Assembly: GCA_018238155.1 (NCBI GenBank) | Contig: JABCTZ010000036.1 | Location: 160,001 to 224,000 of the forward strand | Length of the DNA: 64,000 nucleotides | DNA from: Candidatus Heimdallarchaeota archaeon | GTDB taxonomy: Archaea > Asgardarchaeota > Heimdallarchaeia > JABLTI01 | Direction: 5' to 3' | In this document: piece by piece, positions 1-64,000 of the stretch | Layout of the letters: each line of letters begins with the position of its first letter | How positions within the stretch are numbered: the stretch's first letter is position 1 | Notes under the pieces: generated by a model | Seen by the model: only the letters and a program-made list of their open reading frames with translations | Database searches by the model: none | Told to the model about the DNA's origin: nothing | Position numbers and translations under genes: made by a program

Positions 1-396
1 GAAATTATTGCACACTTTTTGAAACCAGGAGGTATTTTCTATATAGCAGAACTTCATCCATTCTCGATGGTTTTTGATGAAGTCCATGAAAAAGAATTGA
101 CCTTGAGATATGATTATTTTCATACACCTGAACCAATGGTATTCAAAGTAGATGGCACATATGCCGAGAAAGATGCAAAAGTAAAAGCAGAGAAGGAATA
201 TGAATGGACTCATAGTTTATCTGACATTGTTAATGCTCTTTTGAATGCTGGATTGAAACTCGAATTCATGAATGAATATCCAATTACAGTCTATGAGGCA
301 TTCCCATTTGCTAAACAAGATGAAGATAGCTATTATAGGTTGAAGAATCAGAAAGCAGAAATCCCTTTGATATTTACTATTCGTGCAACAAAATGA
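1..396 (+). CDS. Class I SAM-dependent methyltransferase, C-terminal part (5' truncated by window edge)
   Basis: Frame open from position 1; LKPGG-x-FY-x-x-E-x-HP and 'W-x-HSLSDIVNALLNAGL' patterns typical of Methyltransf_11/25-type proteins. Confidence 0.75.
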   Translation, partial: EIIAHFLKPGGIFYIAELHPFSMVFDEVHEKELTLRYDYFHTPEPMVFKVDGTYAEKDAKVKAEKEYEWTHSLSDIVNALLNAGLKLEFMNEYPITVYEAFPFAKQDEDSYYRLKNQKAEIPLIFTIRATK

Positions 397-563
397 TTTT
401 TTTTGTCGCATGCTATTCATCCTCAAAAACTTTATATTTAGCTAAATTTTTTTCTAATAAATATATTAAATTGCTAACTAAATGATAATTTTCCAATAAT
501 ACACGGATATTACAATGACTTCTATATCTGTACAGGGAAAGGTATTATTGCAAGAAATTTACA

Positions 564-794
564 TTGCAAAATTTAATGAGGAGCGTAAAATTGCCGAACG
601 AAAAATCCAAGGATGAATTTAACAAAGAACTAGTTGACACTCTTCAAAAAATCGTCAACCCTAGAAGGTTAAATCGAATCTACGATAAAGTTATTTCACA
701 CCAACAAAATGACCAATCATATCAACGACAGCAAGTTGTTTTGAGCGTTATTCAAGAATATATTCAAGAAATTGACAGTTATCTTCAAGAATAA
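564..794 (+). CDS. Small hypothetical protein (start may be TTG at 591 after a GAGGAG site)
   Basis: 76-codon ORF of helical, charged composition with an SD-like site; no recognisable motif. Confidence 0.5.
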   Translation: MQNLMRSVKLPNEKSKDEFNKELVDTLQKIVNPRRLNRIYDKVISHQQNDQSYQRQQVVLSVIQEYIQEIDSYLQE

Positions 795-893
795 CACCAT
801 TATTTTTCTTTTATCTTGTTAGTTACTCTGATAAACTTTCTTTACAAACACAAATTCCATAAATGATAGTTTTTTCTCTATATTGATGTAAAT

Positions 894-1724
894 ATGACGG
901 AAGATAATCCTGTATGTTTTGGAATGAAAAATATAACATCAATAACTCCTACTATTTGTTCACTAATGGATGTGCCACTGCCTAGCATTTCCACAGAAGA
1001 TGTTATTGATGATATTCTATTTATTAATAAAAAGAAATCGAAAAACGTTATAACAAAATGTTTATTGTATGCGCCTGACGGAATTGGTTATTTTCTAACT
1101 ATAAGGTATAAAGATCAATTCAAAAAAATGGCTGCTATAGCTCCCTATAGTATACGATTATGTTCTGTTTATCCTCCAAAAACACCCATTTGTTTTGCTT
1201 CAATGTTTACTGGAGCGTTGCCTAAAATTCATGGTAGGGAAAGATCAGAAAGAACCGTTCTAAAATGTGAAACCATTTTTGATACTTTTATAAAAGCAGG
1301 GAAAAAAATTGCTATCGTTGCAGTAAGGAGTTCAAGTATTGATTTAATTTTTAGAGAGAGAAAATTGGATTATTTTTCAGAAGAAACTGACGAGAAAGTA
1401 ACTTCAAGAGCAGTTGAATTGCTTAAGCAAGATCAACATGATTTAATTATTGTCTATCATCAAGAATATGATGATTTACTTCATGAAACCACTCCTGTGA
1501 GCCCTCGTGCGATTATTGCAATGAATAATCATATAGAGAGTTTCATAGAACTAGGTAATGCATTCAATAAATTCTGGAAAAAGTATAATCGTCTAATCCT
1601 ATTCACACCAGATCATGGTGCACATATCAGTAGAGAAGATGGTCGAGGTACTCATGGAAATAATATTCCGGAAGATATGGTAATAAGACACTATTATAAT
1701 GTAGAAAAAGGAGAAAACAAATAG
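894..1724 (+). CDS. Alkaline phosphatase superfamily protein (nucleotide pyrophosphatase/PglZ-like core)
   Basis: Motifs PDG, 'SVYPPKTPICFASMFTGALPKIHG', 'DDLLH', 'TPDHG', 'GTHG'. Confidence 0.75.
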   Translation: MTEDNPVCFGMKNITSITPTICSLMDVPLPSISTEDVIDDILFINKKKSKNVITKCLLYAPDGIGYFLTIRYKDQFKKMAAIAPYSIRLCSVYPPKTPICFASMFTGALPKIHGRERSERTVLKCETIFDTFIKAGKKIAIVAVRSSSIDLIFRERKLDYFSEETDEKVTSRAVELLKQDQHDLIIVYHQEYDDLLHETTPVSPRAIIAMNNHIESFIELGNAFNKFWKKYNRLILFTPDHGAHISREDGRGTHGNNIPEDMVIRHYYNVEKGENK

Positions 1725-1948
1725 TTTCTTCTCTACTTTAAAAAATAACAAAATAAATCTCTTCTACTTTAATAAATAAGGAATAAATATTTTAATTATT
1801 ATCATTGAATATGTGGTTAGGGTAATAATGAGTGCATTAACCACAATTTATTGAAAAAATCCTCATAAGAACTTCAATATGCCTTTTTACCCAAAAAGCG
1901 AGGAAAATGACGGATGGGAAAAATGACTGGAGAAGGATGATTTCCTTC

Positions 1949-3046
1949 TCAATTCCTTGTTTTGCGTGGTTTTGCTTGTATTGGTTTCTTGGTTGTTTTT
2001 GCTGATATTTTTGCTTGTTTTGAACGTTTTGCTCTTGTGGATTTTCGTTTAGGTTTAAGGTAAGCTTTCATAGCTTTCATGTGATTTTTGTAATGAGGTG
2101 ATTTCTTCAATAACCAGCTGCGAACTGCTGGTCTACAGATTATTGCTAGTATTCTTGCAAAAGCTAATCGACTTTTAGTGTCCTGAACATAATCATCAAA
2201 AGTATGTTTTTGGTATTGTAGTATTCTTTGACTTTCTGTGGTGTCCATAAATCCACAATGGAATGGTTCCTTTCCAAAAGCAGTATTTGGCAACCGACCT
2301 ATGCCCATTGCTTCAAGTAATCGCCCAACAAATTCTTCATATGTTACTCTACATTTTTCTCCGCCTGCAATATGGAGTGTTTTTCCCCATACTTCATCAT
2401 TTGTTGTTGCACGAGCCATTGCCAAACCGGTATCTCGTGTGTCTGTGTGTTCAATAGGTGTGTCTACAGGAACGTCGAACATAACTGGATCTACACCTTG
2501 ATCAATAGGCATTATTGCACTGAATCTGAAAATCGTCCAAATTAAATCAGAGCTTCGTATCATTTCTTCACATTTAATTTTATGGCGTGCATAGTGATCA
2601 TGTGAACTTGGATTAAATTCATCAGTAACTTTGATTATATAATCTGCTCCTTTATGTCTAACATCTCCATAAGTAGCAACGGATGAACTGAAAATTAACT
2701 TGGGTGGTATCTGTTGCTTCTTCATAGCAAGAATTAGGTTTTTCGTACCCCCGACATTAATTGGTTCTGCGAATTCAGGTTTGATATTTGCTAGTGGTGG
2801 AATAATTGCTGCTAAATGAATAACAACCTCTATACCTTTTACTGCATGTTCTAAATCTGATAAGTTGCGGAGATCACCCCAACAAATCTCAACTTTATCC
2901 AAATGTTTTTTGTACCTTCTTGCTTTTCTTTTATTAGCTTTAGTGGGTATATCAAAACATCTGATGTAATGATCCATTTTAATTAATTCATTTAATGTAC
3001 TTGTTCCAACATTTCCAAATGCACCTGTAAGTAAGATTTTAACCAT
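1949..3046 (-). CDS. NAD-dependent epimerase/dehydratase family (extended SDR) with basic C-terminal tail
   Basis: TGAFGNVG Rossmann motif, HLAA, SSS, YxxxK (YARHK); GGAGG SD upstream. Confidence 0.85.
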   Translation of the reverse strand: MVKILLTGAFGNVGTSTLNELIKMDHYIRCFDIPTKANKRKARRYKKHLDKVEICWGDLRNLSDLEHAVKGIEVVIHLAAIIPPLANIKPEFAEPINVGGTKNLILAMKKQQIPPKLIFSSSVATYGDVRHKGADYIIKVTDEFNPSSHDHYARHKIKCEEMIRSSDLIWTIFRFSAIMPIDQGVDPVMFDVPVDTPIEHTDTRDTGLAMARATTNDEVWGKTLHIAGGEKCRVTYEEFVGRLLEAMGIGRLPNTAFGKEPFHCGFMDTTESQRILQYQKHTFDDYVQDTKSRLAFARILAIICRPAVRSWLLKKSPHYKNHMKAMKAYLKPKRKSTRAKRSKQAKISAKTTKKPIQAKPRKTRN

Positions 3047-3312
3047 ATATAAGCCTCCTAAGATTTTTGATGCATTTTGAATTTACATACTATCTCTGTG
3101 CCATTTCTGTTTTTATTTTTAGTGCAATTTCGATGTGTATGTACCATAATGTTAGACTCTCTAACAGAGGCTTACACCACCATTGCTGCTAGGTATAATA
3201 GAAACGATTGATTCCTTATTCTGCTATATTTTTTAGCGATAAGAGCTAGCAAATACTAATCGGTGGTAATTAATGTAATTATGAGGTTACTCAGGGAGGG
3301 TAAGTCCTATCG

Positions 3313-3328
3313 AGTTAGACCTCAGACT
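3313..3328. promoter_or_regulatory. Putative palindromic operator AGTYAGA-NN-TCTRACT
   Basis: AGTTAGACCTCAGACT; its reverse complement matches 14/16 the palindrome at 51478-51493; lies in a divergent intergenic region near a TTTAAATA box. Confidence 0.5.
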
Positions 3329-3448
3329 AAATATTCTTTTTATAGTATTTAAATATTATTAAATCGACGAAAATCAACTAATAGCAGTTTCAGAAATATT
3401 CCATCCGAAGACTAAGTGTTTTAAGAGAGAAAAACATAATATTTCTTA

Positions 3449-4348
3449 GTGATTATCATGGAAATTACGCACGTAGGAAAACGAGGAATAGTATTTACTT
3501 TTGACGATTTATCTTCACCGGGTTATGCTTGCCCAACAAATGTTTATGTAGTTTACACAGGTAAGAGTTTCTTTATCTGTGACACTTTTCTAGGACCTGC
3601 ATCAATGAAATCTGTGAAGGAATATCTAGAAGAGAAATATGGAGAAAAAGAATACGTGGTTTTCAATAGTCATTCTCATTGGGATCATCATTGGGGAAAT
3701 AGTGCTTTTCTAAAGGCTAAAATAATTGCTCATGAATTGTGTATGGAAGATATGCGAGAAAACGCAGAGGGCATTCTTAAAAAGAAAGCTAAATTCAAAC
3801 GTGGGAAAGTAGTCATAACCTATCCAAACCTTCTCTTTAAAAACAATCTGAATTTTGATGAAGAACAAATTCAAATTTTCCATAGTCCTGGTCATACTCT
3901 AGATTCAAGTTCTTGTTATGACTCAGAAGACAAAGTTCTTTTCGCTGGGGATAATCTTGAAGAACCAATTCCGTATATCAATTCCAATTTAGAAGGTCTG
4001 AAAGAATATATTGAAACTTTGAAATATTATTCTTCTCTGGATATTGAAGTTATTATTCCCGGTCACGGTCAAGTATCTGATAAATCTCTACTTGAAGCCA
4101 ATTTACACTATCTTGAAAATTTGCCAAATCTTGTTGAACCTATTGATATTGAGAAACACGGTAAAGCTTTCTATATTGTTCATCTTGGAAATCTAAATAA
4201 ATTAGCAAAAATCTATGCTGAAGAGAAGAATAATAAAGAGGCTATTAAATTTTTCAAATTGCTACTTAAGATTAATGATCAAGTAAAGCTCTATGAAGAA
4301 GATTCAATTAAAGCCATTAACCAAAGAATTAAGGATTTAGAAAAATAA
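3449..4348 (+). CDS. MBL-fold metallo-hydrolase with C-terminal TPR-like helices
   Basis: HSHWDH, PGHT, AGD and PGHG motifs. Confidence 0.85.
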   Translation: MIIMEITHVGKRGIVFTFDDLSSPGYACPTNVYVVYTGKSFFICDTFLGPASMKSVKEYLEEKYGEKEYVVFNSHSHWDHHWGNSAFLKAKIIAHELCMEDMRENAEGILKKKAKFKRGKVVITYPNLLFKNNLNFDEEQIQIFHSPGHTLDSSSCYDSEDKVLFAGDNLEEPIPYINSNLEGLKEYIETLKYYSSLDIEVIIPGHGQVSDKSLLEANLHYLENLPNLVEPIDIEKHGKAFYIVHLGNLNKLAKIYAEEKNNKEAIKFFKLLLKINDQVKLYEEDSIKAINQRIKDLEK

Positions 4349-4499
4349 TCTACTTAGTAGTTTTATTTCACTCATTATCCTCTTTTCTTTTATTATTGTA
4401 AAATACTAATGAAATTTGAACAATTTATTAATTCGTGTAATTACATTTATAATATTTGATTACAGTATTTAATTAGGGGATAGTAATGAGAGGATAACA

Positions 4500-5792
4500 T
4501 TGACGATGAGAATACTATCTAGATATACAAAGAAATTATCTCTTTTATTAATTATTTTAGTAATTGTTCTTCCAAGCATTTTCACAGGTGTAATTGGGAG
4601 AAATGCTAATCAAAATAATTCGAATTCAATAAATAATATGAGTGCTCCATTATACAACTATAATGATATTGTAGTAAAAGATGATCTAGTAATTCTTTCA
4701 TCATTTGGTAATTTCTGGGAAATTTGGAATACATCTAACCCCAAAAAACCTTTTCTAGTAAAGACCATTCATTTTGATTCTGAAGACTTAGAATATATTT
4801 CCGATATGGAAATAATCAATGATTATCTTTTTATCAAGATTCCAGATCAAATAATTATTTATGATCTAGCAGACCCAACAAACCCAAATAATATAGCTTC
4901 AATTTCTTGCCAATTTTCTAATGTAGTAGAAATTCATTTTGAGAATAATCTTCTTTATTTGCTTCAATATGTGGAACATTCGAGTTACTATACTTCTACA
5001 CTTTCTATATTGAATATAAGTAAATTTAATTCAATTCAACTCTTGGGTGTTTACAATTCGAGTATTCATCATGCTAATTATGATATGTTACATGACCGTG
5101 ATAGATTATTGATTAAAGATAGTTTTGTGTATTTAATTTGCCTAGGAGATTATCATCCTGATGATATGGATTCCGTTCTAGAAATAATCGATATAAGTAA
5201 TAAATCAAATCCCCAAAAAAAAGGTGAATTTGTTTTGCCTTCCAGACCTTATTCTATTGGATTAAGGGATAATTTTGCATTTATTCCAACTCATTATGAT
5301 TGCCTTCAAATTATTGATTGTTCTAATCCAAGTGCTCCTATTAACGTTTCAAAATTCGAAAGTACTGAAATAATAAATGATATTGAAATACATAACAATG
5401 TTTGTTATCTTGCATTAGCAACTAAATTTGTTATTTTAGATTTAACAGATATTGAAAACATTATTACTCTTGGAGAGTATACACTAAGAAATCAAGGTAA
5501 TACCTATTTCAATAACCTCAAAGTACATGGTGATATCCTTTATACAATAGGTCCCTCTGAACATCATGATCGTTATTTTTTCATTTTTGATTGCTCTGAT
5601 TTAACAGACCCAACTAGGCTTTATCCAAAAGGAATACGAATTTCTGGTGAAATATTATTTAAATTAGTAATTTTTTCAACGTATGCGGGGATTATTTTGG
5701 GATCTATACTAATTATCGTTGGTCTCTTTTTCTTAATTAAGAAACTAAAACAAAGGAGATCCAGGGTTCATCAAAATGAAGCAAAAAGTTGA
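4500..5792 (+). CDS. Membrane-anchored LVIVD-repeat (beta-propeller) surface protein
   Basis: N-terminal signal/TM, repeated 'I(I)D(I/C/L)S(N/D)PxxP' units, C-terminal TM plus basic tail. Confidence 0.75.
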   Translation: MTMRILSRYTKKLSLLLIILVIVLPSIFTGVIGRNANQNNSNSINNMSAPLYNYNDIVVKDDLVILSSFGNFWEIWNTSNPKKPFLVKTIHFDSEDLEYISDMEIINDYLFIKIPDQIIIYDLADPTNPNNIASISCQFSNVVEIHFENNLLYLLQYVEHSSYYTSTLSILNISKFNSIQLLGVYNSSIHHANYDMLHDRDRLLIKDSFVYLICLGDYHPDDMDSVLEIIDISNKSNPQKKGEFVLPSRPYSIGLRDNFAFIPTHYDCLQIIDCSNPSAPINVSKFESTEIINDIEIHNNVCYLALATKFVILDLTDIENIITLGEYTLRNQGNTYFNNLKVHGDILYTIGPSEHHDRYFFIFDCSDLTDPTRLYPKGIRISGEILFKLVIFSTYAGIILGSILIIVGLFFLIKKLKQRRSRVHQNEAKS

Positions 5793-6372
5793 TCTTGCAA
5801 TAGTATTTGGTTTTGCCACCATAGCACTTTTTTTCACCTCGCAAATATTGATTATAAACGAGCTAAATCCCAAAACTGCCTTGTCTTTTGAAGATGAAGA
5901 TGTAATTATTGCTATTACAGGAGATAATGCTTCTCTCTTGGCTCGATATGGTTTGAAAAATTATGGAGAATTAGATTCCTATTTAATTTCACTTCCCTTT
6001 GCCAGTCGTCCTTGGGATATTAATTTGACATTTAATGGTCTACCACTGGATTATTCTTGGACTACTATGATGCTTTCTTCTGAACCTGAAACATTCGATA
6101 CGATTATATTTCGAGTAGAATTAGAACCTGGTCAAAAAGGAGATGTTCTTGTCAGCTACAAACGAAACTATGATTTAGTGGAAGAGGAAGATTCTTCTTC
6201 AATTGTTTTTCGCTATATTGTTGGTTCAACAAAATCTTGGGGAGAACCATTGATTTTTGCCCATTTTGAATTTTGGTTGCAAGAAAATGAATCAGATACT
6301 TTGCTTGAATCTCGAGATTATACTAACTGGCTGCCGACAGAAACTTTCTTGTTTTTCGAATATCTTCTCTGA
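5776..6372 (+). CDS. Secreted/membrane-anchored hypothetical protein (DUF4424-like beta-sandwich)
   Basis: Signal anchor; 'FRYIVGSTKSWGEPL' resembles the Y-x-L-x-T-x-x-x-W-x-G-P-I motif; overlaps the upstream gene. Confidence 0.55.
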   Translation: MKQKVDLAIVFGFATIALFFTSQILIINELNPKTALSFEDEDVIIAITGDNASLLARYGLKNYGELDSYLISLPFASRPWDINLTFNGLPLDYSWTTMMLSSEPETFDTIIFRVELEPGQKGDVLVSYKRNYDLVEEEDSSSIVFRYIVGSTKSWGEPLIFAHFEFWLQENESDTLLESRDYTNWLPTETFLFFEYLL

Positions 6373-6427
6373 ATGAGCTGTCACAAAAGCAAGTATTAAT
6401 AATAGTTATACTGACTTTTAACATGTA

Positions 6428-8146
6428 ATGTCAGAACAGAGATTCCCTTATTTCAAGTCGACCATGGTTAGTTTTGGGTATTTCACCAACAACCTTACGT
6501 GGTCCGCTTTTAATATCTTCGTTCCACTAATTTTAAGCGATAATTTAAAGGCTCTACTTGGTGATGTTCCTTACATCAATACACTCATTGGATTAATAAT
6601 GATTTTAGATAATATTGCCTCTATTATTATACAACCTTATATCGGAGCACTATCTGATCGTATTTGGATAGCAAAATTGGGAAGAAGAATGCCATTTGTG
6701 ATTATTGGTATTCCTCTTGCAGCATTTTTCTTTGGCCTTATTGGTACATTTCAATCAACAATGTTTGTCGTCTTAATCGGTATTTGTGGTTTTAATATTA
6801 GTATGGCATTTTACAAGTCACCAGTCATGAGTTTAGTTCCAGATTTACTCCCAAGAGAGTACAGAAGTCAAGGTGCAGGTGTACTCAATGTTGTTGGTGG
6901 AGTTGCAAGCATATCTGGACTATTGATTGTTTCAAGTTTAATAGTAAATCATAGCAAATTTGCTTTTTGGGCACTCTCAATAATAATGATTATTTGTTTA
7001 GGCATTTTATTACTGACTGTTCGTGAAAAGAAAGATATTGAAATTGAAAAAAGAGAGAAGAAAATTGGTCTTTTTTCATCTATCAAACGCATAGTGAAAG
7101 ACCGAAATTTACCACTCATATTCATGTTATGTTCAGTCTTTTTTCACACAGCAGGGTATAGTGTAGTTGAAACATTCATTAGTAGATACTCAACTGAATT
7201 ACTAGGTTTCCATCCTAGTACAGCCGGAAAAATTCTTGCTGCTTTCATTGGTTTTACTGTTATTGCTGCTTTACCTGCAGGTCTTGTAGGAAAAAGAATT
7301 GGTGCATTAAATGCAGTTGTTATTGGCATAGTCGGATTTACTGTCTCACTTATACCTTTGACTATTTTCAGTCTTCTACCTGATTTAACTATTATGAAAG
7401 ATGTATTAACACTCAATACTTTACAATCACCAATATTCACGTTGCAATTTTTACTCTACTTTCTAATAATATTCATTATGGGTTTTAGTTACTTGTTATT
7501 ATCAATTAATTCAATAGTAGTTATTTGGAATTTTGCTCCCGATAAAGAGACAGCAACATATACTAGCTTCTTCTATGTTGCTTTACATTTAGCAGCAATA
7601 CTCAGTCCATTTATCGCAGGAAGTATTTTCGATTTATATGCTTTCAATTTATTTAAGAATGGTGATGATACCTCAGGTTTAAGAATTATGTTTGTGTATG
7701 CTATTGTCTGTTTTATGTTAACGATTATCTTTATTTCTCTAGTTAAAGTATTTAGAAATAAACAATTGAGGGAAATTGGTGATAAAGAAACCTACATCAG
7801 ACATCGTTTAGAACAGAAGGAATATCCTCTAGAATACATTCCAATGCTTCTATTTGGAATAGGTACACGAAGGCGGAACGCAATCCTCGTTTTGCGAAAG
7901 GAGCATCAAGAAGAACAAAAGGATATAGATGAAAAAATACGGAAATTGCGAAAAAAGCAAATGTATGTAGTTGAAAACTTAAGTGATGATACAAGAAATA
8001 TAGAGGAATTGCAGAAGAAAACAATTATTGAACACAAACAAATGAAGAAAGAAATGACAAAAGAACAAAAGGAAAAAATCAGAGAATTGAGACAGGATAT
8101 CATTGAAAAGAAGATCAAGAAAAAATTGGAAGAAGAATACGATTAA
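6428..8146 (+). CDS. MFS transporter (GPH/SLC45-like) with C-terminal coiled-coil extension
   Basis: 'QPYIGALSDR...GRRMPF' MFS motif A, about 12 TM segments, charged C-terminal tail. Confidence 0.85.
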   Translation: MSEQRFPYFKSTMVSFGYFTNNLTWSAFNIFVPLILSDNLKALLGDVPYINTLIGLIMILDNIASIIIQPYIGALSDRIWIAKLGRRMPFVIIGIPLAAFFFGLIGTFQSTMFVVLIGICGFNISMAFYKSPVMSLVPDLLPREYRSQGAGVLNVVGGVASISGLLIVSSLIVNHSKFAFWALSIIMIICLGILLLTVREKKDIEIEKREKKIGLFSSIKRIVKDRNLPLIFMLCSVFFHTAGYSVVETFISRYSTELLGFHPSTAGKILAAFIGFTVIAALPAGLVGKRIGALNAVVIGIVGFTVSLIPLTIFSLLPDLTIMKDVLTLNTLQSPIFTLQFLLYFLIIFIMGFSYLLLSINSIVVIWNFAPDKETATYTSFFYVALHLAAILSPFIAGSIFDLYAFNLFKNGDDTSGLRIMFVYAIVCFMLTIIFISLVKVFRNKQLREIGDKETYIRHRLEQKEYPLEYIPMLLFGIGTRRRNAILVLRKEHQEEQKDIDEKIRKLRKKQMYVVENLSDDTRNIEELQKKTIIEHKQMKKEMTKEQKEKIRELRQDIIEKKIKKKLEEEYD

Positions 8147-8544
8147 ATGAACGGATTCAATCTTCATTTTAATATCTATTTTCCTTTTGGTGCTTCTTTT
8201 TTTTGCCTAAATTTATTCTATTTCAGTTGTAGTAGAAGAGAATTAGTAAAAAAATAGGTTGATCTAAAAGCATGTGTTAAGCTTGAAAATATTGTTAAAA
8301 TACAATACAAAAATCTCTCATAAAAGAGTATTTTTGTCTTTACTCTTTTTTGAGAATAAACAACTTACTAATTTATTAATCTATTAATTCATTGAAAAAA
8401 CTTTCTTTTTTCTAATAAATCAATCTCTCTTTAATTCATTTATCTATTTATTTCATAACCCTTTTTGCCACAAAAAAAAGCTATTTATATCAATTCTTAC
8501 AATAAAAGTAGATATACAATTAATATTGAAAGGAGAAAAATTAA

Positions 8545-9036
8545 ATGAAACCACTAAGCCTCTGTTTAGTACAAATGGGAGACAAGGGACTTGAATTAGT
8601 ATCATCACATCCAAAGGTTTTACCAAAAGAAGTTCTAACTGAAATCACCTATAAATCAATGCCAATGGGTGCAAAGCCTGGAGAATTTGTTTCTTCATCT
8701 GTGAGTGATCTATTCTATTCAAGCTATATTTTCTCTTTACCAAGAGAAGATTCTCGAGACAATATTTGTGCTATTATCGCTATTTTTAGTGACATGAAAT
8801 ATAACATTGATGGAATTAGAAAAGTTTTCTCGTTTTTAATTAAGGAATTAGAAACAAAGACTCTTTTAAAATTAGATCTTATGGAGGAAATCTTACCTAA
8901 TCTCTATACTGGATTCAGTAAAGGAAACATTAGAATAAAGATTAGTTCAGTTGCAACAATCTCGATTGATTTTGAAACTAAAGAAGAAGAACCCAAAGAT
9001 GAAACTACTGATCTTGAAGATGATTTATGGAAATAA
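8545..9036 (+). CDS. uDENN/longin-like domain protein
   Basis: beta-'GDKGLEL'-P-helix-'KSMP'-beta-beta-'RD' pattern; paralogous to 38759..39538. Confidence 0.55.
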   Translation: MKPLSLCLVQMGDKGLELVSSHPKVLPKEVLTEITYKSMPMGAKPGEFVSSSVSDLFYSSYIFSLPREDSRDNICAIIAIFSDMKYNIDGIRKVFSFLIKELETKTLLKLDLMEEILPNLYTGFSKGNIRIKISSVATISIDFETKEEEPKDETTDLEDDLWK

Positions 9037-9065
9037 TGAAAGACTAAGAAAAGGAGTGTAATTGA

Positions 9066-9608
9066 GTGTCATTTCTACGAAATCTCTTTAGAAGAAAAAG
9101 AACAAAAGAAGTCGATATAACGATTTGTGGTTTAGCAAGTGCTGGAAAAACTACAATTGTAAAATACCTTGAAACAGGTCAATTTATTGATACACAACCA
9201 ACCATGGGTATTAATCGTGGTGAGACAATTAGTGTTGAAAAACTTGAAATAAATATTTTTGATCTTGGAGGTCAAGATGATTTCAGAGTTCTCTGGCCTG
9301 AAGTAAATGAGAATTCAGATGGAATAGTTTTTGTTGTTGATAAGCACGATACAATACAATTCGAAGAAGCCCGTTTGACATTTCAAGAAATTGTCAAATC
9401 ACAAATACATGAAGATGTAATCGTACTTGTTTTATTACACAAAAATGATCTGCCTGGCGGAATGTCTCGAAGTAGTTTTATTCAAGAATTTGATTTAATT
9501 GATTTATCTTTCAAATGGGCTTGCTATGAAACTTCTGCAAAAACTGGTGAGAACATCTTTGAAGCATTTAGATGGTTTTTTGATCAATTGATGGAGGAAT
9601 CTTCCTAA
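9066..9608 (+). CDS. Arf-family small GTPase
   Basis: G1 GLASAGKTT, G2 PTMG, G3 DLGGQ, G4 HKND, G5 TSAK; N-terminal amphipathic helix MSFLRNLFRRK. Confidence 0.92.
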   Translation: MSFLRNLFRRKRTKEVDITICGLASAGKTTIVKYLETGQFIDTQPTMGINRGETISVEKLEINIFDLGGQDDFRVLWPEVNENSDGIVFVVDKHDTIQFEEARLTFQEIVKSQIHEDVIVLVLLHKNDLPGGMSRSSFIQEFDLIDLSFKWACYETSAKTGENIFEAFRWFFDQLMEESS

Positions 9609-10465
9609 TGGTTAATGCTCTGACATTATATTATATTATTTTTTCATGGCTAACAGTTATTGTGAATATTGTTTTGGCAAGTGCTTTGTTACGAAACTTC
9701 ATCAGAAAAAAGACTCTTGGAACGATTATTCTTTTTGTCTCATACATGCTAATTGGTTTTAGTGCAATTTTAGCTGCAATTCATTACTCAGTAGCTTCAT
9801 TCAATATTAGTATAGAATTCATTGGTGTAAGTCAAACTCTAGCAACACTTTTTCCATTAATCGCATTACTGCAAATTTATGTTTTCTCTTGTAGACATAT
9901 TCTGAAAGATAATGAAGTTCTAAAGAACTTCCATTTAATTATCTTCTCTATAATAATTGGTAGTGTATTTACGATTTATTTGATGGCTGTATTTGGAATC
10001 ACACCTCAGCAACCTGGTTTCTTGTTTGCAGAAGATGTATCTCCATTATGGTATCAGATGTCAAGAAGTGATGTTGCAAATACAAGTCTCTTTAATCTTA
10101 CAGTACGTGCAAGTGTTATGGTTATTACCACCATTCAAATTTATATCAACTTGAGAATAATTATTAGAGCATTTATACTCTCTCGAAGAACTGATAGAAT
10201 TATTCGTAAACGCGGATTACAACTAATTGCAACGGGGTTATTAGTTTACCTTACAGCTGGAATAGTCATTGCTTTAGAAATGGCAATTTCATGGCCTGAA
10301 GGTAGCGCAATGCCAACAATTTTATGGACTTTGCGAAAGGTGATATTCATAACATCCTATCTAATCCTTTACTTGGGTTGGATTATGCCTGATTGGTTCA
10401 GACGTCGGCTACGAGGGAAAACTTGGTTTGAAATGCAATATAAAACAGTATCAAAACAATCTTAG
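9608..10465 (+). CDS. Seven-transmembrane protein (HisKA_7TM-like, no output domain)
   Basis: Seven hydrophobic segments by eye; ATG overlaps the GTPase stop (TAATG). Confidence 0.7.
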   Translation: MVNALTLYYIIFSWLTVIVNIVLASALLRNFIRKKTLGTIILFVSYMLIGFSAILAAIHYSVASFNISIEFIGVSQTLATLFPLIALLQIYVFSCRHILKDNEVLKNFHLIIFSIIIGSVFTIYLMAVFGITPQQPGFLFAEDVSPLWYQMSRSDVANTSLFNLTVRASVMVITTIQIYINLRIIIRAFILSRRTDRIIRKRGLQLIATGLLVYLTAGIVIALEMAISWPEGSAMPTILWTLRKVIFITSYLILYLGWIMPDWFRRRLRGKTWFEMQYKTVSKQS

Positions 10466-11160
10466 GGGAATCATTCCTCTAACTCTACTTTTTTTGTTCT
10501 GAAAATTTTTCTACTAAAAATTAAATATCACTTTATTGATATTGATTACAGTGTCTTTAAATAGATGATTGATAAATATACTCTTGTTAGTTAGATAATT
10601 TCTAATTAACGGTGAGTGAGTTGACCTAACTCGGTTTTTAGAGTTTAAAATTCGATGTGGATTGTGAGTTGACCGACCGTCCCTTTACTAGTTCACTGTG
10701 AATTTAATAGGTGAATAAAATGAACAAACAAAAACAAGAAATTCGTAATGAATTCAGAAAAGTGCTGGCTAAACCTGGAACAGAAGTTCCTCGAATATTG
10801 AAATAACGAAATACAAAATATCGAAAGGAAAAACAAAAAATGACAAGTAAAAACCATAAATCAAACAAGAAAATAAATGAAAGCATTGTAAAAGCAAGAA
10901 ATGAGAGCCTAAATTTTAATTTACATATTGTAATAAACAAATAGACGCAAGAGATAGACACTAGTTAACAGCACTAGCTAATCATCTCCCATTTCACCTA
11001 AATATTTGCTTACAAGAAATTCCCTTAGAATTATGAACAGCTCAAACCATTACTAATCAAGCGTTGATACCTGCCTTGCATGTGTTCAACTTGATATCTT
11101 TTTTACTAATTTTACTGATAAAAATGACTTTTTAAGAAAAAAATAATGAAGGTAAAAAAA

Positions 11161-11182
11161 GAGGGATTGGGACAAATCCCTC
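11161..11182 (-). terminator. Hairpin plus T-tract after the HAAS gene
   Basis: GAGGGATT/AATCCCTC 8-bp stem followed on the minus strand by a T-run. Confidence 0.55.
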
Positions 11183-11197
11183 TGTCTACCTTATTTA

Positions 11198-12388
11198 TTA
11201 TTGAGGGAATCCTTCGAAGCCTAACCTGATCATTCGCACAAATTGCGATATCATCTTTAATATTGTTCCACCAATAATTACCCATATAACAATTGTTGCT
11301 ACTGTCTGGAATGTATCTGCGTTAATATAATTTTGAACAAGTCCAAATATCCAATTGTAGGCAATTTCACGTCGATAAAGAATTGCATGATAAAGTGCGA
11401 TATTCACTCCTCGAGGTGCAAGACCAAGAAAGAGCAATGCTTGCTGTAATCCAATTCTTCTACCAACTAACGCTTGGAAGAATTGAATGAATCCTAATAC
11501 CAATCCTGTTACACCTGTAAGTGCAAACCAGATTTTCAATTGATCTGGTAGAAAGTCAAGAAAAGGCATGAATGGTAGAATTATCGTAACTACACCAAAA
11601 GCTATTCCAAAAACCCCTTCAGAAAGATAATCTTTTCCAAGATGTTTGTGTTTCTTCCCCAATCTAGGTGTTGGCTCTGTAATAGTTCTTACGGGAATTT
11701 CCTTCATTACTTGAGGTTCAACTCTTGGCTTAGAGAGTGGGATTGCTTTGTAATCTTCTTCATCTTTAGTGTAAGTTACAACTTCCTCTTCTGTCTTTGG
11801 TTTCCATGATTTGAAACCATCGAAAGAAATATGAAAATCAAACATCCTTCCAAAAGAATCGAAATCCTCAGGAATATATCCCTCATGTGAGAGATAGATG
11901 AATAGTACTGTTATAAGCACCAATGCAATTGAGACGCTCATTATCGAACCTGATATCCAGCCTGAAAAAAGTTCTTTAACACCAATACTAGCATTGACTG
12001 CTGAAGGTATTCTAATAAGCATAACTAAGAAATTAATTCCAAGTAAGACTGCACAAACGATAATGACAACTTTAGTGTATCCTATCCATAATTCCTCCGT
12101 AATGAAGAATTTTGGTTTACCTCGTCGTTTATATTCTCCAGCAATTTTGCTGGGAGTACCCATCTGATCAATAACTTGTTTTATATCTCCAATTGATGGA
12201 TCTTCTCCATCTGCCAATTCTGTTGCTCTATCCCAAATATGTGTTTCAAGTTCTTCTAAGATATCATCAACGTCTTTTTTCTCATCTTTTAACCAGAATG
12301 GTAGCTTTCTTTCAACTTCATCCAAGAATTCTTTGATAAGTTTTTGATCTTCATTTAAAAATTCAAAATTATTTTTGTTTTCATTCAT
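11198..12388 (-). CDS. HAAS-domain membrane protein (PadR partner)
   Basis: 'IKEFLDEVERKLP...DILEELETHIWD...MGTPSKIAGEY' followed by several TM helices. Confidence 0.75.
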   Translation of the reverse strand: MNENKNNFEFLNEDQKLIKEFLDEVERKLPFWLKDEKKDVDDILEELETHIWDRATELADGEDPSIGDIKQVIDQMGTPSKIAGEYKRRGKPKFFITEELWIGYTKVVIIVCAVLLGINFLVMLIRIPSAVNASIGVKELFSGWISGSIMSVSIALVLITVLFIYLSHEGYIPEDFDSFGRMFDFHISFDGFKSWKPKTEEEVVTYTKDEEDYKAIPLSKPRVEPQVMKEIPVRTITEPTPRLGKKHKHLGKDYLSEGVFGIAFGVVTIILPFMPFLDFLPDQLKIWFALTGVTGLVLGFIQFFQALVGRRIGLQQALLFLGLAPRGVNIALYHAILYRREIAYNWIFGLVQNYINADTFQTVATIVIWVIIGGTILKMISQFVRMIRLGFEGFPQ

Positions 12389-12392
12389 TTTA

Positions 12393-12923
12393 TCAAATCC
12401 TCTGATTAATTAACTCCTCTACAAAAATTCCGCATACTTCGCAGTATTTTGCTTCAACATCTAATTTGATTTGATTTGCACAATTAGGACAATACATAAA
12501 CTCATTTTCTGGAAGTTCGATTCCAAATTCCATCAAGGGAGATATTGCTTCAAGAAGTTTAGCAAAAAATCCTGTCATATGATTTAGTAATTTATGTCCT
12601 GCATCCGTTAAGATATAATATCTTCTCGGGCGACCCGTTAATTCTTTCTTTTCAGATTTGAGAACACCATCTTTCTCCATTTTTCGTAAAAGCGGATACA
12701 ATGTACCTTCCTCAATTATCAGCACATTGTTTGTTTCTTGTTCCAATTGTTTTAGTAATTGATATCCATAAGTTCCTTCTTCGGAACATCGTTTGAGGAT
12801 TTGTAGAACTGTAACTGTAGATATTCCTCGCAGTAATTCTGATTCAAAGCTTTCAACGTATGTTCTAAAGTGGTCATCACCGATTAATGCTTCCGGGTGG
12901 AATGATTTTACTTTTTTTAACAC
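12393..12923 (-). CDS. PadR-family transcriptional regulator with C-terminal double zinc ribbon
   Basis: YGYQL, EGTLYPLLRKME, RPRRYYILT; CPNC...CEVCG. Confidence 0.9.
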   Translation of the reverse strand: MLKKVKSFHPEALIGDDHFRTYVESFESELLRGISTVTVLQILKRCSEEGTYGYQLLKQLEQETNNVLIIEEGTLYPLLRKMEKDGVLKSEKKELTGRPRRYYILTDAGHKLLNHMTGFFAKLLEAISPLMEFGIELPENEFMYCPNCANQIKLDVEAKYCEVCGIFVEELINQRI

Positions 12924-12977
12924 GAGTATTCGCCTTTTTGTTATTTAATTTACTATTACTGTTATATTATTCTTACA

Positions 12978-12998
12978 ATACTATATCACGTATAGTAT
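12978..12998. promoter_or_regulatory. Putative PadR operator
   Basis: Perfect inverted repeat ATACTATA-N5-TATAGTAT directly upstream of padR. Confidence 0.55.
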
Positions 12999-13084
12999 AT
13001 TCCATATATAAACATTCACAATCCTTGGGGAAAATCTTCAAGAACGAAATAAGAACTAGAATACTAAAAATATTTTAAGAAGCA

Positions 13085-14104
13085 ATGAATTCCTATAGTA
13101 TGCGCTTGCTAGCAATTGCAGATACTCACTTTGGATACGAAACTGGTAGATCTTCAGAAGCTAGAAAATTCACATATGAAAGTATGTTCAATAAGTTTGA
13201 GGAAATAATTACTATAGCAAAAAAACAAAATGTAGATGCTATACTACATGCAGGTGATTTTTTCAATCGAAGCGTTCCCAGAAAAAAGGTTCTAAAGCGA
13301 TCATATGAATTGGTTGAAAGGATATTACTTGAGGAAATATCTTTTCTTGTTATACCTGGCAATCATGAGCGAGCTAAATTACCTGAATCCTTGTTGAGTT
13401 TCCACAAAAGAAGCCATTTTTTCAATAAATTATCTAAAGTTGATTTAGATCAATGTTCTATTGTTGGTTTTCCCTTTATACGAAAAGACCCTCAATCTGT
13501 AGCAGAAAAAATCAACAAATTATTACAAACTGAACATAAAAACCCAAAAATCGTACTATGTCATCAACTTTTCGAGGGCGCAACGTTTGGACCACATCAA
13601 TTTGTTTTTCGAAAAAAACATGGTGCAATCAAAATTACTTCTGCTTTCCAAGATGTTTCTTTAATTATTTCCGGTCATGTCCATCGTGCACAAAGCCTTT
13701 TTGACGGCTTAGTTGTTTATCCAGGCTCAATTGAACGAACAAGCTTTGTTGAATTCATAGAACCAAAAGGATATCTAACAATCGACATTGAATCTGATTT
13801 CAGTAAAGTACAATTTCACCCATTAAATTCTCTGCCGATGGATGTCATTGAATTCCCGGTTTACAATACTGATCTTGATTACGATACTTTACTCTCTACA
13901 ATACAATCTGGTCTTCATCGAACCTTATTACGATTAACTGGACGAAAATTAACTATTGCTGAAATAGAAAATTTGAGAAATTTTTTCCCTTCAAATGAAT
14001 ATCCGCTATTGGTTATAAGCCCTCGTTTCCCTGAATATTCTCTTAAACCACTTTATACGAATCATGTCCCATTTGATTTTCCTGCTTTTGTAAAGAATCT
14101 CTAA
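13085..14104 (+). CDS. Mre11/SbcD-like metallophosphoesterase nuclease
   Basis: ADTHFG, AGDFF, PGNHE, GHVH, YPGSIER motifs. Confidence 0.85.
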   Translation: MNSYSMRLLAIADTHFGYETGRSSEARKFTYESMFNKFEEIITIAKKQNVDAILHAGDFFNRSVPRKKVLKRSYELVERILLEEISFLVIPGNHERAKLPESLLSFHKRSHFFNKLSKVDLDQCSIVGFPFIRKDPQSVAEKINKLLQTEHKNPKIVLCHQLFEGATFGPHQFVFRKKHGAIKITSAFQDVSLIISGHVHRAQSLFDGLVVYPGSIERTSFVEFIEPKGYLTIDIESDFSKVQFHPLNSLPMDVIEFPVYNTDLDYDTLLSTIQSGLHRTLLRLTGRKLTIAEIENLRNFFPSNEYPLLVISPRFPEYSLKPLYTNHVPFDFPAFVKNL

Positions 14105-14193
14105 TCTACAAGTCAAATTTTTCTCTCTTTTGTCTCTAATTAGTACTGCTGTTGACCATTTAGTAGAAAAAAAGAGTCATTTCTCTTAAATGA

Positions 14194-15207
14194 TTGAGAA
14201 ACAATTCTGGAAATTATGTTAATTTTTATAAAGATATATTAATGTTTAATCTATTGAGAATTCGTGGAGATTTTGTTCACATTTCAAAAAAGGTGATTTT
14301 TTTGAAAGAAGCTAAAATACAACACATACAAGTAACTAGAAATATTGTCGTTCATAGAAAAACAGGTACAGGAATAAATGAGGGCAATATTGTTTGTTTA
14401 AATAACGATTTGGGTTTGATTTTTGTTGACGCAGGTCGTGTTACACAAGACGCAAAAAAATTCCGTGCAGAGATGGAAAAGAAATATAAGAAAAAAGCTG
14501 AATATCTTATTTTAACCCATAATCATGGAGATCATACTTTTGGAGCAGAAGCATTTAAAGATCTACCAATAATATCTTCACAAAAAGCATATGATGATTA
14601 TTATGAATTAGAAAAGGAAGGAAAGTTAAGTAAGGAATATCGTCAAGGATTTATCAACGTTATGAAAGAAAAAGCAGCGAAAGGTGAATTTGAGCTTTCA
14701 GAATCTTGGCACAAAGATTTTGCTACTAATTATTTAGCAGCTACTTTATATCCACCAACTTTAGCTATCTCCGATGAAATGAAACTTGGTTCACCTGAAC
14801 AACAGATACTTTTCAAAGTAATAGGTGGTCATTCTGATTGTTCTGCTTATTTGTACTATTTACCTGAAGATATTCTAATTGCAGGTGATAATTTTAATTG
14901 CGATCATGCACAAAATTCTGGTTGTATGCTTGCAGGAATGAATGACAAAGGTATTGCTATTCTGAAACTATTTGAGGATCTAAATCCTAAGAAAGTAATT
15001 CCAGGTCATGGTCCTGTTGTTGAGAAAGATTACATCAGAACCTCACGTGTATATTTCAGTGAAATGTTTGCAAAGTTGAAAGAGCTAAAAGAAAAAGGTG
15101 TTTCTCTTGGAGAGGCATCCAAACACCCTGGTTTGCCGAATTTTTTTGAAGATAAAAAACATCGGCAATGGGATCATATTATGTCAAGCTGGTATTCGCA
15201 ACTCTAG
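14194..15207 (+). CDS. MBL-fold metallo-hydrolase (true start probably near 14300)
   Basis: THNHGDH, GGHS, AGD, PGHG. Confidence 0.85.
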   Translation: MRNNSGNYVNFYKDILMFNLLRIRGDFVHISKKVIFLKEAKIQHIQVTRNIVVHRKTGTGINEGNIVCLNNDLGLIFVDAGRVTQDAKKFRAEMEKKYKKKAEYLILTHNHGDHTFGAEAFKDLPIISSQKAYDDYYELEKEGKLSKEYRQGFINVMKEKAAKGEFELSESWHKDFATNYLAATLYPPTLAISDEMKLGSPEQQILFKVIGGHSDCSAYLYYLPEDILIAGDNFNCDHAQNSGCMLAGMNDKGIAILKLFEDLNPKKVIPGHGPVVEKDYIRTSRVYFSEMFAKLKELKEKGVSLGEASKHPGLPNFFEDKKHRQWDHIMSSWYSQL

Positions 15208-15498
15208 TTGCGGGGGTCAAATTGAGGTTGGCATCATTCAATCTTCGAGTATGGTGCTTGCCTCTTAATTATTTATTTTTCAATGGTGTTAATGTTGAAG
15301 GTTTGATAGAATATTTTTCTGCAATTCAACCAAATAAATATGCTGTAAATACAGCAAAACATCGAGATAAAAGCTTTATAAAAAAATCTACTTTATTTCA
15401 GAAGAAAAGTTGAGGGAGAACTTATATCTTATTTACTAAATACAATAGATTGAAATTCATCGGATAAAATCATTTTTAGTAGAAATTACTCAATTAAG

Positions 15499-16119
15499 GT
15501 GAATATATTGACAAACCAACAAATCAAAGATAACAGAAATTTGAAAGAATTTGCTTTAGATACTCTCAAAATAGTGACTTGTAACTTTTTAACTTCTTTC
15601 TCTGGAATAGAATCTGAAAATATCACCAAACAAATCACTAAAGATAGCAATCACATCTTCTGGATTTTTGGGCACTGTGCATCGCACATGGATATTGCTT
15701 TTGGATTATCTTGTCAGGGAAAAGGTCTCTTAACAAAGGAACAACACAAGCATTTTGGATATGGTATTGATAAGGAAATTGCTCATACGATACCTGAACA
15801 ATCGTTTCATGATTTCATGGAATTATTTTTGATTATTATTGAAAATACTTTTGAGTTTCTGGATAAATTAGCCGAGGAGAACTTTAGAGACTTACCTCGA
15901 AACCTTTCCGAAAAAAGGCAAAAAGAATCAGTTTTATTGACTATTCAAAGAGTCTCTCTACATTTAATGGGGCACATGGGACAAATAACTGCTATCAGAA
16001 GAAAACTAGGAAACCCTGTTCCAATGGGTTTTGTTGCAGGTATGACAAAAGAATCTCGAAAGTCTATTAATGACAAATATAGAAAATGGTGGAATGAGAA
16101 TAAAGAGAAATTCACATAA
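15499..16119 (+). CDS. DinB/YfiT family protein
   Basis: 'NHIFWIFGH' and 'HLMGHMGQI' His triad. Confidence 0.8.
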   Translation: MNILTNQQIKDNRNLKEFALDTLKIVTCNFLTSFSGIESENITKQITKDSNHIFWIFGHCASHMDIAFGLSCQGKGLLTKEQHKHFGYGIDKEIAHTIPEQSFHDFMELFLIIIENTFEFLDKLAEENFRDLPRNLSEKRQKESVLLTIQRVSLHLMGHMGQITAIRRKLGNPVPMGFVAGMTKESRKSINDKYRKWWNENKEKFT

Positions 16120-16173
16120 ACAAAATTTAAATTTTTGAATAATAGATTTTGTAGACATACCAAAATGAGTTTC

Positions 16174-16584
16174 TTAGCTTTCAGGTGGAGGATATTTCGC
16201 CTTTAATACGAGATTATCTATATTAGATTTAATCATATCACGATTTACCTCATCTGGGTCACAAAGTAAAGCACGTTTGAAAGCATTGATGGATTTATGA
16301 TATTCACGGCTCGTTTTGTAGGAGTGAGCAATAACGGACCAAAAAGTGAACATGTCACCTTGTGGGTTATCCACTTTATTCATACAATTTACTGCTTCAT
16401 CTAAGTTTCCAAGAGCATTATTACAAAGAGCTAAATGGAAAATAACACCCTGATTATCAGGTTCAATTTCAGATGCTTGTACTAAAATTTTGTAAGTTTG
16501 TTTATATTTTTCTTTCTGGAAGAAAGCTTTTCCTTGCCCTAAAAGGGTATCAATGTCGACATTGTCTGTCAATCTCATCTCCAA
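16174..16584 (-). CDS. Small TPR-repeat protein
   Basis: About three TPR units (A-x-x-x-x-P-D endings). Confidence 0.75.
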   Translation of the reverse strand: MEMRLTDNVDIDTLLGQGKAFFQKEKYKQTYKILVQASEIEPDNQGVIFHLALCNNALGNLDEAVNCMNKVDNPQGDMFTFWSVIAHSYKTSREYHKSINAFKRALLCDPDEVNRDMIKSNIDNLVLKAKYPPPES

Positions 16585-16703
16585 TTATTTTGTTTTTTTT
16601 TCAATTAAAAAGTCTTTTCAATACAAAGGTTAGTCATTTGTTCGGTCGTTTTCATCGAAAAGGTTTTAAATTATTTTAGTCCAAAAAATTCTTACACTAT
16701 TAC

Positions 16704-16875
16704 GGAGTGGTAGTGTAAAATATTGATTGAAAGATCAGTATTCACAAAGCCAGGCAGCACGGCAGGCTCCAGAAGTAATGTGAATGTAACTGACCGTTTG
16801 GGATGATGACGTTCCGGAGCGGTGCTCCATAGTAGAGAAACTTGCTGGTCGGGAGTTCAAATCTCCTCCACTCCA
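16704..16875 (+). tRNA. tRNA-Trp (CCA) with two introns (about 16718-16748 and 16773-16839)
   Basis: Acceptor GGAGTGG/CCACTCC, D-stem GTGT/GCAC, anticodon stem GCAGG/CTTGC with CT-CCA-G loop, T-arm GGGAG-TTCAAAT-CTCCT; cloverleaf forms only after removing both inserts. Confidence 0.88.
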
Positions 16876-16905
16876 CTTTTTTTTACACCTTAATAGTTTT
16901 TACAA

Positions 16906-17235
16906 CTATTGTTTTTCTAATTCCACAAAAACATTCCTTTTCATCAATTTATTTCCAAAATTCTCTTTGAGATAATTATAAAATTTTTCAGTATAACACA
17001 GAATACGTTTTACTCGACAATTAATTACAACTATAATTTGTATTTTAGTTTTTTCATTATCTAGCGGTTCATTTTTCATTGAAAAAATTGGTAATGGAAA
17101 TAACTGACCGTTACCAAAAGCTATTCCAAGTTGCTTGTATTTAACATTACAACTCGGACATTCTTCTGTAAAAACACCAATATATTTTTCTATTTCAAAT
17201 CCACAGGATCGACTTATCCAAATCCAGTTAGTCAT
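16906..17235 (-). CDS. Hypothetical protein with CPSC motif
   Basis: 109-codon ORF; possible zinc ribbon. Confidence 0.45.
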   Translation of the reverse strand: MTNWIWISRSCGFEIEKYIGVFTEECPSCNVKYKQLGIAFGNGQLFPLPIFSMKNEPLDNEKTKIQIIVVINCRVKRILCYTEKFYNYLKENFGNKLMKRNVFVELEKQ

Positions 17236-17432
17236 TTCTTATCACTATTTTTTTTTCTTAACACAAGTACTTGATTAGCATTCTTTACAACTATGGATGT
17301 TTACATTATAATATATTCTCATTCAGTTACCAAATTTAAAGCCAAAAATATCCTTTCCCAAGAACAAAATATTAATTAAATCTAATCATTTCAAAGTAGA
17401 AAAAAGAATCTTAAGTAAGTAAAAAGAACAAA

Positions 17433-19595
17433 TTGCTCAACGTGTTAAATGAATTTTGGGTGATATTTTTTATGTTTACTAATAAGAGTCCTTTATTCAG
17501 AAATATTCTACTATTTTCTGTATTGTTTACATTATTGATTCCTTCAGTATATACTGGGGAAGCTCTCAGTACAAATCATTATTCAAATATTTCAACTAGT
17601 GAAATATCAATTAGTCCTTATCCTTCTCAATCGAAAGAAGATGATTTATTCACTGATGAATTACAAGAATCCAGTGATTTAATTTCTACAGCTTCTAGAA
17701 AGAAATGGACCATAATGACGTACATGGATGGGGATAATAATCTTGAAGGGGCAGCAATAGATGATATTGATGAAATGGAACTTGGAGGAGGGTCAACTGA
17801 TGATATTAACGTCATAGTTCAGATAGATCGCATTGGTGGTTTTGATACCTCAAATGGCGATTGGACAGGCGCAAAAATTTACAATATCGTTGATGATGTT
17901 ACAAGAGATATTGATTCATCACAATTAGTTGATTTGGGTGAGGTGGCTATGGATGACCCTGCAACTCTTCAAAATTTCATTGAATATTGTTTTGTTAATT
18001 TTCCTGCTGATTATTATTGTTTGAATCTTTGGGATCATGGAGCGGGTATTTTTGGAGCCTGTTTTGATGATACTTCCGTAGGAGGTGGAGGATTAACAAT
18101 AAATGAGATTCAAACAGCTATTGTTGCCGCAACAACTTCTTATTCAGAATATATTGATATTGTTTCATTTGATTGCTGTCTTATGACTGTCCTAGAGCTC
18201 GCCTACGAACTACGAGATGTATGTGATTATTTAGTTGCTTCTGAAGATCTAATACCCTGGGATGGATATGATTATGAGCCTCTGATATCAAAATTAATTT
18301 CAGATCCAGATATGACTCCAGAAGATTTCTGTAAAATGGTTGTTAAACAATACGGTGTTCAATATATCTCAGAAGAAGCAACTTGCTTATCTGCAATTGA
18401 TCTCTCCAAAATAGGTCCGATAATGACCCATCTCAATGATTTGGCAACAAATTTATCCTTTGGATTACAAAATTATAATTACAAGTATCAACTTTACCAA
18501 GTAAGGAGTGCTTGCCGGGCATTTTCCGGTGGTTCTTTAGTTGATATTGTTGACTTTTGTTTAAAAATCAATAATATCATAATTAATAAAAAAATAGAAA
18601 CTGTAACTTCTGCTTTGAAAGAAGCCGTAGAAGATGCTGTTTTATCTAACTGGCAACACTCAAGTTATTCTGGCAGTGCACATGGCTTGACAATTTTCTA
18701 TCCAATAACAGATTATCAATTGCCTGAGAATGTAATGTATAATTATGCAAATAGAACATCTATTTTCACAGGTATGGATTTTCAACAAGATAATTCTTGG
18801 GGCGAATTCATTCGTTTGTGTTATGATATCTATTCTCTCATTCCTCCTGAATTTCCTGATTTCATTAATTTAGATACATCAATACAAAATACTATTACAG
18901 AAAATTACATTGATAGTTACTTGCTCTCTATTCAAAAGGGGACAGTATACGAATTGAGCTGTACTGTTGAATCTGGTGATGTTGATATCTATCTCTCAAA
19001 ACCAACCGCTAATGGTCATTCAATTATCAGTGGAAGTTCATTGATAAATCCTGATGACGGTTCAATAGAACTCTGTAGAAATTATCTTCAAGCAGCAATG
19101 TATACGGTTATTGTATTTGGCGTTGCACAAAATTCACAATATTCTTTTGATATTAATACCTATACAATACCTACTTTAGATGTCAAAGATCAGCAAAATA
19201 CGACAGGTGGATCGGTGTATGGTGAAGATGAACATTTCATTCAAGACCTCCATCATTATTACACTGTTGAATTAAAGAAAGATATTTACAATATTATTCT
19301 CAATAATTCTGCTACAACGAATTACATGATCAATATTTATTCACTCGATTGGGAACTCTTAGACAATCTTTCACCTGCTGGTTATGGAAATGGTTTACAC
19401 CTACTTTTCAACTGCTCAGAAAAAATAACTATTATTATTGAAGTCTTTGCTTACGAAGGAGTAGGAAGTTTTGAACTTGTTGTTCTCAGCACTAAAGGAT
19501 TAGGTTTCTCTCTGGTAACAGCATTGCTCCTATCAATAACTGCAATATTTACAATAAGCTACATTCGATATGACAAAAAACGAAAAAGAAATTAG
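17433..19595 (+). CDS. Clostripain-family (C11) cysteine peptidase, secreted and C-terminally membrane anchored
   Basis: 'KKWTIMTYMDGDNNLE', WDHGAG (catalytic His), FDCCLM (catalytic Cys), PPC-like beta domains, C-terminal TM. Confidence 0.9.
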   Translation: MLNVLNEFWVIFFMFTNKSPLFRNILLFSVLFTLLIPSVYTGEALSTNHYSNISTSEISISPYPSQSKEDDLFTDELQESSDLISTASRKKWTIMTYMDGDNNLEGAAIDDIDEMELGGGSTDDINVIVQIDRIGGFDTSNGDWTGAKIYNIVDDVTRDIDSSQLVDLGEVAMDDPATLQNFIEYCFVNFPADYYCLNLWDHGAGIFGACFDDTSVGGGGLTINEIQTAIVAATTSYSEYIDIVSFDCCLMTVLELAYELRDVCDYLVASEDLIPWDGYDYEPLISKLISDPDMTPEDFCKMVVKQYGVQYISEEATCLSAIDLSKIGPIMTHLNDLATNLSFGLQNYNYKYQLYQVRSACRAFSGGSLVDIVDFCLKINNIIINKKIETVTSALKEAVEDAVLSNWQHSSYSGSAHGLTIFYPITDYQLPENVMYNYANRTSIFTGMDFQQDNSWGEFIRLCYDIYSLIPPEFPDFINLDTSIQNTITENYIDSYLLSIQKGTVYELSCTVESGDVDIYLSKPTANGHSIISGSSLINPDDGSIELCRNYLQAAMYTVIVFGVAQNSQYSFDINTYTIPTLDVKDQQNTTGGSVYGEDEHFIQDLHHYYTVELKKDIYNIILNNSATTNYMINIYSLDWELLDNLSPAGYGNGLHLLFNCSEKITIIIEVFAYEGVGSFELVVLSTKGLGFSLVTALLLSITAIFTISYIRYDKKRKRN

Positions 19596-19704
19596 TGAAT
19601 AAGAATTGAACCCCTCATTTTGAGTGGGTTTCATCCTTACTTTTTTTAATAGAATAGATCTTTTTAATTCTCAACAACATTACTTGTAGAAAAGAAATTT
19701 TGCT

Positions 19705-20445
19705 GTGGTTAATATGACTATAAAAATTGTTTTAATTGAACCTCAAGTTGAAGGTAACATTGGTGCCACTGCTCGTGTTATGAAAAATTTTGGTTTCAAT
19801 GATTTAATTTTAATCAACCCACAAGTGGAAATAAAGGGTGATGTTTTTCGTTTTGCGATGAAAGCCGAAGGAATAATTGATAAGATAGAAATTTATGATT
19901 CACTTGAAGAATATTTACCAAAGGTGTCTTATGTGGTTGGTACCACCGCACGGATTACATCTGATAAAGGGTCAACAAATGCAAGAATAGCGGTCAGTTC
20001 TGATGATCCATCACTTGTAAATATATTAACTTTCAAAGATGACATCGCCATTTTGTTTGGTAGAGAAGATAGTGGTCTAACAAATTCCGAAATCAATTGT
20101 TGTGATATGACAATTCATATACCAACCTCAGAAGAATATTTAGCATTAAATCTTTCACAAGCAGTAGCTATTATTCTATATTCACTGAACTCTCTCAAAG
20201 ATAATCGGGAGAAATTCCAGTATAGGGAAGCCTCAATAGAACATAAAGAAAAATTGCTTTTTTGGTTTGAGAAAAATGTTTCTGTTCTAAACTTCAAAGA
20301 TTTTAAGAAACGACTTTTAGTAAGGCGTTTTCGAAATATCATTGGCAGAGCTTTTGTCTCAGGAAAAGAAGCAACTTCACTAGTTGCGGTATTTAGCCGC
20401 TCTTTTAAGCGCATAGTAGAATACAATGAACTAAATAAGGAATAA
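19705..20445 (+). CDS. trmJ: tRNA (cytidine/uridine-32-2'-O)-methyltransferase, SPOUT family
   Basis: GNIGATARVMKNFG, FGREDSGLTN, LNLSQAV. Confidence 0.88.
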   Translation: MVNMTIKIVLIEPQVEGNIGATARVMKNFGFNDLILINPQVEIKGDVFRFAMKAEGIIDKIEIYDSLEEYLPKVSYVVGTTARITSDKGSTNARIAVSSDDPSLVNILTFKDDIAILFGREDSGLTNSEINCCDMTIHIPTSEEYLALNLSQAVAIILYSLNSLKDNREKFQYREASIEHKEKLLFWFEKNVSVLNFKDFKKRLLVRRFRNIIGRAFVSGKEATSLVAVFSRSFKRIVEYNELNKE

Positions 20446-20529
20446 ATGAATAAAATATTTTGTCTAATGGTTTGCTTTCTATTAATAAAAAGATTATTAA
20501 TATCACTAATAGAATATCATTCGGTACTA

Positions 20530-20832
20530 ATGACTTTTTCAATTGTTGCTTTCGATATTTTGAATAAGGAATGGGGAGTTGCAGTTCAATCAAAATTTGT
20601 TGCTGTGAGTACTGTCATTCCTTTTGCAAAAGCTAATATTGTTGCTTTTGCATCACAAGCTTATTGTAATACATCTTTTAGACCAAAGGACTTAACTCTT
20701 TTAGAGCTGTTTTTTACAGCTCAAGAGATTATTGATCCTCTTCTAAAAAACGGCGAATTTTTGTGTAGTATATCATTATATTCAGCTGCAGCAGAAACAA
20801 CAACTAGAAAAATAGACAACATACAGTATTGA
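20530..20832 (+). pseudogene. Truncated/decayed DUF1028 (Ntn-hydrolase-like) gene
   Basis: 'MTFSIVAFD...WGVAVQSKFVAV' N-terminus, but conserved glycines are replaced and similarity ends after about 75 aa. Confidence 0.7.
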
Positions 20833-20838
20833 TGAAAA

Positions 20839-22152
20839 ATGGACGTTCAATTATCAACTGCTAAAATTCTCTTTTCTGAGAAGGATATTGGAATAGTTTT
20901 TCGCTACTCTCGAGCAAATATCTATTCCTATCATGCATTGATTGGTTCTCTCGAGATACATCCACAGCTTACAAACATTCCTATCTTTATACCAACTCCG
21001 GTTAATTTTCTAGCAGAAGTAGATCGTTTGTTATCGATTGAAAGATATAAAAAACTAGTTGTTTGTTTATCCCTACACACTTTCCAACTAGATGAGAATA
21101 TTAGCGTTATTCATGCATTAAATCTGCATCCATATAGAGATAAGATATCAATAGTTGTTGGTGGTCCTCATCCAAGTGCTAAACCTAAAGATTTACTTAG
21201 CAAAGGTGCTAATATCGCTGTTTTAGGAGAGGGTGAGAAAACCTTTCCAGAGGTTATTACCAAAATAATTAATGAAACATCCTTTTCTTCTCAGAAAGGA
21301 ATTGCTTTTCTAAACGATCAAGATGAACTAATCATTCAACCTCCAAATGATCTTATAAATCTTGATGATTTTCCACCCTTTGCTCCGGACCATGAATTTT
21401 ATTCTGCTCTCGAGATAACCAGAGGGTGCAGATTCCTTTGCAAGTATTGCCAAACTCCATCACTTCTTGGAAATAAAGTTCGATATAGATCACCTCAAGT
21501 AATAATCAAATGGGGTAAATTTCTTTTATCTAAAAGAGATAATTGGGATTTTAGATTTATCTCTCCAAATGCATTTGGTTATGGCTCAAAAAGAGCGTCC
21601 ATGCCGAATATTTCTATGATAGACGAATTGTTATCAGGATTAAAAGATCTCAAAGCTAAAAAGAGAAAGAGAATATTTTTCGGCACATTTCCTTCTGAAG
21701 TTCGACCAGAATCTGTCACGGAAGATACTTTGAATCTTACAAAAAAATATTGTGATAATGATAATCTCACTTTAGGTGCTCAAACCGGGAGCCCTCGGAT
21801 AATGAAATTAATTCGAAGAGGTCATTCAATTGAGCGTGTAGTTGAGGCTGTTGATTTAGCAACTAGTTTCGGCTTTAGAATAAACGTTGACTTCATTATT
21901 GGTTTTCCTGAAGAAACCGAAGAAGATCAACATTTGACTTTAGATTTGTGCAAGAAATTGATTGCTAAAGGATGTAAAGTGCATATGCATTATTTGATTC
22001 CTCTTCCCGGAACAGATTATGCTAAAGCAACACCAACACCAATTGCTCCTGACATATTGAAAATTTTAAGAAAGTGGTCTAATGATGGAACAATTTTTGG
22101 TTCATGGCAACATCAATATGACCTTATTACTAGAAACATTAGAAGAAAATAG
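20839..22152 (+). CDS. B12-binding domain radical SAM protein (TIGR04013-like)
   Basis: GGPHPS, GEGE, 'EITRGCRFLCKYCQTP', 'FFGTFPSEVRPE'. Confidence 0.88.
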   Translation: MDVQLSTAKILFSEKDIGIVFRYSRANIYSYHALIGSLEIHPQLTNIPIFIPTPVNFLAEVDRLLSIERYKKLVVCLSLHTFQLDENISVIHALNLHPYRDKISIVVGGPHPSAKPKDLLSKGANIAVLGEGEKTFPEVITKIINETSFSSQKGIAFLNDQDELIIQPPNDLINLDDFPPFAPDHEFYSALEITRGCRFLCKYCQTPSLLGNKVRYRSPQVIIKWGKFLLSKRDNWDFRFISPNAFGYGSKRASMPNISMIDELLSGLKDLKAKKRKRIFFGTFPSEVRPESVTEDTLNLTKKYCDNDNLTLGAQTGSPRIMKLIRRGHSIERVVEAVDLATSFGFRINVDFIIGFPEETEEDQHLTLDLCKKLIAKGCKVHMHYLIPLPGTDYAKATPTPIAPDILKILRKWSNDGTIFGSWQHQYDLITRNIRRK

Positions 22153-22166
22153 TGACTTAATAGAAA

Positions 22167-22565
22167 TTACTTTTCTACTGGTTCTTCTTCATCAATATAG
22201 ATTGTTCTGCGGATAACAACCTCAGATTCACTCCAGGTGTCGCGAACCTTTCTATCGTACTCCTTTTTGCGATATTTCTTATCAGAAAGTAATTGTAAGT
22301 ACACTTCTTTTCCTTCCCCCGAAAGAGCATACATCCCTCCGGCATGACAAGTAACGATTTTATAATTTCTAAACTCTCGAATAATTGAATTTATAGTTAA
22401 TGGGCTTAATTTAGTGATATCCACTAGCTCAGGTTTATTGCTTATTTCCTTATCTCCAAGAGCTCGAATGATATCGCGTCGCGCTTGAGAACGAAGCGGG
22501 TCTTTCTTAAATTCTGTCATTTTACCACAAGTTCTCCTAAATGGGGAGGTAGGTACCTCTCTCAT
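22167..22565 (-). CDS. Winged-helix DNA-binding protein
   Basis: 'RRDIIRAL...ELVDITKLSPLTINSII...YALSGEG' wHTH pattern. Confidence 0.6.
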   Translation of the reverse strand: MREVPTSPFRRTCGKMTEFKKDPLRSQARRDIIRALGDKEISNKPELVDITKLSPLTINSIIREFRNYKIVTCHAGGMYALSGEGKEVYLQLLSDKKYRKKEYDRKVRDTWSESEVVIRRTIYIDEEEPVEK

Positions 22566-22612
22566 TTTTATCTATTTAAACTTCTTTCTATTTGCAATAA
22601 TAAAACAAAAAT

Positions 22613-24937
22613 CTATTTCTTTTTAATGTTGAATTCTGTATTATGTTTCTTTGGACAAGTAGCTATAACAATGAGCTTGCTTTTGGTGTAAAGGTCAATC
22701 ATAGTTGGATTAAGGGTTTCTGACTTGCATTTAGAACATTTTAATTCTAGAATTTCCTCTTCAGGTTTGTCTGAATCATCTGCAAAACCAATGATATTAT
22801 CTTCATGACCATTTTTGCACTTGACTTTTAGAACATCAAATCCGAGCATATCATTATAAGATTCTTTTTGCGAAACAATAGGTCCTCCACAAATTTTGCA
22901 TTTTAGTTCAGGTTTTTCTTCTTCCTTTTGTTCTATAACAGATTCCAATGAAATATTCGCAATAAACTCATCATGTTTTAGACCAAAGTTTTCTAATGTC
23001 ATATTTTCTCCAATGGTCATTTTGGAATCATCTTTCATTATTAAGGCAATTTCAACTGAATGTTCACTGATTACTGCATCAACAAGTTTTGAATATTCAC
23101 TAATAGCTTGCTCTAATCTTTTTGTAATTTGAACGAGATTTAATTTGCTTGAAATTGCTTCCTTACTAATGCTCTTCAGCAAAGTTTGCAATGTTTTTAA
23201 AGCAGAAGAATTCACAGGAAACTTCTTCAGCCCTTTTGCAAATTCATTAATTGCTTCTCCAGTATCCTTGGCGAGATTCTTAGCAAATTTCTCTAAATCA
23301 GACATAGCTTTATTTACTTGCTTAATTGTTGGTTTGTAAGATGGGCGTCGGTATCTCTTAATTTTTCCTTCAAGATTTGGATTGATACTAATACCCAAAC
23401 CTTCTGAATATTTCTCTTCAAATTTGGCAATAACTTTCGCTGCTTCTGCTAGGGATGATTTCAATAATTCTTCTATTTTCTTTAAAGGAACGTGATCATC
23501 TAAATCAACTTTTGAAATTTTTATTAAACCACTATTAGCAGGTATCGCAATAGATTCCCCTTCACCCAGAAATTTGTTGATATTCTTAATTTTCTTAATG
23601 TGTTTTTCTTGTGTATCATATATATCTACAGCAATTTCTTTCAAAAGTAAATTGAGTGTTTTCTTATAATCAAGTAAATTTGGAATCGTTTCTATTGCTT
23701 CAGTTAAATTGTTTGGGTCCATAGCATTTTCTTTAGTTTCTTTAATTACATCCAACAATTTTTTGGTATCTTTACTCAATGCTACTTGTTTTGTATAGCT
23801 TTCCAGTTTTTCCTCAATTTTTCCAAAAGTACCTTCATAAGCTGCTTTTGCCATTTTAGTTGCTTCTGTGAGAATCTTTTCATCGTGGATCAATTTTTCG
23901 TGTGGATCTTCAGCTACAACATCAATTGTTCTTACTAAGAATTTAGTTGCTGAAATGATTTTTTCAGATGCTTCTTTCATTTTATTAAAGGATGTACTGT
24001 CCATCTCTAGTTCCAATTTATATAAGCTCTCAATTTGAGAAAATAACTCTGAAGTATCGGTTTCAAGTTCTGTTTTTATTTGTTGAATATAGGATTGCCT
24101 CGTATCACTTAAACGATGATCAATTTTTCGAATGAATTTCTGTGCGTCCTTGAATACTTTGAAACCCTTCGTTGGCCAAGTTTCAACAATTTCGTCAACT
24201 TTAGCACAATTTTCTTTGATAAATGCATCAAAAGCAGGACTTTCTCTATAATTGTTCAATTTTATTTGATATCGTTCATAAACATCTTCAAAGGCTCGAG
24301 AGTGAGCTTTGAAATCCCTTATGAGGTAGTTTTGAGCTTTTTCAATAATTTCATGATAGGTTTCACGAAATGCTTGAACATAAACTACTTTTTCATCTCT
24401 ATTCATCAAACTTCTCTTGATCTTTAAATGTGACTTGATTTCTTCTTCCAAAAGATCTATTTGATGTTTAATATCTAGAATTTCTTTTTCAATTTTGACT
24501 ATTGGAAATCCAAGTTTAAGTTTAATATCAATAAGCATTGCTTCAACAGATTCGTTTATTGTTCGTAAAATGTCAGGTATGTAACAGAGTACATCCATTG
24601 CATTTTTACCAATTTCATCGGTGTTTTTAGGTAATACACCAATGAACGAACGATCAATCCTCTTATTTTGCATTTTTATTTGTTGAGTTTCTTCTAAGAA
24701 CTTTAGATTTTCTTTAGAAATTGTGGCAAATTTTTCTATCTTTTCCCATGATTGGTTTTTCTTCTCTTTTTTCAATTCAGAAATAAAATGGATTAAAGCT
24801 GGAAACCTTTCTCCTTCAAAGGTATCCTTATCTCCCTGAGTCATAGCCGAAAAACGATCTAATTCACGTACAATTTCATCCAATTCGCTTAGAATTGTAT
24901 TCCAATCATCTTTCTCAATATTTTGTGGTTTTGACAT
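22613..24937 (-). CDS. Long helical/coiled-coil protein with two C-terminal zinc-finger repeats
   Basis: About 650 aa of E/K-rich helix, then CKIC...CKNGH and CSKC...CPKKH. Confidence 0.7.
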   Translation of the reverse strand: MSKPQNIEKDDWNTILSELDEIVRELDRFSAMTQGDKDTFEGERFPALIHFISELKKEKKNQSWEKIEKFATISKENLKFLEETQQIKMQNKRIDRSFIGVLPKNTDEIGKNAMDVLCYIPDILRTINESVEAMLIDIKLKLGFPIVKIEKEILDIKHQIDLLEEEIKSHLKIKRSLMNRDEKVVYVQAFRETYHEIIEKAQNYLIRDFKAHSRAFEDVYERYQIKLNNYRESPAFDAFIKENCAKVDEIVETWPTKGFKVFKDAQKFIRKIDHRLSDTRQSYIQQIKTELETDTSELFSQIESLYKLELEMDSTSFNKMKEASEKIISATKFLVRTIDVVAEDPHEKLIHDEKILTEATKMAKAAYEGTFGKIEEKLESYTKQVALSKDTKKLLDVIKETKENAMDPNNLTEAIETIPNLLDYKKTLNLLLKEIAVDIYDTQEKHIKKIKNINKFLGEGESIAIPANSGLIKISKVDLDDHVPLKKIEELLKSSLAEAAKVIAKFEEKYSEGLGISINPNLEGKIKRYRRPSYKPTIKQVNKAMSDLEKFAKNLAKDTGEAINEFAKGLKKFPVNSSALKTLQTLLKSISKEAISSKLNLVQITKRLEQAISEYSKLVDAVISEHSVEIALIMKDDSKMTIGENMTLENFGLKHDEFIANISLESVIEQKEEEKPELKCKICGGPIVSQKESYNDMLGFDVLKVKCKNGHEDNIIGFADDSDKPEEEILELKCSKCKSETLNPTMIDLYTKSKLIVIATCPKKHNTEFNIKKK

Positions 24938-25356
24938 TTGCTGACCTCTAGTGCTTAATTAAAATAAGGCTATTTTTCTTTATTAAATCATCATTCTCAG
25001 ATAGATAGCTCTCATTTTAGGGAATACCACTTTTATTTTTAAAAGTATGCCTAATAAGGCAACGTATTTTTTTATAACGTTGTAGAATATAATTACAAAA
25101 AAATCGATACTTAATATCTTACTCGACCAAAAGTGTTCATTGGTCATTTTCATCTAAACATGAAATCTTCCATCATATTTAATTTACTACACAAAAATCT
25201 TCTCTAAAATATTTAAAAGTAGTACAAGTGCAAGAATTAGCATTATTTTACCTATGGTGAAAAAGATTCCAAAACACAAGAAAAGATTAAAAAGCTATTG
25301 TGAACCTTTAAAGTTAAAGAAAGTCAAAAATAGATTTGTAGTGCAGGTAGGTATTA

Positions 25357-27516
25357 TTGTCGCAAGTGAAAACATTCTTTAGCCGAGTCTGGAATTCCAT
25401 TGACTCACGATTCAGCAGACCGCAAGTGAAAAGAGAACATCTATTAATTTATGCAAGTTTAGCTCTAATTCTCATCGGTGCCTTCTTACTTAGAATCTTA
25501 CCCTATTTTGAGACTGAAATGCTCTTAAAAGGATTAGATCCCTGGGTTCAATATCGATGCGCACTCTTCCTGAATGAAAACGGTATGGCTGCTTTTCTCA
25601 ATTGGTATGATCAAAGTACATGGTATCCATTTGGACGATACATGGGACAGTCAATGTATGTTATAATTCCAATGACTGCAGTATTTGTTTACAAAACTGC
25701 TCTCTTTCTAGGAATAAATATAACCATGCTTTCTGCCTGCTATTTCACACCAGCAATCTTCGGTACAATTACTATTTTTGTAATTTACAAATTAGGTACA
25801 GTTCTACATTCAAAAAGAACTGGGTTATTCTCAGCATTCTTTCTCTCAATGGCGATAGGCTTTATGAGTAGGTCTATTGTAGGATTCTTTGACAATGAGT
25901 GTGTTGGTATTTTACTTATGTTCCTAACATTTTACTTCTTTGTTAAAGGACTAACTAAGGACAGTATGATGAACAATATTTTTGCAGGAATTTGTCTTGG
26001 TTTATTGACTTTAAGCTGGGGTGCATTTAGATATGCATATGGTTTTCTAGCACTTTACGCATTAGTCATGATTCTACTCAAAAAATATTCCAGAAGATTA
26101 TTGGCTACTTTTTCAGTAACGATATTACTTGGAATAACTATTGGTGCAATGATACCAAGAACAAATATTGCTTTCGCGCTTTCCACTGAACAATTAATTC
26201 CTATTATTATGATTATTGGTATGATGTTAATTACCGTCTATCAAGAATTGAAGAAAAGTATCTCTGTAGAGCGGCTTAAGAAGATAGCTCAATATGTTAC
26301 TCTTGGAGTAGTAGGTGCAGGTATGATAACCATAATAGTACTTTACTTTACTGGAGATATTGACCCAATTGCAGACAAATTCTTAAGGACATTGTTGCCG
26401 ACCCTAGCAGAATCATTGCCACTCATTGAATCCGTTGCAGAAAATCACACATCTGCTTGGGGAACATTATTCTTCAATATCTATATTATGACATTTCTAC
26501 TTCCAGTTGGTTTCTACTTCTGTATTAAGAAACCAAATGAGAAAACAGTATTCTTGCTTATATTGGGTCTTACTGGAATTTATTTCGGTGGTTCAATGGT
26601 AAGGTTATCTCTCATCTTAACACCCGCAGCAGCACTTGTTGCAGGATATACAATAGATGAAATTTTACGACCTTTCGCACTCATAAGCCAAGAACGATTT
26701 ACAATTTCACGAAGAAAGAGGCGTGCAACAAAACAAATTGGCAAAGATTTGATTTCTGTTGCGTATATATTCATGGCTATTGTCTTAATGATGACCTCTA
26801 TTTTTGGCATAAATATGATTAACTTATATTACGTTCAAAATCATGAATTAACGCCGTTGTTAACTAACCCGAATAGCAAGGATCAATTCTACGCACATGA
26901 TTATCAAGAGGCTTACCAATATCTTAGTGAACATATTGCACCATATAATGCCGGGGAAAAACCGCCATTAGTCATGAGTTGGTGGGATTATGGTTACCAA
27001 TTAAGGACACTAGGAAATGTAACGGTAATGGTAGATAATGCAACCATAAATTCGACGCAGATAGGTATTATCGGAGCAATGTTGATACATAATGAAACTC
27101 AATCAGCAAAACTATGTAAACAATATGGTGTTGATTATGTGTTTGTATTAAGTCCTGGAAAAATAGGTAGTACAGGCAATGACATTGCTAAATCCACTTG
27201 GATGATGCAAATATCAGAGGAACATTCTCCTGATTTCGGCATTGAGTACTCAGATTATTTCAACGAAGATCCAGAAGGCGAAGAAAAATATGGATTCACT
27301 CCAGCCTTTTACGATTCATTGATTTACAAACTCTGTGCTTACAAGTTAAATACTGATGGTTCCTATGGTGGCGACCCATCTGCCGGTGGTGTTGCAGAAT
27401 GGCGCTCAAAAATGGGTTTAGAAGGTGCTCCTGATGTCAATATATTCGATTTGACTCAATTCAACCTAGTATTCCAATCTAAGTTTGCATTAATTAGAAT
27501 CTTTGAAGTATTGTAA
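25357..27516 (+). CDS. aglB: Oligosaccharyltransferase AglB/STT3
   Basis: DPW, DNE, SVAE, WWDYG, DNAT and DIAKSTW motifs; polytopic N-terminal region. Confidence 0.95.
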   Translation: MSQVKTFFSRVWNSIDSRFSRPQVKREHLLIYASLALILIGAFLLRILPYFETEMLLKGLDPWVQYRCALFLNENGMAAFLNWYDQSTWYPFGRYMGQSMYVIIPMTAVFVYKTALFLGINITMLSACYFTPAIFGTITIFVIYKLGTVLHSKRTGLFSAFFLSMAIGFMSRSIVGFFDNECVGILLMFLTFYFFVKGLTKDSMMNNIFAGICLGLLTLSWGAFRYAYGFLALYALVMILLKKYSRRLLATFSVTILLGITIGAMIPRTNIAFALSTEQLIPIIMIIGMMLITVYQELKKSISVERLKKIAQYVTLGVVGAGMITIIVLYFTGDIDPIADKFLRTLLPTLAESLPLIESVAENHTSAWGTLFFNIYIMTFLLPVGFYFCIKKPNEKTVFLLILGLTGIYFGGSMVRLSLILTPAAALVAGYTIDEILRPFALISQERFTISRRKRRATKQIGKDLISVAYIFMAIVLMMTSIFGINMINLYYVQNHELTPLLTNPNSKDQFYAHDYQEAYQYLSEHIAPYNAGEKPPLVMSWWDYGYQLRTLGNVTVMVDNATINSTQIGIIGAMLIHNETQSAKLCKQYGVDYVFVLSPGKIGSTGNDIAKSTWMMQISEEHSPDFGIEYSDYFNEDPEGEEKYGFTPAFYDSLIYKLCAYKLNTDGSYGGDPSAGGVAEWRSKMGLEGAPDVNIFDLTQFNLVFQSKFALIRIFEVL

Positions 27517-27650
27517 ACAAAGGGTAAAAAAGCCCTTTATCTATCTTTTTTTTTATTTTTCAAAAAAATCAATTACATGGAATGTGAATGTGTTATTTTT
27601 AAATACCAATTACTGATATTAAATGAAACGTAAAAGTATGTGTAACTGAA

Positions 27651-28295
27651 ATGATAAATCAAAGATCAGATATGAATAATAAAACCTTTTACAAAATAGC
27701 AAAGCTCGGTTTTTTTACGAGTGTTTTTACAAACATAGTGTTTCTTGTTATTCTAATTTATATACATCAATTATCATTAAATAGTGATTATCCTTGGTAT
27801 GATTTTGAATTAAGTGAGTTTGTTCTAAATGGACAACCTAGTAAGCTACTCTTTGATTTGGCAATAATAATAAATGGTTTGGGATTAGTTTGTGCGATTT
27901 ATCCATTATCCTTTTTTTTGGCAACCAAGAAAGTTAAAATCACTTATCTAATAATGGCTTCTATCGTTTCTTTCTCATTGATAGGTATAGGTATTTTTCC
28001 TGAGGATGATTATAATATAATTCACTATATTCTAGGTGTTGTTTTCTTTCTATCAGTCAGTGTGATGATTTGTTTTCTTTCAACAATATTCATCAAAAAA
28101 ATAGTCATTGTGCCATTATTTTTTTCTATTTTTGGTTATATTACTTTTGGAATATTGATCTTCCATTTAGCTACAAGGTCTTTCTTTGGAATGGCTTATA
28201 CGCAAAGATTGGCAGTAATTTTTTCATTGGCGTATTTTTTAACTCTCTCAGGTTATTTTATTTTCAAAAAAAATTCTCCTGAAAAAGCTATTTGA
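27651..28295 (+). CDS. DUF998-like membrane protein
   Basis: 'LSE', 'GIGIFPED...IIH' and multiple TM helices. Confidence 0.65.
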   Translation: MINQRSDMNNKTFYKIAKLGFFTSVFTNIVFLVILIYIHQLSLNSDYPWYDFELSEFVLNGQPSKLLFDLAIIINGLGLVCAIYPLSFFLATKKVKITYLIMASIVSFSLIGIGIFPEDDYNIIHYILGVVFFLSVSVMICFLSTIFIKKIVIVPLFFSIFGYITFGILIFHLATRSFFGMAYTQRLAVIFSLAYFLTLSGYFIFKKNSPEKAI

Positions 28296-28414
28296 TTTTT
28301 TTTACAAATGATTGTTAACCGATACAAAATGGTATTGTAATTTTCCAAATAGAACGTTTGAAATAAGAAAATAAAATCAATTTGGGATTGCTGTTAACCC
28401 AAATAAGAATAAAA

Positions 28415-28621
28415 CTACTCCTTTTTTCTTGGATATTCGAATTGAAGGAACTCATCAATTAAATTACAGTGAGAAACAAGCATTCTCCGACAGCAGTATT
28501 TGTCTACCCCAAGGTCATCTAATACTTTACCTGGGTTATCTCCTGCCTTTGTTCGGCGCTCGAAATCTTCCCATTTATCGCCTATGATTTTGCCACAACT
28601 AAGACATCTGACTGGAATCAT
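28415..28621 (-). CDS. rpoN: RNA polymerase subunit N (Rpo10/RPB10)
   Basis: MIPVRCLSCGK...YCCRRMLVSH. Confidence 0.95.
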   Translation of the reverse strand: MIPVRCLSCGKIIGDKWEDFERRTKAGDNPGKVLDDLGVDKYCCRRMLVSHCNLIDEFLQFEYPRKKE

Positions 28622-28998
28622 TGTGTTTTCTTGACTCCTAACTAATTTTTCATTACTAGGATTTTTCAAACCTTAATCTGAGGAAATCATTTCCACTTTT
28701 AGAGTCTTTCTATTGCTTTTAAATCAGAAGGATTATTGTAATCATTTACTATATGGCTTTAGTTATCTTTTTCTTTATGTGATTTCTAGCAAACTTTCTG
28801 ATATCTATCCCTTATCAAATGAAATTCTAAAATCAGAGATTATGGTAATTTAGCTATCTTACAATATTGGATTGGGCTTTTAGTTTTATTTTAAAGAAAA
28901 TGTGAAATGATTATTGATAAAGAAAGAATAATGCTAATTCAAAGATTGATGCTGTTTTTAGTTAAGAAAAAAGAATAAAGTACTAAAAACAGTACTAT

Positions 28999-30288
28999 CT
29001 ATGGTTTTACTCGAGTCATTGTTCGCGGAAATGCTATAGCATCTTTAATGGTATCAAAACCACAAATCCACATTACTACTCGTGCAATACCCATACCAAA
29101 TCCGGAATGTGGAACAGAACCATATCTACGAGTGTCTAAATAGAAGTCATATTCTTCTGGATCCAAACCTTCAAGTTTAAGGCTTTCAAGAATTTTATCC
29201 ATATCGGACTCTCGTTCTGATCCGTCAATTATTTCTCCAATTTCAGGAGCAATCAAATTTGCGTTTAAGCATACTTTTGGATTGGTTGGGTCTACTCTCT
29301 TGTAAAACGCCATGATTTCTCTTGGATAGTGAGTAATAAGCACCGGTTTATCAAAATATTTTCCAATCGCTCGCTCTTCTGTGGCTCCAAGATCCTTACC
29401 ATAAGGAACATCCATACCATGTTCTTTGAGCAATTCTAGTGCTTTGTTATAAGAAATTCTTGGAAATGGTGCTTTAATTTTAAGCAAGTCTTTTGGATTC
29501 TTCCCGAGAGCTTTCAAATCTGCTTTATTCTTTTTAGCAACATTCTTGCAGATAGCACTTATCAAGTTCTCCATTAATTGTAGAAGCTCTTCAAAATTCA
29601 TCCATGTTGCTTCAACTTCTGCATGCCAAAATTCTGTCACATGTCTGGCTGATTTCGATTTTTCTGCTCGAAAAGATGGTGCGATTGTATATGCTTTTTC
29701 CACGGAATAAATAAAGTTCTCTGCGTATAGTTGCCAGCTTTGACTCAAGAATACAGTTTTGTCAAAGTATTCAACTTCAAATAATGTAGACCCACCTTCT
29801 GAACCTGCCGTAGTAAAGATTGGTGGTTGCACTTCAGTATAATCATTTTTCCGAAAATAATTGTGTATTGCTTCAAAAACTGAAGATCGAATCTTTAGCA
29901 TTGAAGTCAATCTCTGTGAACGTAGAGCAAGATGACGAATGTCCAATAATAGCTCTTGACTCTGATCTTTTGATATGGGGAATTTTTCCGCTTTCCCAAC
30001 AATTTTGATTTCAGATGCTTTAATCTCAAATCCACCTGGTGCACGAGAATCCTCAGCAAGAAGTCCTGTGATGTAAAGTGCCGATTCATATCCAATTGAA
30101 TCTGCGATAGCATACGCCTCGGGATTATTCTCTTTATTAACTGAAACTTGAATTCGTCCTGTAGAGTCACGAATAGTTAAGAAAGCAATTTTTTTGCTGC
30201 TTCTTTTTCGAGCAACCCAACCACGAAGGTGGATAGCTTCACCAGCTCGTTTTCCAGTTAATAAATCAGTAATAGGTATGTATGTCAT
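28999..30288 (-). CDS. asnS: Asparaginyl-tRNA synthetase
   Basis: OB-fold (LRGWV, RDSTG), EGGSTLF, SQSWQLY, FRAEKS, GSERE, PHSGFGMG. Confidence 0.88.
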   Translation of the reverse strand: MTYIPITDLLTGKRAGEAIHLRGWVARKRSSKKIAFLTIRDSTGRIQVSVNKENNPEAYAIADSIGYESALYITGLLAEDSRAPGGFEIKASEIKIVGKAEKFPISKDQSQELLLDIRHLALRSQRLTSMLKIRSSVFEAIHNYFRKNDYTEVQPPIFTTAGSEGGSTLFEVEYFDKTVFLSQSWQLYAENFIYSVEKAYTIAPSFRAEKSKSARHVTEFWHAEVEATWMNFEELLQLMENLISAICKNVAKKNKADLKALGKNPKDLLKIKAPFPRISYNKALELLKEHGMDVPYGKDLGATEERAIGKYFDKPVLITHYPREIMAFYKRVDPTNPKVCLNANLIAPEIGEIIDGSERESDMDKILESLKLEGLDPEEYDFYLDTRRYGSVPHSGFGMGIARVVMWICGFDTIKDAIAFPRTMTRVKP

Positions 30289-30405
30289 TAGTATACCACC
30301 AGTAATTGATGTGAAAATTAATTACATTATTAAAATTTTCCGAAGTAGTGATAAGCTAAACATTGTAGCTAGCTACAACTAAAATGATTGTTTTTCAAGC
30401 AGTTT

Positions 30406-30717
30406 TTATTGAAGATTTTTCAATCGCTTGAGACAAAAATCACGCAAAATAACCATCTCACCGAAAATTGCTATTTGATTTTCTGAAGGTTGCCCACCGT
30501 TCGTTTCTTCAGTAAAAATTTCTCGTGCTTCAACAGCCAACGATTGATATCGTTTGACAAATAGGGAAATACTATCATTATCATCTTGCATAGCTATTTT
30601 ATCGAAATCATTTTCTACTTTTTGAAAAGCTTTCGCTAATACCTGATATGAAACTGCTTGAGTGACTTCAAGTAAGAAGTCTGTTATTATTTGTGGTTTT
30701 TCAGATTCTAGTGTCAT
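30406..30717 (-). CDS. Hypothetical helical protein
   Basis: 103-codon ORF with GTGAG SD-like site. Confidence 0.55.
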   Translation of the reverse strand: MTLESEKPQIITDFLLEVTQAVSYQVLAKAFQKVENDFDKIAMQDDNDSISLFVKRYQSLAVEAREIFTEETNGGQPSENQIAIFGEMVILRDFCLKRLKNLQ

Positions 30718-30915
30718 TGTTTCTCACTTTAACCTTAGAAGGTTTTCTTTTAAAAGGTCTAAATGAATCAGACGGAAGCATTTAAGCCCATTAGAAAATG
30801 GGCTATTAAACATGCTCCCTAACTAGCAAAGTTTCTGTGATTCTTCCATTACATTATCTTACATACAAGAACATATAAAAACATTTTCAAACCGCATATA
30901 ATTAGCGAAAAACAA

Positions 30916-31461
30916 TTACTCTTTCTTACAGATAATGCCAATATCTTCAACATCTGCAGTCCAGTGTTCAGTGATTTGTAAATTCATTTGCATAATGAGT
31001 TTTGAAAGTCTTTCTGGAGACCAAGTTTTTCGTAAAATAGAGATTACAATCAATGCATCTTTCACGGATATACGAATCATTTCACTGAGTGTTTGTTCAG
31101 GTTTTTGTAGATTTTGTAAGTGTGTTATTGAAAAGATCTGCGAAAAAGCGAAATCCTTAACTGGCAAAGCATCGGAATCTGCTACAACAAAATCAATGTT
31201 GGGATATTTTTCATGAGCAATTTTAATCATTTCAAGCGAAATATCTATGCCAACAAGTTTCATTCCAGTAATTTCTATTTCAGAGATGATATTAAGAAAA
31301 GTACCTGTTCCACAACCAATATCAAGGATTGCTTTGCTTTTCTGAATATTTACTCGAGAGAAAATTTCGCTATATTTTTTATCTTGGATATCTTTGTAGC
31401 GGTTATCGTAAATTTCTGCAGAAGAATCATATCTTTTAGCAATTTCTTTTTTGTTTGCCAA
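30916..31461 (-). CDS. Class I SAM-dependent methyltransferase
   Basis: ILDIGCGTG, GIDIS, ADSDALP. Confidence 0.85.
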   Translation of the reverse strand: MANKKEIAKRYDSSAEIYDNRYKDIQDKKYSEIFSRVNIQKSKAILDIGCGTGTFLNIISEIEITGMKLVGIDISLEMIKIAHEKYPNIDFVVADSDALPVKDFAFSQIFSITHLQNLQKPEQTLSEMIRISVKDALIVISILRKTWSPERLSKLIMQMNLQITEHWTADVEDIGIICKKE

Positions 31462-31557
31462 GTTTGTTCCCAGACCTTTAACAATAATCGTTTAATTTCT
31501 TTCTTAGAAGTTTTTGAAAAAAAGGGAAAGGAAATTAACAATCCATTTCTTCGTTTA

Positions 31558-32283
31558 CTATTTTTTATCTGTAAGGATGATCCGTGCATCAACAGTTAAA
31601 AGATGGTCATCATAAGCAAATATTGGATTGAGATCAATTTCTAATATATCATCTATAAAATCAACACTCAATTTAGAAATTTTAAGAAGAATATTTACTA
31701 TCTGGTTTAGTTCTACATTGGGTCCTCCACGAAAACCTTGTAACATTGGTAGAGCTTTAATTTCTTGAATCATTTGTTTAGCATCTTTTTCTGTTATAGG
31801 TGCAATTCTAAAAGAAACATCTTTTAGTAATTCAACAAATATTCCTCCCAAACCAAACATAATTGCGGGACCAAAAGTAGGATCTCGAGTTACTCCAACA
31901 ATGATTTCAGTTGAAGATTTTACCATCTTTTCTATTAATACTCCACGAATTTCAGCATTACTTTTGTATTGTTTTGCACTTGCAATTATTTCTTTAAACG
32001 CTTCCACAGTTTCTTCTTCAGATTGAATGTTTAGTTTTACTCCTCCTGCATCTGTTTTGTGAATAATTTGTGGAGAAAGAATTTTCATTACAATAGGAAA
32101 ACCAATTTTCTTTGCCACTTCTTTTGCTTCTGCAGCATTTGCTGCGACATGAAAATCGGTAGTAACTATTCCTAATTCTTTTATAAGAGCTTTAGATTCG
32201 GGTTCGAGTAAGAAAAGTCTATCTTCTTTTCTTGCAGTTGCAATAATTTCCTGTATTTTGTTTGACAAGATAACACAATCCAA
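31558..32283 (-). CDS. acdB: ADP-forming acyl/acetyl-CoA synthetase beta subunit (ATP-grasp)
   Basis: GFPIVMK, HKTDAGGV, DPTFGP, FGLGGIFVE, DLNP, VDAR. Confidence 0.88.
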   Translation of the reverse strand: MDCVILSNKIQEIIATARKEDRLFLLEPESKALIKELGIVTTDFHVAANAAEAKEVAKKIGFPIVMKILSPQIIHKTDAGGVKLNIQSEEETVEAFKEIIASAKQYKSNAEIRGVLIEKMVKSSTEIIVGVTRDPTFGPAIMFGLGGIFVELLKDVSFRIAPITEKDAKQMIQEIKALPMLQGFRGGPNVELNQIVNILLKISKLSVDFIDDILEIDLNPIFAYDDHLLTVDARIILTDKK

Positions 32284-32414
32284 TTATTTTATATTCATTC
32301 GAAGCACGTTCCTTTTTTAAAATTTGGTAAACCTCCTTTTTGTATTGAAATTCTACTAGAACAAAATAACCACAAAAATAAAAAACAATCAGAGTATATT
32401 CGAAACGTTTTATT

Positions 32415-34505
32415 GTGGAGTATCTGTCAATGAAAAATCAAATAAACGAGCATCCGATTCTCCAACCGAAAGATGAGAAGAAAGTCAAATTTACATTTGA
32501 TGGTCAAGAATTGGAAGGCTTTATTGGAATGGCTGTCTCATCAGCACTTTTTCTAAATGACATCAAAATTTTCGGTAGACATTATATTGATAATAGTCCT
32601 CAAGGGATTTTTTGTGCAAATGGACAATGTGCTCAATGTACACTAATTATTAATGGACTACCAAAGAAATCTTGTATGACACCCTTAGAAAACGGGATGA
32701 CAATCACAAGTTGTAAGGGTGTGCCAACATTACCAATAAGTGGTCATGCATTAGACGTTTCTGATATCAAACAACAAGAAATTGCAGTACTAATTATTGG
32801 AGGTGGACCCGCAGGGTTGTCTGCAGCAAAAATATTGGGTGAAAATAATGTTAAAGTTTTGCTCGTTGATGATAAGGATAGATTAGGTGGTAAACTAGTT
32901 CTACAAACACACAAATTTTTTGGCTCATCTGAAGATGTGTTTGCAGGAACGAGAGGAATTGAAATTGCAGATATTCTTAGTGGATCTATAAATTCTCTCG
33001 AGAGTGTTGAGGTATGGTTAGAAAGTACTGCATTGGCTGTGTACAGTGATAAATTAATTGGTATTTTACGAGGTACTAAGGAGTATATTCTGATTAAAAC
33101 TGATCATTTGTTAGTTGCAACGGGTGCTCGAGAGAAAATGCTCACTTTTCAAGGAAATACTCTTCCTGGAGTTTATGGTGCCGGTGCATTTCAAACTCTA
33201 GTCAATCGTGATTTAGTAAAAGCTTCAAATAGAATTTTCATTATTGGAGGAGGAAATGTAGGACTAATTGCCGGATATCATGCTATACAAGCTGGAATTG
33301 AAGTTGTCGGTCTAGTTGAGGCATTACCCCATTGTGGTGGATATAAAGTACATGAAGATAAACTTCATCGATCTGGCGTTCCAATTTACACATCACATAC
33401 GATACTCTCTGCAAACGGTGATGAAAAAGTTGAATCAGTAACAATTGCAGAGTTAGATAAAGAATGGCAACCAATAGCCGGGACAGAAAGAACTTTCAAA
33501 TGCGATACTATTCTTATTGCAGTTGGTTTAACACCCGTTGATGACTGCTTTCAGAAAGCAAAACATTATGGACTAGATGTTTGGAATGCAGGAGATGCAG
33601 CAGATATAGCCGAAGCATCTGCAGCAATATTTACCGGACGAATTGCCGGGGTAAAAATTCTTGAGTCAATGGGATTTGATACTGGTGAAAACATCACTGA
33701 ATTGGAGAAGAAAGCGGAAATAATGAAAAGCCGACCTCCTTTACCAAAAGATATTTCAGTACCTGAAGCTGAAGAAGGTATATTCCCTATTTTTCATTGC
33801 TATCAAGAAATTCCTTGTGATCCATGCACAACTGTTTGTCCACATAATCAAATCAGACAAAATAGTGGTTCTATTATTGCAATTCCATATTTCGTTGGGG
33901 ATCATAAATGTACAGGTTGTGGGAAATGCATTGCCGTTTGTCCCGGATTAGCTATTACGTTAGTAGACTATCGAAAAGATAAAGAAAAACCTTTAGTGAC
34001 TTTTCCTATAGAGCTTGGAAAAAAATCTGTTCAAAAAGGAGATAAAGTATTCGTTATGAGTAACACAGGTGAATTAGGTGGATATGAAGTACATCGAGTC
34101 AAGATTCTCAAAGATTATCCACGAACCGAATTGGTTTCCATTCGTTTACCGAAAGATGTAGCCAAATATGCAACTGGCATTCGAGTTCAAAGAGTAGAAG
34201 TTACTGAACCGATGGATATTTATCATAAACCTCCTTTAGCTGATGAAGCAATTGTTTGTCGATGTGAACGAGTATCTGCAGGAGAAGTTCGAAAGTGGAT
34301 CAAAAAAGGAGTAACTGATATAAACGAACTTAAAGCAATCACAAGAGCAGGTATGGGTGCTTGTGGAGGAAAAACATGTACTCTTCTAATCAATCGTTTA
34401 TTCAGAGAAGAGGGAATACAAGATATTACTCCTGGAACACCTCGTCCATTATATGTTGAAGTACCACTTGGAATATTTGCAAATTCAAAGGAGATGAAAA
34501 AATAA
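32415..34505 (+). CDS. Proline dehydrogenase/sarcosine oxidase alpha-like multidomain flavoprotein (2Fe-2S, FAD/NAD, 4Fe-4S, BFD-like)
   Basis: CANGQCAQC, GGGPAG, ATGARE, GGGNVG, CTGCGKCIAVCP, CRCE...GMGACGGKTC. Confidence 0.85.
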   Translation: MEYLSMKNQINEHPILQPKDEKKVKFTFDGQELEGFIGMAVSSALFLNDIKIFGRHYIDNSPQGIFCANGQCAQCTLIINGLPKKSCMTPLENGMTITSCKGVPTLPISGHALDVSDIKQQEIAVLIIGGGPAGLSAAKILGENNVKVLLVDDKDRLGGKLVLQTHKFFGSSEDVFAGTRGIEIADILSGSINSLESVEVWLESTALAVYSDKLIGILRGTKEYILIKTDHLLVATGAREKMLTFQGNTLPGVYGAGAFQTLVNRDLVKASNRIFIIGGGNVGLIAGYHAIQAGIEVVGLVEALPHCGGYKVHEDKLHRSGVPIYTSHTILSANGDEKVESVTIAELDKEWQPIAGTERTFKCDTILIAVGLTPVDDCFQKAKHYGLDVWNAGDAADIAEASAAIFTGRIAGVKILESMGFDTGENITELEKKAEIMKSRPPLPKDISVPEAEEGIFPIFHCYQEIPCDPCTTVCPHNQIRQNSGSIIAIPYFVGDHKCTGCGKCIAVCPGLAITLVDYRKDKEKPLVTFPIELGKKSVQKGDKVFVMSNTGELGGYEVHRVKILKDYPRTELVSIRLPKDVAKYATGIRVQRVEVTEPMDIYHKPPLADEAIVCRCERVSAGEVRKWIKKGVTDINELKAITRAGMGACGGKTCTLLINRLFREEGIQDITPGTPRPLYVEVPLGIFANSKEMKK

Positions 34506-35671
34506 TGGTACACTACGATGTAATCATTATTGGAGCAGGTAGTGCTGGTGTACCAGCAACAAGAGAAATTGCTAAAAGTGGTTTAAGTGTTCTATGCTTA
34601 GATAGTAAACCTTCACCAGGGCAAGGGGATAACAAACATGCTATTGGCGGTTTGAGAGCAACACATAGCCAAAAATCAAAGATCAAAGTTTGTTTAAGAT
34701 CATTGGAGATTCTTAGTACTTGGGAAGAAAAACATGGTGAAAATATCGATTGGGTGCAAGGGGGATATCTTTTTGTTGCTTATAGAGAGAAAGAGAAGAA
34801 GATCTTTCAAGAGACAGTTACATTTCAGAAAAAACAAGGATTAGATATAGCTTGGCTAGAAGCCGATGAAGTAAAAGCATTAGTTCCTGGAATTAATGGA
34901 AATGGCCTTTTAGGTGGAACGTTTTCACCACAAGATGGAAATGCAAGCTCACTACTAACAAATCACGTATTCTATACGAGCGCATTAGAACATGGAGCTG
35001 ATTTTAAGTTCAAAGAACCAGTTAAAGACTTAATAATCAGTCGGGGAGAGGTGCAAAGTGTAACAACTACAAAAGGAACATACAATGCAGATTTTGTTAT
35101 AAATGCCGCTGGAGCACATGCACAATATATTGCAAATATGGCTGGAATAATTGTTCCAGTAATCCCTGATATGCACGAAGCAGGGATAACAGAACCTGTG
35201 AAACGTTTCTTTAATCCTATGATTGTAGATATACGTCCAAAAACAAATGAAATTTTTGGCAATTCAAAGAACTACTATTTTTATCAGAACCATTTGGGGC
35301 AGATAATTTTCTGTATAACACCAGATCCACCAATGTATGGATTAAGTACAGAAGAGACAAGTATGTTTCTACCACAAGTTGCACAACGAATGGTTGATCT
35401 ACTTCCAAGTCTTGCAAATCTTAAGGTTCGAAGAACATGGAGAGGACGATATCCAAGCACTCCCGATGCAAGTCCTATTGTAGGACCTGTTACTGGATTA
35501 GATGGTTTCTTTAATTTAATTGGATTTGGAGGGCAAGGACTGATGCTAGGACCTGGGTTAGGAGAACTATCTTCAAGATTTGTTAACCAAAAGCTAACTA
35601 AAGAAGATAAAGAAGTTCTAGAAGAATTTTCACTTTATAGAGAATTTAACAAAGAAGAACTCTTGAAATAA
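34505..35671 (+). CDS. FAD-dependent oxidoreductase, DAO/sarcosine oxidase beta family
   Basis: IIGAGSAG, INAAGA, TPDASPIVG, GGQGLMLGP; start overlaps the upstream stop. Confidence 0.87.
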   Translation: MVHYDVIIIGAGSAGVPATREIAKSGLSVLCLDSKPSPGQGDNKHAIGGLRATHSQKSKIKVCLRSLEILSTWEEKHGENIDWVQGGYLFVAYREKEKKIFQETVTFQKKQGLDIAWLEADEVKALVPGINGNGLLGGTFSPQDGNASSLLTNHVFYTSALEHGADFKFKEPVKDLIISRGEVQSVTTTKGTYNADFVINAAGAHAQYIANMAGIIVPVIPDMHEAGITEPVKRFFNPMIVDIRPKTNEIFGNSKNYYFYQNHLGQIIFCITPDPPMYGLSTEETSMFLPQVAQRMVDLLPSLANLKVRRTWRGRYPSTPDASPIVGPVTGLDGFFNLIGFGGQGLMLGPGLGELSSRFVNQKLTKEDKEVLEEFSLYREFNKEELLK

Positions 35672-35698
35672 AACCATCTCAGTTAGACAACATTATGA

Positions 35699-35717
35699 AT
35701 GCTGCTTTTTGCAGCAT
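35699..35717. terminator. Hairpin between convergent genes
   Basis: ATGCTGC-TTTTT-GCAGCAT. Confidence 0.45.
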
Positions 35718-35787
35718 CTCTTATTTTAAACTATTTTTCAGAGCTTTTTTTTATTTAATAACGTAACCTGCAGAAAAATGATTCTTT

Positions 35788-38115
35788 CTATAATTTTGCC
35801 GGAAGAAAAATTTGTTTAGCTAATTTCTCAAGAGCAAATTTGAATGTTTGTTTTAATTTTTGACTGCTTTGTTTATTAACTAAAGCTTGAACTATTTTAT
35901 TTTGAGAAGGCATTTCTAGTTGATGTATGAAATTGGATAGCTTATTCATCGCCCCATAAGATGGTCCTTTAAATACGTAACAAAAACGAAGCTTTTCTTT
36001 AAATTGTAATACTAAGGTATAATCTTGATGTTTGATTCGCTCAATCGATCCTTCTGTTGCAAAAGCTTCTTGCATAAAAGAGTTTATAGCTGTTAGAAAT
36101 CCTCCCACAAGCAGATCATTAAATTGTGTTTCTTGACCAAAGTTTTGTGAGAATAAAGGTATACCTTCTTCAGCTACTATCAATATTAGAACTGGTTCTT
36201 CCTCTTTGAAACTAGGAGGTTCAACTGCCCGCTTTTTTATCATCCTGAGTATAGTTTCTTCTAAACTTGTATGCGAAAGCCTTTCACCAATTGTAGGTTT
36301 TTTATCTGTGAATTCTTCCCACATCGCCTTTTCTTCGAAGTAATAATCATATTCACTTGATATTTTCATAGCTAGACGTTTCAAACCCTTCTCTTCAGCT
36401 GTAAGCTGTGCTTGATTCATTAATTGTTGTGCATTTGCAATATCAAGTTCAACTAAAGCTAATTGTGCTTGCAAGAAAAAGGTTTCAACAAGAAGTGAAA
36501 ACAATTTTTGTTCTTTAGCAATTGTTAATTGTTTTTCCATTAATTTCTTTAAATCTTGCAGAGCTTCCTCATCCCCTGTCAATTGTAGCTCAATAAGATA
36601 TAGTTCTGAGAGATTAATTAAAACAACTAGAAAAATTTCATAATTTACTACTTCCTCATCTAGAACTTGTAAGAGTAACTCCTCTGCTTTAACTCTGTTT
36701 TTTGCCCGTTTATTAGTTTTTAGAAGTAGGGCTTCGCTCACACGAGTCAATTGGTTAATTAATTTGTCTTCCTCTTGTTCATTGATTTCTTGTAACTGAG
36801 TAAATGTTTTTTCGGCTCGTTCTATCTTATCAATATCAATTAGAAGTGATATTTGAATGAAGAAAACTTCAGCTATCCGACGAGTGTTCCCCGATTCTTT
36901 GAAAATTTCCAGTCCTTTATTGAAAAATTCCAGTGCTTTTTTAGCTTCTCCTTTTTGTTGGAAAACAAGTCCACTATTGACAAATGCTAGAGCCATTGGA
37001 ATACTTCTTCCACCGATTTGTTGGTATACATCTAAACTCTCCTGGTAATAGCTCAGAGCCTCATCTAATTCTCCTTTCAATCGTAAAATTTCGCCAATAT
37101 TTCCTAGGAAAATAACCATTCCATCTATATTTTCTATCTCTCTATTCATTTGCAAACTTTTTTGATAATATTCTAAAGCTAGGTTAAGTTCTCCCTTTGA
37201 ATGCTGTACAATTCCAATACTACCAAGGTTTTTTGCTAAAATCTTCTTGTCTTGTAGTTGTTCACAAATTTTCAAACTTTGATTAAAATAGTCCAATGCA
37301 TGGTCTAACTCTCCCTTCATCGCGTGATTTATTCCAATGCTCCCAAGGCTGTTCGCTATAATATGATAATCGTTTATTTGTTTGCATATAACTAAACACT
37401 GTTGAAAATAATTTAATGCTTGATCCAAATCACCTTTATCTGTGTAGATATTTCCAATATTCATAAGATTCTGTGCGAAATGTCGTTTGTTTCCAATTTT
37501 TTCCCAAAGGTTCAAACTCTTTTTGGAAAAATTGAGTGATAGATCCAGATCACCTTTTGTGCAATGAATCATAGCAATATTTGTGAATACTTCTGCTTTA
37601 CAGTAATTGTGGTCTATTTTTTCAAAAAGTTTCAAACTTCTCTCAGTAAAATTTAACGCTTGTGAAAGATTTCCTTTATTTTGAGCTAATTCTCCTTTGA
37701 AATTCAAAACCATTGCATCATGCTGTAAAGAAATAGCAGTATTTTTTTCTTCAAGATTAAGCTTCTTTTTCTGCTGTTCAATTTGATTAATTAATAAAGT
37801 ACAAACTTCATATTCCTTCAATTTTAAGCTATTTTTTATTTTAAGTAAAATGCTACGTATAATTAACAATCTATTTTCCAAAATAAGGCTTGCTTTCAAT
37901 GATTTTTCGGCAAACAAATTACTTTTTTCATAATCTCCTTGTTCAAAAAACAAGTTGCTTTTGAGGTGATTGCAAGCTATCTGCTGTTCGACAGAGATAT
38001 CTATTTCATCTTGTAATTTAGTTAAATTCAGAAAAGCCATTTCAATTTTTCCTTCAAATAAAAGTTGTTCTGCTTCTTGAAGAATTTTGAATTGACTTCT
38101 AAACATCCACTTCAC
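35788..38115 (-). CDS. TPR-repeat protein with C-terminal longin-like domain
   Basis: Repeats 'NIG...KGELD-x-AL-x-Y-x-x-x-SL'; C-terminal 'GIPLFSQNF...LVGGFLTAINSF...SIERIKH'. Confidence 0.82.
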   Translation of the reverse strand: MKWMFRSQFKILQEAEQLLFEGKIEMAFLNLTKLQDEIDISVEQQIACNHLKSNLFFEQGDYEKSNLFAEKSLKASLILENRLLIIRSILLKIKNSLKLKEYEVCTLLINQIEQQKKKLNLEEKNTAISLQHDAMVLNFKGELAQNKGNLSQALNFTERSLKLFEKIDHNYCKAEVFTNIAMIHCTKGDLDLSLNFSKKSLNLWEKIGNKRHFAQNLMNIGNIYTDKGDLDQALNYFQQCLVICKQINDYHIIANSLGSIGINHAMKGELDHALDYFNQSLKICEQLQDKKILAKNLGSIGIVQHSKGELNLALEYYQKSLQMNREIENIDGMVIFLGNIGEILRLKGELDEALSYYQESLDVYQQIGGRSIPMALAFVNSGLVFQQKGEAKKALEFFNKGLEIFKESGNTRRIAEVFFIQISLLIDIDKIERAEKTFTQLQEINEQEEDKLINQLTRVSEALLLKTNKRAKNRVKAEELLLQVLDEEVVNYEIFLVVLINLSELYLIELQLTGDEEALQDLKKLMEKQLTIAKEQKLFSLLVETFFLQAQLALVELDIANAQQLMNQAQLTAEEKGLKRLAMKISSEYDYYFEEKAMWEEFTDKKPTIGERLSHTSLEETILRMIKKRAVEPPSFKEEEPVLILIVAEEGIPLFSQNFGQETQFNDLLVGGFLTAINSFMQEAFATEGSIERIKHQDYTLVLQFKEKLRFCYVFKGPSYGAMNKLSNFIHQLEMPSQNKIVQALVNKQSSQKLKQTFKFALEKLAKQIFLPAKL

Positions 38116-38264
38116 CCTTTGACAACTGAAATATGAAATTAATCATATACCGAATTAGAAATTCGGAATCAACTTTAATTGTTATTTATTTTGTTACAAT
38201 ATTAAGATTTTCCTAATTTGTATTACAAAAGTCATTAAAAATAATACAAAGAGTAAGAAAATAC

Positions 38265-38756
38265 CTACTCTATAGTAAAACTAAGATTGCACAATTCTGC
38301 AGGTTTAAGATTAACCTTGGGTACTTTAGGTGTTGATCCCTTTAAATAGGAAATAGCTCCAATTAAGATACCGCCAACCGGACAAGCTGTTTCATTCTGA
38401 AGATCATAACCACCGACTCTTTTAGGACATATCAAACAATTTTGAATTGTAACATTGATTTCATTGCCTTTTTGCTTAATGGTTAAATCTTCAGCAATAT
38501 TTATTTCATTCATCAATTTGTCAACTAATTCTTCCTCTTCAACTGAGGGAGAAATCTTCTTTTGAGCGAGCATTTCTTTAACTATTTCTTGTCCAATCCA
38601 GACACCTAAAATATCCATTGCTCCTTGCGGACCAAAGTCTTTGGAGAGAAGAATATCTTTTGAACGAACTAATCCTACTCCCAAACCAATAATAGCTTTG
38701 TTAATATAATTTTTTTCAAGATTAATTTTTTTTCGAAATCTAAACATAATAATCAC
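38265..38756 (-). CDS. V4R/HNOX/Bet3-fold protein (MetOD1-like)
   Basis: 'LGVWIGQEI', 'NCLICP', 'CPVGGILIGAI', terminal C-x-x-x-F. Confidence 0.65.
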   Translation of the reverse strand: MIIMFRFRKKINLEKNYINKAIIGLGVGLVRSKDILLSKDFGPQGAMDILGVWIGQEIVKEMLAQKKISPSVEEEELVDKLMNEINIAEDLTIKQKGNEINVTIQNCLICPKRVGGYDLQNETACPVGGILIGAISYLKGSTPKVPKVNLKPAELCNLSFTIE

Positions 38757-38758
38757 TC

Positions 38759-39538
38759 TTATTCGTTGATCTTTATTATACCTTCATTGAGAAGTCTTTG
38801 ACAAACCTCTTCAATCATTGAAGCATTAATTCTAATGCCAAGAGCCTTTTCTAAAGGCAAGGTTTTCTTACGTAAATCTTCAAAAGTGACTGGTCCTTCT
38901 GAACATATTGCCTTTATAATGGTCTTATCTAAAACAAATGAACTCTTTTCTCTTTCAAGTGCCTCTTCAACTGAGAGAACACCAATAAGTCTTTTACCTG
39001 TTAATGTCGGACTCATATTATTCCATACCTTATTTTTTGATGAGTATTCTGAATCACGAAGCAAATCGAATTCAATTTTAATACCTTTTTTAAATTCAAT
39101 TGTAAATGAGCATTCTTGAGTTATAGTCATAGATTTGAATAGATGACTTGTAATTCGTTTCAAAACCGGATATGTCATCATATTATTCTTCTTGCAGGTT
39201 TTTGCTATTTGAAGTAGAATATTCTTGTATGGAATTGGATTGGAATTTTCTTCTAATAATAATCCAAATACAACATACGTATCGCGTTCATCCATGCTTT
39301 CTTTGAATGAAGGAACTTGATTTACAATGCAAGCTGCTTGATACTTTGGTATACTAACAGAAAGAAAATCACCATCTTTACCTCTTAATGGAATACTCTT
39401 GAATGCTAATTCTTGTAGAGTGCTTGGTGAAATGTTTAGATTTGGTTGTACTGTAAGAATTTCGGGTCCTTTTTTCGTTAATGCAGCAAGATAAACTGCC
39501 TTTGCCGGTTGAATTTCCTTTGCTAAAATATCATTCAA
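38759..39538 (-). CDS. uDENN/longin-like domain fused to C-terminal winged helix
   Basis: 'KKGPEIL...FKSIP...GDF...RD' shared with 8545..9036; 'GPVTFEDL...RLLNEGII'. Confidence 0.55.
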   Translation of the reverse strand: MNDILAKEIQPAKAVYLAALTKKGPEILTVQPNLNISPSTLQELAFKSIPLRGKDGDFLSVSIPKYQAACIVNQVPSFKESMDERDTYVVFGLLLEENSNPIPYKNILLQIAKTCKKNNMMTYPVLKRITSHLFKSMTITQECSFTIEFKKGIKIEFDLLRDSEYSSKNKVWNNMSPTLTGKRLIGVLSVEEALEREKSSFVLDKTIIKAICSEGPVTFEDLRKKTLPLEKALGIRINASMIEEVCQRLLNEGIIKINE

Positions 39539-39762
39539 TTAGCACCACTCTCCAATGATACTTGCTTGTAAAGATGAGATATTTTGAAGAAATATCCCCC
39601 AAAGAATATTTCGGTTTTGATAAATTTAAATCTTATCAAAGAAGCACTTTTTTTCAATTAATCTACTTGATTTTTCAACAAAAAACTCTTTAAATCAGAG
39701 ATTATTTCATTAATAGTTTATTATTTCGTTCTGTGTTGAACTAAATTAATTGGTGTTTCTTT

Positions 39763-40221
39763 ATGGCGAACAAGGAATTTACTGAAGATGATAAAATACA
39801 TAAAAAAATGGCTATTGATCTTTTTAATTATACTTGGGAATTATTAGATAAAGAGAAAAGAACCATTGCAGAAGATGATGAAATGATTCATGCTTCCCAC
39901 GCTTCAAGATTTCACTGGGGGAAAATCGGCACACCAACCCATTTCGAGCGTGGTGAGTGGCAAATATCAAGAGTATATTCAGTTCTATGTCATCCCCAAG
40001 CAGCTCTTTACCATGCCCAAAGATGTCTTGCTATTTGTGAAGAGAATGAAATAGCGGATTTTGATCTTGCATTTGCTTATGAAGCAGTTGCTCGTGCTTA
40101 TGCTGTTACTGACAACGATGATGAAAAGAAGAAGTTTTACAAGCTTGCTCAAATTGCCGGAGAACAAATCAAGGAAACTGCTGATAAAGATTATTTCTTA
40201 AGCGAGTTGAAGACAATTTAG
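39763..40221 (+). CDS. Conserved hypothetical helical-repeat protein
   Basis: 'MIHASHASRFHW...RGEWQISRVYS...FAYEAVARA' resembles a widespread uncharacterised family. Confidence 0.65.
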   Translation: MANKEFTEDDKIHKKMAIDLFNYTWELLDKEKRTIAEDDEMIHASHASRFHWGKIGTPTHFERGEWQISRVYSVLCHPQAALYHAQRCLAICEENEIADFDLAFAYEAVARAYAVTDNDDEKKKFYKLAQIAGEQIKETADKDYFLSELKTI

Positions 40222-40400
40222 TTTTCCTTTTATCCATGCAATTAAATATTGCAACACAAATTGTTTTTTCCAAATTGACTTTTTGATTTCTCTTCCAAAA
40301 ATTAATTGGAAGATTCCTCTACTTTTTTAACCCACAAAAATATATTCGATGAATATTTGATATATTACTACTATTAATCTGTTAGATTGGGTGTATCTTA

Positions 40401-41870
40401 TTGCCAACAAAACTAAAACTTAAACCAAGAAACAAAAATTTTGCTAGAACTAAAATCGTTTGTACAATTGGTCCTAAATCTGAATCAAGAGTTGAATTGA
40501 AAAAACTCATTGAGGCTGGTATGGACGTTGTTCGATTAAATTTCTCGCACAATTCTCATGATTGGCATAAGGCTGTCTTCCAAAGAGTAAGAGACCTCTC
40601 TGATGAAATCGCAATTTTATTTGATTTACAAGGTCCAAAAATCCGTATTGGTGAATTAGATTCTCCCTATTTCTTGAATGTGGGTGACGCTGTAATTTTA
40701 ACTACAGATGAAATTGTTGGGAATAATAAACGTTTTACTGTTTCACTCAAATCATTAACTACTTCACTCAAGAAAAATTGTCGATTGTATATCAACGATG
40801 GAATTATTGGTTTAAGAATTAAGAAGATTGAAGGCAATGATATTCACTGTGAGGTTACATCACCAGGTGAAATAAGAAGCAAGAAGGGTGTGAACATTCC
40901 GAATGTTAAATTAGACCTTCCTTGTCTTACTGAGAAGGATTTTGCTGATCTTGAATTGGCTTTAGATCTCGAGCCTGATTATATTGCTCTATCTTTTGTT
41001 CGTGCAGCGGCTGATGTTGTTAGTTTACGAGAGAAAATTCATGAAAGTAAATTAGATATTCCAATCATAAGCAAGATTGAACATGCCTTTGCAATCAAAA
41101 ACTTCGATAAGATTCTCAAAGAATCTGATGCAATAATGGTTGCACGAGGTGATTTAGGTATTGAAACATCTGTTACCAATCTTCCCATTCTTCAAAAAGC
41201 AATTATTCAAAAAAGTAACCGAGCCGGGAAACCTGTTATCACTGCAACTCAAATGTTGGAATCAATGATAAACAATCCAAGACCAACTCGAGCAGAAGCT
41301 AGTGATGTTGCAAATGCAATATTTGATGGTACAGATGCTGTTATGCTAAGTGCTGAAACCGCTGTTGGAAAATATTCCATTGAATCTGTTGAGATGATGA
41401 ATAAAATTGCTCTTAATGTTGAAAAGGAGCTTAAATGGAAAAGCTTTCCATCCGTCAAGCATAGCAAAGAAGATCAAATTTCTGAGAATTTAGCAACTGC
41501 TGCAGGAATGATTGTAAGCAGAACTCCTGTGAAAGCTATTATTGCTTTTACAGAAGGGGGTTTTAGTGCAAGATTAATTGCCAAACATAGACCAAAAACG
41601 AGAATATATGTTGCTACTCCAAGTGTAAAAGTCATTAGAAGGTTAGGTCTTATTTGGGGTTGTTATCCACTATTAGTTAATCAATACCAAAATACTGATC
41701 AAATGGTTGTAGAAACAGTATTTATTGCAAAGAAAATGAAATATCTGAATGATAACGATACAATATTAATTTTATCTGGTTCAGTATTGTGCCCGGGCAA
41801 GACCAATTTGTTACGTGCATACAAAGTATCTGATTTGCCCACACCTCAAGAGTTTGCTGCTATATTATAA
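40401..41870 (+). CDS. pyk: Pyruvate kinase
   Basis: RTKIVCTIGP, RLNFSH, DLQGPKIR, MVARGDLG, TATQMLESM, PTRAEASDVANA. Confidence 0.97.
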   Translation: MPTKLKLKPRNKNFARTKIVCTIGPKSESRVELKKLIEAGMDVVRLNFSHNSHDWHKAVFQRVRDLSDEIAILFDLQGPKIRIGELDSPYFLNVGDAVILTTDEIVGNNKRFTVSLKSLTTSLKKNCRLYINDGIIGLRIKKIEGNDIHCEVTSPGEIRSKKGVNIPNVKLDLPCLTEKDFADLELALDLEPDYIALSFVRAAADVVSLREKIHESKLDIPIISKIEHAFAIKNFDKILKESDAIMVARGDLGIETSVTNLPILQKAIIQKSNRAGKPVITATQMLESMINNPRPTRAEASDVANAIFDGTDAVMLSAETAVGKYSIESVEMMNKIALNVEKELKWKSFPSVKHSKEDQISENLATAAGMIVSRTPVKAIIAFTEGGFSARLIAKHRPKTRIYVATPSVKVIRRLGLIWGCYPLLVNQYQNTDQMVVETVFIAKKMKYLNDNDTILILSGSVLCPGKTNLLRAYKVSDLPTPQEFAAIL

Positions 41871-41886
41871 ATAGGTTATTTTGAAC

Positions 41887-42966
41887 CTATTTCCAAATTA
41901 ACTCATCTAATCTTTTTATTAAATCAACATCTTCAGATTCAACAAAATAAGCACGTAAATCTTGAAGTAGAACTCTTCCAAAATAATCTGCTTCGATTTC
42001 TTGCAAAATGATTGCATTGTCAATAAGTCGAACCAATAATTCAAACTCATATTTCGAAGGATTTTTCTTAGAAAAATAGGTATTACATTCTATACCGGAA
42101 ATTCTCATAGTTGTTTTCTTAGGTGGAATAAGAGATTTTATTTTTTCATCATAAAACGAACGTTGAAGTTTGATAATTAAATCTCGAGTGAAGGCTTTGT
42201 TAAAAACTTGTTTTAATTCGGTTAAGGTTTTCCTTTGAATACTATCTTTTGGGTAAATATTCATATGAAGGTCAAATGCGAGAAAAACATTTCCTGTCCC
42301 AGTTCTTGTTGCAAATCCTTTCTCATCTCCTGGGATGATTACTTCTACAATTCGATCCAATGGACTCTTCTCAGAAGCTATTGAAATTAATGTGGACTTT
42401 TCATCTTTGCTGTAGGTTATTTTACTCCAAAAATCATTAAAATTATGAAGCAATACCTCTTTCATTTTTGCAATATCAACGATAACTTCTGCAGAAGTCT
42501 CACACTCAATTGTGTGCATTATACTAACATTTTGCTCGATTTTCAATTCCTTTTCTTGGAAACTCAGCTTGACAACTTTTTCTTTGGTAATGGTAAAATA
42601 ATCAATTGTTCTGGATGTACAGCGCGCAAAAGTAACAATTGAATTTAAGCCCGTAACTGACTTTTTTATCTTGCCTATTATTTCATTTGAAAACTCGTTA
42701 TTTGAATAAAACACTATTCCTACAATTTCTAATGAATACGGTAAAATATATTTTAGACTTGTCAGTTGATTAATATCATCTTGATTAATGGTAAATTGTT
42801 CACAATTTTCATGTCTCTTAGTGAAATGCATTCCAGATAAAATTGAAACTTTGTTTTCTTGAGCTTCAACAAAACCAATTAAGACTGAGAATTTTATCGA
42901 ATCTTTCTGTTGATTTGCTATAGCTTTTAGTTGTTTATTAACATCTTTTTTTATAAACAGTGTCAT
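41887..42966 (-). CDS. Hypothetical protein with N-terminal inactive MPN-like domain (possibly ODR-4-like)
   Basis: 'SVLIG' strand and 'ILPYSLEIVGIVF' in the MPN position, with no JAMM HxH. Confidence 0.45.
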   Translation of the reverse strand: MTLFIKKDVNKQLKAIANQQKDSIKFSVLIGFVEAQENKVSILSGMHFTKRHENCEQFTINQDDINQLTSLKYILPYSLEIVGIVFYSNNEFSNEIIGKIKKSVTGLNSIVTFARCTSRTIDYFTITKEKVVKLSFQEKELKIEQNVSIMHTIECETSAEVIVDIAKMKEVLLHNFNDFWSKITYSKDEKSTLISIASEKSPLDRIVEVIIPGDEKGFATRTGTGNVFLAFDLHMNIYPKDSIQRKTLTELKQVFNKAFTRDLIIKLQRSFYDEKIKSLIPPKKTTMRISGIECNTYFSKKNPSKYEFELLVRLIDNAIILQEIEADYFGRVLLQDLRAYFVESEDVDLIKRLDELIWK

Positions 42967-43115
42967 TCAGATAACCTTAACAAACACTTGTTATCTTCTT
43001 TTTAAAGTTCATTTTGAAATTGAGTAAAACTAAGTCAATAATGTGTAATAATATTGTAAGGACAATACTTTTTTATTTTGATTTCCTTGTTCAATAAAGA
43101 AAAAACAAAACATGG

Positions 43116-44072
43116 TTGTTTAAAATGAAACGAATACTTGTTATAGGTTCTGGCGGACAAATTGGAAGCGAGTTAGTTCCTTTTCTCAGAAAAAAGTATG
43201 GAAAAGAAAATGTTATTGCTACTGGTCGACGAACAGTACTTCCCAAAGTAATAACTGAAGGCGGACCTTGGGTTTATCTTGATGCTCTTAATCAAGAATC
43301 TCTAAAGAAAGTCATTTATGAAAATTCTATAGATCACATTTTCCATATGGCTTCAGTTCTCTCAGCAACAGGAGAAAAAATACCTCAAACTGCTTGGGAT
43401 ATCAATGTAAATGGTCTGATCAATGTCTTAGAAGTCTCAAGACGATATGGTGTTGAAAGAGTCATTTGGCCAAGTTCTATCGCTGCTTTTGGTCCAACAA
43501 CTCCTCGTGAAAACACACCAAATGAGACAATTTTACAACCAACGACAATGTACGGAATAACAAAGGTTTCTGGAGAATTGTTAGCAGAATACTATTACAA
43601 AAAATATGGTTTGTTAACATTGTCTATGAGGTTACCTGGTATTATCAGTAGTGAAACTGCTCCTGGTGGAGGTACCACAGATTATGCTGTCGAAATCTTT
43701 TATGAAGCGATTAAGAATAAAAAATACACTTGCTTTTTGAAAGAAGATACAAAGTTGCCAATGATGTATCAACCGGATTGTTTGAAATGTCATGTTAATT
43801 TTGTAGAAATTGATGAATCTAAATTCAAGAGACATGTCTACAATGTAACTGGTGTTTCTTTCACTGCAGGTGAACTTGCAGCAGAAATTAAGAAGATTAT
43901 TCCCGAATTCACTATTGATTATAAACCTGATTTCCGACAAGAGATAGCTGATTCATGGCCAAAGTCAATTGATGATTCCGTTGCTCGAAAAGAGTGGGGT
44001 TGGAATCCAAAGTATGATTTAGCTGGAATTACTAAAGACATGATAGAAAAACTTAGTAAAAGATTAGTTTAG
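43116..44072 (+). CDS. tdh: L-threonine 3-dehydrogenase (SDR/GalE-like type)
   Basis: GSGGQIG, LSATGE, PSSIAAFG, YGITK, PGGGTTDYAV; kbl nearby. Confidence 0.88.
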   Translation: MFKMKRILVIGSGGQIGSELVPFLRKKYGKENVIATGRRTVLPKVITEGGPWVYLDALNQESLKKVIYENSIDHIFHMASVLSATGEKIPQTAWDINVNGLINVLEVSRRYGVERVIWPSSIAAFGPTTPRENTPNETILQPTTMYGITKVSGELLAEYYYKKYGLLTLSMRLPGIISSETAPGGGTTDYAVEIFYEAIKNKKYTCFLKEDTKLPMMYQPDCLKCHVNFVEIDESKFKRHVYNVTGVSFTAGELAAEIKKIIPEFTIDYKPDFRQEIADSWPKSIDDSVARKEWGWNPKYDLAGITKDMIEKLSKRLV

Positions 44073-44084
44073 CAAGCAAATTTG

Positions 44085-44102
44085 AAGAAGCTTTTGCTTC
44101 TT
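44085..44102 (+). terminator. Hairpin plus T-tract after tdh
   Basis: AAGAAGC-TTTT-GCTTCTT followed by a T-run. Confidence 0.45.
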
Positions 44103-44137
44103 TAATCATTTTTTTCACAGTTATTCGAGGAGATTTT

Positions 44138-44755
44138 TTGAAAGATAAAGAAATAGTTCGACAAGGATATAATGAAATTGCTTCACAATATCATGCTGCA
44201 CGAAATGAAGAGCTAGCTGAGATGGAATTATTACCTGATTTTATGGAATTAATTCCTAAAGGTGGCAAAGTTCTAGATGCTGGATGTGGTGGAGGGCATC
44301 CTTTTACAAAATTACTGAGCAATCATTTTGATGTTCTTGGTGTAGATTTTTCAGAAAAACAAATAGAATTAGCAAAGAAAAATGCTCCTCAAGCAGATTT
44401 TCGATGTTTAGATATGACTAAATTATCCTTTATTGATGAATATTTCAATGGAATCTTCTCTTACTATGCGATAATTCACATTCCTCGAGAAGAACAGTAT
44501 GATTTGCTAACCAATTTTTACCGAATGCTAAAACCAAACGGAGTCGCACTATTAACATTTCATAGTAAGGATGATCCCGGTTCGTATTTCGATGATTTTT
44601 TTGGCACCAATATGTTTTGGAGCGGTTATAATTCTGAAACAAATATTGCAATGGTTAAGAAAGCTGGTTTTGAAATCATTTGGTCTAAATTTATTGCTGA
44701 TAGTTTGGGTGATTCTATTCATCATTTTATGCTTCTTGAGAAAAAGAGCAAATAG
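44138..44755 (+). CDS. Class I SAM-dependent methyltransferase
   Basis: VLDAGCGGG, GVDFS, YYAIIHIPRE. Confidence 0.88.
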   Translation: MKDKEIVRQGYNEIASQYHAARNEELAEMELLPDFMELIPKGGKVLDAGCGGGHPFTKLLSNHFDVLGVDFSEKQIELAKKNAPQADFRCLDMTKLSFIDEYFNGIFSYYAIIHIPREEQYDLLTNFYRMLKPNGVALLTFHSKDDPGSYFDDFFGTNMFWSGYNSETNIAMVKKAGFEIIWSKFIADSLGDSIHHFMLLEKKSK

Positions 44756-44881
44756 AATAATGAACTCTTCCATTAATTTTTTATAATTTGAATATATGTT
44801 AAACTGTGAGCGCAGTTATATCACAATGATATATACACTAAAATTGAAATAAGGTTTTAGTGAAGTTCGGTGTGAACATCT

Positions 44882-46720
44882 ATGGTTGAGTTTGGCTTAG
44901 ATTTCTATTTAATAATAATATTATCTTTTATTGAATTAGTCATACTTGCTATTTTCACCGTTCTATATTTCAAGAAGAAGCAACCTGCTTTCCAAGCTTT
45001 AATAATTTCTGCACTTCTATTTCTTATGGGAAATATTGTATCTATCATTCATATTTTAATGCCACACTTGGTTGGATTACTTTTCTTTCAAGGACTGTTA
45101 GGTGCAGCCGGACTTGCTCCTATTGTTGTTTTCCTTGAGATTTTTGAAAATGGAACCTCTTTTAATCAAAGGAGTTCTTCATCAGTTATTTTCATTCTAC
45201 TTATTGGTGCAATTAAGGGTGGCTCGAAAGTACTAGTCGCAATAAGTGATATATTACAAGATTTACCAATAGAGTTTGGATTAAGAAGTATCTTGAATTC
45301 TACAGAAGTAGAGTTGGGAAAATTCTTCAGTTTTATAGCACCAATATTGTTTATTCTAGTTGGTTCTCTGTATGTCAATACTCTCTCCAAAATGAAGGAT
45401 CGTATTCGCTTTGAAAATCAAAAGAAGAAGATTCGAAAAGTAAAAACAGGCGTTTATCTTACATTTATTATACCTAAATTTATTTCCGGGTCTATTTTCA
45501 CTTTGAGTATTTTACCTGTATTTATCTTCAAAGATTTCGATATTAATCTTATATTGGGTCAATCTAATATTTTCGATTTGATTGTTAATGCTATTCAAAT
45601 TACAGGTTTAGTAGTCTTGAGTTTACCTATTATTGTCAGTGGTTCAGTATTCTTCATGCAATCAAGGAAAGTTTCAAGGTTAATAGTTATTAATAGAGAT
45701 GCTATCCCAATCTTTGAGTTTGCTTTTGAAAAGGAAGATTCATTCTGTGACGATGTGATGCTTAAAGAGGCTTACAATTCTATTAGTTCAATAATGAATG
45801 ATGGGGGTATAGCTTGTCAAGAATTAAAGTCAATGAATTTTAGTGATGTACAGATCATGGTGGACGTTAGAGATGATTTTGCTGTTTTATTAGTTACAGA
45901 TAGACCAACATTGTTCTTAAACAAAGCAGTGGAATCTTTTGCGAATGATTTTCAATTAATATTCCCTCAAAATTCAGACTTAAATCAAATTAGAACTCAG
46001 AAGATTAAATTTACTACTGAGAAAATGATTCAGAAAAACTTTAGTTTGGAACAAGAAGAAATTGAACAGATACGCTCAATTGTTAGTATAGGTTTTGACA
46101 AAGTAGGAATTAAATATTCGAAAATGAGATTGGAATCTGATGAAGAAGTGCAATTACTTCCGGATTTCATGAATCGCTTACCATCTAACGCTTTAGTTTT
46201 GGATGCAGGTTGTGGTGCAGGTGAACCAATTACCAAAATTCTAAGTGAACGTTTCAATGTGGTTGGAGTTGATGTTTCACGAAAACAAGTTGAAGCTGCT
46301 CGAAGAATACTTCCGGCATGTGAGTTCATCTGGCAAGATATGACTACACTTGCGTATCCTAATGGTCATTTTGATGGAATTATTTCTTACTATGCTATAC
46401 AACATGTTCCAAGAGAAGAACACATTGGGTTAATAGATAATTTCTACCGAATGCTAAAAGAAGGTGGATATGCTCTGCTCTGTTTTGGCACGGATGATGA
46501 TCAAGGGACAGTTATTGATGATTTCTTTGGTGTGAAAATGTATTGGAGTAGTTTTGATGCAGGGACAAATGTTGAAATGTTAAAAGAAACAGGATTCCAT
46601 GTTACATGGTTAAAATTCATCTTCGATGACTTGACAGAGGAACAACATATTTTTGTTTTAGCTCAAAAACCACACAAAGAACTACTTGATGAAATAAAAG
46701 AGAGAAAAAGAATTGATTGA
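44882..46720 (+). CDS. Multi-TM (about 7TM) - longin-like - SAM methyltransferase fusion protein
   Basis: Hydrophobic residues about 1-260; 'RLIVINRDAIPIFEFAF...LKSMNF...AVLLVTDR...FANDF' longin pattern; C-terminal VLDAGCGAG domain. Confidence 0.75.
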   Translation: MVEFGLDFYLIIILSFIELVILAIFTVLYFKKKQPAFQALIISALLFLMGNIVSIIHILMPHLVGLLFFQGLLGAAGLAPIVVFLEIFENGTSFNQRSSSSVIFILLIGAIKGGSKVLVAISDILQDLPIEFGLRSILNSTEVELGKFFSFIAPILFILVGSLYVNTLSKMKDRIRFENQKKKIRKVKTGVYLTFIIPKFISGSIFTLSILPVFIFKDFDINLILGQSNIFDLIVNAIQITGLVVLSLPIIVSGSVFFMQSRKVSRLIVINRDAIPIFEFAFEKEDSFCDDVMLKEAYNSISSIMNDGGIACQELKSMNFSDVQIMVDVRDDFAVLLVTDRPTLFLNKAVESFANDFQLIFPQNSDLNQIRTQKIKFTTEKMIQKNFSLEQEEIEQIRSIVSIGFDKVGIKYSKMRLESDEEVQLLPDFMNRLPSNALVLDAGCGAGEPITKILSERFNVVGVDVSRKQVEAARRILPACEFIWQDMTTLAYPNGHFDGIISYYAIQHVPREEHIGLIDNFYRMLKEGGYALLCFGTDDDQGTVIDDFFGVKMYWSSFDAGTNVEMLKETGFHVTWLKFIFDDLTEEQHIFVLAQKPHKELLDEIKERKRID

Positions 46721-46744
46721 GGATTTCTCCTCAAAAATGTTTTT

Positions 46745-47983
46745 TTACAATATTTTTAATTCTTTACCAATTTTCTCAAAAGCTGCTAAAGCAGTAGTAA
46801 GATGTTCTTTTTCCAAACCGGCAGTCATCATTACTCTGATTCTAGCTGTTCCTCGTGGAACCATTGGGAAAACGATTGGCAGAGCGAAAATTCCTTCTTC
46901 ATAGAGCCTATTGCTCATTGCTTTTGCGACATCATTTTCACCACAAATGATAGGTGTAATTGCTGTAGGTGTATTTGCTGCTGCAACAGTAATTTCATGA
47001 TTAAATCCAAGATCGACAATTCCTTTTTTGAAGAAACTACCATTGTCTAGAAGCTTAGCAACTACATTATCAAATTTGCCATCTTTATTTTCAAGAACAT
47101 CAATTGATCCAATAGAAGCTCCTGCTACCGCAGGGGGATGAGAACCACTTAGAAGATATGTTCGAGTTTTATTCCGGCAGAAATTAACTAGGTCTTTTGA
47201 ACCTGTAATTGCACCACCGACAGTTCCCATAGCTTTACTAAAGGTGTTCATTTCAACCTGTACTTTACCTTGTAAACCAAAATGATCGACAATGCCCTTA
47301 CCTTTTTTATCTCTACCAAGAACACCATCTCCATGAGCATCATCCACATAAATCATAGCGCCATATTGTTCACAGATTTTTTGGATTTCATCTAGTTTAG
47401 CCATATCTCCATCCATACTAAAAACACCATCTGTGATAACCAAAATTCTGCGAGCGTTTACTTTCTCAGCATTTTTCAGACACTGTTCTAAACCAGCCAT
47501 GTCTGAGTGTGTATATCTGAAATCAGAACCTCGTTGAGCTTTGGCTAAACGTACACCATCAATTATCGATCCATGGTTTAATTCATCAGAAATAATAACA
47601 TCTTCTTTGCTTGGAACTAATTGAGGAATGACACCGGCATTTGCAGCATATCCAGTTTGGGTTATCATCACCGCTTCTTGTTCCTTAAATGCAGCAAGTC
47701 TCCTTTCTAACTCTTCATGGATAAACATATTTCCAGCAATTGCTCGAACTGAACCTGAACCCGCACCAAATTCTTCCACTGCCTCAAGTGCTTTCTTTAC
47801 TACATGTGGATGTGTGCTTAAATTCAAGTAATTATTTGAACACATCATAATTACTTCTTTACCCTCAACTTTGCACACGGGGTCAGATCCTGATTCAAGT
47901 GTTTTATGTTTCCAATCTAAATTCCTAGTCACCAAATCATCATATTCAGCTTTCATAAAACCGACTGGGTCTCTTGTTGTCAT
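46745..47983 (-). CDS. kbl: Glycine C-acetyltransferase (2-amino-3-ketobutyrate CoA ligase), AON synthase family
   Basis: SNNYL, SDELNHGSIIDG, DGVFSMDGD, DDAHG, TFSKA; tdh nearby. Confidence 0.85.
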   Translation of the reverse strand: MTTRDPVGFMKAEYDDLVTRNLDWKHKTLESGSDPVCKVEGKEVIMMCSNNYLNLSTHPHVVKKALEAVEEFGAGSGSVRAIAGNMFIHEELERRLAAFKEQEAVMITQTGYAANAGVIPQLVPSKEDVIISDELNHGSIIDGVRLAKAQRGSDFRYTHSDMAGLEQCLKNAEKVNARRILVITDGVFSMDGDMAKLDEIQKICEQYGAMIYVDDAHGDGVLGRDKKGKGIVDHFGLQGKVQVEMNTFSKAMGTVGGAITGSKDLVNFCRNKTRTYLLSGSHPPAVAGASIGSIDVLENKDGKFDNVVAKLLDNGSFFKKGIVDLGFNHEITVAAANTPTAITPIICGENDVAKAMSNRLYEEGIFALPIVFPMVPRGTARIRVMMTAGLEKEHLTTALAAFEKIGKELKIL

Positions 47984-48184
47984 CGTTTTGCACCGAAAAA
48001 TATCTTTTTTGTTCTATGTTTAACTCTCTCTTCTCTATTTTAAACTTTTTTTAACATAAAGTATTACTTGAAAACAAAAGCTTTTATGTCGTGCATTACT
48101 TTTTTCAACTGTATTTGAAACAGTTTGATAGAAGATTTTTTATCTGACTGGTTTTGCTACTAATCAAGGAAGTGAACAAATAAT

Positions 48185-49027
48185 ATGTCCAAAAAAAGCA
48201 GATTAGAAGATGATTTATTCGATCCTGAAAAAGATGTAGAATCTACCTTTGAAGGGTATCCGAAAAGAAATGAGCTTGTAGTGGCCAATGTTGAAGAAGT
48301 AATGGGTCATGGTTGCTATGTTTCTTTGACTGAATTCAATAAAAGAAAAGCTTATGTTCATATCTCTGAACTCTCAAGAACTTGGGTAAAGAATATTAGA
48401 GTGCATGTACGAGAAGGTCAAAGAATCGTTGCCAAAGTTTTAAGAGTAGATCCATACAAAGGACAAATCGATTTGAGTATTAAACGTGTCCCAGAACAAA
48501 TGAAGAAATTGAAAATTCTTGAAGCTAAAAGAGGACAAACAGCAAAAACTCTCTTTAAAATGGTTACAGATAAGATGTCAAAAGAAGATTTAGAACAAGT
48601 TGGTGAAGTAAGAGAAATATTGGTTACTCATCATGAATTGCTCTATTATGCTCTTGAATTTGCATCAACCGCATCTCAAAAGAATCTAACGGATATGGGA
48701 ATCCCCGAGAAATGGGCAAAAACATTACGAAAAGTGGCATCTGATAATATTGTCCCTGCAACAGTAGAAATTAAAGGTATAGCCGAAATTGTTATTCCTA
48801 GTGGAAATGGTTTGACTCATCTCAAAGAAGCTCTTATCCTTGGCAGAGATAATTTAGAAGAAAAGAATACAAGTATCAAAATCTATACTGTTGGTAGCCC
48901 AAGATATTCTATAGAAGTTCAAGCAGAAGATTATAAAGTTGCTGAAAAGGCATTAGAAAATGCTCTTGGTCGAATTGAAAAGTCCGTTGAAAAACATCAT
49001 GGAACATTTTCCTTTAAGCGAAAATAG
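48185..49027 (+). CDS. eif2a: Translation initiation factor 2 alpha subunit
   Basis: S1 domain 'HISEL...WVKNIR...KVLRVD...IDLS', GSPRY; adjacent to nop10. Confidence 0.95.
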   Translation: MSKKSRLEDDLFDPEKDVESTFEGYPKRNELVVANVEEVMGHGCYVSLTEFNKRKAYVHISELSRTWVKNIRVHVREGQRIVAKVLRVDPYKGQIDLSIKRVPEQMKKLKILEAKRGQTAKTLFKMVTDKMSKEDLEQVGEVREILVTHHELLYYALEFASTASQKNLTDMGIPEKWAKTLRKVASDNIVPATVEIKGIAEIVIPSGNGLTHLKEALILGRDNLEEKNTSIKIYTVGSPRYSIEVQAEDYKVAEKALENALGRIEKSVEKHHGTFSFKRK

Positions 49028-49071
49028 AGTAGCATAATAAATCAAATAAAATTGAAGGCAGGTAAGAAACA

Positions 49072-49254
49072 ATGTCAATTCTGAAATGTGCAAAATGTGG
49101 ACAATATACCCTGAAGGAAATTTGTCCCGTGTGCAAAGAAAAAGCAATCAATCCTGCTCCAGCAAAATTTTCAATAGTACATTCCCAAAAATATGGCAAA
49201 TATCGAAGGGAACTAATGAGACAAGCAAAAGAAAGAGAACAAACAAAAGAGTAA
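49072..49254 (+). CDS. nop10: H/ACA RNP protein Nop10
   Basis: CAKCGQYTLKEICPVC...PAKFS...KYGKYR; conserved position after aIF2-alpha. Confidence 0.93.
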   Translation: MSILKCAKCGQYTLKEICPVCKEKAINPAPAKFSIVHSQKYGKYRRELMRQAKEREQTKE

Positions 49255-49314
49255 TTAAACGTTCACTTCCAAAAATTACTCTTCCTTATCTTCTTTTTAT
49301 AAAATTAATACTAT

Positions 49315-49414
49315 TGGTGCACCGCCCGGGATTTGAACCCGGGTTCCGACCTATCTCCTTGAGTTACAATCTCTACTGGGAGGGTCGAGTCTTGCCAGGC
49401 TGGACCAGCGGTGC
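49315..49414 (-). tRNA. tRNA-Gly (CCC) with 24-nt canonical intron (49353-49376) and encoded CCA
   Basis: Acceptor GCACCGC/GCGGTGC, anticodon stem CGACC/GGTCG, BHB central helix CTCC/GGAG, T-arm CCGGG-TTCAAAT-CCCGG. Confidence 0.93.
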
Positions 49415-49425
49415 AAAATAAATTT

Positions 49426-49494
49426 GCGCGAACTATCTACTCAAAATCCTCAACATCAATGTTCAGCTAGGGCCAGAACGATCATCGTTCGCGT
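49426..49494 (-). ncRNA. Putative box C/D guide sRNA
   Basis: Terminal stem CGCGAAC/GTTCGCG; C-like CGATGA, D' CTGA, short stem-loop, C'-like TGAGGA, D-like TAGA. Confidence 0.5.
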
Positions 49495-49617
49495 GTTTTA
49501 TTTTGTTCTCTTAAAACAAAAAAAGGTTTCGAGATATTTGAAGCAAAAGATTAGAAAAAGCATTCTCTACGTGTAATTAAACTATGAATAAAATAGGAAA
49601 TAAGAAATGACTAAGAC

Positions 49618-50346
49618 TTATTTTATTTTTTTCAAACGTTTCTGCACTGCTTCACTCTGTAATTCCTTTAAAGCATCCTTAGCAACCCACTTTGCACTTG
49701 GAAAGTCCATGAGTAGAATCTCATTGCTAAACATAATTGCTTCTTTGTTTAGATTTCGGTTTCTTTTACCAATTTGTCTTAGAGCCCAGTTTACACTTTT
49801 CTTAACCATATTTCTAGGGTCTGATGCTCCCTTTTGTATCAAAGGCAGAAAAGAAATGAAAACAGCATCATCTGCTTTTTTATCACTAACGGCTAGTCTG
49901 GCGATTAATACATACCCTGCTCTTTTGACATATTCTTCTTCTCTTTTCGTCCAATCAATTACTTTCTGATAAGCATATTTTGTTCGTTCAAATAAATTCA
50001 TAATACACTGATCACAAATTTCCCAATAATCAAAATCGCTTGCCCATCCCTCTAGCTGAGTCTCAGTTACAAAATCAGGATCATCAATCATGCAAGCTAT
50101 GATTCTTGTTTCTCTATAGTTCAAATCCCATAAATCTAGTGCCAATTGATGGTCGATACCAATTTCTTTGGCAAGTTTACGGAGAATAGGAATTTTAATA
50201 CCAAAAGCATTTTCTGGAGTGATGCCATATGTTGCCATCCCTTCAATAGCTTCTGGATTCTTTAGCTCCTCCAATTTTTCAATAATTATTGCTATATTGG
50301 ATAATTTACTAATAACCAACTTTTCCACAAAACTCCTGCAAAGCAA
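49618..50346 (-). CDS. DNA alkylation repair protein (AlkD-like HEAT repeat)
   Basis: 'GIKIPILRKLAK', 'FDYWEICD', 'DPRNMVKKSVNWALRQIGKRN'. Confidence 0.85.
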   Translation of the reverse strand: MLCRSFVEKLVISKLSNIAIIIEKLEELKNPEAIEGMATYGITPENAFGIKIPILRKLAKEIGIDHQLALDLWDLNYRETRIIACMIDDPDFVTETQLEGWASDFDYWEICDQCIMNLFERTKYAYQKVIDWTKREEEYVKRAGYVLIARLAVSDKKADDAVFISFLPLIQKGASDPRNMVKKSVNWALRQIGKRNRNLNKEAIMFSNEILLMDFPSAKWVAKDALKELQSEAVQKRLKKIK

Positions 50347-50382
50347 AGAGAAGAAAATAATAAAAGAAGAATGTTTTATTAT

Positions 50383-50751
50383 TTATTCTTCTTCTTCTTG
50401 GCTTTCTTCAATGAATTTATTTAGTATCGTTTGGGCATCAGGAAAACTTTCATCTTCAATTTTGGCCATTGTCCCATTGCGACCTAAAGAAAGTTGAGCA
50501 CGACCTTGCCAAACGTTGGTGTATCCTTCCTCTATTTTTAATAGATCGCCAAAACTGACTTCATTAATTTTCGAACCCCAGAAACTCATTGTTGTAGTTC
50601 CTGTTTCGTCACCAACTTTGACATCACATACACGAGAATGACCAAATTTGGTTTTGACTGTTCTTGGTTCACCCTTTATAATAACTCGCACAATAATATT
50701 TATCCCTGGTTGTTTGATAGGTTTCAAATCTTTTACTTTAATAAATGACAT
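50383..50751 (-). CDS. Single OB-fold ssDNA-binding protein (archaeal SSB/RPA-like)
   Basis: 'KVKDLKP', 'VGDETG...FW', 'GDLLKIEEGY', acidic tail. Confidence 0.85.
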   Translation of the reverse strand: MSFIKVKDLKPIKQPGINIIVRVIIKGEPRTVKTKFGHSRVCDVKVGDETGTTTMSFWGSKINEVSFGDLLKIEEGYTNVWQGRAQLSLGRNGTMAKIEDESFPDAQTILNKFIEESQEEEE

Positions 50752-50906
50752 TTTACTTCCTCGGTTTAGTTCAATGTTTTTTATATTTATTATCTATATT
50801 GGAAATTACCTCTATTAGTATTTTCTGTAAAAATAGCTAATTTTCATTAACATTTTTTTCAACTTTTAAACGACAATTTTTTATTTAATACAGTCTCATT
50901 TTTGTA

Positions 50907-51437
50907 GTGGAGTGTAACTACTTGTCAAAAGATGAACAAAAATCCAAAGAAGAATTTTCCGCTATCTTTATGGGTGATTTTAGCACAATTATTGATGATG
51001 CCATAGACTTCAAAAAACAAGCGCAAGTAAATGGTTTTGATTTATCTGTGAAAGAAATTTTTACTCTAAAAGGAGAAGGAGCAATCGATTTTGATAATTC
51101 CAAAAGAGTTCTTCCAGAATACGAACCTTTAGCAAAAAAAGATGATGAATACTGGGAACTACAACCAGGTGCATATGTTATTCGCTACAATGAAATTGTG
51201 AGTGTACCTTTAAATGCTGTCGGAATTATTCAACCAAGAAGCACACTACTTAGAATGGGTGGAACAATAATTGGTGCTTGGTGGGACTCTGGTTATTCAG
51301 GCAGAGGACAAGGACTATTAGTCGTAAACCATTCTATAAAAGTATATCAAAATGCCCGTGTAGCTCAAATTGTTTTTCTAACTACTAAAAAATCATCAAA
51401 AGGTTATGATGGCACTTATCAGAATGAGAAGAAATGA
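50907..51437 (+). CDS. dut: Archaeal-type dUTPase (dCTP deaminase/dUTPase family)
   Basis: NGFDLS, PRSTLLRMG, WDSGYSG, RVAQ, GYDGTYQ. Confidence 0.82.
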   Translation: MECNYLSKDEQKSKEEFSAIFMGDFSTIIDDAIDFKKQAQVNGFDLSVKEIFTLKGEGAIDFDNSKRVLPEYEPLAKKDDEYWELQPGAYVIRYNEIVSVPLNAVGIIQPRSTLLRMGGTIIGAWWDSGYSGRGQGLLVVNHSIKVYQNARVAQIVFLTTKKSSKGYDGTYQNEKK

Positions 51438-51477
51438 TTCTTCTCCTCATTTTTTGAATTTTAAAGAACCTTTATAT

Positions 51478-51529
51478 AGTCAGAGGTCTGACTAAGATTA
51501 GAGGTCTTACTTAAGTGAGATGTCTAACT
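51478..51529 (+). promoter_or_regulatory. Three tandem 16-bp palindromic operator sites with 18-bp period
   Basis: AGTCAGAGGTCTGACT, GATTAGAGGTCTTACT, AGTGAGATGTCTAACT, directly after TTTATATA and upstream of the MMPL gene. Confidence 0.65.
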
Positions 51530-51591
51530 TGATATTTCTATTTATTTCACAGTAATTACAACTTTTTCAACAGGGGATTAACAAATGGCAA

Positions 51592-54500
51592 ATGAAACTA
51601 CGGTTGAAAAAACTTATGTGTAAAATCAAAATTAAAAAAGAAAAACTGGAACTAGAAAGTAAAATTACTGGTGATGGTTTAGAAAAGAAAAAAGATAACA
51701 AAGATAAAGCACCGAAAAAGAAAAGGGAAAAAGTTTTCTTTAAGAGGTTAGGTGAATTTGTCGTTAGAAGATATAAAATAATTCTAATAGTTAGCTTACT
51801 TTCTTTAGCATCAGCAATATATCCTGCATACCTTTTGCAAGGAGAATTGAAATACAATGATCAAGATTTTCTTCCTCAGAACCTTGAAAGCAGTATTGGC
51901 ATTCAAATTCTTGAGGATCAGTTTGATTCAAATATTTCAAGACTATCAACAATTATTGTTATAGATTCTGACGAACTTATTAGCTCGGAAGATAATCTTG
52001 CATATATTGAAGCTTTAACTCAAGGAATAAGCGATTCCAATTTTACGGATGATGTTGCAAGAGTTGATAATATCGTTTCAACTTTCAATGAGTATAATTC
52101 AACATACTGGTCTGAAATGAATCAAGCACAAGCTGTAATTAATGAAATGCTGGTAAATAATTTAACTTATGCTAATGCAGCAATTCACCAAGCAGCTCAA
52201 GAATTAAATACTACAATGAAACAAATTGCCGGTTTGTATCTAATGACTTGGTTTAACTTTTCACGCACTTATTATTATGGTCATTACGATTCGAATCTAT
52301 TCTCAGTTGGTCCTTTGAATTCAACAGTTTTACAAACTATTGCTTTAGATACTAATTTCACTACTGGATTTGCTATTGCACCAGAATATGTAAGTCTGGT
52401 TTATAATTATGCGAACTCCTTAGGAAATCATGCATTTGTAAATGACGTTGTTGTGAATGACTTTGCATTAAATATTGCCAATATGTCATTATTTTATGCT
52501 TCAAATATGACTCTTGAAGAGTATCAAGAACAGCTTTATCCATTACTTGACATGTATTACCAATATTGGAAACAAAGTTTTCAACAAACAATTACTATAC
52601 CAGGTGTAAGCATAGTTAATGGTACCTCATTGAGTGAAAATCTGTACGATAATTCCACAATACCTAATGCTTATGTCAGTCAAGGAACAACTTTAGGCTA
52701 TCTTCAGATGGTAAATAATACCGCATTTCAAAATATCGATATTAGAAACATGATACTCTCTCAAGCGAGCGAATTCTTTGATCTATCTGATCCTCAAATT
52801 ATGGCTTTTCTTAGTAGTGAATACTTAGAAACAATAATTGAAGCAGTGTATGATTTGGGACCAAATCCATCGCAACTTGCAATTCAAGCATTATCTTCAT
52901 CAATAACTGAACAGATCATTCAAGGAATAATTTTAGCCAATCCTTCCATTCCTTCCATTGAAGAATTTTGCACAAGTCCTCAAGTATCAAATATTACTCG
53001 ATGGTTCTTAAGTACAGATGGTAAGTGCTCTATTTACTTGGTATCATATGATGTTTCGAGATACTCTTCCATTGAAGAAAAAGATCGAGTATTAGTTGCA
53101 GCAGATAAATGGATAGGAGAATATTCTCATCAACTAATTTCTGATATGAATTTAACTCAAACGAGAATTTATCATACTGGTGAAATATTCATAACAGAGA
53201 GTATAACAACGTCCTCAGGAGAAGCTGCAGGTAGCATTGATATTTTTGCCGTTGTTTTTGTTGTAATAGCTTTACTACTTATTTTCACTAGCCTAATTGC
53301 ACCTCTAATCCCATTACTTACAATTGGAATTGCTATTGTAATCTCTTTTGCATTTCTCTTCTGGGTATCAAAAGCTATGGATATTCATTACTTAAGCACT
53401 CTCATTTTGACGATTATCTCATTAGGAGCTGGTGTTGATTATTGTATCTTTATTTACTCTAGATATACTGAAGAACTCAAAAGAGGTAAACCCAAAGAAG
53501 ATGCAGTAAAAATTGCTATTGAACATGCAGGAGAATCAGTTTTCCATTCCGGGTTAACAGTGATGGTTGGATTTGGAGCTCTCATTATACCTGATTTCCC
53601 AATGTTACGAAGTCTTGGTATTGCAATGTTAATTGGTGTTGCTTTTTCAATAATGGCTTCGATATTTATTGTTCCATCTTTGTTAATGCTATTAGGAAAT
53701 GCAGTATTTTGGCCTAAACAACTGAATACTATTCTTCGACCGCAAAAGTGGTTCAAGAAGAAAAAAGCTATAGCTATTGAACAACCCGAGGAACAATCTG
53801 AAAATGTTCCTGATGGTCAAGCAATCCAGAAGACCAAATTGATAGAAGAAGAAATTAGTAAACCAAAAAGAAAAGATAGTTTATCAATACGCATTGGAAA
53901 ATTCGTCACGAAAAATGGTCTTGCTATCTTTTTATTAGCAATTGTATCTATTGCTCCTTTGGTTTATTTCACCACACAAATGAAAACAAGTACTGATTTC
54001 ATGCGAATGATGCCTTCAGACTTTGAGCCTAGAGATGCTTCTGATATTTTGACTGAAAAGATGGATTATGGTAATCCAATAGCCGTTAAACTATTATTTA
54101 CAAATCTAGATCAAGAAGTCCTCTCTCGAGAGACACTTATTGACACAGAAAATTTATGTATACAAATCCTTTCACAAGAACATGTAAAGACTATACGGAC
54201 AGTCACTAGACCATTAGGTACAAATTCAACATCATTTGAAAATCCCGCAATGTATTCAAGTTATCTAAGTATAATGGATGATTTCGTAGGAAAAGATAAT
54301 CATACTTTCTATATGGAAATTTACTTAGATATTGATCCCTATTCAGACGAAGCAAATAATTATGTAGGTAACTTGCCTGATTTTATAGATGAAGCAATAT
54401 CTCAAGAAGATTTAACATCTCTTACAAACGCTGACCATTATGTCATGGGTGTTTCTAGAACTTTTTATGAAATGAATTTAGTAACTACTCAAGCATATCC

Positions 54501-55266
54501 AATCGTTATTCCTATCGTGATAATAGGTGTGTTTTTCGTATTACTCTTCCTGTTTGGATCCTATTTCACTCCAATTAGATTGATACTCACAATTGGTATG
54601 AGTATAGCATTTACTTTGGGGATGTTGTATCTAGTATATGGAATTGGTTTAGGCGCACCAATATTCTGGCTTCTTCCAATAATGCTATTTTCCATTTTAA
54701 TGGGGTTGGGCCTGGATTATGATATCTTCTTGGTATCTCGAATCAAAGAGTATTGCCAAGCAGGAATGACGGATAAAGATGCTATTATTCACGCTTTGGA
54801 TCATACTGGAACAATCATTACATCATGTGGATTAGTGATGGCTGCAGCATTCAGTAGCCTAATGTTCACTGAGCTCTGGCACATCAACGAACTAGGATTT
54901 GCATTCACAATATCAATCTTAATCGATGCGACAGTAGTTCGTCTAATTCTTGTACCATCAATAATGGTGTTATTGGAAAAATTCAATTGGAAAGGACCCA
55001 AAAGATTGCAAAAAGTACATCGCGATCCAAAAGTAACTGCAGTAATGAAAATTTTAGGTGATAATATCGGCATTGAAATTTTCAGTCCTGAATTAAAGAA
55101 ATCTCTTGAAGATATTGTCGATCAATCATCTTCTAGTACTACGGTTGAGGAGTTGATAGATAATATGCAACCAACATTGATACAGTATATCGATGAGAAG
55201 AAATTGACAACTGGAATAACTAATCTTATGACTACTAAATTGAACGAAATTGCATTGAAATCGTAA
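51592..55266 (+). CDS. MMPL/RND-family transporter
   Basis: Two TM blocks with GAGVDYCIFIYSRY and GLGLDYDIFLVSRIKE; large extracellular loops; exact start uncertain. Confidence 0.92.
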   Translation: MKLRLKKLMCKIKIKKEKLELESKITGDGLEKKKDNKDKAPKKKREKVFFKRLGEFVVRRYKIILIVSLLSLASAIYPAYLLQGELKYNDQDFLPQNLESSIGIQILEDQFDSNISRLSTIIVIDSDELISSEDNLAYIEALTQGISDSNFTDDVARVDNIVSTFNEYNSTYWSEMNQAQAVINEMLVNNLTYANAAIHQAAQELNTTMKQIAGLYLMTWFNFSRTYYYGHYDSNLFSVGPLNSTVLQTIALDTNFTTGFAIAPEYVSLVYNYANSLGNHAFVNDVVVNDFALNIANMSLFYASNMTLEEYQEQLYPLLDMYYQYWKQSFQQTITIPGVSIVNGTSLSENLYDNSTIPNAYVSQGTTLGYLQMVNNTAFQNIDIRNMILSQASEFFDLSDPQIMAFLSSEYLETIIEAVYDLGPNPSQLAIQALSSSITEQIIQGIILANPSIPSIEEFCTSPQVSNITRWFLSTDGKCSIYLVSYDVSRYSSIEEKDRVLVAADKWIGEYSHQLISDMNLTQTRIYHTGEIFITESITTSSGEAAGSIDIFAVVFVVIALLLIFTSLIAPLIPLLTIGIAIVISFAFLFWVSKAMDIHYLSTLILTIISLGAGVDYCIFIYSRYTEELKRGKPKEDAVKIAIEHAGESVFHSGLTVMVGFGALIIPDFPMLRSLGIAMLIGVAFSIMASIFIVPSLLMLLGNAVFWPKQLNTILRPQKWFKKKKAIAIEQPEEQSENVPDGQAIQKTKLIEEEISKPKRKDSLSIRIGKFVTKNGLAIFLLAIVSIAPLVYFTTQMKTSTDFMRMMPSDFEPRDASDILTEKMDYGNPIAVKLLFTNLDQEVLSRETLIDTENLCIQILSQEHVKTIRTVTRPLGTNSTSFENPAMYSSYLSIMDDFVGKDNHTFYMEIYLDIDPYSDEANNYVGNLPDFIDEAISQEDLTSLTNADHYVMGVSRTFYEMNLVTTQAYPIVIPIVIIGVFFVLLFLFGSYFTPIRLILTIGMSIAFTLGMLYLVYGIGLGAPIFWLLPIMLFSILMGLGLDYDIFLVSRIKEYCQAGMTDKDAIIHALDHTGTIITSCGLVMAAAFSSLMFTELWHINELGFAFTISILIDATVVRLILVPSIMVLLEKFNWKGPKRLQKVHRDPKVTAVMKILGDNIGIEIFSPELKKSLEDIVDQSSSSTTVEELIDNMQPTLIQYIDEKKLTTGITNLMTTKLNEIALKS

Positions 55267-55355
55267 AATCATCAAAACAATAATACTTCTCGTTATGAGA
55301 AGTCTTTTTTTTCTAATATTCAATACAACATAAATAAATGTCTAGAGGTCGCCTT

Positions 55356-55766
55356 CTAAAAAAAAAGTTCAAAAAGTTCCTCTATTTGCTTGAGTGCTCT
55401 TTTTGCAGGGATAACTGCTAGTCCGGCTTTTTTTGCTTTAATCCCTCTAAATTTCATTGCCATAGTAAAATTTTCTGAGCGAGCAATTAATAAACTTCCT
55501 TGCTCTGTTCTTATATTCATATGTCTGAAAGTATCTTCGGGATTGCCTTCAATGCTTTGTAGAGCAAGCAATGTACTGATACTCTTTATTGTGTCAATTA
55601 GTAGGGCTGCTGTTCCTTCGACATTTATAGAACCTTTATGCTCGTGTACACTACAACAAGGTAATCCTTCTTCTGTTGTAAGAACTATATCTGATGAGCC
55701 TGCTCTGTCCATCAAATCACGGAGAATTTTTTCCGTTAGCTCGTTTATTGAAGCACTTTCATCCAT
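55356..55766 (-). CDS. Roadblock/LC7 domain protein
   Basis: Helix-'IVLTTEEGLP'-'TAALL'-'MNIRTEQGSLLI'-'GL'-helix pattern. Confidence 0.72.
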   Translation of the reverse strand: MDESASINELTEKILRDLMDRAGSSDIVLTTEEGLPCCSVHEHKGSINVEGTAALLIDTIKSISTLLALQSIEGNPEDTFRHMNIRTEQGSLLIARSENFTMAMKFRGIKAKKAGLAVIPAKRALKQIEELFELFF

Positions 55767-56163
55767 ACCAATACCCCGAATTATAATAATTAATTTGCTC
55801 TCTTAATTTTTTAACTTTCTTCAAATAATCAAATTACTTCTTACTATAATTAGTTTTGTATATAATCAAAAGTTGTATGCGATGGATCAAATTCATCCTT
55901 GGGATTTTTAAGGTTGGAAATATGAATTTTAAATTTTGCTTTTTTTTGGACAATGGTTAGAAATTAATCAACTGAAATTTATTAAGTATAAAAAATTTTA
56001 AAAATAAAATACAAGAGGGATAGCTCCTCTTATTCTCTTTTCTTACGGTTGAATTATGTAAAATTTCTGAAAAAAATCATTAAAATTTAATGATTAAAAC
56101 AGAACGATTTTTTAGCGCGCTTATAAAAAAAAAAGACTACTCTTACACAAACTCCTTCACTAA

Positions 56164-56919
56164 CTAAAATAATAATGGATAAGCAAGCTCGTGCAAGATT
56201 TCATATTTCTTTGGATCAAAATCTACTTCATCTAGTAATTCATTCAAGTAAGTGTACTCGAATTCATTTAATGCCACTGGGAAACTCTTCTTATCAATTT
56301 CCTCTTTTTGTATAGCAAAGAAATTTAGTAATAACGGACCAAGATATCCTGTTTCTACATAAATTTGAACTATCCAGTGGAAATAATGCATTAGTTCTTT
56401 CAGCGTTGAATTTTCGATTGCTTCTGCAATGATACTATAAGAAGTCATCAAAGCTGCCCTTCTAGTGAGATAGTCTTTAGTTTTTCCTACAGAAATCAAT
56501 GCCGCTAATAGTTTAAGATCTGCCCAACTTGAAAGTGCAATAATAACTGCATATTGTAAATCAGCTTTACTTTCTGTCAGAATCTTTAGCAATATTGGAA
56601 GAGAATCGCTATGACCTATTTTTCCTATTACTTCAATTACAGCGAGTTTTTTCGCTAGAGAATCTGATTTGAGTTCTATATGCAGTTGTTTTACTAAATC
56701 ACTTGAGGGTTTCTTCTCGTATACTCTAGCAATAGCCATTGAACAAGCATTTCTAACATTCCATGATGGATCTTCTAACCCGTCAAGTAATTTATCAAAG
56801 GACGCTTGTCCGCCAACTTCGAGAAGGGTTAAAGCTCCTTTAACACGATCAATCTCTTTTTCTGAGGTTAATCTTCTCTTTGCTATTCCTCTTTGAAATA
56901 CTCGTTTGATAAAAGCCAT
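56164..56919 (-). CDS. HEAT-repeat protein
   Basis: 'LLDGLEDPSWNVRNAC', 'VIGKIG...LPILLKIL', 'DYLTRRAA'. Confidence 0.8.
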   Translation of the reverse strand: MAFIKRVFQRGIAKRRLTSEKEIDRVKGALTLLEVGGQASFDKLLDGLEDPSWNVRNACSMAIARVYEKKPSSDLVKQLHIELKSDSLAKKLAVIEVIGKIGHSDSLPILLKILTESKADLQYAVIIALSSWADLKLLAALISVGKTKDYLTRRAALMTSYSIIAEAIENSTLKELMHYFHWIVQIYVETGYLGPLLLNFFAIQKEEIDKKSFPVALNEFEYTYLNELLDEVDFDPKKYEILHELAYPLLF

Positions 56920-56921
56920 GA

Positions 56922-58520
56922 TTAACTGCTCTCCTCTTGTTGAGTAACTATCTCATCAATCAATACACGAACTGAAGCTAGCTTTGATTGACTCATTTTG
57001 TTCAAATGGCTATAGTCAACTTCCTTGCGTATTTTTGAAGTCCCATATAGCACACCTGTTGCAACACTAGTTTCTTTTTCTTTTGCTTGTTCTTCTTTTT
57101 GAGCTCTAACGAAATCTAACAACTCTTTTGAGATATCAATTGCTCGAGTGTAAATTGGAATGTCCCACGGTGACATTGGATTGTCATCTAGACTGCCCAC
57201 TGAGAGAAGTGTTCCCACAACCATCCTGTCTAATTTTTTAAACATAATAATATCAGGGAAACCTGGTGTTGGCATTTTGAAATTTTGACGATAGAGCAAA
57301 CTGTGGTTATGAAGTATTAGTAACTGTTCCAGATTAACCGATTCATCATCAATTTCGAATACGTAAATTGGTTTTGAATCAACTTTAACATAGCCAAAAA
57401 ATTGGAATGCTTTGCTACTTTCTAACCATTGACCAACATTGACTACTTGGAAACGATGAACAAATTTAATGTAATCATCAATCTGATCCCATTCTCTTTC
57501 GTAGATATTCCATGTTTTTCTCCAATATCCAGTTGAGTCTGCATGCCAGTAGACATTTGTAGATTGAGTTCTATCTCTAACGTCCTTGATGATTTTTCTT
57601 GCTTCTGGACCCCCACCTACTTTATTAAGAAGGTCGAGATCACCGTTCATTTTAAGAACTTCTTGAATGATTTCTCTTGGTTTATCCAATTTATCTTCAA
57701 AAGCTCTTTTGATTAGTTCAAGAGAGAAATGGTTCATTGGTGGTCCATAAATTGGTTTGAGTAAACGTGGCAGTGTATTGAATTTGTATTCTCCTTTTTC
57801 GAGAATTTTTGTGGCTATTTCTGTATGGATGTAATTTGCAAAGGCTTCTATTAGAATCCCAGTAAGATTCTTCTTTTGCACAGCCTCTGCTCGCCTGTTA
57901 AGAAAAGTAATTATTTCCAAAAGAAAGTTCTGGAAAAGGGATGTTTTTCTTGAGCTTTCAGGTGGGAGATAAAAATCTTGTACTCCAAATGTAGAGAGGA
58001 GGCGTATAACAGCGATCATATCTTGGAAATAAGCCAAACCCCAACCTATTTGACGATCTTCTTTCAAGCCATAAGCATTATTCATCATTAGTTCCTTAAT
58101 GATCATATCCATACGATAAATTTGTGTGAGCATTTCACTATCATTTGTAGCAGATTTTTCAGCAAAATATGCATGAGCAAATGCATGAATAAACATAACT
58201 CTCAAAGAGAAATCTCTTTCAGGGCTTCCTTCAAGTTCGAAGGGAAGACTCAAGTAAATCATTGTAGGCTTACTTGAGAAAACTGAAATACATTCATCTG
58301 CCAAGTAATTCCTCGCTCGAGATTTTCTCAAATTTTCAACCATTTCTTGGGAAAGCACCGCATGTGGGCTTCCACCTAATTCCATTACTTGGTAGAGACT
58401 ACTGTGAAGCTCTGGATCAATAAATACTAGTACTTTATAGTCTTCTGGTGTTTCACCTACAAATTCCTCGAAGTCTTTTCGAGCTTGTTTATAGATTTCA
58501 ACTACTCGTGGATTGTCCAA
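56922..58520 (-). CDS. Divergent SpoVR/YcgB-like protein (zincin-like HxxxH...E without catalytic Glu)
   Basis: 'IHAFAHAYF' and 'IEAFANYIH' parallel SpoVR H-x-x-x-H-x-x-FF and NEGWASYWH; follows AAA+ and vWA genes. Confidence 0.55.
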   Translation of the reverse strand: MDNPRVVEIYKQARKDFEEFVGETPEDYKVLVFIDPELHSSLYQVMELGGSPHAVLSQEMVENLRKSRARNYLADECISVFSSKPTMIYLSLPFELEGSPERDFSLRVMFIHAFAHAYFAEKSATNDSEMLTQIYRMDMIIKELMMNNAYGLKEDRQIGWGLAYFQDMIAVIRLLSTFGVQDFYLPPESSRKTSLFQNFLLEIITFLNRRAEAVQKKNLTGILIEAFANYIHTEIATKILEKGEYKFNTLPRLLKPIYGPPMNHFSLELIKRAFEDKLDKPREIIQEVLKMNGDLDLLNKVGGGPEARKIIKDVRDRTQSTNVYWHADSTGYWRKTWNIYEREWDQIDDYIKFVHRFQVVNVGQWLESSKAFQFFGYVKVDSKPIYVFEIDDESVNLEQLLILHNHSLLYRQNFKMPTPGFPDIIMFKKLDRMVVGTLLSVGSLDDNPMSPWDIPIYTRAIDISKELLDFVRAQKEEQAKEKETSVATGVLYGTSKIRKEVDYSHLNKMSQSKLASVRVLIDEIVTQQEESS

Positions 58521-59895
58521 GTCTCATACTCTCCGTAATGATGGTTTTTGCTAGTACATCCATCCTTGATGGATTAATTATTACTGGATATGCGATACCT
58601 CGCAGGGCTCTTCTTGTATCTCTCCAGAGATCCGTGTGTCGTAATCGCTCTGATCCAATCATAAAGTAGGATACTTTCCAAGTTCTACTTCTGTCTCTTA
58701 CAACTTCTCTAAGTAAGCTGTTAAGTTCAATGTAACAATTCCGTGCAACAGGATCTATTACTTCCCGTTCTTCTTCAAAATAATGCGATAAACTTGTTGA
58801 TGGTTTTACATTATATCCCGGAATCAGCTCATTTGGGCGTCCATCTGTGACAATGATGATGTGGATGTCTCTATTTTGAGTGTTTTTCTTAATACGCGCA
58901 TGATCTATTGCTGCTCTAATTGAAGCACTCATTGGAGTTCGTCCTTTCGCTTGTGCTGTTAATAGAAATCGTTCCAATTCTCCTTCTGAAGAAACTATTC
59001 GGCGATTCTTGGAAATAGGAACAACTGCAGTTCTGAATGCTCGCTGGTTTGTTCTTCTTGATCTGCCTTGTTTCTTCAAGTAATAGAAGATTGCCAGAGA
59101 AGTTAAGAGAGCACCTTCAAGTCTAGAAAAATGTGTTCCTTGTACTACATTTCTCATAGATTGAGAAATATCAACAGTAAGATAGATCTGTGCATTTCGA
59201 TCTTTCTTCATGATGACGATATCATCTGTATCAATAGATTTTGGTGGAATAGATTGGGAGGTAAGAATTGAGTGTTCGAATGTCTTCTTTTTATGGATTT
59301 TACCTCGAGGTCTGACAATTGTTTCATTTACAGGCCTAGCTGGTAATTGCCTAGTTAGCCAGTTACCAAGTTGGTTTCCTAAGAAATCCATGACTTCCTC
59401 ACGTTTTATCCTCATCTTATGACCAAAACGATCAGTAATTTCAATGTCTGTTAATTCTTCCAGAGTACGTAATGACTCTGTCAATTGTTTTTTGTAATCT
59501 GCTGTACCTTCGAATCCTTTCAGATGTTTTTGAATAAAGGACTCAATTTCCTCTTTCGTTTGCAGTTCACCCATGTTAACTTTCAATAGAGCATCAGGTA
59601 AAGCTTCATTGCCTAGATACTCAAGTATTTCAAGTTCCCGGATAAGATCTTCTTCTTCCATGGGTTCCATTGGTGTAACAAGCAATCTTCTGCGGATATT
59701 TTTTACTGCAACAGCATTCTCAAGAGACATACCTAAAACTAGGGCTTCTCGAGAGCTTTGCCCTTTACGGGGGTCTCGCCATTTTTGCAATACGCTTGCA
59801 GCATCTGCGAAGTCAAACACAAAATCGGGGTCTCGCCAAAGTGTCAATGGATCCGAAAATCTCTCTCGAGTTATCATGTGTAATCTATGAGGCAT
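58498..59895 (-). CDS. von Willebrand factor A domain protein
   Basis: MIDAS DISQS, TP, IIIVTDGRPN. Confidence 0.85.
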   Translation of the reverse strand: MPHRLHMITRERFSDPLTLWRDPDFVFDFADAASVLQKWRDPRKGQSSREALVLGMSLENAVAVKNIRRRLLVTPMEPMEEEDLIRELEILEYLGNEALPDALLKVNMGELQTKEEIESFIQKHLKGFEGTADYKKQLTESLRTLEELTDIEITDRFGHKMRIKREEVMDFLGNQLGNWLTRQLPARPVNETIVRPRGKIHKKKTFEHSILTSQSIPPKSIDTDDIVIMKKDRNAQIYLTVDISQSMRNVVQGTHFSRLEGALLTSLAIFYYLKKQGRSRRTNQRAFRTAVVPISKNRRIVSSEGELERFLLTAQAKGRTPMSASIRAAIDHARIKKNTQNRDIHIIIVTDGRPNELIPGYNVKPSTSLSHYFEEEREVIDPVARNCYIELNSLLREVVRDRSRTWKVSYFMIGSERLRHTDLWRDTRRALRGIAYPVIINPSRMDVLAKTIITESMRLGQSTSS

Positions 59896-59953
59896 TGTGT
59901 ATGCGCTCCATTTCTTGTAAATATTAATAAATATCCAGTATTTCCTGGATATT

Positions 59954-61516
59954 TTAGATATGATCGATTAATAGCAATTGTTCATAGCTTGGTTTCAATT
60001 GCTCGATAACTTTTTCTTGGGTTTTCTTTGCTTGTTTGCCAAGGTTTTCATATTTGATGATTATTTTTATCAATTCATCATCAGTTAATGCTCTCATTTT
60101 ATCAATATCCTCAGAGATGCTCTCAACAGTGGTTAACTCTCCTTCAGATTTGATTTCTCTACGAAGCATTGTTTTTACTTCTTGGACAGCATCATTGATT
60201 AAGTTTCGTGGAATATCGAAGAGTTCAACAAGTCTCTTTGCATCATCCAATGTAAGTATAGCAATTTCATTTTCTACATAGAACTGATCTTTTCGTAGCA
60301 CAGTTTCACCAATTAAACTGTAGAGTGTACGTAAATCAACATGAGGTGTTTTTTCTGGATCATGAATATCAATCAGTGATTTGAAAAACATGTCTCGAGT
60401 AACTTTTTTACGAGCATATGCTTCAGATTCTCCTGCTTTCAATGAATTTGGTATGGACAAATCAGCAAGTAATCCGATGAAATGGATAGCTAGTTTACTG
60501 ACACCTTTAGAGCCAAATGCTTTTGTCTTTTCAAGTAAAGAGACAAGCGCTGGATTTGCAGTCATATTATTTAGACAGAGCGTGAGATGTTCTTTGAACA
60601 TATCTTCAACGATTTTTACTCGTTCATGTTTTGTTCTTGCTGGCCATAAAACTTCGGGAATACGGTTGATTATTGGTTGCGCTTCTTCACCGAAGACACT
60701 CAAGGGAGCATTTGAAGTAAAGATCATTGCACCATCTATAAAAGCAGGACGACCTTGAATACTGTATTTAATTCCACTTGGATCTTCCAAGAAACCCATT
60801 AATGCTTCAAGGAAATTCAATGGTAATCTTTGAATTTCGTTTACAACAACAAAACCTTGAGAGAGAACACCTACTTTGTGTGCCATTGGAGAGAAGGTAG
60901 TACTTGTTTCTCCTCCAAATAGTTGCTCAAGATTTTCTACACCTGCAAGAAGCATGTAAAGACCTTCTGGATCATTTCTGGGGTCAATTTGTGCTACATT
61001 GACAACTGTTTTTTCTGCTTTAACTGCATGTAATGCTTTGACCATCATTGCAGATTCTACTTTAGCAACATCTGAACTTTTATTCAGATTAATGTCTGAA
61101 CCTGTAACTTTCTTGAGTGATTCGCTTATAGTCTTTTGACAGAAAGGACAAAGACTCTTCAAGACTCCTGCAGAAGCTTTGGGATCCTTTTCAAAGGATT
61201 CAGCAATATGAATGAGATATCCGGCGTCTTCATTGAATGGGCAGTTATTAATGTGCCATTTCTTTTCATTGATTTCATGAGTAAGATGCTTAAGCATAAC
61301 TCTCGCAAAAAGAGTTTTAGCTTCACCTGTAGGTCCAATTAGAAGCACTTTGCCTGAAACTGCTATCTTATCCATGACAATACCTTTTGAGTGTTCATTT
61401 CCACGAACTGCTGGATCGTCATTAATTCGTTTTCTTAGTTCGGGGTCATTCAAAAGTCTTCTAACAGAGCACCCAGAATACCCTTTTTTCGCTAAAGAGG
61501 CAATTGTTACTAACAT
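59954..61516 (-). CDS. AAA+ ATPase (PrkA/YeaG- or Mg-chelatase/MoxR-related)
   Basis: Walker A GPTGEAKT, Walker B VVVNE, sensor-1 FTSN, Arg finger NR; 'CPFNED...LCPFC' insert. Confidence 0.82.
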   Translation of the reverse strand: MLVTIASLAKKGYSGCSVRRLLNDPELRKRINDDPAVRGNEHSKGIVMDKIAVSGKVLLIGPTGEAKTLFARVMLKHLTHEINEKKWHINNCPFNEDAGYLIHIAESFEKDPKASAGVLKSLCPFCQKTISESLKKVTGSDINLNKSSDVAKVESAMMVKALHAVKAEKTVVNVAQIDPRNDPEGLYMLLAGVENLEQLFGGETSTTFSPMAHKVGVLSQGFVVVNEIQRLPLNFLEALMGFLEDPSGIKYSIQGRPAFIDGAMIFTSNAPLSVFGEEAQPIINRIPEVLWPARTKHERVKIVEDMFKEHLTLCLNNMTANPALVSLLEKTKAFGSKGVSKLAIHFIGLLADLSIPNSLKAGESEAYARKKVTRDMFFKSLIDIHDPEKTPHVDLRTLYSLIGETVLRKDQFYVENEIAILTLDDAKRLVELFDIPRNLINDAVQEVKTMLRREIKSEGELTTVESISEDIDKMRALTDDELIKIIIKYENLGKQAKKTQEKVIEQLKPSYEQLLLIDHI

Positions 61517-61563
61517 TTTTCGTTACACTTCCAAAATTATCTATTGTTCTTCTATTTTTAAAT

Positions 61564-62118
61564 TTATTTTTTCTCTCGTTTAGATTTTTTTGCTTTCAGT
61601 TTCGATGATTCTTTTTTCTTCAACATTTTTGGTTTTATTCCTAAAACTTCAATGTAATCATCTAACCAGTTAAAACAGCTGAGTATATCTTCTGTTTTAT
61701 TTTCATGTATTTCCATTACATTCCATAATCTATCCGTTAATCTGATTAAGGAATAAGCTTCGATTATTTCTGAAGATGTTAAAGCAATAGCTTTATCTGC
61801 ATTGTAACTAGCAATCAATACTGGAATGTTTTTTGTAGCTTCATTCCAAACAAAATATTCCCAGAGATATTCCTTAATTCGAGAGAGTTCTTTCGTTTTT
61901 GTAGAGTTAATTAAGAATACAGTACCATCAGTTTTTTTGAGAAGAGCTTCACGTAAGCCGCTCTCGTAATCTGGTTCTTCCAAAGAAAAAGTATGTGTTG
62001 GTATTTTTTCTTTTGGATCCTTTACAGATTCTTTTATAACATCCACTATATAATCTCTCGTTTCCGATTTTTCTCCAATAAATAGAATATGTTTTGGCGG
62101 TTTAGTACGTTTGAACAT
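61564..62118 (-). CDS. Degenerate Arf-like protein (pseudo-GTPase)
   Basis: C-terminal half aligns by eye to Arf ('TDGTVFLINS...IPVLI...EIIEAYSL...DRLWNV...FNWL'), but G1, G3 and G4 are lost. Confidence 0.65.
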   Translation of the reverse strand: MFKRTKPPKHILFIGEKSETRDYIVDVIKESVKDPKEKIPTHTFSLEEPDYESGLREALLKKTDGTVFLINSTKTKELSRIKEYLWEYFVWNEATKNIPVLIASYNADKAIALTSSEIIEAYSLIRLTDRLWNVMEIHENKTEDILSCFNWLDDYIEVLGIKPKMLKKKESSKLKAKKSKREKK

Positions 62119-62388
62119 TTATTTCACTTCATCTTTTCCTTTGTAGTTGATAAAACCGCTATTGCAAGGATTTATCCTGTATTTAACTCCTCTAACAATA
62201 ATAATATCGTTTCAAATGATTATTTGCTAATAAATGATTTTGTTATTCTTTTTTTATTTTCATCAATAACACCCTATAAATTCATTTCTGTCAATAATTG
62301 ACTGTAAAATTATTAAAGGATTATTCTAGTAAACATTAAATACATAAAAAGTATCTAAATATATTACCTAGCAAAAAATTGTTTTGAG

Positions 62389-63075
62389 ATGATTCTGTTG
62401 TCCCAAGAAAATAATTCACCACCAGCTGAAAATTCTTTATCTTTAGAAACAAATGAACCTGGAGAAGAATTTCGATCAGTATTTGTGATACCCAAAAAAA
62501 TCAAACAAGCAAGAATTGTGATAAGTATCGCTCAAGGAATTATGGGCATATTTCTTATTGCTCTACCGACCATGTATTTTGTAAATCCTAAAAATCCTAC
62601 TACTTCATTAACAATATTTGCCATTTTAGGGTTAACCTTTGGAGTTGTATTATTGGGCCTACTCCCAACGAATATTGCTAAAACCATTAATTCCAAATTG
62701 ATTTTAGGTCAAAAAAGTGTTAGTATTAGAAACTCCTTTGGATGGAAAGTATTTCCATGGAAGGAAATTCAAGAGATTTTGATTACTGAAAAGTTAAGTA
62801 GTGACCCAAATAACCCTAAATCTATTGGAATTAGTTTGATTCGTTTTCGTACAATTACAAAAAGCACTTACTTTATGGCTGAATCGTATCCTGCTGATGA
62901 AGTTAGAGAACTTAAGAAATCAACAAAAGAAGCTTTTGCAACTGCATTATTAGGAACAGATTATTCTGTATCAGAAAAAACAGAAAGACCTTCTGTCCGT
63001 TCAAGATTTATCTATTATTATAAGGCAACAGCTAAAGCAAATCAGGTATCAATTTCCGAAAAAAATAATGAATGA
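62389..63075 (+). CDS. Two-TM membrane protein with PH-like domain
   Basis: Two TM helices, then 'VSIRNSFGWKVFPWKEIQEI' bPH-like pattern. Confidence 0.6.
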   Translation: MILLSQENNSPPAENSLSLETNEPGEEFRSVFVIPKKIKQARIVISIAQGIMGIFLIALPTMYFVNPKNPTTSLTIFAILGLTFGVVLLGLLPTNIAKTINSKLILGQKSVSIRNSFGWKVFPWKEIQEILITEKLSSDPNNPKSIGISLIRFRTITKSTYFMAESYPADEVRELKKSTKEAFATALLGTDYSVSEKTERPSVRSRFIYYYKATAKANQVSISEKNNE

Positions 63076-63139
63076 ATTATAAATAAAAAAAATCAATAAA
63101 TGAAGCATTTCGATATAATAATATCTGCTTCATTCAGGA

Positions 63140-64000
63140 TTATTTCTTCTTTTCAGCTTTCATTCTGGAAGCTGCAATGAGCTCGAATCCTTGAGCGTTA
63201 CACATTACTGGATTGTCAGGTACGACTACTTCTTCTGGTGATTTAACGATATTCTCTTTCCACATCATCTCTTTTAGAACATCACCAAAGACATAGGCTC
63301 CACCACCTGTCAATATAACTCGTTCTATCCATGCATCGGGTGGTAAAGTTCCAAGTAATCTTGAGGTTTCATCAATAATAATTTCAGAAATATTTTGAAT
63401 ATAATATTCCTTGACTTCTGAAACATCGTATTGTTGTCCACCAACCATAACAGCTTTTAGATTCTTCTCAATTGTTTTCATTAAATCGAAAGGTCTAATG
63501 ATTTTACCAGTTTGGTCCTGCAACGTTCGAGCCATACGTGTTGTTAAAGTATCAACTGCTTCCTCTAAACTACCACTTGCAGTTCTCATTAAACGCCCTT
63601 GATAAACAGTAAGGATGTCAGTAGAACCATGACCAATATCTACAATAATAGCGTCTACAGCTCTGCTTTCTCCAGAGGATTTTAAGATTTGATAGTAAGA
63701 TCCGTAAGGTTCTGGTAATACAAGACATTTTTTAACGTTGACATTGTAGTTGTGACTTTCGCCTGTAGCATCATTTTTAACGTTGATTTCCATCTCTTCA
63801 GACAAGCCCTTAGAAAGTGTGGACATCTCTTCTTGGGATGTTGCAACAGGTACTCCAGTAGCAATGAGAATTTCTTCCCCATCTCCCTTTATGAAAAGGG
63901 AGAGAGCTGCTTTAATAGCTATGACAGCATCTTTGATGCTTTTCATCTTACCTTCAGATGCTAAAGGTCGTTTGATTTCGCTTTGCAAACGAGCTAATTC
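63140..64000 (-). CDS. ParM/StbA-type actin-like ATPase (5' truncated by window edge)
   Basis: ATGVP, VLPEPYGS, VDIGHGSTD, ILTGGGA, NAQGF. Confidence 0.85.
   Translation of the reverse strand, partial: ELARLQSEIKRPLASEGKMKSIKDAVIAIKAALSLFIKGDGEEILIATGVPVATSQEEMSTLSKGLSEEMEINVKNDATGESHNYNVNVKKCLVLPEPYGSYYQILKSSGESRAVDAIIVDIGHGSTDILTVYQGRLMRTASGSLEEAVDTLTTRMARTLQDQTGKIIRPFDLMKTIEKNLKAVMVGGQQYDVSEVKEYYIQNISEIIIDETSRLLGTLPPDAWIERVILTGGGAYVFGDVLKEMMWKENIVKSPEEVVVPDNPVMCNAQGFELIAASRMKAEKKK

Follow-up and report, generated by a model that had tools for sequence, protein, structure and literature searches.

A conserved gene cassette for a predicted longin protein, Arf-family GTPase, and seven-helix membrane protein in a Heimdall-group archaeal genome

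Three consecutive genes, which encode a predicted longin-fold protein, an Arf-family small GTPase, and a predicted seven-helix (7TM) membrane protein, form a conserved and co-diverging unit in a genome of the Heimdall group of Asgard archaea. The genes lie in a window of 64,000 nucleotides, the whole stretch of DNA that was analyzed, and their products very probably constitute a functional three-protein unit. The literature was searched for a longin–GTPase–7TM triad, and no paper describing it was found. We propose, with about an even chance of being correct, that the triad is a GTPase switch unit assembled on a membrane platform, with the longin protein as its GTPase-activating protein (GAP).

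All three open reading frames (ORFs) are on the + strand: gene 1 at 8545–9036 (163 aa), gene 2 at 9066–9608 (180 aa, GTG start), and gene 3 at 9608–10465 (285 aa). An earlier note on this DNA had described three genes, the first two 29 bp apart and the last two overlapping at TAATG, and this layout is borne out by the ORFs and by direct reading. The 29-nt spacing between the longin and GTPase ORFs is at 9037–9065, and in the overlap the TAA of the GTPase ORF (9606–9608) meets the ATG of the 7TM ORF (9608–9610). Shine–Dalgarno-like motifs stand 5′ of each start (AGGAG at 8531–8535, AGGAG at 9052–9056, and GGAGG at 9593–9597). Two flanking elements on the + strand were read directly from the sequence. 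A TATA-like TTTATAT at 8484–8490, a candidate archaeal promoter element, is located within a 398-nt AT-rich intergenic region, 55–61 nt 5′ of the first start codon, and a T7 run at 10489–10495, a candidate archaeal oligo-T terminator, lies 24 nt 3′ of the final stop codon of the unit.

The linkage of the three genes, whose conservation the earlier note had put forward as a check, is kept far beyond chance. The longin–GTPase–7TM order is present in 15 of the 16 genome_contigs loci, the 16th being interrupted by a contig end; every complete locus examined keeps it, and it is retained even at loci with a 7TM protein only 26% identical. Further metagenome loci have the same order, including two triads in tandem. 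This Heimdall-group genome carries six diverged copies of the triad, so placed that six of its approximately 14 strong Arf-family genes occupy one. The GTPase-to-7TM gaps range from −4 to +15 nt with a median of 4 (26 cassettes), and the longin-to-GTPase gaps from 11 to 69 nt across cassettes. In a concatenated tree several old paralogue clades are separated, and order and spacing are kept in at least five of them. Mantel tests on pairwise distances show that the three proteins vary in step (r 0.86–0.91, with 0 of 2000 permutations as high), although shared history by itself would already give parallel divergence. Divergence is fastest in the 7TM protein, with a mean identity among cassettes of 0.29 versus 0.56 and 0.50 for the other two proteins. 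When additional conserved neighbours were sought across loci, only the three genes were common to all, and no coat or SRP-receptor components were found linked to the cassette. In one paralogue subgroup, FLCN/C9orf72-like genes lie downstream of the cassette.

Judged by its sequence, the gene 2 product is a complete Arf-family (ArfR-type) small GTPase, an assignment that agrees with the Arf label of the earlier note and is based on Pfam, PDB sequence matches, and alignment A3. Its match to Pfam Arf (PF00025; 6.1e-37, 127.2 bits) is far above the cut-off of 22.3, other Pfam scores being 52.6 for Ras, 41.7 for Roc, and 30.8 for SRPRB. The best PDB sequences are Arf1 (3.8e-30), Arf6, and Arl1, and entry 8oun is matched at 4.9e-27. 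The motifs G1 (GLASAGKT), switch I (PTMGIN), G3 (DLGGQ, with Gln70), G4 (HKND), and G5 (TSAK) are intact and are invariant or conservatively retained in the 23 cassette GTPases of alignment A3. With these motifs complete and the catalytic Gln70 in place, an arginine supplied in trans is plausible. The N-terminus has the conserved pattern M-S-F-L-x-x-L-F-[KR] without Gly2, and the GTG start is backed by N-terminal conservation in orthologues. The hydrophobic moment of this segment (0.64 vs 0.45 ± 0.22 for shuffles) is not significant, as 20% of shuffles match or exceed it. The G-alpha Pfam score of 34 bits is under the 48.8 cut-off and covers the Ras-like core only; the 180-aa protein has no G-alpha helical domain, and beta/gamma genes are absent.

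Gene 1 encodes a stand-alone NPRL2-like longin protein and candidate GAP, characterized through its ORF, alignments, an AlphaFold2 (AF2) model, Foldseek, and VIA. A Pfam search of the protein gave no match, and a profile of the gene 1 longin against PDB sequences gave chance matches only (E 0.13 or worse). The longin fold is instead assigned from the AF2 model (pLDDT 76), in which the elements follow the order beta-beta-alpha-beta-beta-beta-alpha-alpha. The model matches the N-terminal longin of NPRL2, which supplies the arginine finger in the GATOR1 GAP (Foldseek E 5.6e-7, TM 0.72; VIA Z 15.8 against 8fw5_B, rmsd 2.7 over 143 aa), NPRL3/Npr3 (Z 13.9), and the Atlas NPR2/NPR3 families (TM 0.71–0.73). 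Ordinary longins score well lower (Z ~9), and DENND1, Mon1–Ccz1, AP sigma/mu, zeta-COP, and SRX are weaker matches (Z 7.5–10.8, Foldseek E 0.002–0.07), with VIA ceilings of 10.8 for DENN and 9.4 for adaptins. Arg71 of the longin is invariant in alignments A2 and A5 (28 and 23 sequences, respectively). It is placed in the beta4–beta5 loop and is compatible with Arg78 of NPRL2 by aligned ranges (2–145 and 6–161), not by residue-level superposition.

The chance that the longin is a GAP may be put at about one half. GAP is the better guess for its role because structurally it comes closest to the GAP longins NPRL2/NPRL3 and has an invariant arginine in the loop that bears their finger. The earlier label 'uDENN/longin' was correct as to the longin, but its uDENN part is imprecise, since NPRL2 is closest and the DENND1 uDENN is a weaker match; the accompanying view of the longin as a DENN/GEF-type regulator loses ground, GEF being less supported than GAP in view of the NPRL2/NPRL3 relatives and Arg71. 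The protein ends in an acidic disordered tail whose last residues are conserved as DLW[K/R] (DLWK here). The GP motif, located in GAP longins at or ahead of their second beta strand (PMC12290439), is absent from triad longins, which have G15-L16 (KGLEL) instead, and Pro never occurs at this position in the alignments. There is one longin gene per cassette, and a homodimer is conceivable. Another longin is encoded elsewhere in the window, at 38759–39538 on the minus strand, and has KKGPEIL.

A second arrangement, in which a 7TM protein is paired with a small protein of longin or roadblock type, was found among distant relatives of gene 3. At 20 of 23 loci of the same class, the distant 7TM relative is directly preceded by a protein of ~150 aa with a match to Robl_LC7, Fuz_longin, or Sybindin and a C-terminal [DE]-S-[LFI]-W. 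The gaps in these dyads are mostly −14 to +20 nt, with one of 189 nt, and no GTPase gene is adjacent; outside the class, the arrangement was seen at 0 of 16 loci. In triads and dyads alike, Trp162 of this protein is kept without exception. A profile–profile comparison of the triad longins with the dyad roadblock/longin-like proteins gave a weak match (probability 31%, E 5e-4, 35 columns). The triad and dyad proteins are both of longin/roadblock type with a common C-terminal Trp, and orthology is not claimed. Because the dyads pair the two partners without an adjacent GTPase gene, the longin–7TM combination looks like the wider, core pairing. The pair of a Trp-ending longin/roadblock-like protein and a 7TM protein is a new finding of this work.

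Gene 3 was analyzed by hydropathy, alignments A1, A4, and A8, an AlphaFold2 model, and fold searches. The protein is predicted to have seven helices with the N-terminus outside and the C-terminus inside. Seven hydrophobic segments are apparent by hydropathy, and the model (pLDDT 89, pTM 0.81) contains seven long helices followed by a short helix at 262–269 and a helix at 273–284, so that the count of seven given in the earlier note stands. The predicted cytoplasmic segments carry 21 K+R against 2 outside, and all three N-x-S/T sequons fall in predicted outside loops. A basic loop between TM5 and TM6 and a basic helix after TM7, both noticed earlier, correspond to SRRTDRIIRKR at residues 192–202, between helices 5 and 6, and to FRRRLRGK after helix 7. 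Invariant residues concentrate on the cytoplasmic side. They include NFxRKKTxGT in intracellular loop ICL1, CRHILKDNE in ICL2, RTDRxxRKRGLQ in ICL3, and a C-terminal run composed of YLGWIMPDWF at the end of TM7, a helix-8-like RRRLRGK, and TWFE. Compared with distant relatives, RHxxxD in ICL2, RKRG in ICL3, and K[TS]W[FI]E after helix 8 occur only in triad 7TM proteins. The outside face is least conserved; its variable ECL2 bears N-x-S/T sequons as well as a beta-hairpin. Inside TM7 the basic residue Arg243 is conserved, and few conserved polar residues are found in the membrane core. Pfam searches at E up to 1 returned no match, including no output domain and no GPCR family, in agreement with the earlier description of a 7TM protein lacking a kinase or other output domain. 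Fused forms were also sought by a profile search of 1.84 billion representatives. As no relative was longer than 398 aa and the longer ones carry no Pfam domain, this search gave no fused form that points to a partner or output.

Fold comparisons place the gene 3 model nearest to receptor-type proteins. The best 50 Foldseek matches in the PDB are all GPCRs, with E values of 0.004–0.03. VIA gives Z 14–16 against class A, C, D, and T receptors (rmsd 3.6–5.1 over 221–246 aa), scores that are borderline by the tool's own scale, on which Z ~13–14 is common for helical bundles; the same listing includes a microbial rhodopsin at 13.6 and a designed GPCR-like fold at 14.6. The nearest predicted structures are HisKA_7TM clusters (Atlas TM 0.63–0.69 by query, rmsd 3.1–4.3 over 220–244 aa), in a comparison with predicted models on both sides, and a feature search gave a similar HisKA_7TM lead. 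The HisKA_7TM profile (PF16927) has no match in gene 3 at E up to 1, its best in the whole genome being E 0.42 elsewhere. The GPCR signatures DRY, NPxxY, and CWxP are absent from gene 3, where TM3 ends in CRH and TM7 has YLGWIMPDW. A microbial rhodopsin was considered and rejected because a conserved helix-7 retinal Lys is absent; Arg243 is invariant, and the adjoining Lys244 is variable (RK, RS, RA, RG). No similarity to transporter or channel families was found with Pfam or fold searches. The proposed comparison with GPCRs, HisKA_7TM, and rhodopsins thus yields a receptor-type fold resemblance, borderline for GPCRs, and the sequence signatures of none of the three.

In the mechanism that we propose, the 7TM protein, whether or not it senses a ligand, would act as a platform or recruiter, a role for which the balance is even. 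Its basic cytoplasmic face, formed by ICL1, ICL2, ICL3, the end of TM7, and helix 8, would dock both soluble partners, and the Arf-type GTPase would pass through its GDP/GTP cycle at this platform. The longin would be a negative regulator, most likely a GAP that uses Arg71 as an arginine finger in the manner of NPRL2, FLCN, and SMCR8, and its acidic tail and C-terminal DLW[K/R] would probably hold it at the platform. The six paralogous triads would represent six separate matched sets. We infer physical binding among the three proteins, catalysis by Arg71, docking of the tail, and the direction of control. When the three proteins were modelled together and the 7TM protein was the scored partner, the complex prediction gave 0.47, 0.48, and 0.42, compared with 0.00 and 0.00 for partner-replaced controls and 0.28 for a GTPase-replaced control, scores that give no verdict for or against binding. 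GAP activity on Arf and Rag GTPases is proven for longin domains that carry an arginine finger (PMC8213707), and GAP-like longins with an unknown partner GTPase have been noted in Heimdallarchaeia (PMC12290439). Against a GAP role, triad longins have G-L where G-P is found in all eukaryotic GAP longins (PMC12290439). The eukaryotic longin GAPs are heterodimers of two longin domains (PMC8213707); the cassette has one longin gene. Against a three-part platform, the 7TM–longin pairs of the dyads need no adjacent GTPase gene.

On the reading favoured by the earlier note, the 7TM protein would instead sense an extracellular or membrane signal and directly catalyze exchange on the Arf-type GTPase in a GPCR-like manner, with the longin resetting the switch. 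The N-out/C-in topology, the helix-8-like segment and ECL2 hairpin, the absence of a fused output domain, and the Foldseek and VIA matches to GPCRs, along with HisKA_7TM sensor domains as nearest predicted structures, are all in keeping with such a receptor, and the triad-specific motifs in ICL2, ICL3, and after helix 8 occupy the GPCR regions that contact G proteins. The rapid divergence of the 7TM protein also fits varied inputs. We nevertheless consider this reading unlikely: the fold scores are in a range common for helical bundles and accompanied by a rhodopsin, the Foldseek E values are 0.004–0.03 with no GPCR or HisKA_7TM Pfam match, and the invariant residues are cytoplasmic with no conserved outside-facing pocket evident. 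Moreover, the GTPase lacks the G-alpha helical domain and falls below the G-alpha cut-off, and the dyad relatives have no adjacent GTPase gene. Decidedly unlikely is the fuller picture in which triads are ligand- or membrane-state-gated switches, with each receptor-type 7TM protein loading its own Arf-type GTPase with GTP and a receptor-held NPRL2-type longin GAP resetting it, in six or more parallel channels per cell that would be kin, by descent or design, to LYCHOS–GATOR1–Rag or GPCR–G-alpha.

Control might also run from the GTPase to the membrane protein, so that the GTP-bound form, timed by the longin, controls the gating of the 7TM protein as a transporter or channel or steers its sorting or turnover. 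The close linkage of genes 2 and 3 in translation hints at a fixed stoichiometry, an effector surface would suit the conserved cytoplasmic face equally well, and a basic Arg243 is conserved within TM7; this option is improbable, however, for a protein that resembles no transporter or channel family and has few conserved polar residues in its membrane core. Very improbable is a reversed polarity in which the longin is a GEF of the DENN, Mon1–Ccz1, or TRAPP type, or a GTP-dependent effector or adaptor comparable to SRX on SR-beta or the sigma/zeta coat longins, within a unit for membrane targeting or remodelling. Most longin domains that regulate GTPases are parts of GEFs, such folds are among the weaker matches of gene 1, and triad longins lack the GP motif seen in GAP longins. 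On the other side are the NPRL2/NPRL3 scores (Z 15.8 and 13.9, vs at most 10.8 for DENN and 9.4 for adaptins), the invariant Arg71 in the loop that bears the GAP-longin finger, and the lack of linked coat or SRP-receptor components. That the genes are chance neighbours without a common function is scarcely credible, given start and stop codons that overlap, three proteins that diverge in parallel, and an order and spacing that persist across many genomes and in no fewer than five old paralogue clades.

Several known systems share parts with the preferred arrangement of platform, GTPase, and longin GAP. G-alpha is usually placed near Arf, and within the Ras superfamily the partner GTPase here likewise belongs on the Arf-like side. 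GPCRs that act with heterotrimeric G proteins resemble gene 3 in their N-out/C-in 7TM topology, helix-8-like segment, and conserved basic ICL2/ICL3, but those systems differ from the cassette in having DRY/NPxxY signatures, a G-alpha helical domain, and beta/gamma subunits. The HisKA_7TM domains of bacterial histidine kinases and of GGDEF, HD, and SpoIIE proteins share a predicted fold with gene 3, which differs in having no fused output, separate proteins as partners, and no Pfam match. In the MglA–MglB operons of bacteria and archaea, a small Ras-like GTPase gene adjoins a roadblock GAP gene; in contrast, the cassette has an Arf-family GTPase rather than MglA, an NPRL2-like longin as regulator, and an obligatory third gene for a 7TM protein. 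At the Golgi, Sys1 is a polytopic membrane receptor specific to one Arf-like GTPase, Arfrp1/Arl3p, although it has four helices, is unrelated to the 7TM protein, and has no longin partner.

The longin GAPs GATOR1 (NPRL2–NPRL3, acting on RagA/B), FLCN–FNIP (RagC/D), and C9orf72–SMCR8 (Arf1/5/6) (PMC8213707, PMC12290439) resemble gene 1 in a fold closest to NPRL2, an invariant Arg in the corresponding loop, and a small Arf/Rag-type client. Gene 1 differs from them as a single 163-aa longin with no DENN or C-terminal domains, no second longin gene, and G-L rather than GP, and no sequence-level homology to them was found by Pfam or the PDB profile search. LYCHOS/GPR155, together with GATOR1 and Rag on the lysosome (PMC11525196; bioRxiv 10.1101/2024.11.21.624772), likewise combines a GPCR-like 7TM, an NPRL2-containing GAP, and a small GTPase. 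LYCHOS is, however, a 17-helix transporter–GPCR hybrid that binds GATOR1 at high cholesterol and is not among the top structural matches of gene 3; the resemblance is best read as one of parts rather than of descent. The Asgard ArfR/AArf proteins (Vargova et al., bioRxiv 10.1101/2024.02.28.582541; Zhu et al., PMC11914678) share with gene 2 their place in the Arf family of Heimdallarchaeia, the lack of Gly2, and, putatively, an N-terminal helix segment, and neither paper mentions ArfR operons, neighbours, transmembrane partners, GEFs, or GAPs. Among Asgard–eukaryote structural families, a 2026 preprint includes '7TM proteins' and GPCR-like clusters, without a link to GTPases.

In Asgard archaea, Arf-family GTPases and GAP-like longins are known but their native partners are not, and the question of the client GTPases of GAP-like Asgard longins has been raised (PMC12290439). 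In the cultured Lokiarchaeon MK-D1, regulators are left unmatched from genome layout because GTPase genes as a rule do not share an operon with longin/roadblock genes (PMC10933270). The cassette is an exception, in that one longin and one membrane protein are named for each of six Arf-type GTPases in one genome, and cognate versus non-cognate paralogues provide a built-in test of specificity. Should the longin prove to be a GAP, Arf/Rag GAP chemistry of the longin type would be older than eukaryotes. Should control of the GTPase lie with the 7TM protein, the cassette would be the first prokaryotic case described of a receptor coupled to a small GTPase.

The cassette lies on the forward strand as a longin gene (8545-9036, 163 aa), an Arf-type GTPase gene with a GTG start (9066-9608, 180 aa), and a gene for a seven-helix membrane protein, 7TM (9608-10465, 285 aa). 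The open reading frames and direct reading of the sequence confirm the three genes of the earlier note, with 29 nt between the longin and GTPase genes and a TAATG overlap of the GTPase stop (TAA 9606-9608) and the 7TM start (ATG 9608-9610). A Shine-Dalgarno-like motif is present 8-13 nt upstream of all three starts, and on the same strand a TATA-like TTTATAT is read 55-61 nt before the longin ATG, within a 398-nt intergenic region, and a T7 run after the 7TM stop. The window is AT-rich (G+C about 29-38%), and public records label the relatives of its proteins as Heimdallarchaeota or Asgard. By Pfam, the cassette is flanked by an MFS transporter upstream and by a HAAS/PadR pair downstream on the opposite strand; these flanking genes are kept in the closest relatives only. 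The transporter gene (6428-8146, forward strand) is the one directly upstream of the cassette and encodes a highly charged, Lys/Glu-rich C-terminal extension of ~150 aa.

The linkage on which the earlier note depended is conserved. On one-genome-per-species contigs, the Arf gene is directly upstream of the 7TM gene at 16 of 16 true loci, and the longin gene is also present at 15 of them, the sixteenth contig ending too early. The longin-GTPase-7TM order is also retained in metagenome triads, at loci of divergent subfamily members. The genes are separated by -4 to +15 nt (GTPase-7TM) and 11-69 nt (longin-GTPase). Six complete triads are found in the organism's own genome, on contigs C15, C20, C10, C39, C29, and C41, and the pairwise distances of the three proteins are strongly correlated, with a Mantel r of 0.86-0.91. 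This shows joint duplication and divergence of the whole cassette, which is not proof of contact. The concatenated tree contains several old paralogue clades in two main groups, one of which has a longer 7TM tail ending in a conserved V-E-[VI]-[ST]-[DE].

Several variants of the cassette were observed. One metagenome contig (L019, 1-4930) has two complete tandem triads, with the end of a third longin gene ahead of them. On contig C21 of the own genome (locus L026, 1486-2909, reverse strand), a cassette-type longin gene and a triad-type 7TM gene are separated by 113 nt without an intervening GTPase gene; the longin Arg and the 7TM motifs SRHILNDGD and RRKGMQ are retained, and the pair represents a naturally GTPase-less form of the triad. 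Downstream of the 7TM gene, one paralogue subgroup has a flavin-reductase-like gene and, after it, one or two genes of ~470 aa (L005 3107-5984; L006 5769-7175; L007 5115-8788; L004 4895-6253). The ~470-aa products match Intu_longin_1 weakly; in the language-model comparison they resemble folliculin and C9orf72-like families at scores no higher than 0.84, which is a lead only.

By sequence, the cassette GTPase is a member of the Arf family, scoring 127 bits with Pfam Arf against 53 with Ras and 31 with SRPRB; its G-alpha match (34 bits) is under the cut-off and covers the Ras-like core only. The closest solved structures by sequence are Arf1, Arf6, and Arl1, and PDB entry 8oun matches at 4.9e-27. 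All G motifs, Gln70 of DLGGQ, and an N-terminal M-S-F-L-x-x-L-F-[KR] lacking Gly2 are retained in 23 aligned cassette GTPases; a simple hydrophobic-moment test on the N-terminal segment was not significant. The own genome has ~14 strong Arf-family genes, 6 of them inside triads, among 43 Arf-profile matches at E up to 1e-5. Several of the strong genes have open frames of 317-354 aa, suggesting fusion of the GTPase with a further domain.

The longin protein has no match among Pfam or PDB sequences, and its family is well conserved, with a mean column identity of 60%. Its AlphaFold2 model (pLDDT 76, final 19 residues <50) has the longin strand and helix order plus a predicted terminal hairpin. 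The best structural match is the N-terminal longin of NPRL2 (Foldseek E 5.6e-7, TM 0.72; VIA Z 15.8, rmsd 2.7 A over 143 residues), followed by yeast Npr2/Npr3 and NPRL3; the longins of FLCN, DENND10, SMCR8, DENND1, and adaptin sigma/mu reach Z 9-11, and the closest named Atlas families are NPR2 and NPR3. In the family alignments, the beta4-beta5 loop carries an invariant arginine, Arg71, which, from the aligned ranges only (model 2-145, NPRL2 6-161), is compatible with a counterpart of NPRL2 Arg78. Arginine-finger GAP action of a longin is established for Arf1 through SMCR8 Arg147 in a cryo-EM complex, and is proposed for NPRL2 and FLCN (PMC8213707). A 2025 survey described, in Heimdallarchaeia, GAP-like longins that have both a GP motif and the arginine, and raised the question of their client GTPases (PMC12290439). 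The triad longins have G-L instead of G-P at this place and therefore form a different subclass. Their acidic tail, predicted to be disordered, terminates in DLW[K/R] with an invariant D-x-W.

Two longin relatives lie outside the triads. A 259-aa protein in the window (38759-39538, reverse strand) matches the cassette longin profile in its N-terminal part (E 1e-11), differs from the cassette longins in having the G-P motif (KKGPEIL), has Arg in the equivalent loop (DERD), and resembles a winged helix in its C-terminal part. The next large gene on its strand (35788-38115, reverse) encodes a TPR protein whose C-terminus is roadblock/longin-like (…EEGIPLFSQNF…LLVGGFLTAINSF…). On contig C22 of the own genome (locus L036, 1501-1998, reverse strand), a relative with 25% identity lacks the conserved Arg (…PSN-EEAML…), which it has lost, and retains the C-terminal DLW; no GTPase or 7TM gene was found within 1.5 kb.

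The seven transmembrane segments counted earlier are borne out by seven hydrophobic segments and, in the AlphaFold2 model (pLDDT 89, pTM 0.81), seven predicted long helices; the model also places a beta-hairpin between TM4 and TM5 and has TM7 followed by two short helices. Inside loops and tail hold 21 Lys and Arg residues against 2 in the outside loops, and N-x-S/T sequons occur only in predicted outside loops. Conservation is found mainly on the cytoplasmic side: NFxRKKTxGT in cytoplasmic loop ICL1, YxFxCRHILKDNE at the end of TM3 and in ICL2, RTDKxxRKRGLQ in ICL3, and YLGWIMPDWF at the end of TM7, followed by RRRIRGKTWFE; the TM4-TM5 loop has many insertions and deletions. Among 1.84 billion representatives, a profile search returned only 84 relatives, all <=398 aa, the longer of which contain no Pfam domains. 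One distant relative (P0172, 398 aa) has an internal repeat, with a second TM5-TM7 copy including GWLLPDWFKR after the first. In the long-tail subfamily (L014, L015, L016, L019, L020, L024, L025, L027, L028), a variable low-complexity linker precedes the C-terminal V-E-[VI]-[ST]-[DE]-x, a possible docking peptide.

In 400 genomes of the phylum, strong triad-type 7TM matches are confined to the organism's own family and a second family of its class, and weak matches (to proteins of ~250 aa) occur across the phylum. Of 39 weak-match loci fetched, the 16 outside the class have no longin or cassette-type GTPase gene adjoining the 7TM gene; at one, a Ras-type GTPase gene lies 266 nt upstream. Within the class, dyads make up 20 of the 23 loci; in these a protein of ~146-164 aa is encoded directly upstream, often overlapping the 7TM start by 7 nt. 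These proteins begin with M-I-x-A-[VI]-Y-I-I, end in [DE]-S-[LFI]-W, and match Robl_LC7 (8/17), Fuz_longin_1 (4/17), or Sybindin (3/17) in Pfam. The basic ICL1, a K-x-G-F ICL3, and the TM7 end GYLGYIMPDWF are shared features of the dyad 7TM proteins, and the triad-type ICL2 RHxxxD, ICL3 RKRG, and post-helix-8 K[TS]W[FI]E are absent from the dyads. In one genus, a Trp-ending roadblock/longin-like gene precedes two tandem 7TM genes (L048 3224-5188; L049 2322-4394; L050 3722-5683). The core shared by dyads and triads is therefore the pairing of a small Trp-ending longin/roadblock-type protein with a 7TM protein; the triad has, in addition, a dedicated Arf GTPase and further cytoplasmic 7TM motifs.

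Operons of a small GTPase and a roadblock/longin protein, such as MglA-MglB, are an old prokaryotic theme. Each cassette member has known relatives, namely ArfR GTPases, NPRL2-type longin GAPs, and HisKA_7TM/GPCR-like bundles; the searched literature yielded neither the fixed triad with a 7TM member, nor its multiplication per genome, nor the Trp-ending dyads. The eukaryotic set most alike in its parts is LYCHOS/GPR155 with GATOR1 and Rag, a resemblance that is no demonstration of homology (PMC11525196; bioRxiv 10.1101/2024.11.21.624772).

The earlier note proposed a membrane sensor that signals directly through the GTPase; in this receptor model the 7TM protein would sense something and also promote nucleotide exchange. 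The fold, topology, and placement of triad-only motifs of the 7TM protein are compatible with this, yet no ligand pocket is evident, dyads work without an adjacent GTPase gene, and the fold scores are borderline. The top 50 PDB matches in Foldseek are all GPCRs, at E 0.004-0.03 and TM 0.3-0.55; VIA gives Z 14-16 for receptors of several classes, 14.6 for a designed GPCR-like fold, and 13.6 for a rhodopsin, where Z of about 13-14 is common among helical bundles. Predicted structures of bacterial HisKA_7TM sensor domains are closer (TM 0.63-0.69), and the language-model search points to them too, as a lead; no HisKA_7TM or GPCR family sequence profile matches the protein. We regard the receptor model as unlikely. 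Other readings, also unlikely, would make the 7TM protein an effector, or the longin a GEF or adaptor.

The most likely reading is a membrane-platform switch, in which the basic cytoplasmic face of the 7TM protein would hold the cognate longin and GTPase. The longin is tentatively placed on this platform because the 7TM-longin pair is common to triads and dyads, and the triad-only motifs would be the likeliest GTPase contact because they occur together with the GTPase; the longin would act on the GTPase as an Arg71-dependent GAP.

Follow-up and report, generated by a model that had tools for sequence, protein, structure and literature searches.

The window, by which we mean the whole stretch of 64,000 nucleotides that was analysed, carries on its forward strand two neighbouring genes for related class I SAM-dependent methyltransferases, one of them free and the other forming the C-terminal part of a longer protein. 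The features of this region are as follows.

44138..44755, forward strand: gene of the free class I SAM methyltransferase P0001 (205 aa, TTG start).
44756..44881, forward strand: AT-rich spacer of 126 bp between the P0001 and P0002 genes, read directly.
44882..46720, forward strand: gene of the 7TM-longin-methyltransferase protein P0002 (612 aa, ATG start, one open frame).
44882..45637, forward strand: seven-helix membrane domain, residues 1–252, N-terminus outside and C-terminus inside (hydropathy, AlphaFold2).
45242..45286, forward strand: 15-residue insertion in outer loop 2, residues 121–135 (a gap in 25 of the 25 other aligned sequences).
45401..45439, forward strand: invariant basic motif R-I-R-F-E-N-Q-K-K-K-I-R-K in cytoplasmic loop 3, residues 174–186.
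45638..45670, forward strand: linker between TM7 and the longin domain, residues 253–263, the most conserved stretch of P0002 (0.92).
45671..46039, forward strand: longin-type domain, residues 264–386, b-b-a-b-b-b-a-a (model and fold search).
46040..46072, forward strand: fusion junction, residues 387–397, a short conserved helical connector (conservation 0.78).
46073..46678, forward strand: class I SAM methyltransferase domain, residues 398–599, paralog of P0001 (BLASTP, Pfam).
46679..46720, forward strand: variable charged C-terminal tail, residues 600–612, and stop codon (conservation 0.46).

Regional conservation is given here as the mean frequency of the top residue in an alignment of 26 fused sequences, and all statements on the structure of P0002 are predictions of medium confidence (mean pLDDT 76–78). 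The length of the C-terminal tail differs between the homologs. The order of 7TM, longin, and methyltransferase parts, as proposed in the initial annotation, is borne out by hydropathy, by the AlphaFold2 model, and by fold searches.

The C-terminal region of about 200 residues of P0002 had been described as colinear with the 205-residue neighbour, and BLASTP confirms this relation. P0001 and residues 398–599 of P0002 align over 202 columns without a gap, with 48% identity and 66% positives (E 1e-68), far above the chance level, and all of the motifs quoted earlier (LLPDFM, VLDAGCG, SYYAI.H.PREE, NFYRMLK, and DDFFG..M.WS) lie inside the alignment. The two are mutual nearest paralogs in the genome, with 48% identity vs. 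at most 32% for the next six methyltransferase matches. Both score above the Pfam cut-offs for Methyltransf_25 (27 bits) and Methyltransf_11 (21.2 bits), with 72.6 bits (E 4e-20) and 69.3 bits (E 5e-19), respectively, for P0001, and 68.1 bits (E 1e-18) and 59.0 bits for P0002. The SAM site, comprising D-A-G-C-G-x-G (residues 441–447), D464, and D486, is invariant in the 26 fused homologs, and the same positions show a conservation of 90% or more in 74 free methyltransferases, in keeping with the claim that the SAM motif is intact in both proteins. Among the fused homologs, 49 of the 182 residues in the segment 416–597 are invariant. In all, 44 columns reach a conservation of 90% or more in the fused as well as in the free clade, and in no column do the two clades conserve different residues. 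Since all 44 conserved positions of the free family have been kept, the chemistry of the fused domain is probably unchanged, and the domain is, as judged from its sequence, catalytically intact.

The free homologs are 203–208 residues long and have their start region in common. They belong to the widespread free class I methyltransferases of ~205 residues (Methyltransf_25/11, annotated as UbiE-like), to which the fused domain aligns over its full length. Among the members of this free family are clusters with Chloroflexota and Zixibacteria annotations at 52–59% identity, which is above the 48% found between the two genes of the window. The best ESM Atlas cluster superimposes on the fused domain with a TM-score of 0.93 and an rmsd of 1.6 Å over 202 residues, and the clusters among the matches listed are mostly bacterial. 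Unlike the free methyltransferases, the fused ones form a separate clade confined to one archaeal family. No NCBIfam model reached its cut-off, the best being that of the DVU_1556 family (58 bits vs. a cut-off of 155), and the Pfam CheR model gave P0001 only 14.4 bits (E 0.026), under its cut-off of 27, with no CheR listing for P0002.

The fusion is found in relatives as well. A total of 33 homologous clusters of ~600 residues, taken from NCBI, JGI, ENA, and Logan assemblies and ranging down to 46% identity, all have the methyltransferase fused. The fused gene is present in 11 of the 11 other sampled genomes of the family to which the window belongs (f1), in addition to the window's own, and no fusion was found outside this family among 83 genomes of the class. 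The 10 best matches in related genomes contain no internal stops; nine of them are full-length and one (G082) is cut by the end of its contig. In the phylogenetic tree, the methyltransferase domains of the fused proteins group in a single clade, with an SH-aLRT support of 80 (n = 27) that rises to 97 without the most divergent sequence, and the sequence data fit a single old fusion event.

The membrane and longin parts of P0002 also occur together without the enzyme. A 7TM-longin profile yields 313 matches, mostly of ~370 residues and lacking a methyltransferase, and 81 of the 251 genomes of the phylum contain a match, with three free copies in the window genome. The free proteins (~375 residues) stop at an F-G-L motif that corresponds to residues 387–389 of P0002, and homology to the free methyltransferase begins at residue 398. 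Because the free forms end where P0002 continues, the arrangement fits a 7TM-longin gene having captured a methyltransferase. The free Asgard 7TM-longin proteins, for which there is no Pfam model, share with P0002 the seven-helix domain, the linker motif, the longin domain, and the F-G-L end, and align along the entire 374-position profile, although with an identity of only 17–28%. A gap in E-values separates the fused orthologs (1e-171 or better) from all other 7TM-longin proteins (1e-21 or worse). The free relatives have a weaker Q-K-K core of the loop 3 motif and a related F-L/M-Q-P/S motif in the linker. Among the unfused 7TM-longin proteins, P0036 is the closest, and a methyltransferase gene lies ~480 bp upstream of it. 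The neighbours of the three free paralogs of the window genome are ribosomal proteins, a class I tRNA synthetase, and CDP-archaeol synthase; no methyltransferase gene lies beside any of the three, and their context gives no functional clue.

The free methyltransferase adjoins the fused gene in four relatives (L003, L005, L035, and L036), and there the pair stays adjacent even when the upstream synteny differs. The spacer measures 140–170 bp in relatives, and a spacer of this kind, 126 bp long in the window, indicates that P0001 and P0002 are encoded by separate genes without translational coupling. The number of free copies ranges from one to three across genomes, with two to three in tandem in G072 and G074. 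Since the conserved gene block around the pair includes unrelated housekeeping genes (pyruvate kinase, aIF2-alpha, and Nop10), the adjacency may in part represent slow rearrangement and not a shared function. The suggestion that a duplicated methyltransferase had been captured thus holds in part: the two domains belong to the same family, their adjacency has been kept, and the free 7TM-longin proteins end at the junction. A recent local duplication as the origin of the fused domain is not supported, as the fused domains form an old clade of their own. The deep order is not settled by the methyltransferase tree, which establishes neither that the adjacent free genes are the sister of the fused clade nor that the fused domain descends from the free gene beside it.

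In the window, epimerase and aminotransferase genes are also found beside the two methyltransferases. A sugar-modification cluster made up of these four genes was considered and dropped, since the conserved block also takes in the three housekeeping genes named above and since L036 has lost the epimerase and kept the methyltransferase pair.

The membrane domain of P0002 contains seven hydrophobic segments, and its AlphaFold2 model consists of long helices comprising residues 6–32, 35–59, 65–90, 96–126, 140–174, 178–215, and 228–252. The listed inner loops together with the linker hold 14 Lys and Arg residues, vs. two in the outer loops and the N-terminus, which argues for the N-out, C-in topology. 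The initial annotation regarded this part of the protein as a sensor, a view that the distribution of conservation does not favour. The outer loops are the least conserved (0.31, 0.12, and 0.48, with outer loop 2, at 0.12, being the least conserved region), whereas cytoplasmic loops 2 and 3 reach 0.82 and 0.81 and, together with the linker, are the most conserved. In cytoplasmic loop 3, nine of 21 residues are invariant in the 26 sequences, as are seven of the 11 residues of the linker. Three polar residues within the transmembrane region, E86, K199, and Q239, are invariant as well, and the membrane domain may be more than an anchor because these residues could form a site for a ligand or a substrate.

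Searches with the membrane part gave few leads. Residues 1–270 have no match in Pfam, and 13 members of the 7TM-longin family, compared with Pfam at E-values up to 1, produced scattered single matches and none to a 7TM receptor family, leaving the label of a 'receptor methyltransferase' without a counterpart there. A language-model search with residues 1–262 returned scores of 0.85–0.86, under the useful level of 0.9; one cluster (score 0.85) has HisKA_7TM on 10% of its members, which is a weak lead only. The ESM Atlas search with the whole model returned methyltransferase clusters exclusively and is uninformative for the transmembrane part.

In both models of P0002, the secondary structure of the middle domain assigned with DSSP consists of strands 264–271 and 276–281, helix 291–306, strands 317–320, 323–329, and 333–339, and helices 344–360 and 372–386. 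The first strand directly follows the TM7 linker, and the domain has no helix at its N-terminus but an additional one at its C-terminus. The longin domain is defined by the same order, b-b-a-b-b-b-a-a, and by the same state of the two ends (PMC10933270). The model of the domain (pLDDT 78.5, pTM 0.76) has zeta-COP, AP2 sigma, and TRAPP Bet5 as its top Foldseek matches (E 1e-4). VIA-align gives a Z score of 10.5 for MglC, AP-3 sigma (117 residues), and the SYBL1 longin (124 residues), 10.4 for the VAMP7 longin, and 9.6 for Sec22, with rmsd values of 2.6–3.8 Å over 97–124 residues. The roadblock proteins MglC and MglB have Z scores equal to those of longins with fewer residues covered (97–104), and the match lists of the fold searches consist almost entirely of longin and roadblock proteins. 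AP sigma, zeta-COP, TRAPP Bet5/Trs23, VAMP7, Sec22, MglB/MglC, and LAMTOR share the fold and strand order of the domain at Z scores of 9–10.5. Curated sequence profiles gave no match above a cut-off: residues 255–410 of P0002 match nothing in Pfam, the 13 family members yielded a single Robl_LC7 match (E 0.11), and a short relative (P0050) matched Robl_LC7 at E 1.5e-4, under the cut-off. The earlier identification of the middle domain as a longin is therefore upheld by its fold, with the Pfam profile not reached.

Homodimer prediction for the longin domain gave 0.46 vs. 0.00 for the best control, a result that may reflect likeness to solved longin and roadblock dimers; 20 of 30 homodimers of solved structure attained the mark for a homodimer, as did one of 23 single-chain structures. 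Three runs agreed in at least 86% of the contacts (pLDDT 71) and placed helix 1 and strand 3 at the interface. Longin and roadblock dimers likewise associate through helix 1 and an edge strand and act as small-GTPase platforms in organisms ranging from bacteria to eukaryotes, and their Asgard counterparts dimerise in the same way (PMC10933270). Unlike these known platforms, with which its identity is 6–14%, the domain of P0002 is covalently tied to a seven-helix part and to an enzyme.

In the reading that we favour, and to which we would give about an even chance, P0002 is a SAM-dependent methyltransferase, tethered to the membrane and probably dimeric, that retains the chemistry of its free relatives on a 7TM-longin platform. 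The seven-helix domain would hold the protein in the membrane, its conserved surface facing the cytoplasm, and the longin domain would pair with a second copy via its first helix and edge strand, in the manner of longin and roadblock platforms. The conserved short helical connector would link the longin domain to the class I methyltransferase. Such a protein may have arisen by a one-time fusion of an Asgard-wide 7TM-longin gene with a gene of a ~205-residue methyltransferase in the ancestor of one family of the Heimdall group, where free copies of the enzyme still adjoin the fused gene. The fusion would have left the chemistry as it was and changed where the reaction runs and how it is controlled, bringing it to the inner face of the membrane, and the cytosolic free paralog would carry out either the same methylation step or a neighbouring one. 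Of the possible substrate classes, small molecules and lipid head groups are predicted to be the most likely. An extension of this reading, in which the longin dimer couples the helix bundle to catalysis or recruits an Asgard small GTPase, so that the enzyme is switched by a signal or by the state of the GTPase, appears rather improbable at present. If true, such a gated membrane methyltransferase would be of a kind so far undescribed in any domain of life and the first enzymatic readout on an archaeal longin platform.

A one-component transmembrane receptor, in which a signal from outside or within the membrane would be sensed by the bundle and relayed by the longin dimer to the methyltransferase as the regulated output, is unlikely in our view, although it deserves some weight. 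The N-out, C-in arrangement of seven helices places the enzyme on the cytoplasmic side, an arrangement shared with bacterial 7TM receptors, and the short, conserved, helical connector between the longin domain and the methyltransferase suits rigid coupling. The invariant E86, K199, and Q239 and the weak HisKA_7TM lead, below the useful score, also point this way. However, the outer loops are short and variable and contain indels, the strongly conserved loop motifs are all cytoplasmic, none of the 13 family members matches a Pfam 7TM receptor family, and most relatives of the module lack any enzymatic output. P0002 shares with 7TMR-DISM and HisKA_7TM proteins seven helices followed by a cytoplasmic C-terminal catalytic domain, whereas it has no sequence match to them, no extracellular domain, no conserved outer surface, and an interposed longin domain. 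We know of no methyltransferase output described for either 7TMR-DISM or HisKA_7TM.

Somewhat less probable still is that P0002 methylates lipid head groups or phospho-bases as a PMT- or PmtA-like N-methyltransferase at the inner leaflet, with the free paralogs carrying out other steps. The nearest solved sequences are those of plant and Plasmodium phosphoethanolamine N-methyltransferases (E 3e-16 to 1e-10), the best-scoring group as a whole (PDB 5wp5, 5wp4, 4iv8, and 3uj6) spanning E 3e-16 to 9e-6 and sharing the SAM-binding core and a D-x-I-x-S...H segment. The phosphatidylethanolamine N-methyltransferase 8ys9 was also matched (E 7e-5), as was the NCBIfam PmtA model (E 3e-4), but with 20.8 bits vs. 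a cut-off of 390. One to three free tandem copies would fit stepwise methylation, and another TM-longin branch carries a fused endonuclease/exonuclease/phosphatase domain, a superfamily that includes lipid phosphatases and sphingomyelinases. The likeness to the PMTs is, however, confined to the generic SAM-binding Rossmann core, the alignment ending before the substrate lid or being weak in it, and these enzymes have 260–490 residues vs. ~205. Many unrelated small-molecule methyltransferases score almost equally. No role specific to archaeal lipids is implied, because the free family is also found in clusters annotated as bacterial (Chloroflexota and Zixibacteria) at more than 50% identity.

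A longin dimer that recruits an Arf-, Rag-, or Rab-like GTPase, which in turn controls the methyltransferase or is itself methylated, is the least probable of the functional alternatives and a distinctly doubtful one. It draws on the role of longin and roadblock dimers as small-GTPase platforms that dimerise in Asgard archaea as well (PMC10933270), on the helix 1 and strand 3 interface of the predicted dimer, and on the occurrence of a small-GTPase module in the genome, a longin-Arf-7TM cassette located in the same window at 8545–10465. Against it, no GTPase gene adjoins the fused gene or any of the three free 7TM-longin paralogs, and a sequence relation to the cassette was not detected: hhalign gave a probability of <1% both for the 7TM-longin module profile against the 7TM protein of the cassette and for the longin profile against its longin protein, each a weak test with a single-sequence template. 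Protein methylation is indicated by no family match, with CheR under its cut-off. Finally, an artefact, with a misassembly or a missed stop joining two genes, has next to no probability, being already refuted by independent assemblies from four data sources, by an uninterrupted frame in 10 other genomes of the family, and by the conserved residues of the junction.

Neither a 7TM-longin nor a 7TM-longin-methyltransferase protein was found described in open-access full text, a body of literature outside which most subscription journals lie, and to this extent the architecture is as unfamiliar as it had seemed at first. In a 2026 preprint (PMC13734099), '7TM proteins' are listed as one Asgard family and 'TRAPPC2-like longins' as another. 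The partners of longin and roadblock proteins in archaea are hard to predict from gene order, and their archaeal roles are largely obscure (PMC10933270).

Longin and roadblock domains are among the signature proteins that tie Asgard archaea to eukaryotic membrane traffic. In the 7TM-longin family a longin is anchored in the membrane, and one lineage has in addition joined it to an enzyme of measurable activity. The turnover of SAM would offer a practical assay for finding out to what an archaeal longin platform at the membrane responds. The 7TM-longin module itself appears as a reusable scaffold, with at least two catalytic additions, the methyltransferase of P0002 and a domain of the endonuclease/exonuclease/phosphatase family.

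Two adjacent genes, encoded on the same strand and separated by an AT-rich spacer of 126 bases in a window of ~32% G+C, carry related methyltransferase sequences.

44138–44755, + strand: free methyltransferase gene, open reading frame of 205 residues with a TTG start
44882–46720, + strand: fused 7TM-longin-methyltransferase gene, open reading frame of 612 residues

Residues 398–599 of the fused protein align with the free methyltransferase in BLASTP over 202 columns, with no gaps, at 48% identity and an E value of 1e-68, which excludes chance and bears out the colinearity of the two sequences pointed out in the initial annotation. Both proteins match Methyltransf_25 and Methyltransf_11 of Pfam far over the cut-offs, and residues 1–410 of the fused protein have no Pfam match. 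No other methyltransferase paralog in the whole genome (4.08 Mb, 46 contigs) is as close to either protein as the two are to each other, the next matches being at 32% identity or less. In the reading that we prefer, to which we give about an even chance, the fused protein would be a dimeric, membrane-tethered methyltransferase, with its location and control, but not its chemistry, altered by the fusion.

Hydropathy indicates seven hydrophobic segments in the fused protein. Its AlphaFold2 model (26 homologs as input, mean pLDDT 76) starts with seven long helices (residues 6–32, 35–59, 65–90, 96–126, 140–174, 178–215, and 228–252), followed by a β-β-α-β-β-β-α-α arrangement at 264–386, a long helix, and a Rossmann methyltransferase. 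Since the predicted cytoplasmic loops and linker contain 14 Lys/Arg residues, compared to 2 in the outer loops and N-terminus, the N-terminus is placed outside, with both the longin part and the methyltransferase on the inner side. Conservation is 0.82 in cytoplasmic loop 2, 0.81 in loop 3, which includes an invariant basic motif (residues 174–186), and 0.92 in the TM7–longin linker, whereas the values for the outer loops, which contain insertions and deletions, are 0.31, 0.12, and 0.48. This pattern fits a membrane platform with its working surface directed toward the cytoplasm and the attached domains. That the protein is a true receptor with methyltransferase activity as its output, as initially proposed, appears unlikely, since the variable outer loops offer no evidence of a conserved site for external ligands and conservation sits on the cytoplasmic face. 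Outer loop 2 of this genome's copy carries a unique in-frame insertion of 15 residues (121–135; window 45242–45286), missing from 25 of 25 aligned homologs, including those with 85–88% identity.

The middle domain, modelled by itself, has a pLDDT of 78.5 and a pTM of 0.76. A Foldseek search of the PDB with this model returned zeta-COP, AP2 sigma, TRAPP Bet5, and dynein roadblock (E 1e-4 and up), and exhaustive alignment with 48,161 chains placed MglC, AP-3 sigma, the longin domains of SYBL1 and VAMP7, and MglB at Z 10.2–10.5, with nearly all of the top 50 rows being longin or roadblock proteins. Longin matches span model residues 6–134, including the last helix, whereas roadblock matches end near residue 105. 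The longin arrangement is defined by the lack of an N-terminal helix and the presence of an additional C-terminal one (PMC10933270), and both features are found in the modelled middle domain. Because no curated longin or roadblock sequence profile is matched, its predicted longin membership is at the fold level only; at that level, structure prediction and fold searches agree with the earlier assignment. The predicted longin homodimer scores 0.46 against 0.00 for the best control, a mark that 20 of 30 homodimers of known structure attained, compared with 1 of 23 proteins solved as single chains; contact agreement between runs is at least 86% and the pLDDT is 71. The two longin domains would pair via helix 1 and strand 3. 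Longin and roadblock proteins are known to dimerize in this way, so that the favourable score may stem from resemblance to solved dimers.

The free-enzyme family comprises 817 clusters at E ≤1e-10, some of them annotated as Chloroflexota and Zixibacteria and 52–59% identical to the free enzyme, above its 48% identity to the fused neighbour. A maximum-likelihood tree built from 27 fused domains, 74 free proteins, and 3 outgroups joins the fused domains in a single clade (SH-aLRT 80 for all 27, 97 without the most divergent member), which supports a single fusion event; the free gene of the window belongs to a distinct clade of 53 (support 93). The tree gives no firm branching order for its four deep groups. 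As for the suggested capture of a duplicated methyltransferase, the fused domain may plausibly descend from the adjacent free gene. Both clades, fused and free, show at least 90% conservation at 44 alignment columns, which take in the SAM motifs, noted earlier as intact in both proteins, as well as the H-x-P-R-x-E and M-x-W-S segments, and no column is conserved but different. The chemistry of the fused enzyme is therefore probably that of the free ones, and the fusion would shift the place and control of methylation. That it acts as a lipid head-group or phospho-base N-methyltransferase is quite improbable, the sole hint coming from the closest sequences with solved structures, whose similarity is confined to the generic core.

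A profile of residues 1–395 found 313 matches among 1.84 billion representatives, most of them methyltransferase-free proteins of ~370 residues aligned with the whole seven-helix and longin profile. The named examples are hypothetical proteins of Hodarchaeales and Kariarchaeaceae that match no Pfam family. The module is matched in 81 of 251 sampled genomes of the phylum, with fused orthologs (E ≤1e-171) set apart from all other matches (1e-21 or worse). Three free 7TM-longin paralogs, in open frames of 361–401 residues, are present in this genome (G000; C, contig).

G000:C41:179368-179751, free paralog (L031)
G000:C3:42994-43632, free paralog (L032), with a CDP-archaeol synthase gene ~750 bp away
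G000:C41:447-761, free paralog at the contig start (L033), with a bacterial TSP3 repeat also present

A GTPase-linked enzyme is very unlikely, as the neighbours of these paralogs are housekeeping genes with no GTPase among them, and comparison with single-sequence templates reveals no sequence relation of the module to either the longin protein or the 7TM protein encoded in the window's longin-Arf-7TM cassette (8545–10465). The F-G-L motif that ends free 7TM-longin proteins aligns with residues 387–389 of the fused protein and free-methyltransferase homology starts at residue 398, so that the fusion junction consists of about ten conserved helical residues. In another branch of the family, two Kariarchaeaceae proteins, P0072 and P0185 (781 and 1021 residues), have a C-terminal endonuclease/exonuclease/phosphatase domain instead of the methyltransferase, and the module has therefore gained at least two different enzymes. 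Across the phylum, the TM7–longin part is also matched in open frames of ~555–560 and 700–790 residues from other Asgard families, which may be further module architectures; examples are:

G199:C41:8213-8674
G227:C51:66390-66683
G066:C20:31569-31922

A search with residues 1–410 yielded 33 protein clusters of ~550–650 residues and 46–86% identity, all methyltransferase-bearing; they stem from assemblies of NCBI, JGI, ENA, and Logan, with the labels Heimdallarchaeota, Asgard group, or Thorarchaeota. In a set of 83 species genomes from the class, each of the 11 further genomes that belong to the family of the window has the fused form, and it is absent from all other families, where only free methyltransferases are found. 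The ten best fused matches (nine full length) have no internal stop. Recurrence of the same fusion across independent assemblies excludes a misassembly artefact; the fusion is genuine and kept in relatives. As the initial annotation had suspected, neither a 7TM-longin protein nor its fusion with a methyltransferase turned up as described in full-text searches of the open-access literature, where the nearest mentions list 7TM proteins and longins as Asgard families apart from each other. Each of the three domains by itself belongs to a known kind.

The free gene also sits immediately upstream of its fused partner in relatives that are 54% and 47% identical, within a conserved block of pyruvate kinase, an unknown 363-residue gene, epimerase, the pair, aminotransferase, aIF2-alpha, and Nop10. 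Because this block includes unrelated housekeeping genes, adjacency gives no more than moderate support for a functional link. At one related locus (L036) the pair is kept although the upstream block differs, and at another (L035) the fused gene is followed by a 584-residue beta-lactamase-family gene (L035:6003-7757, + strand) and a second free methyltransferase copy, in the place that the aminotransferase has elsewhere. Two genomes of one genus carry two or three tandem free genes directly upstream of the fused gene.

G072:C88:2267-6124, tandem free copies (L023)
G074:C106:2637-5874, tandem free copies (L022)

The copy number of the free methyltransferase varies. The closest unfused 7TM-longin protein, P0036 (28% identity, 397 residues, complete gene on a 4281 bp contig of JGI 3300042731), is preceded at a distance of ~480 bp by a 224-residue class I methyltransferase gene, and a small gene on the opposite strand lies between the two. 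In the window, a 359-residue protein with no Pfam match (41887–42966, − strand) has counterparts of 363–364 residues at the same place in relatives whose fused neighbour is as little as 47% identical.
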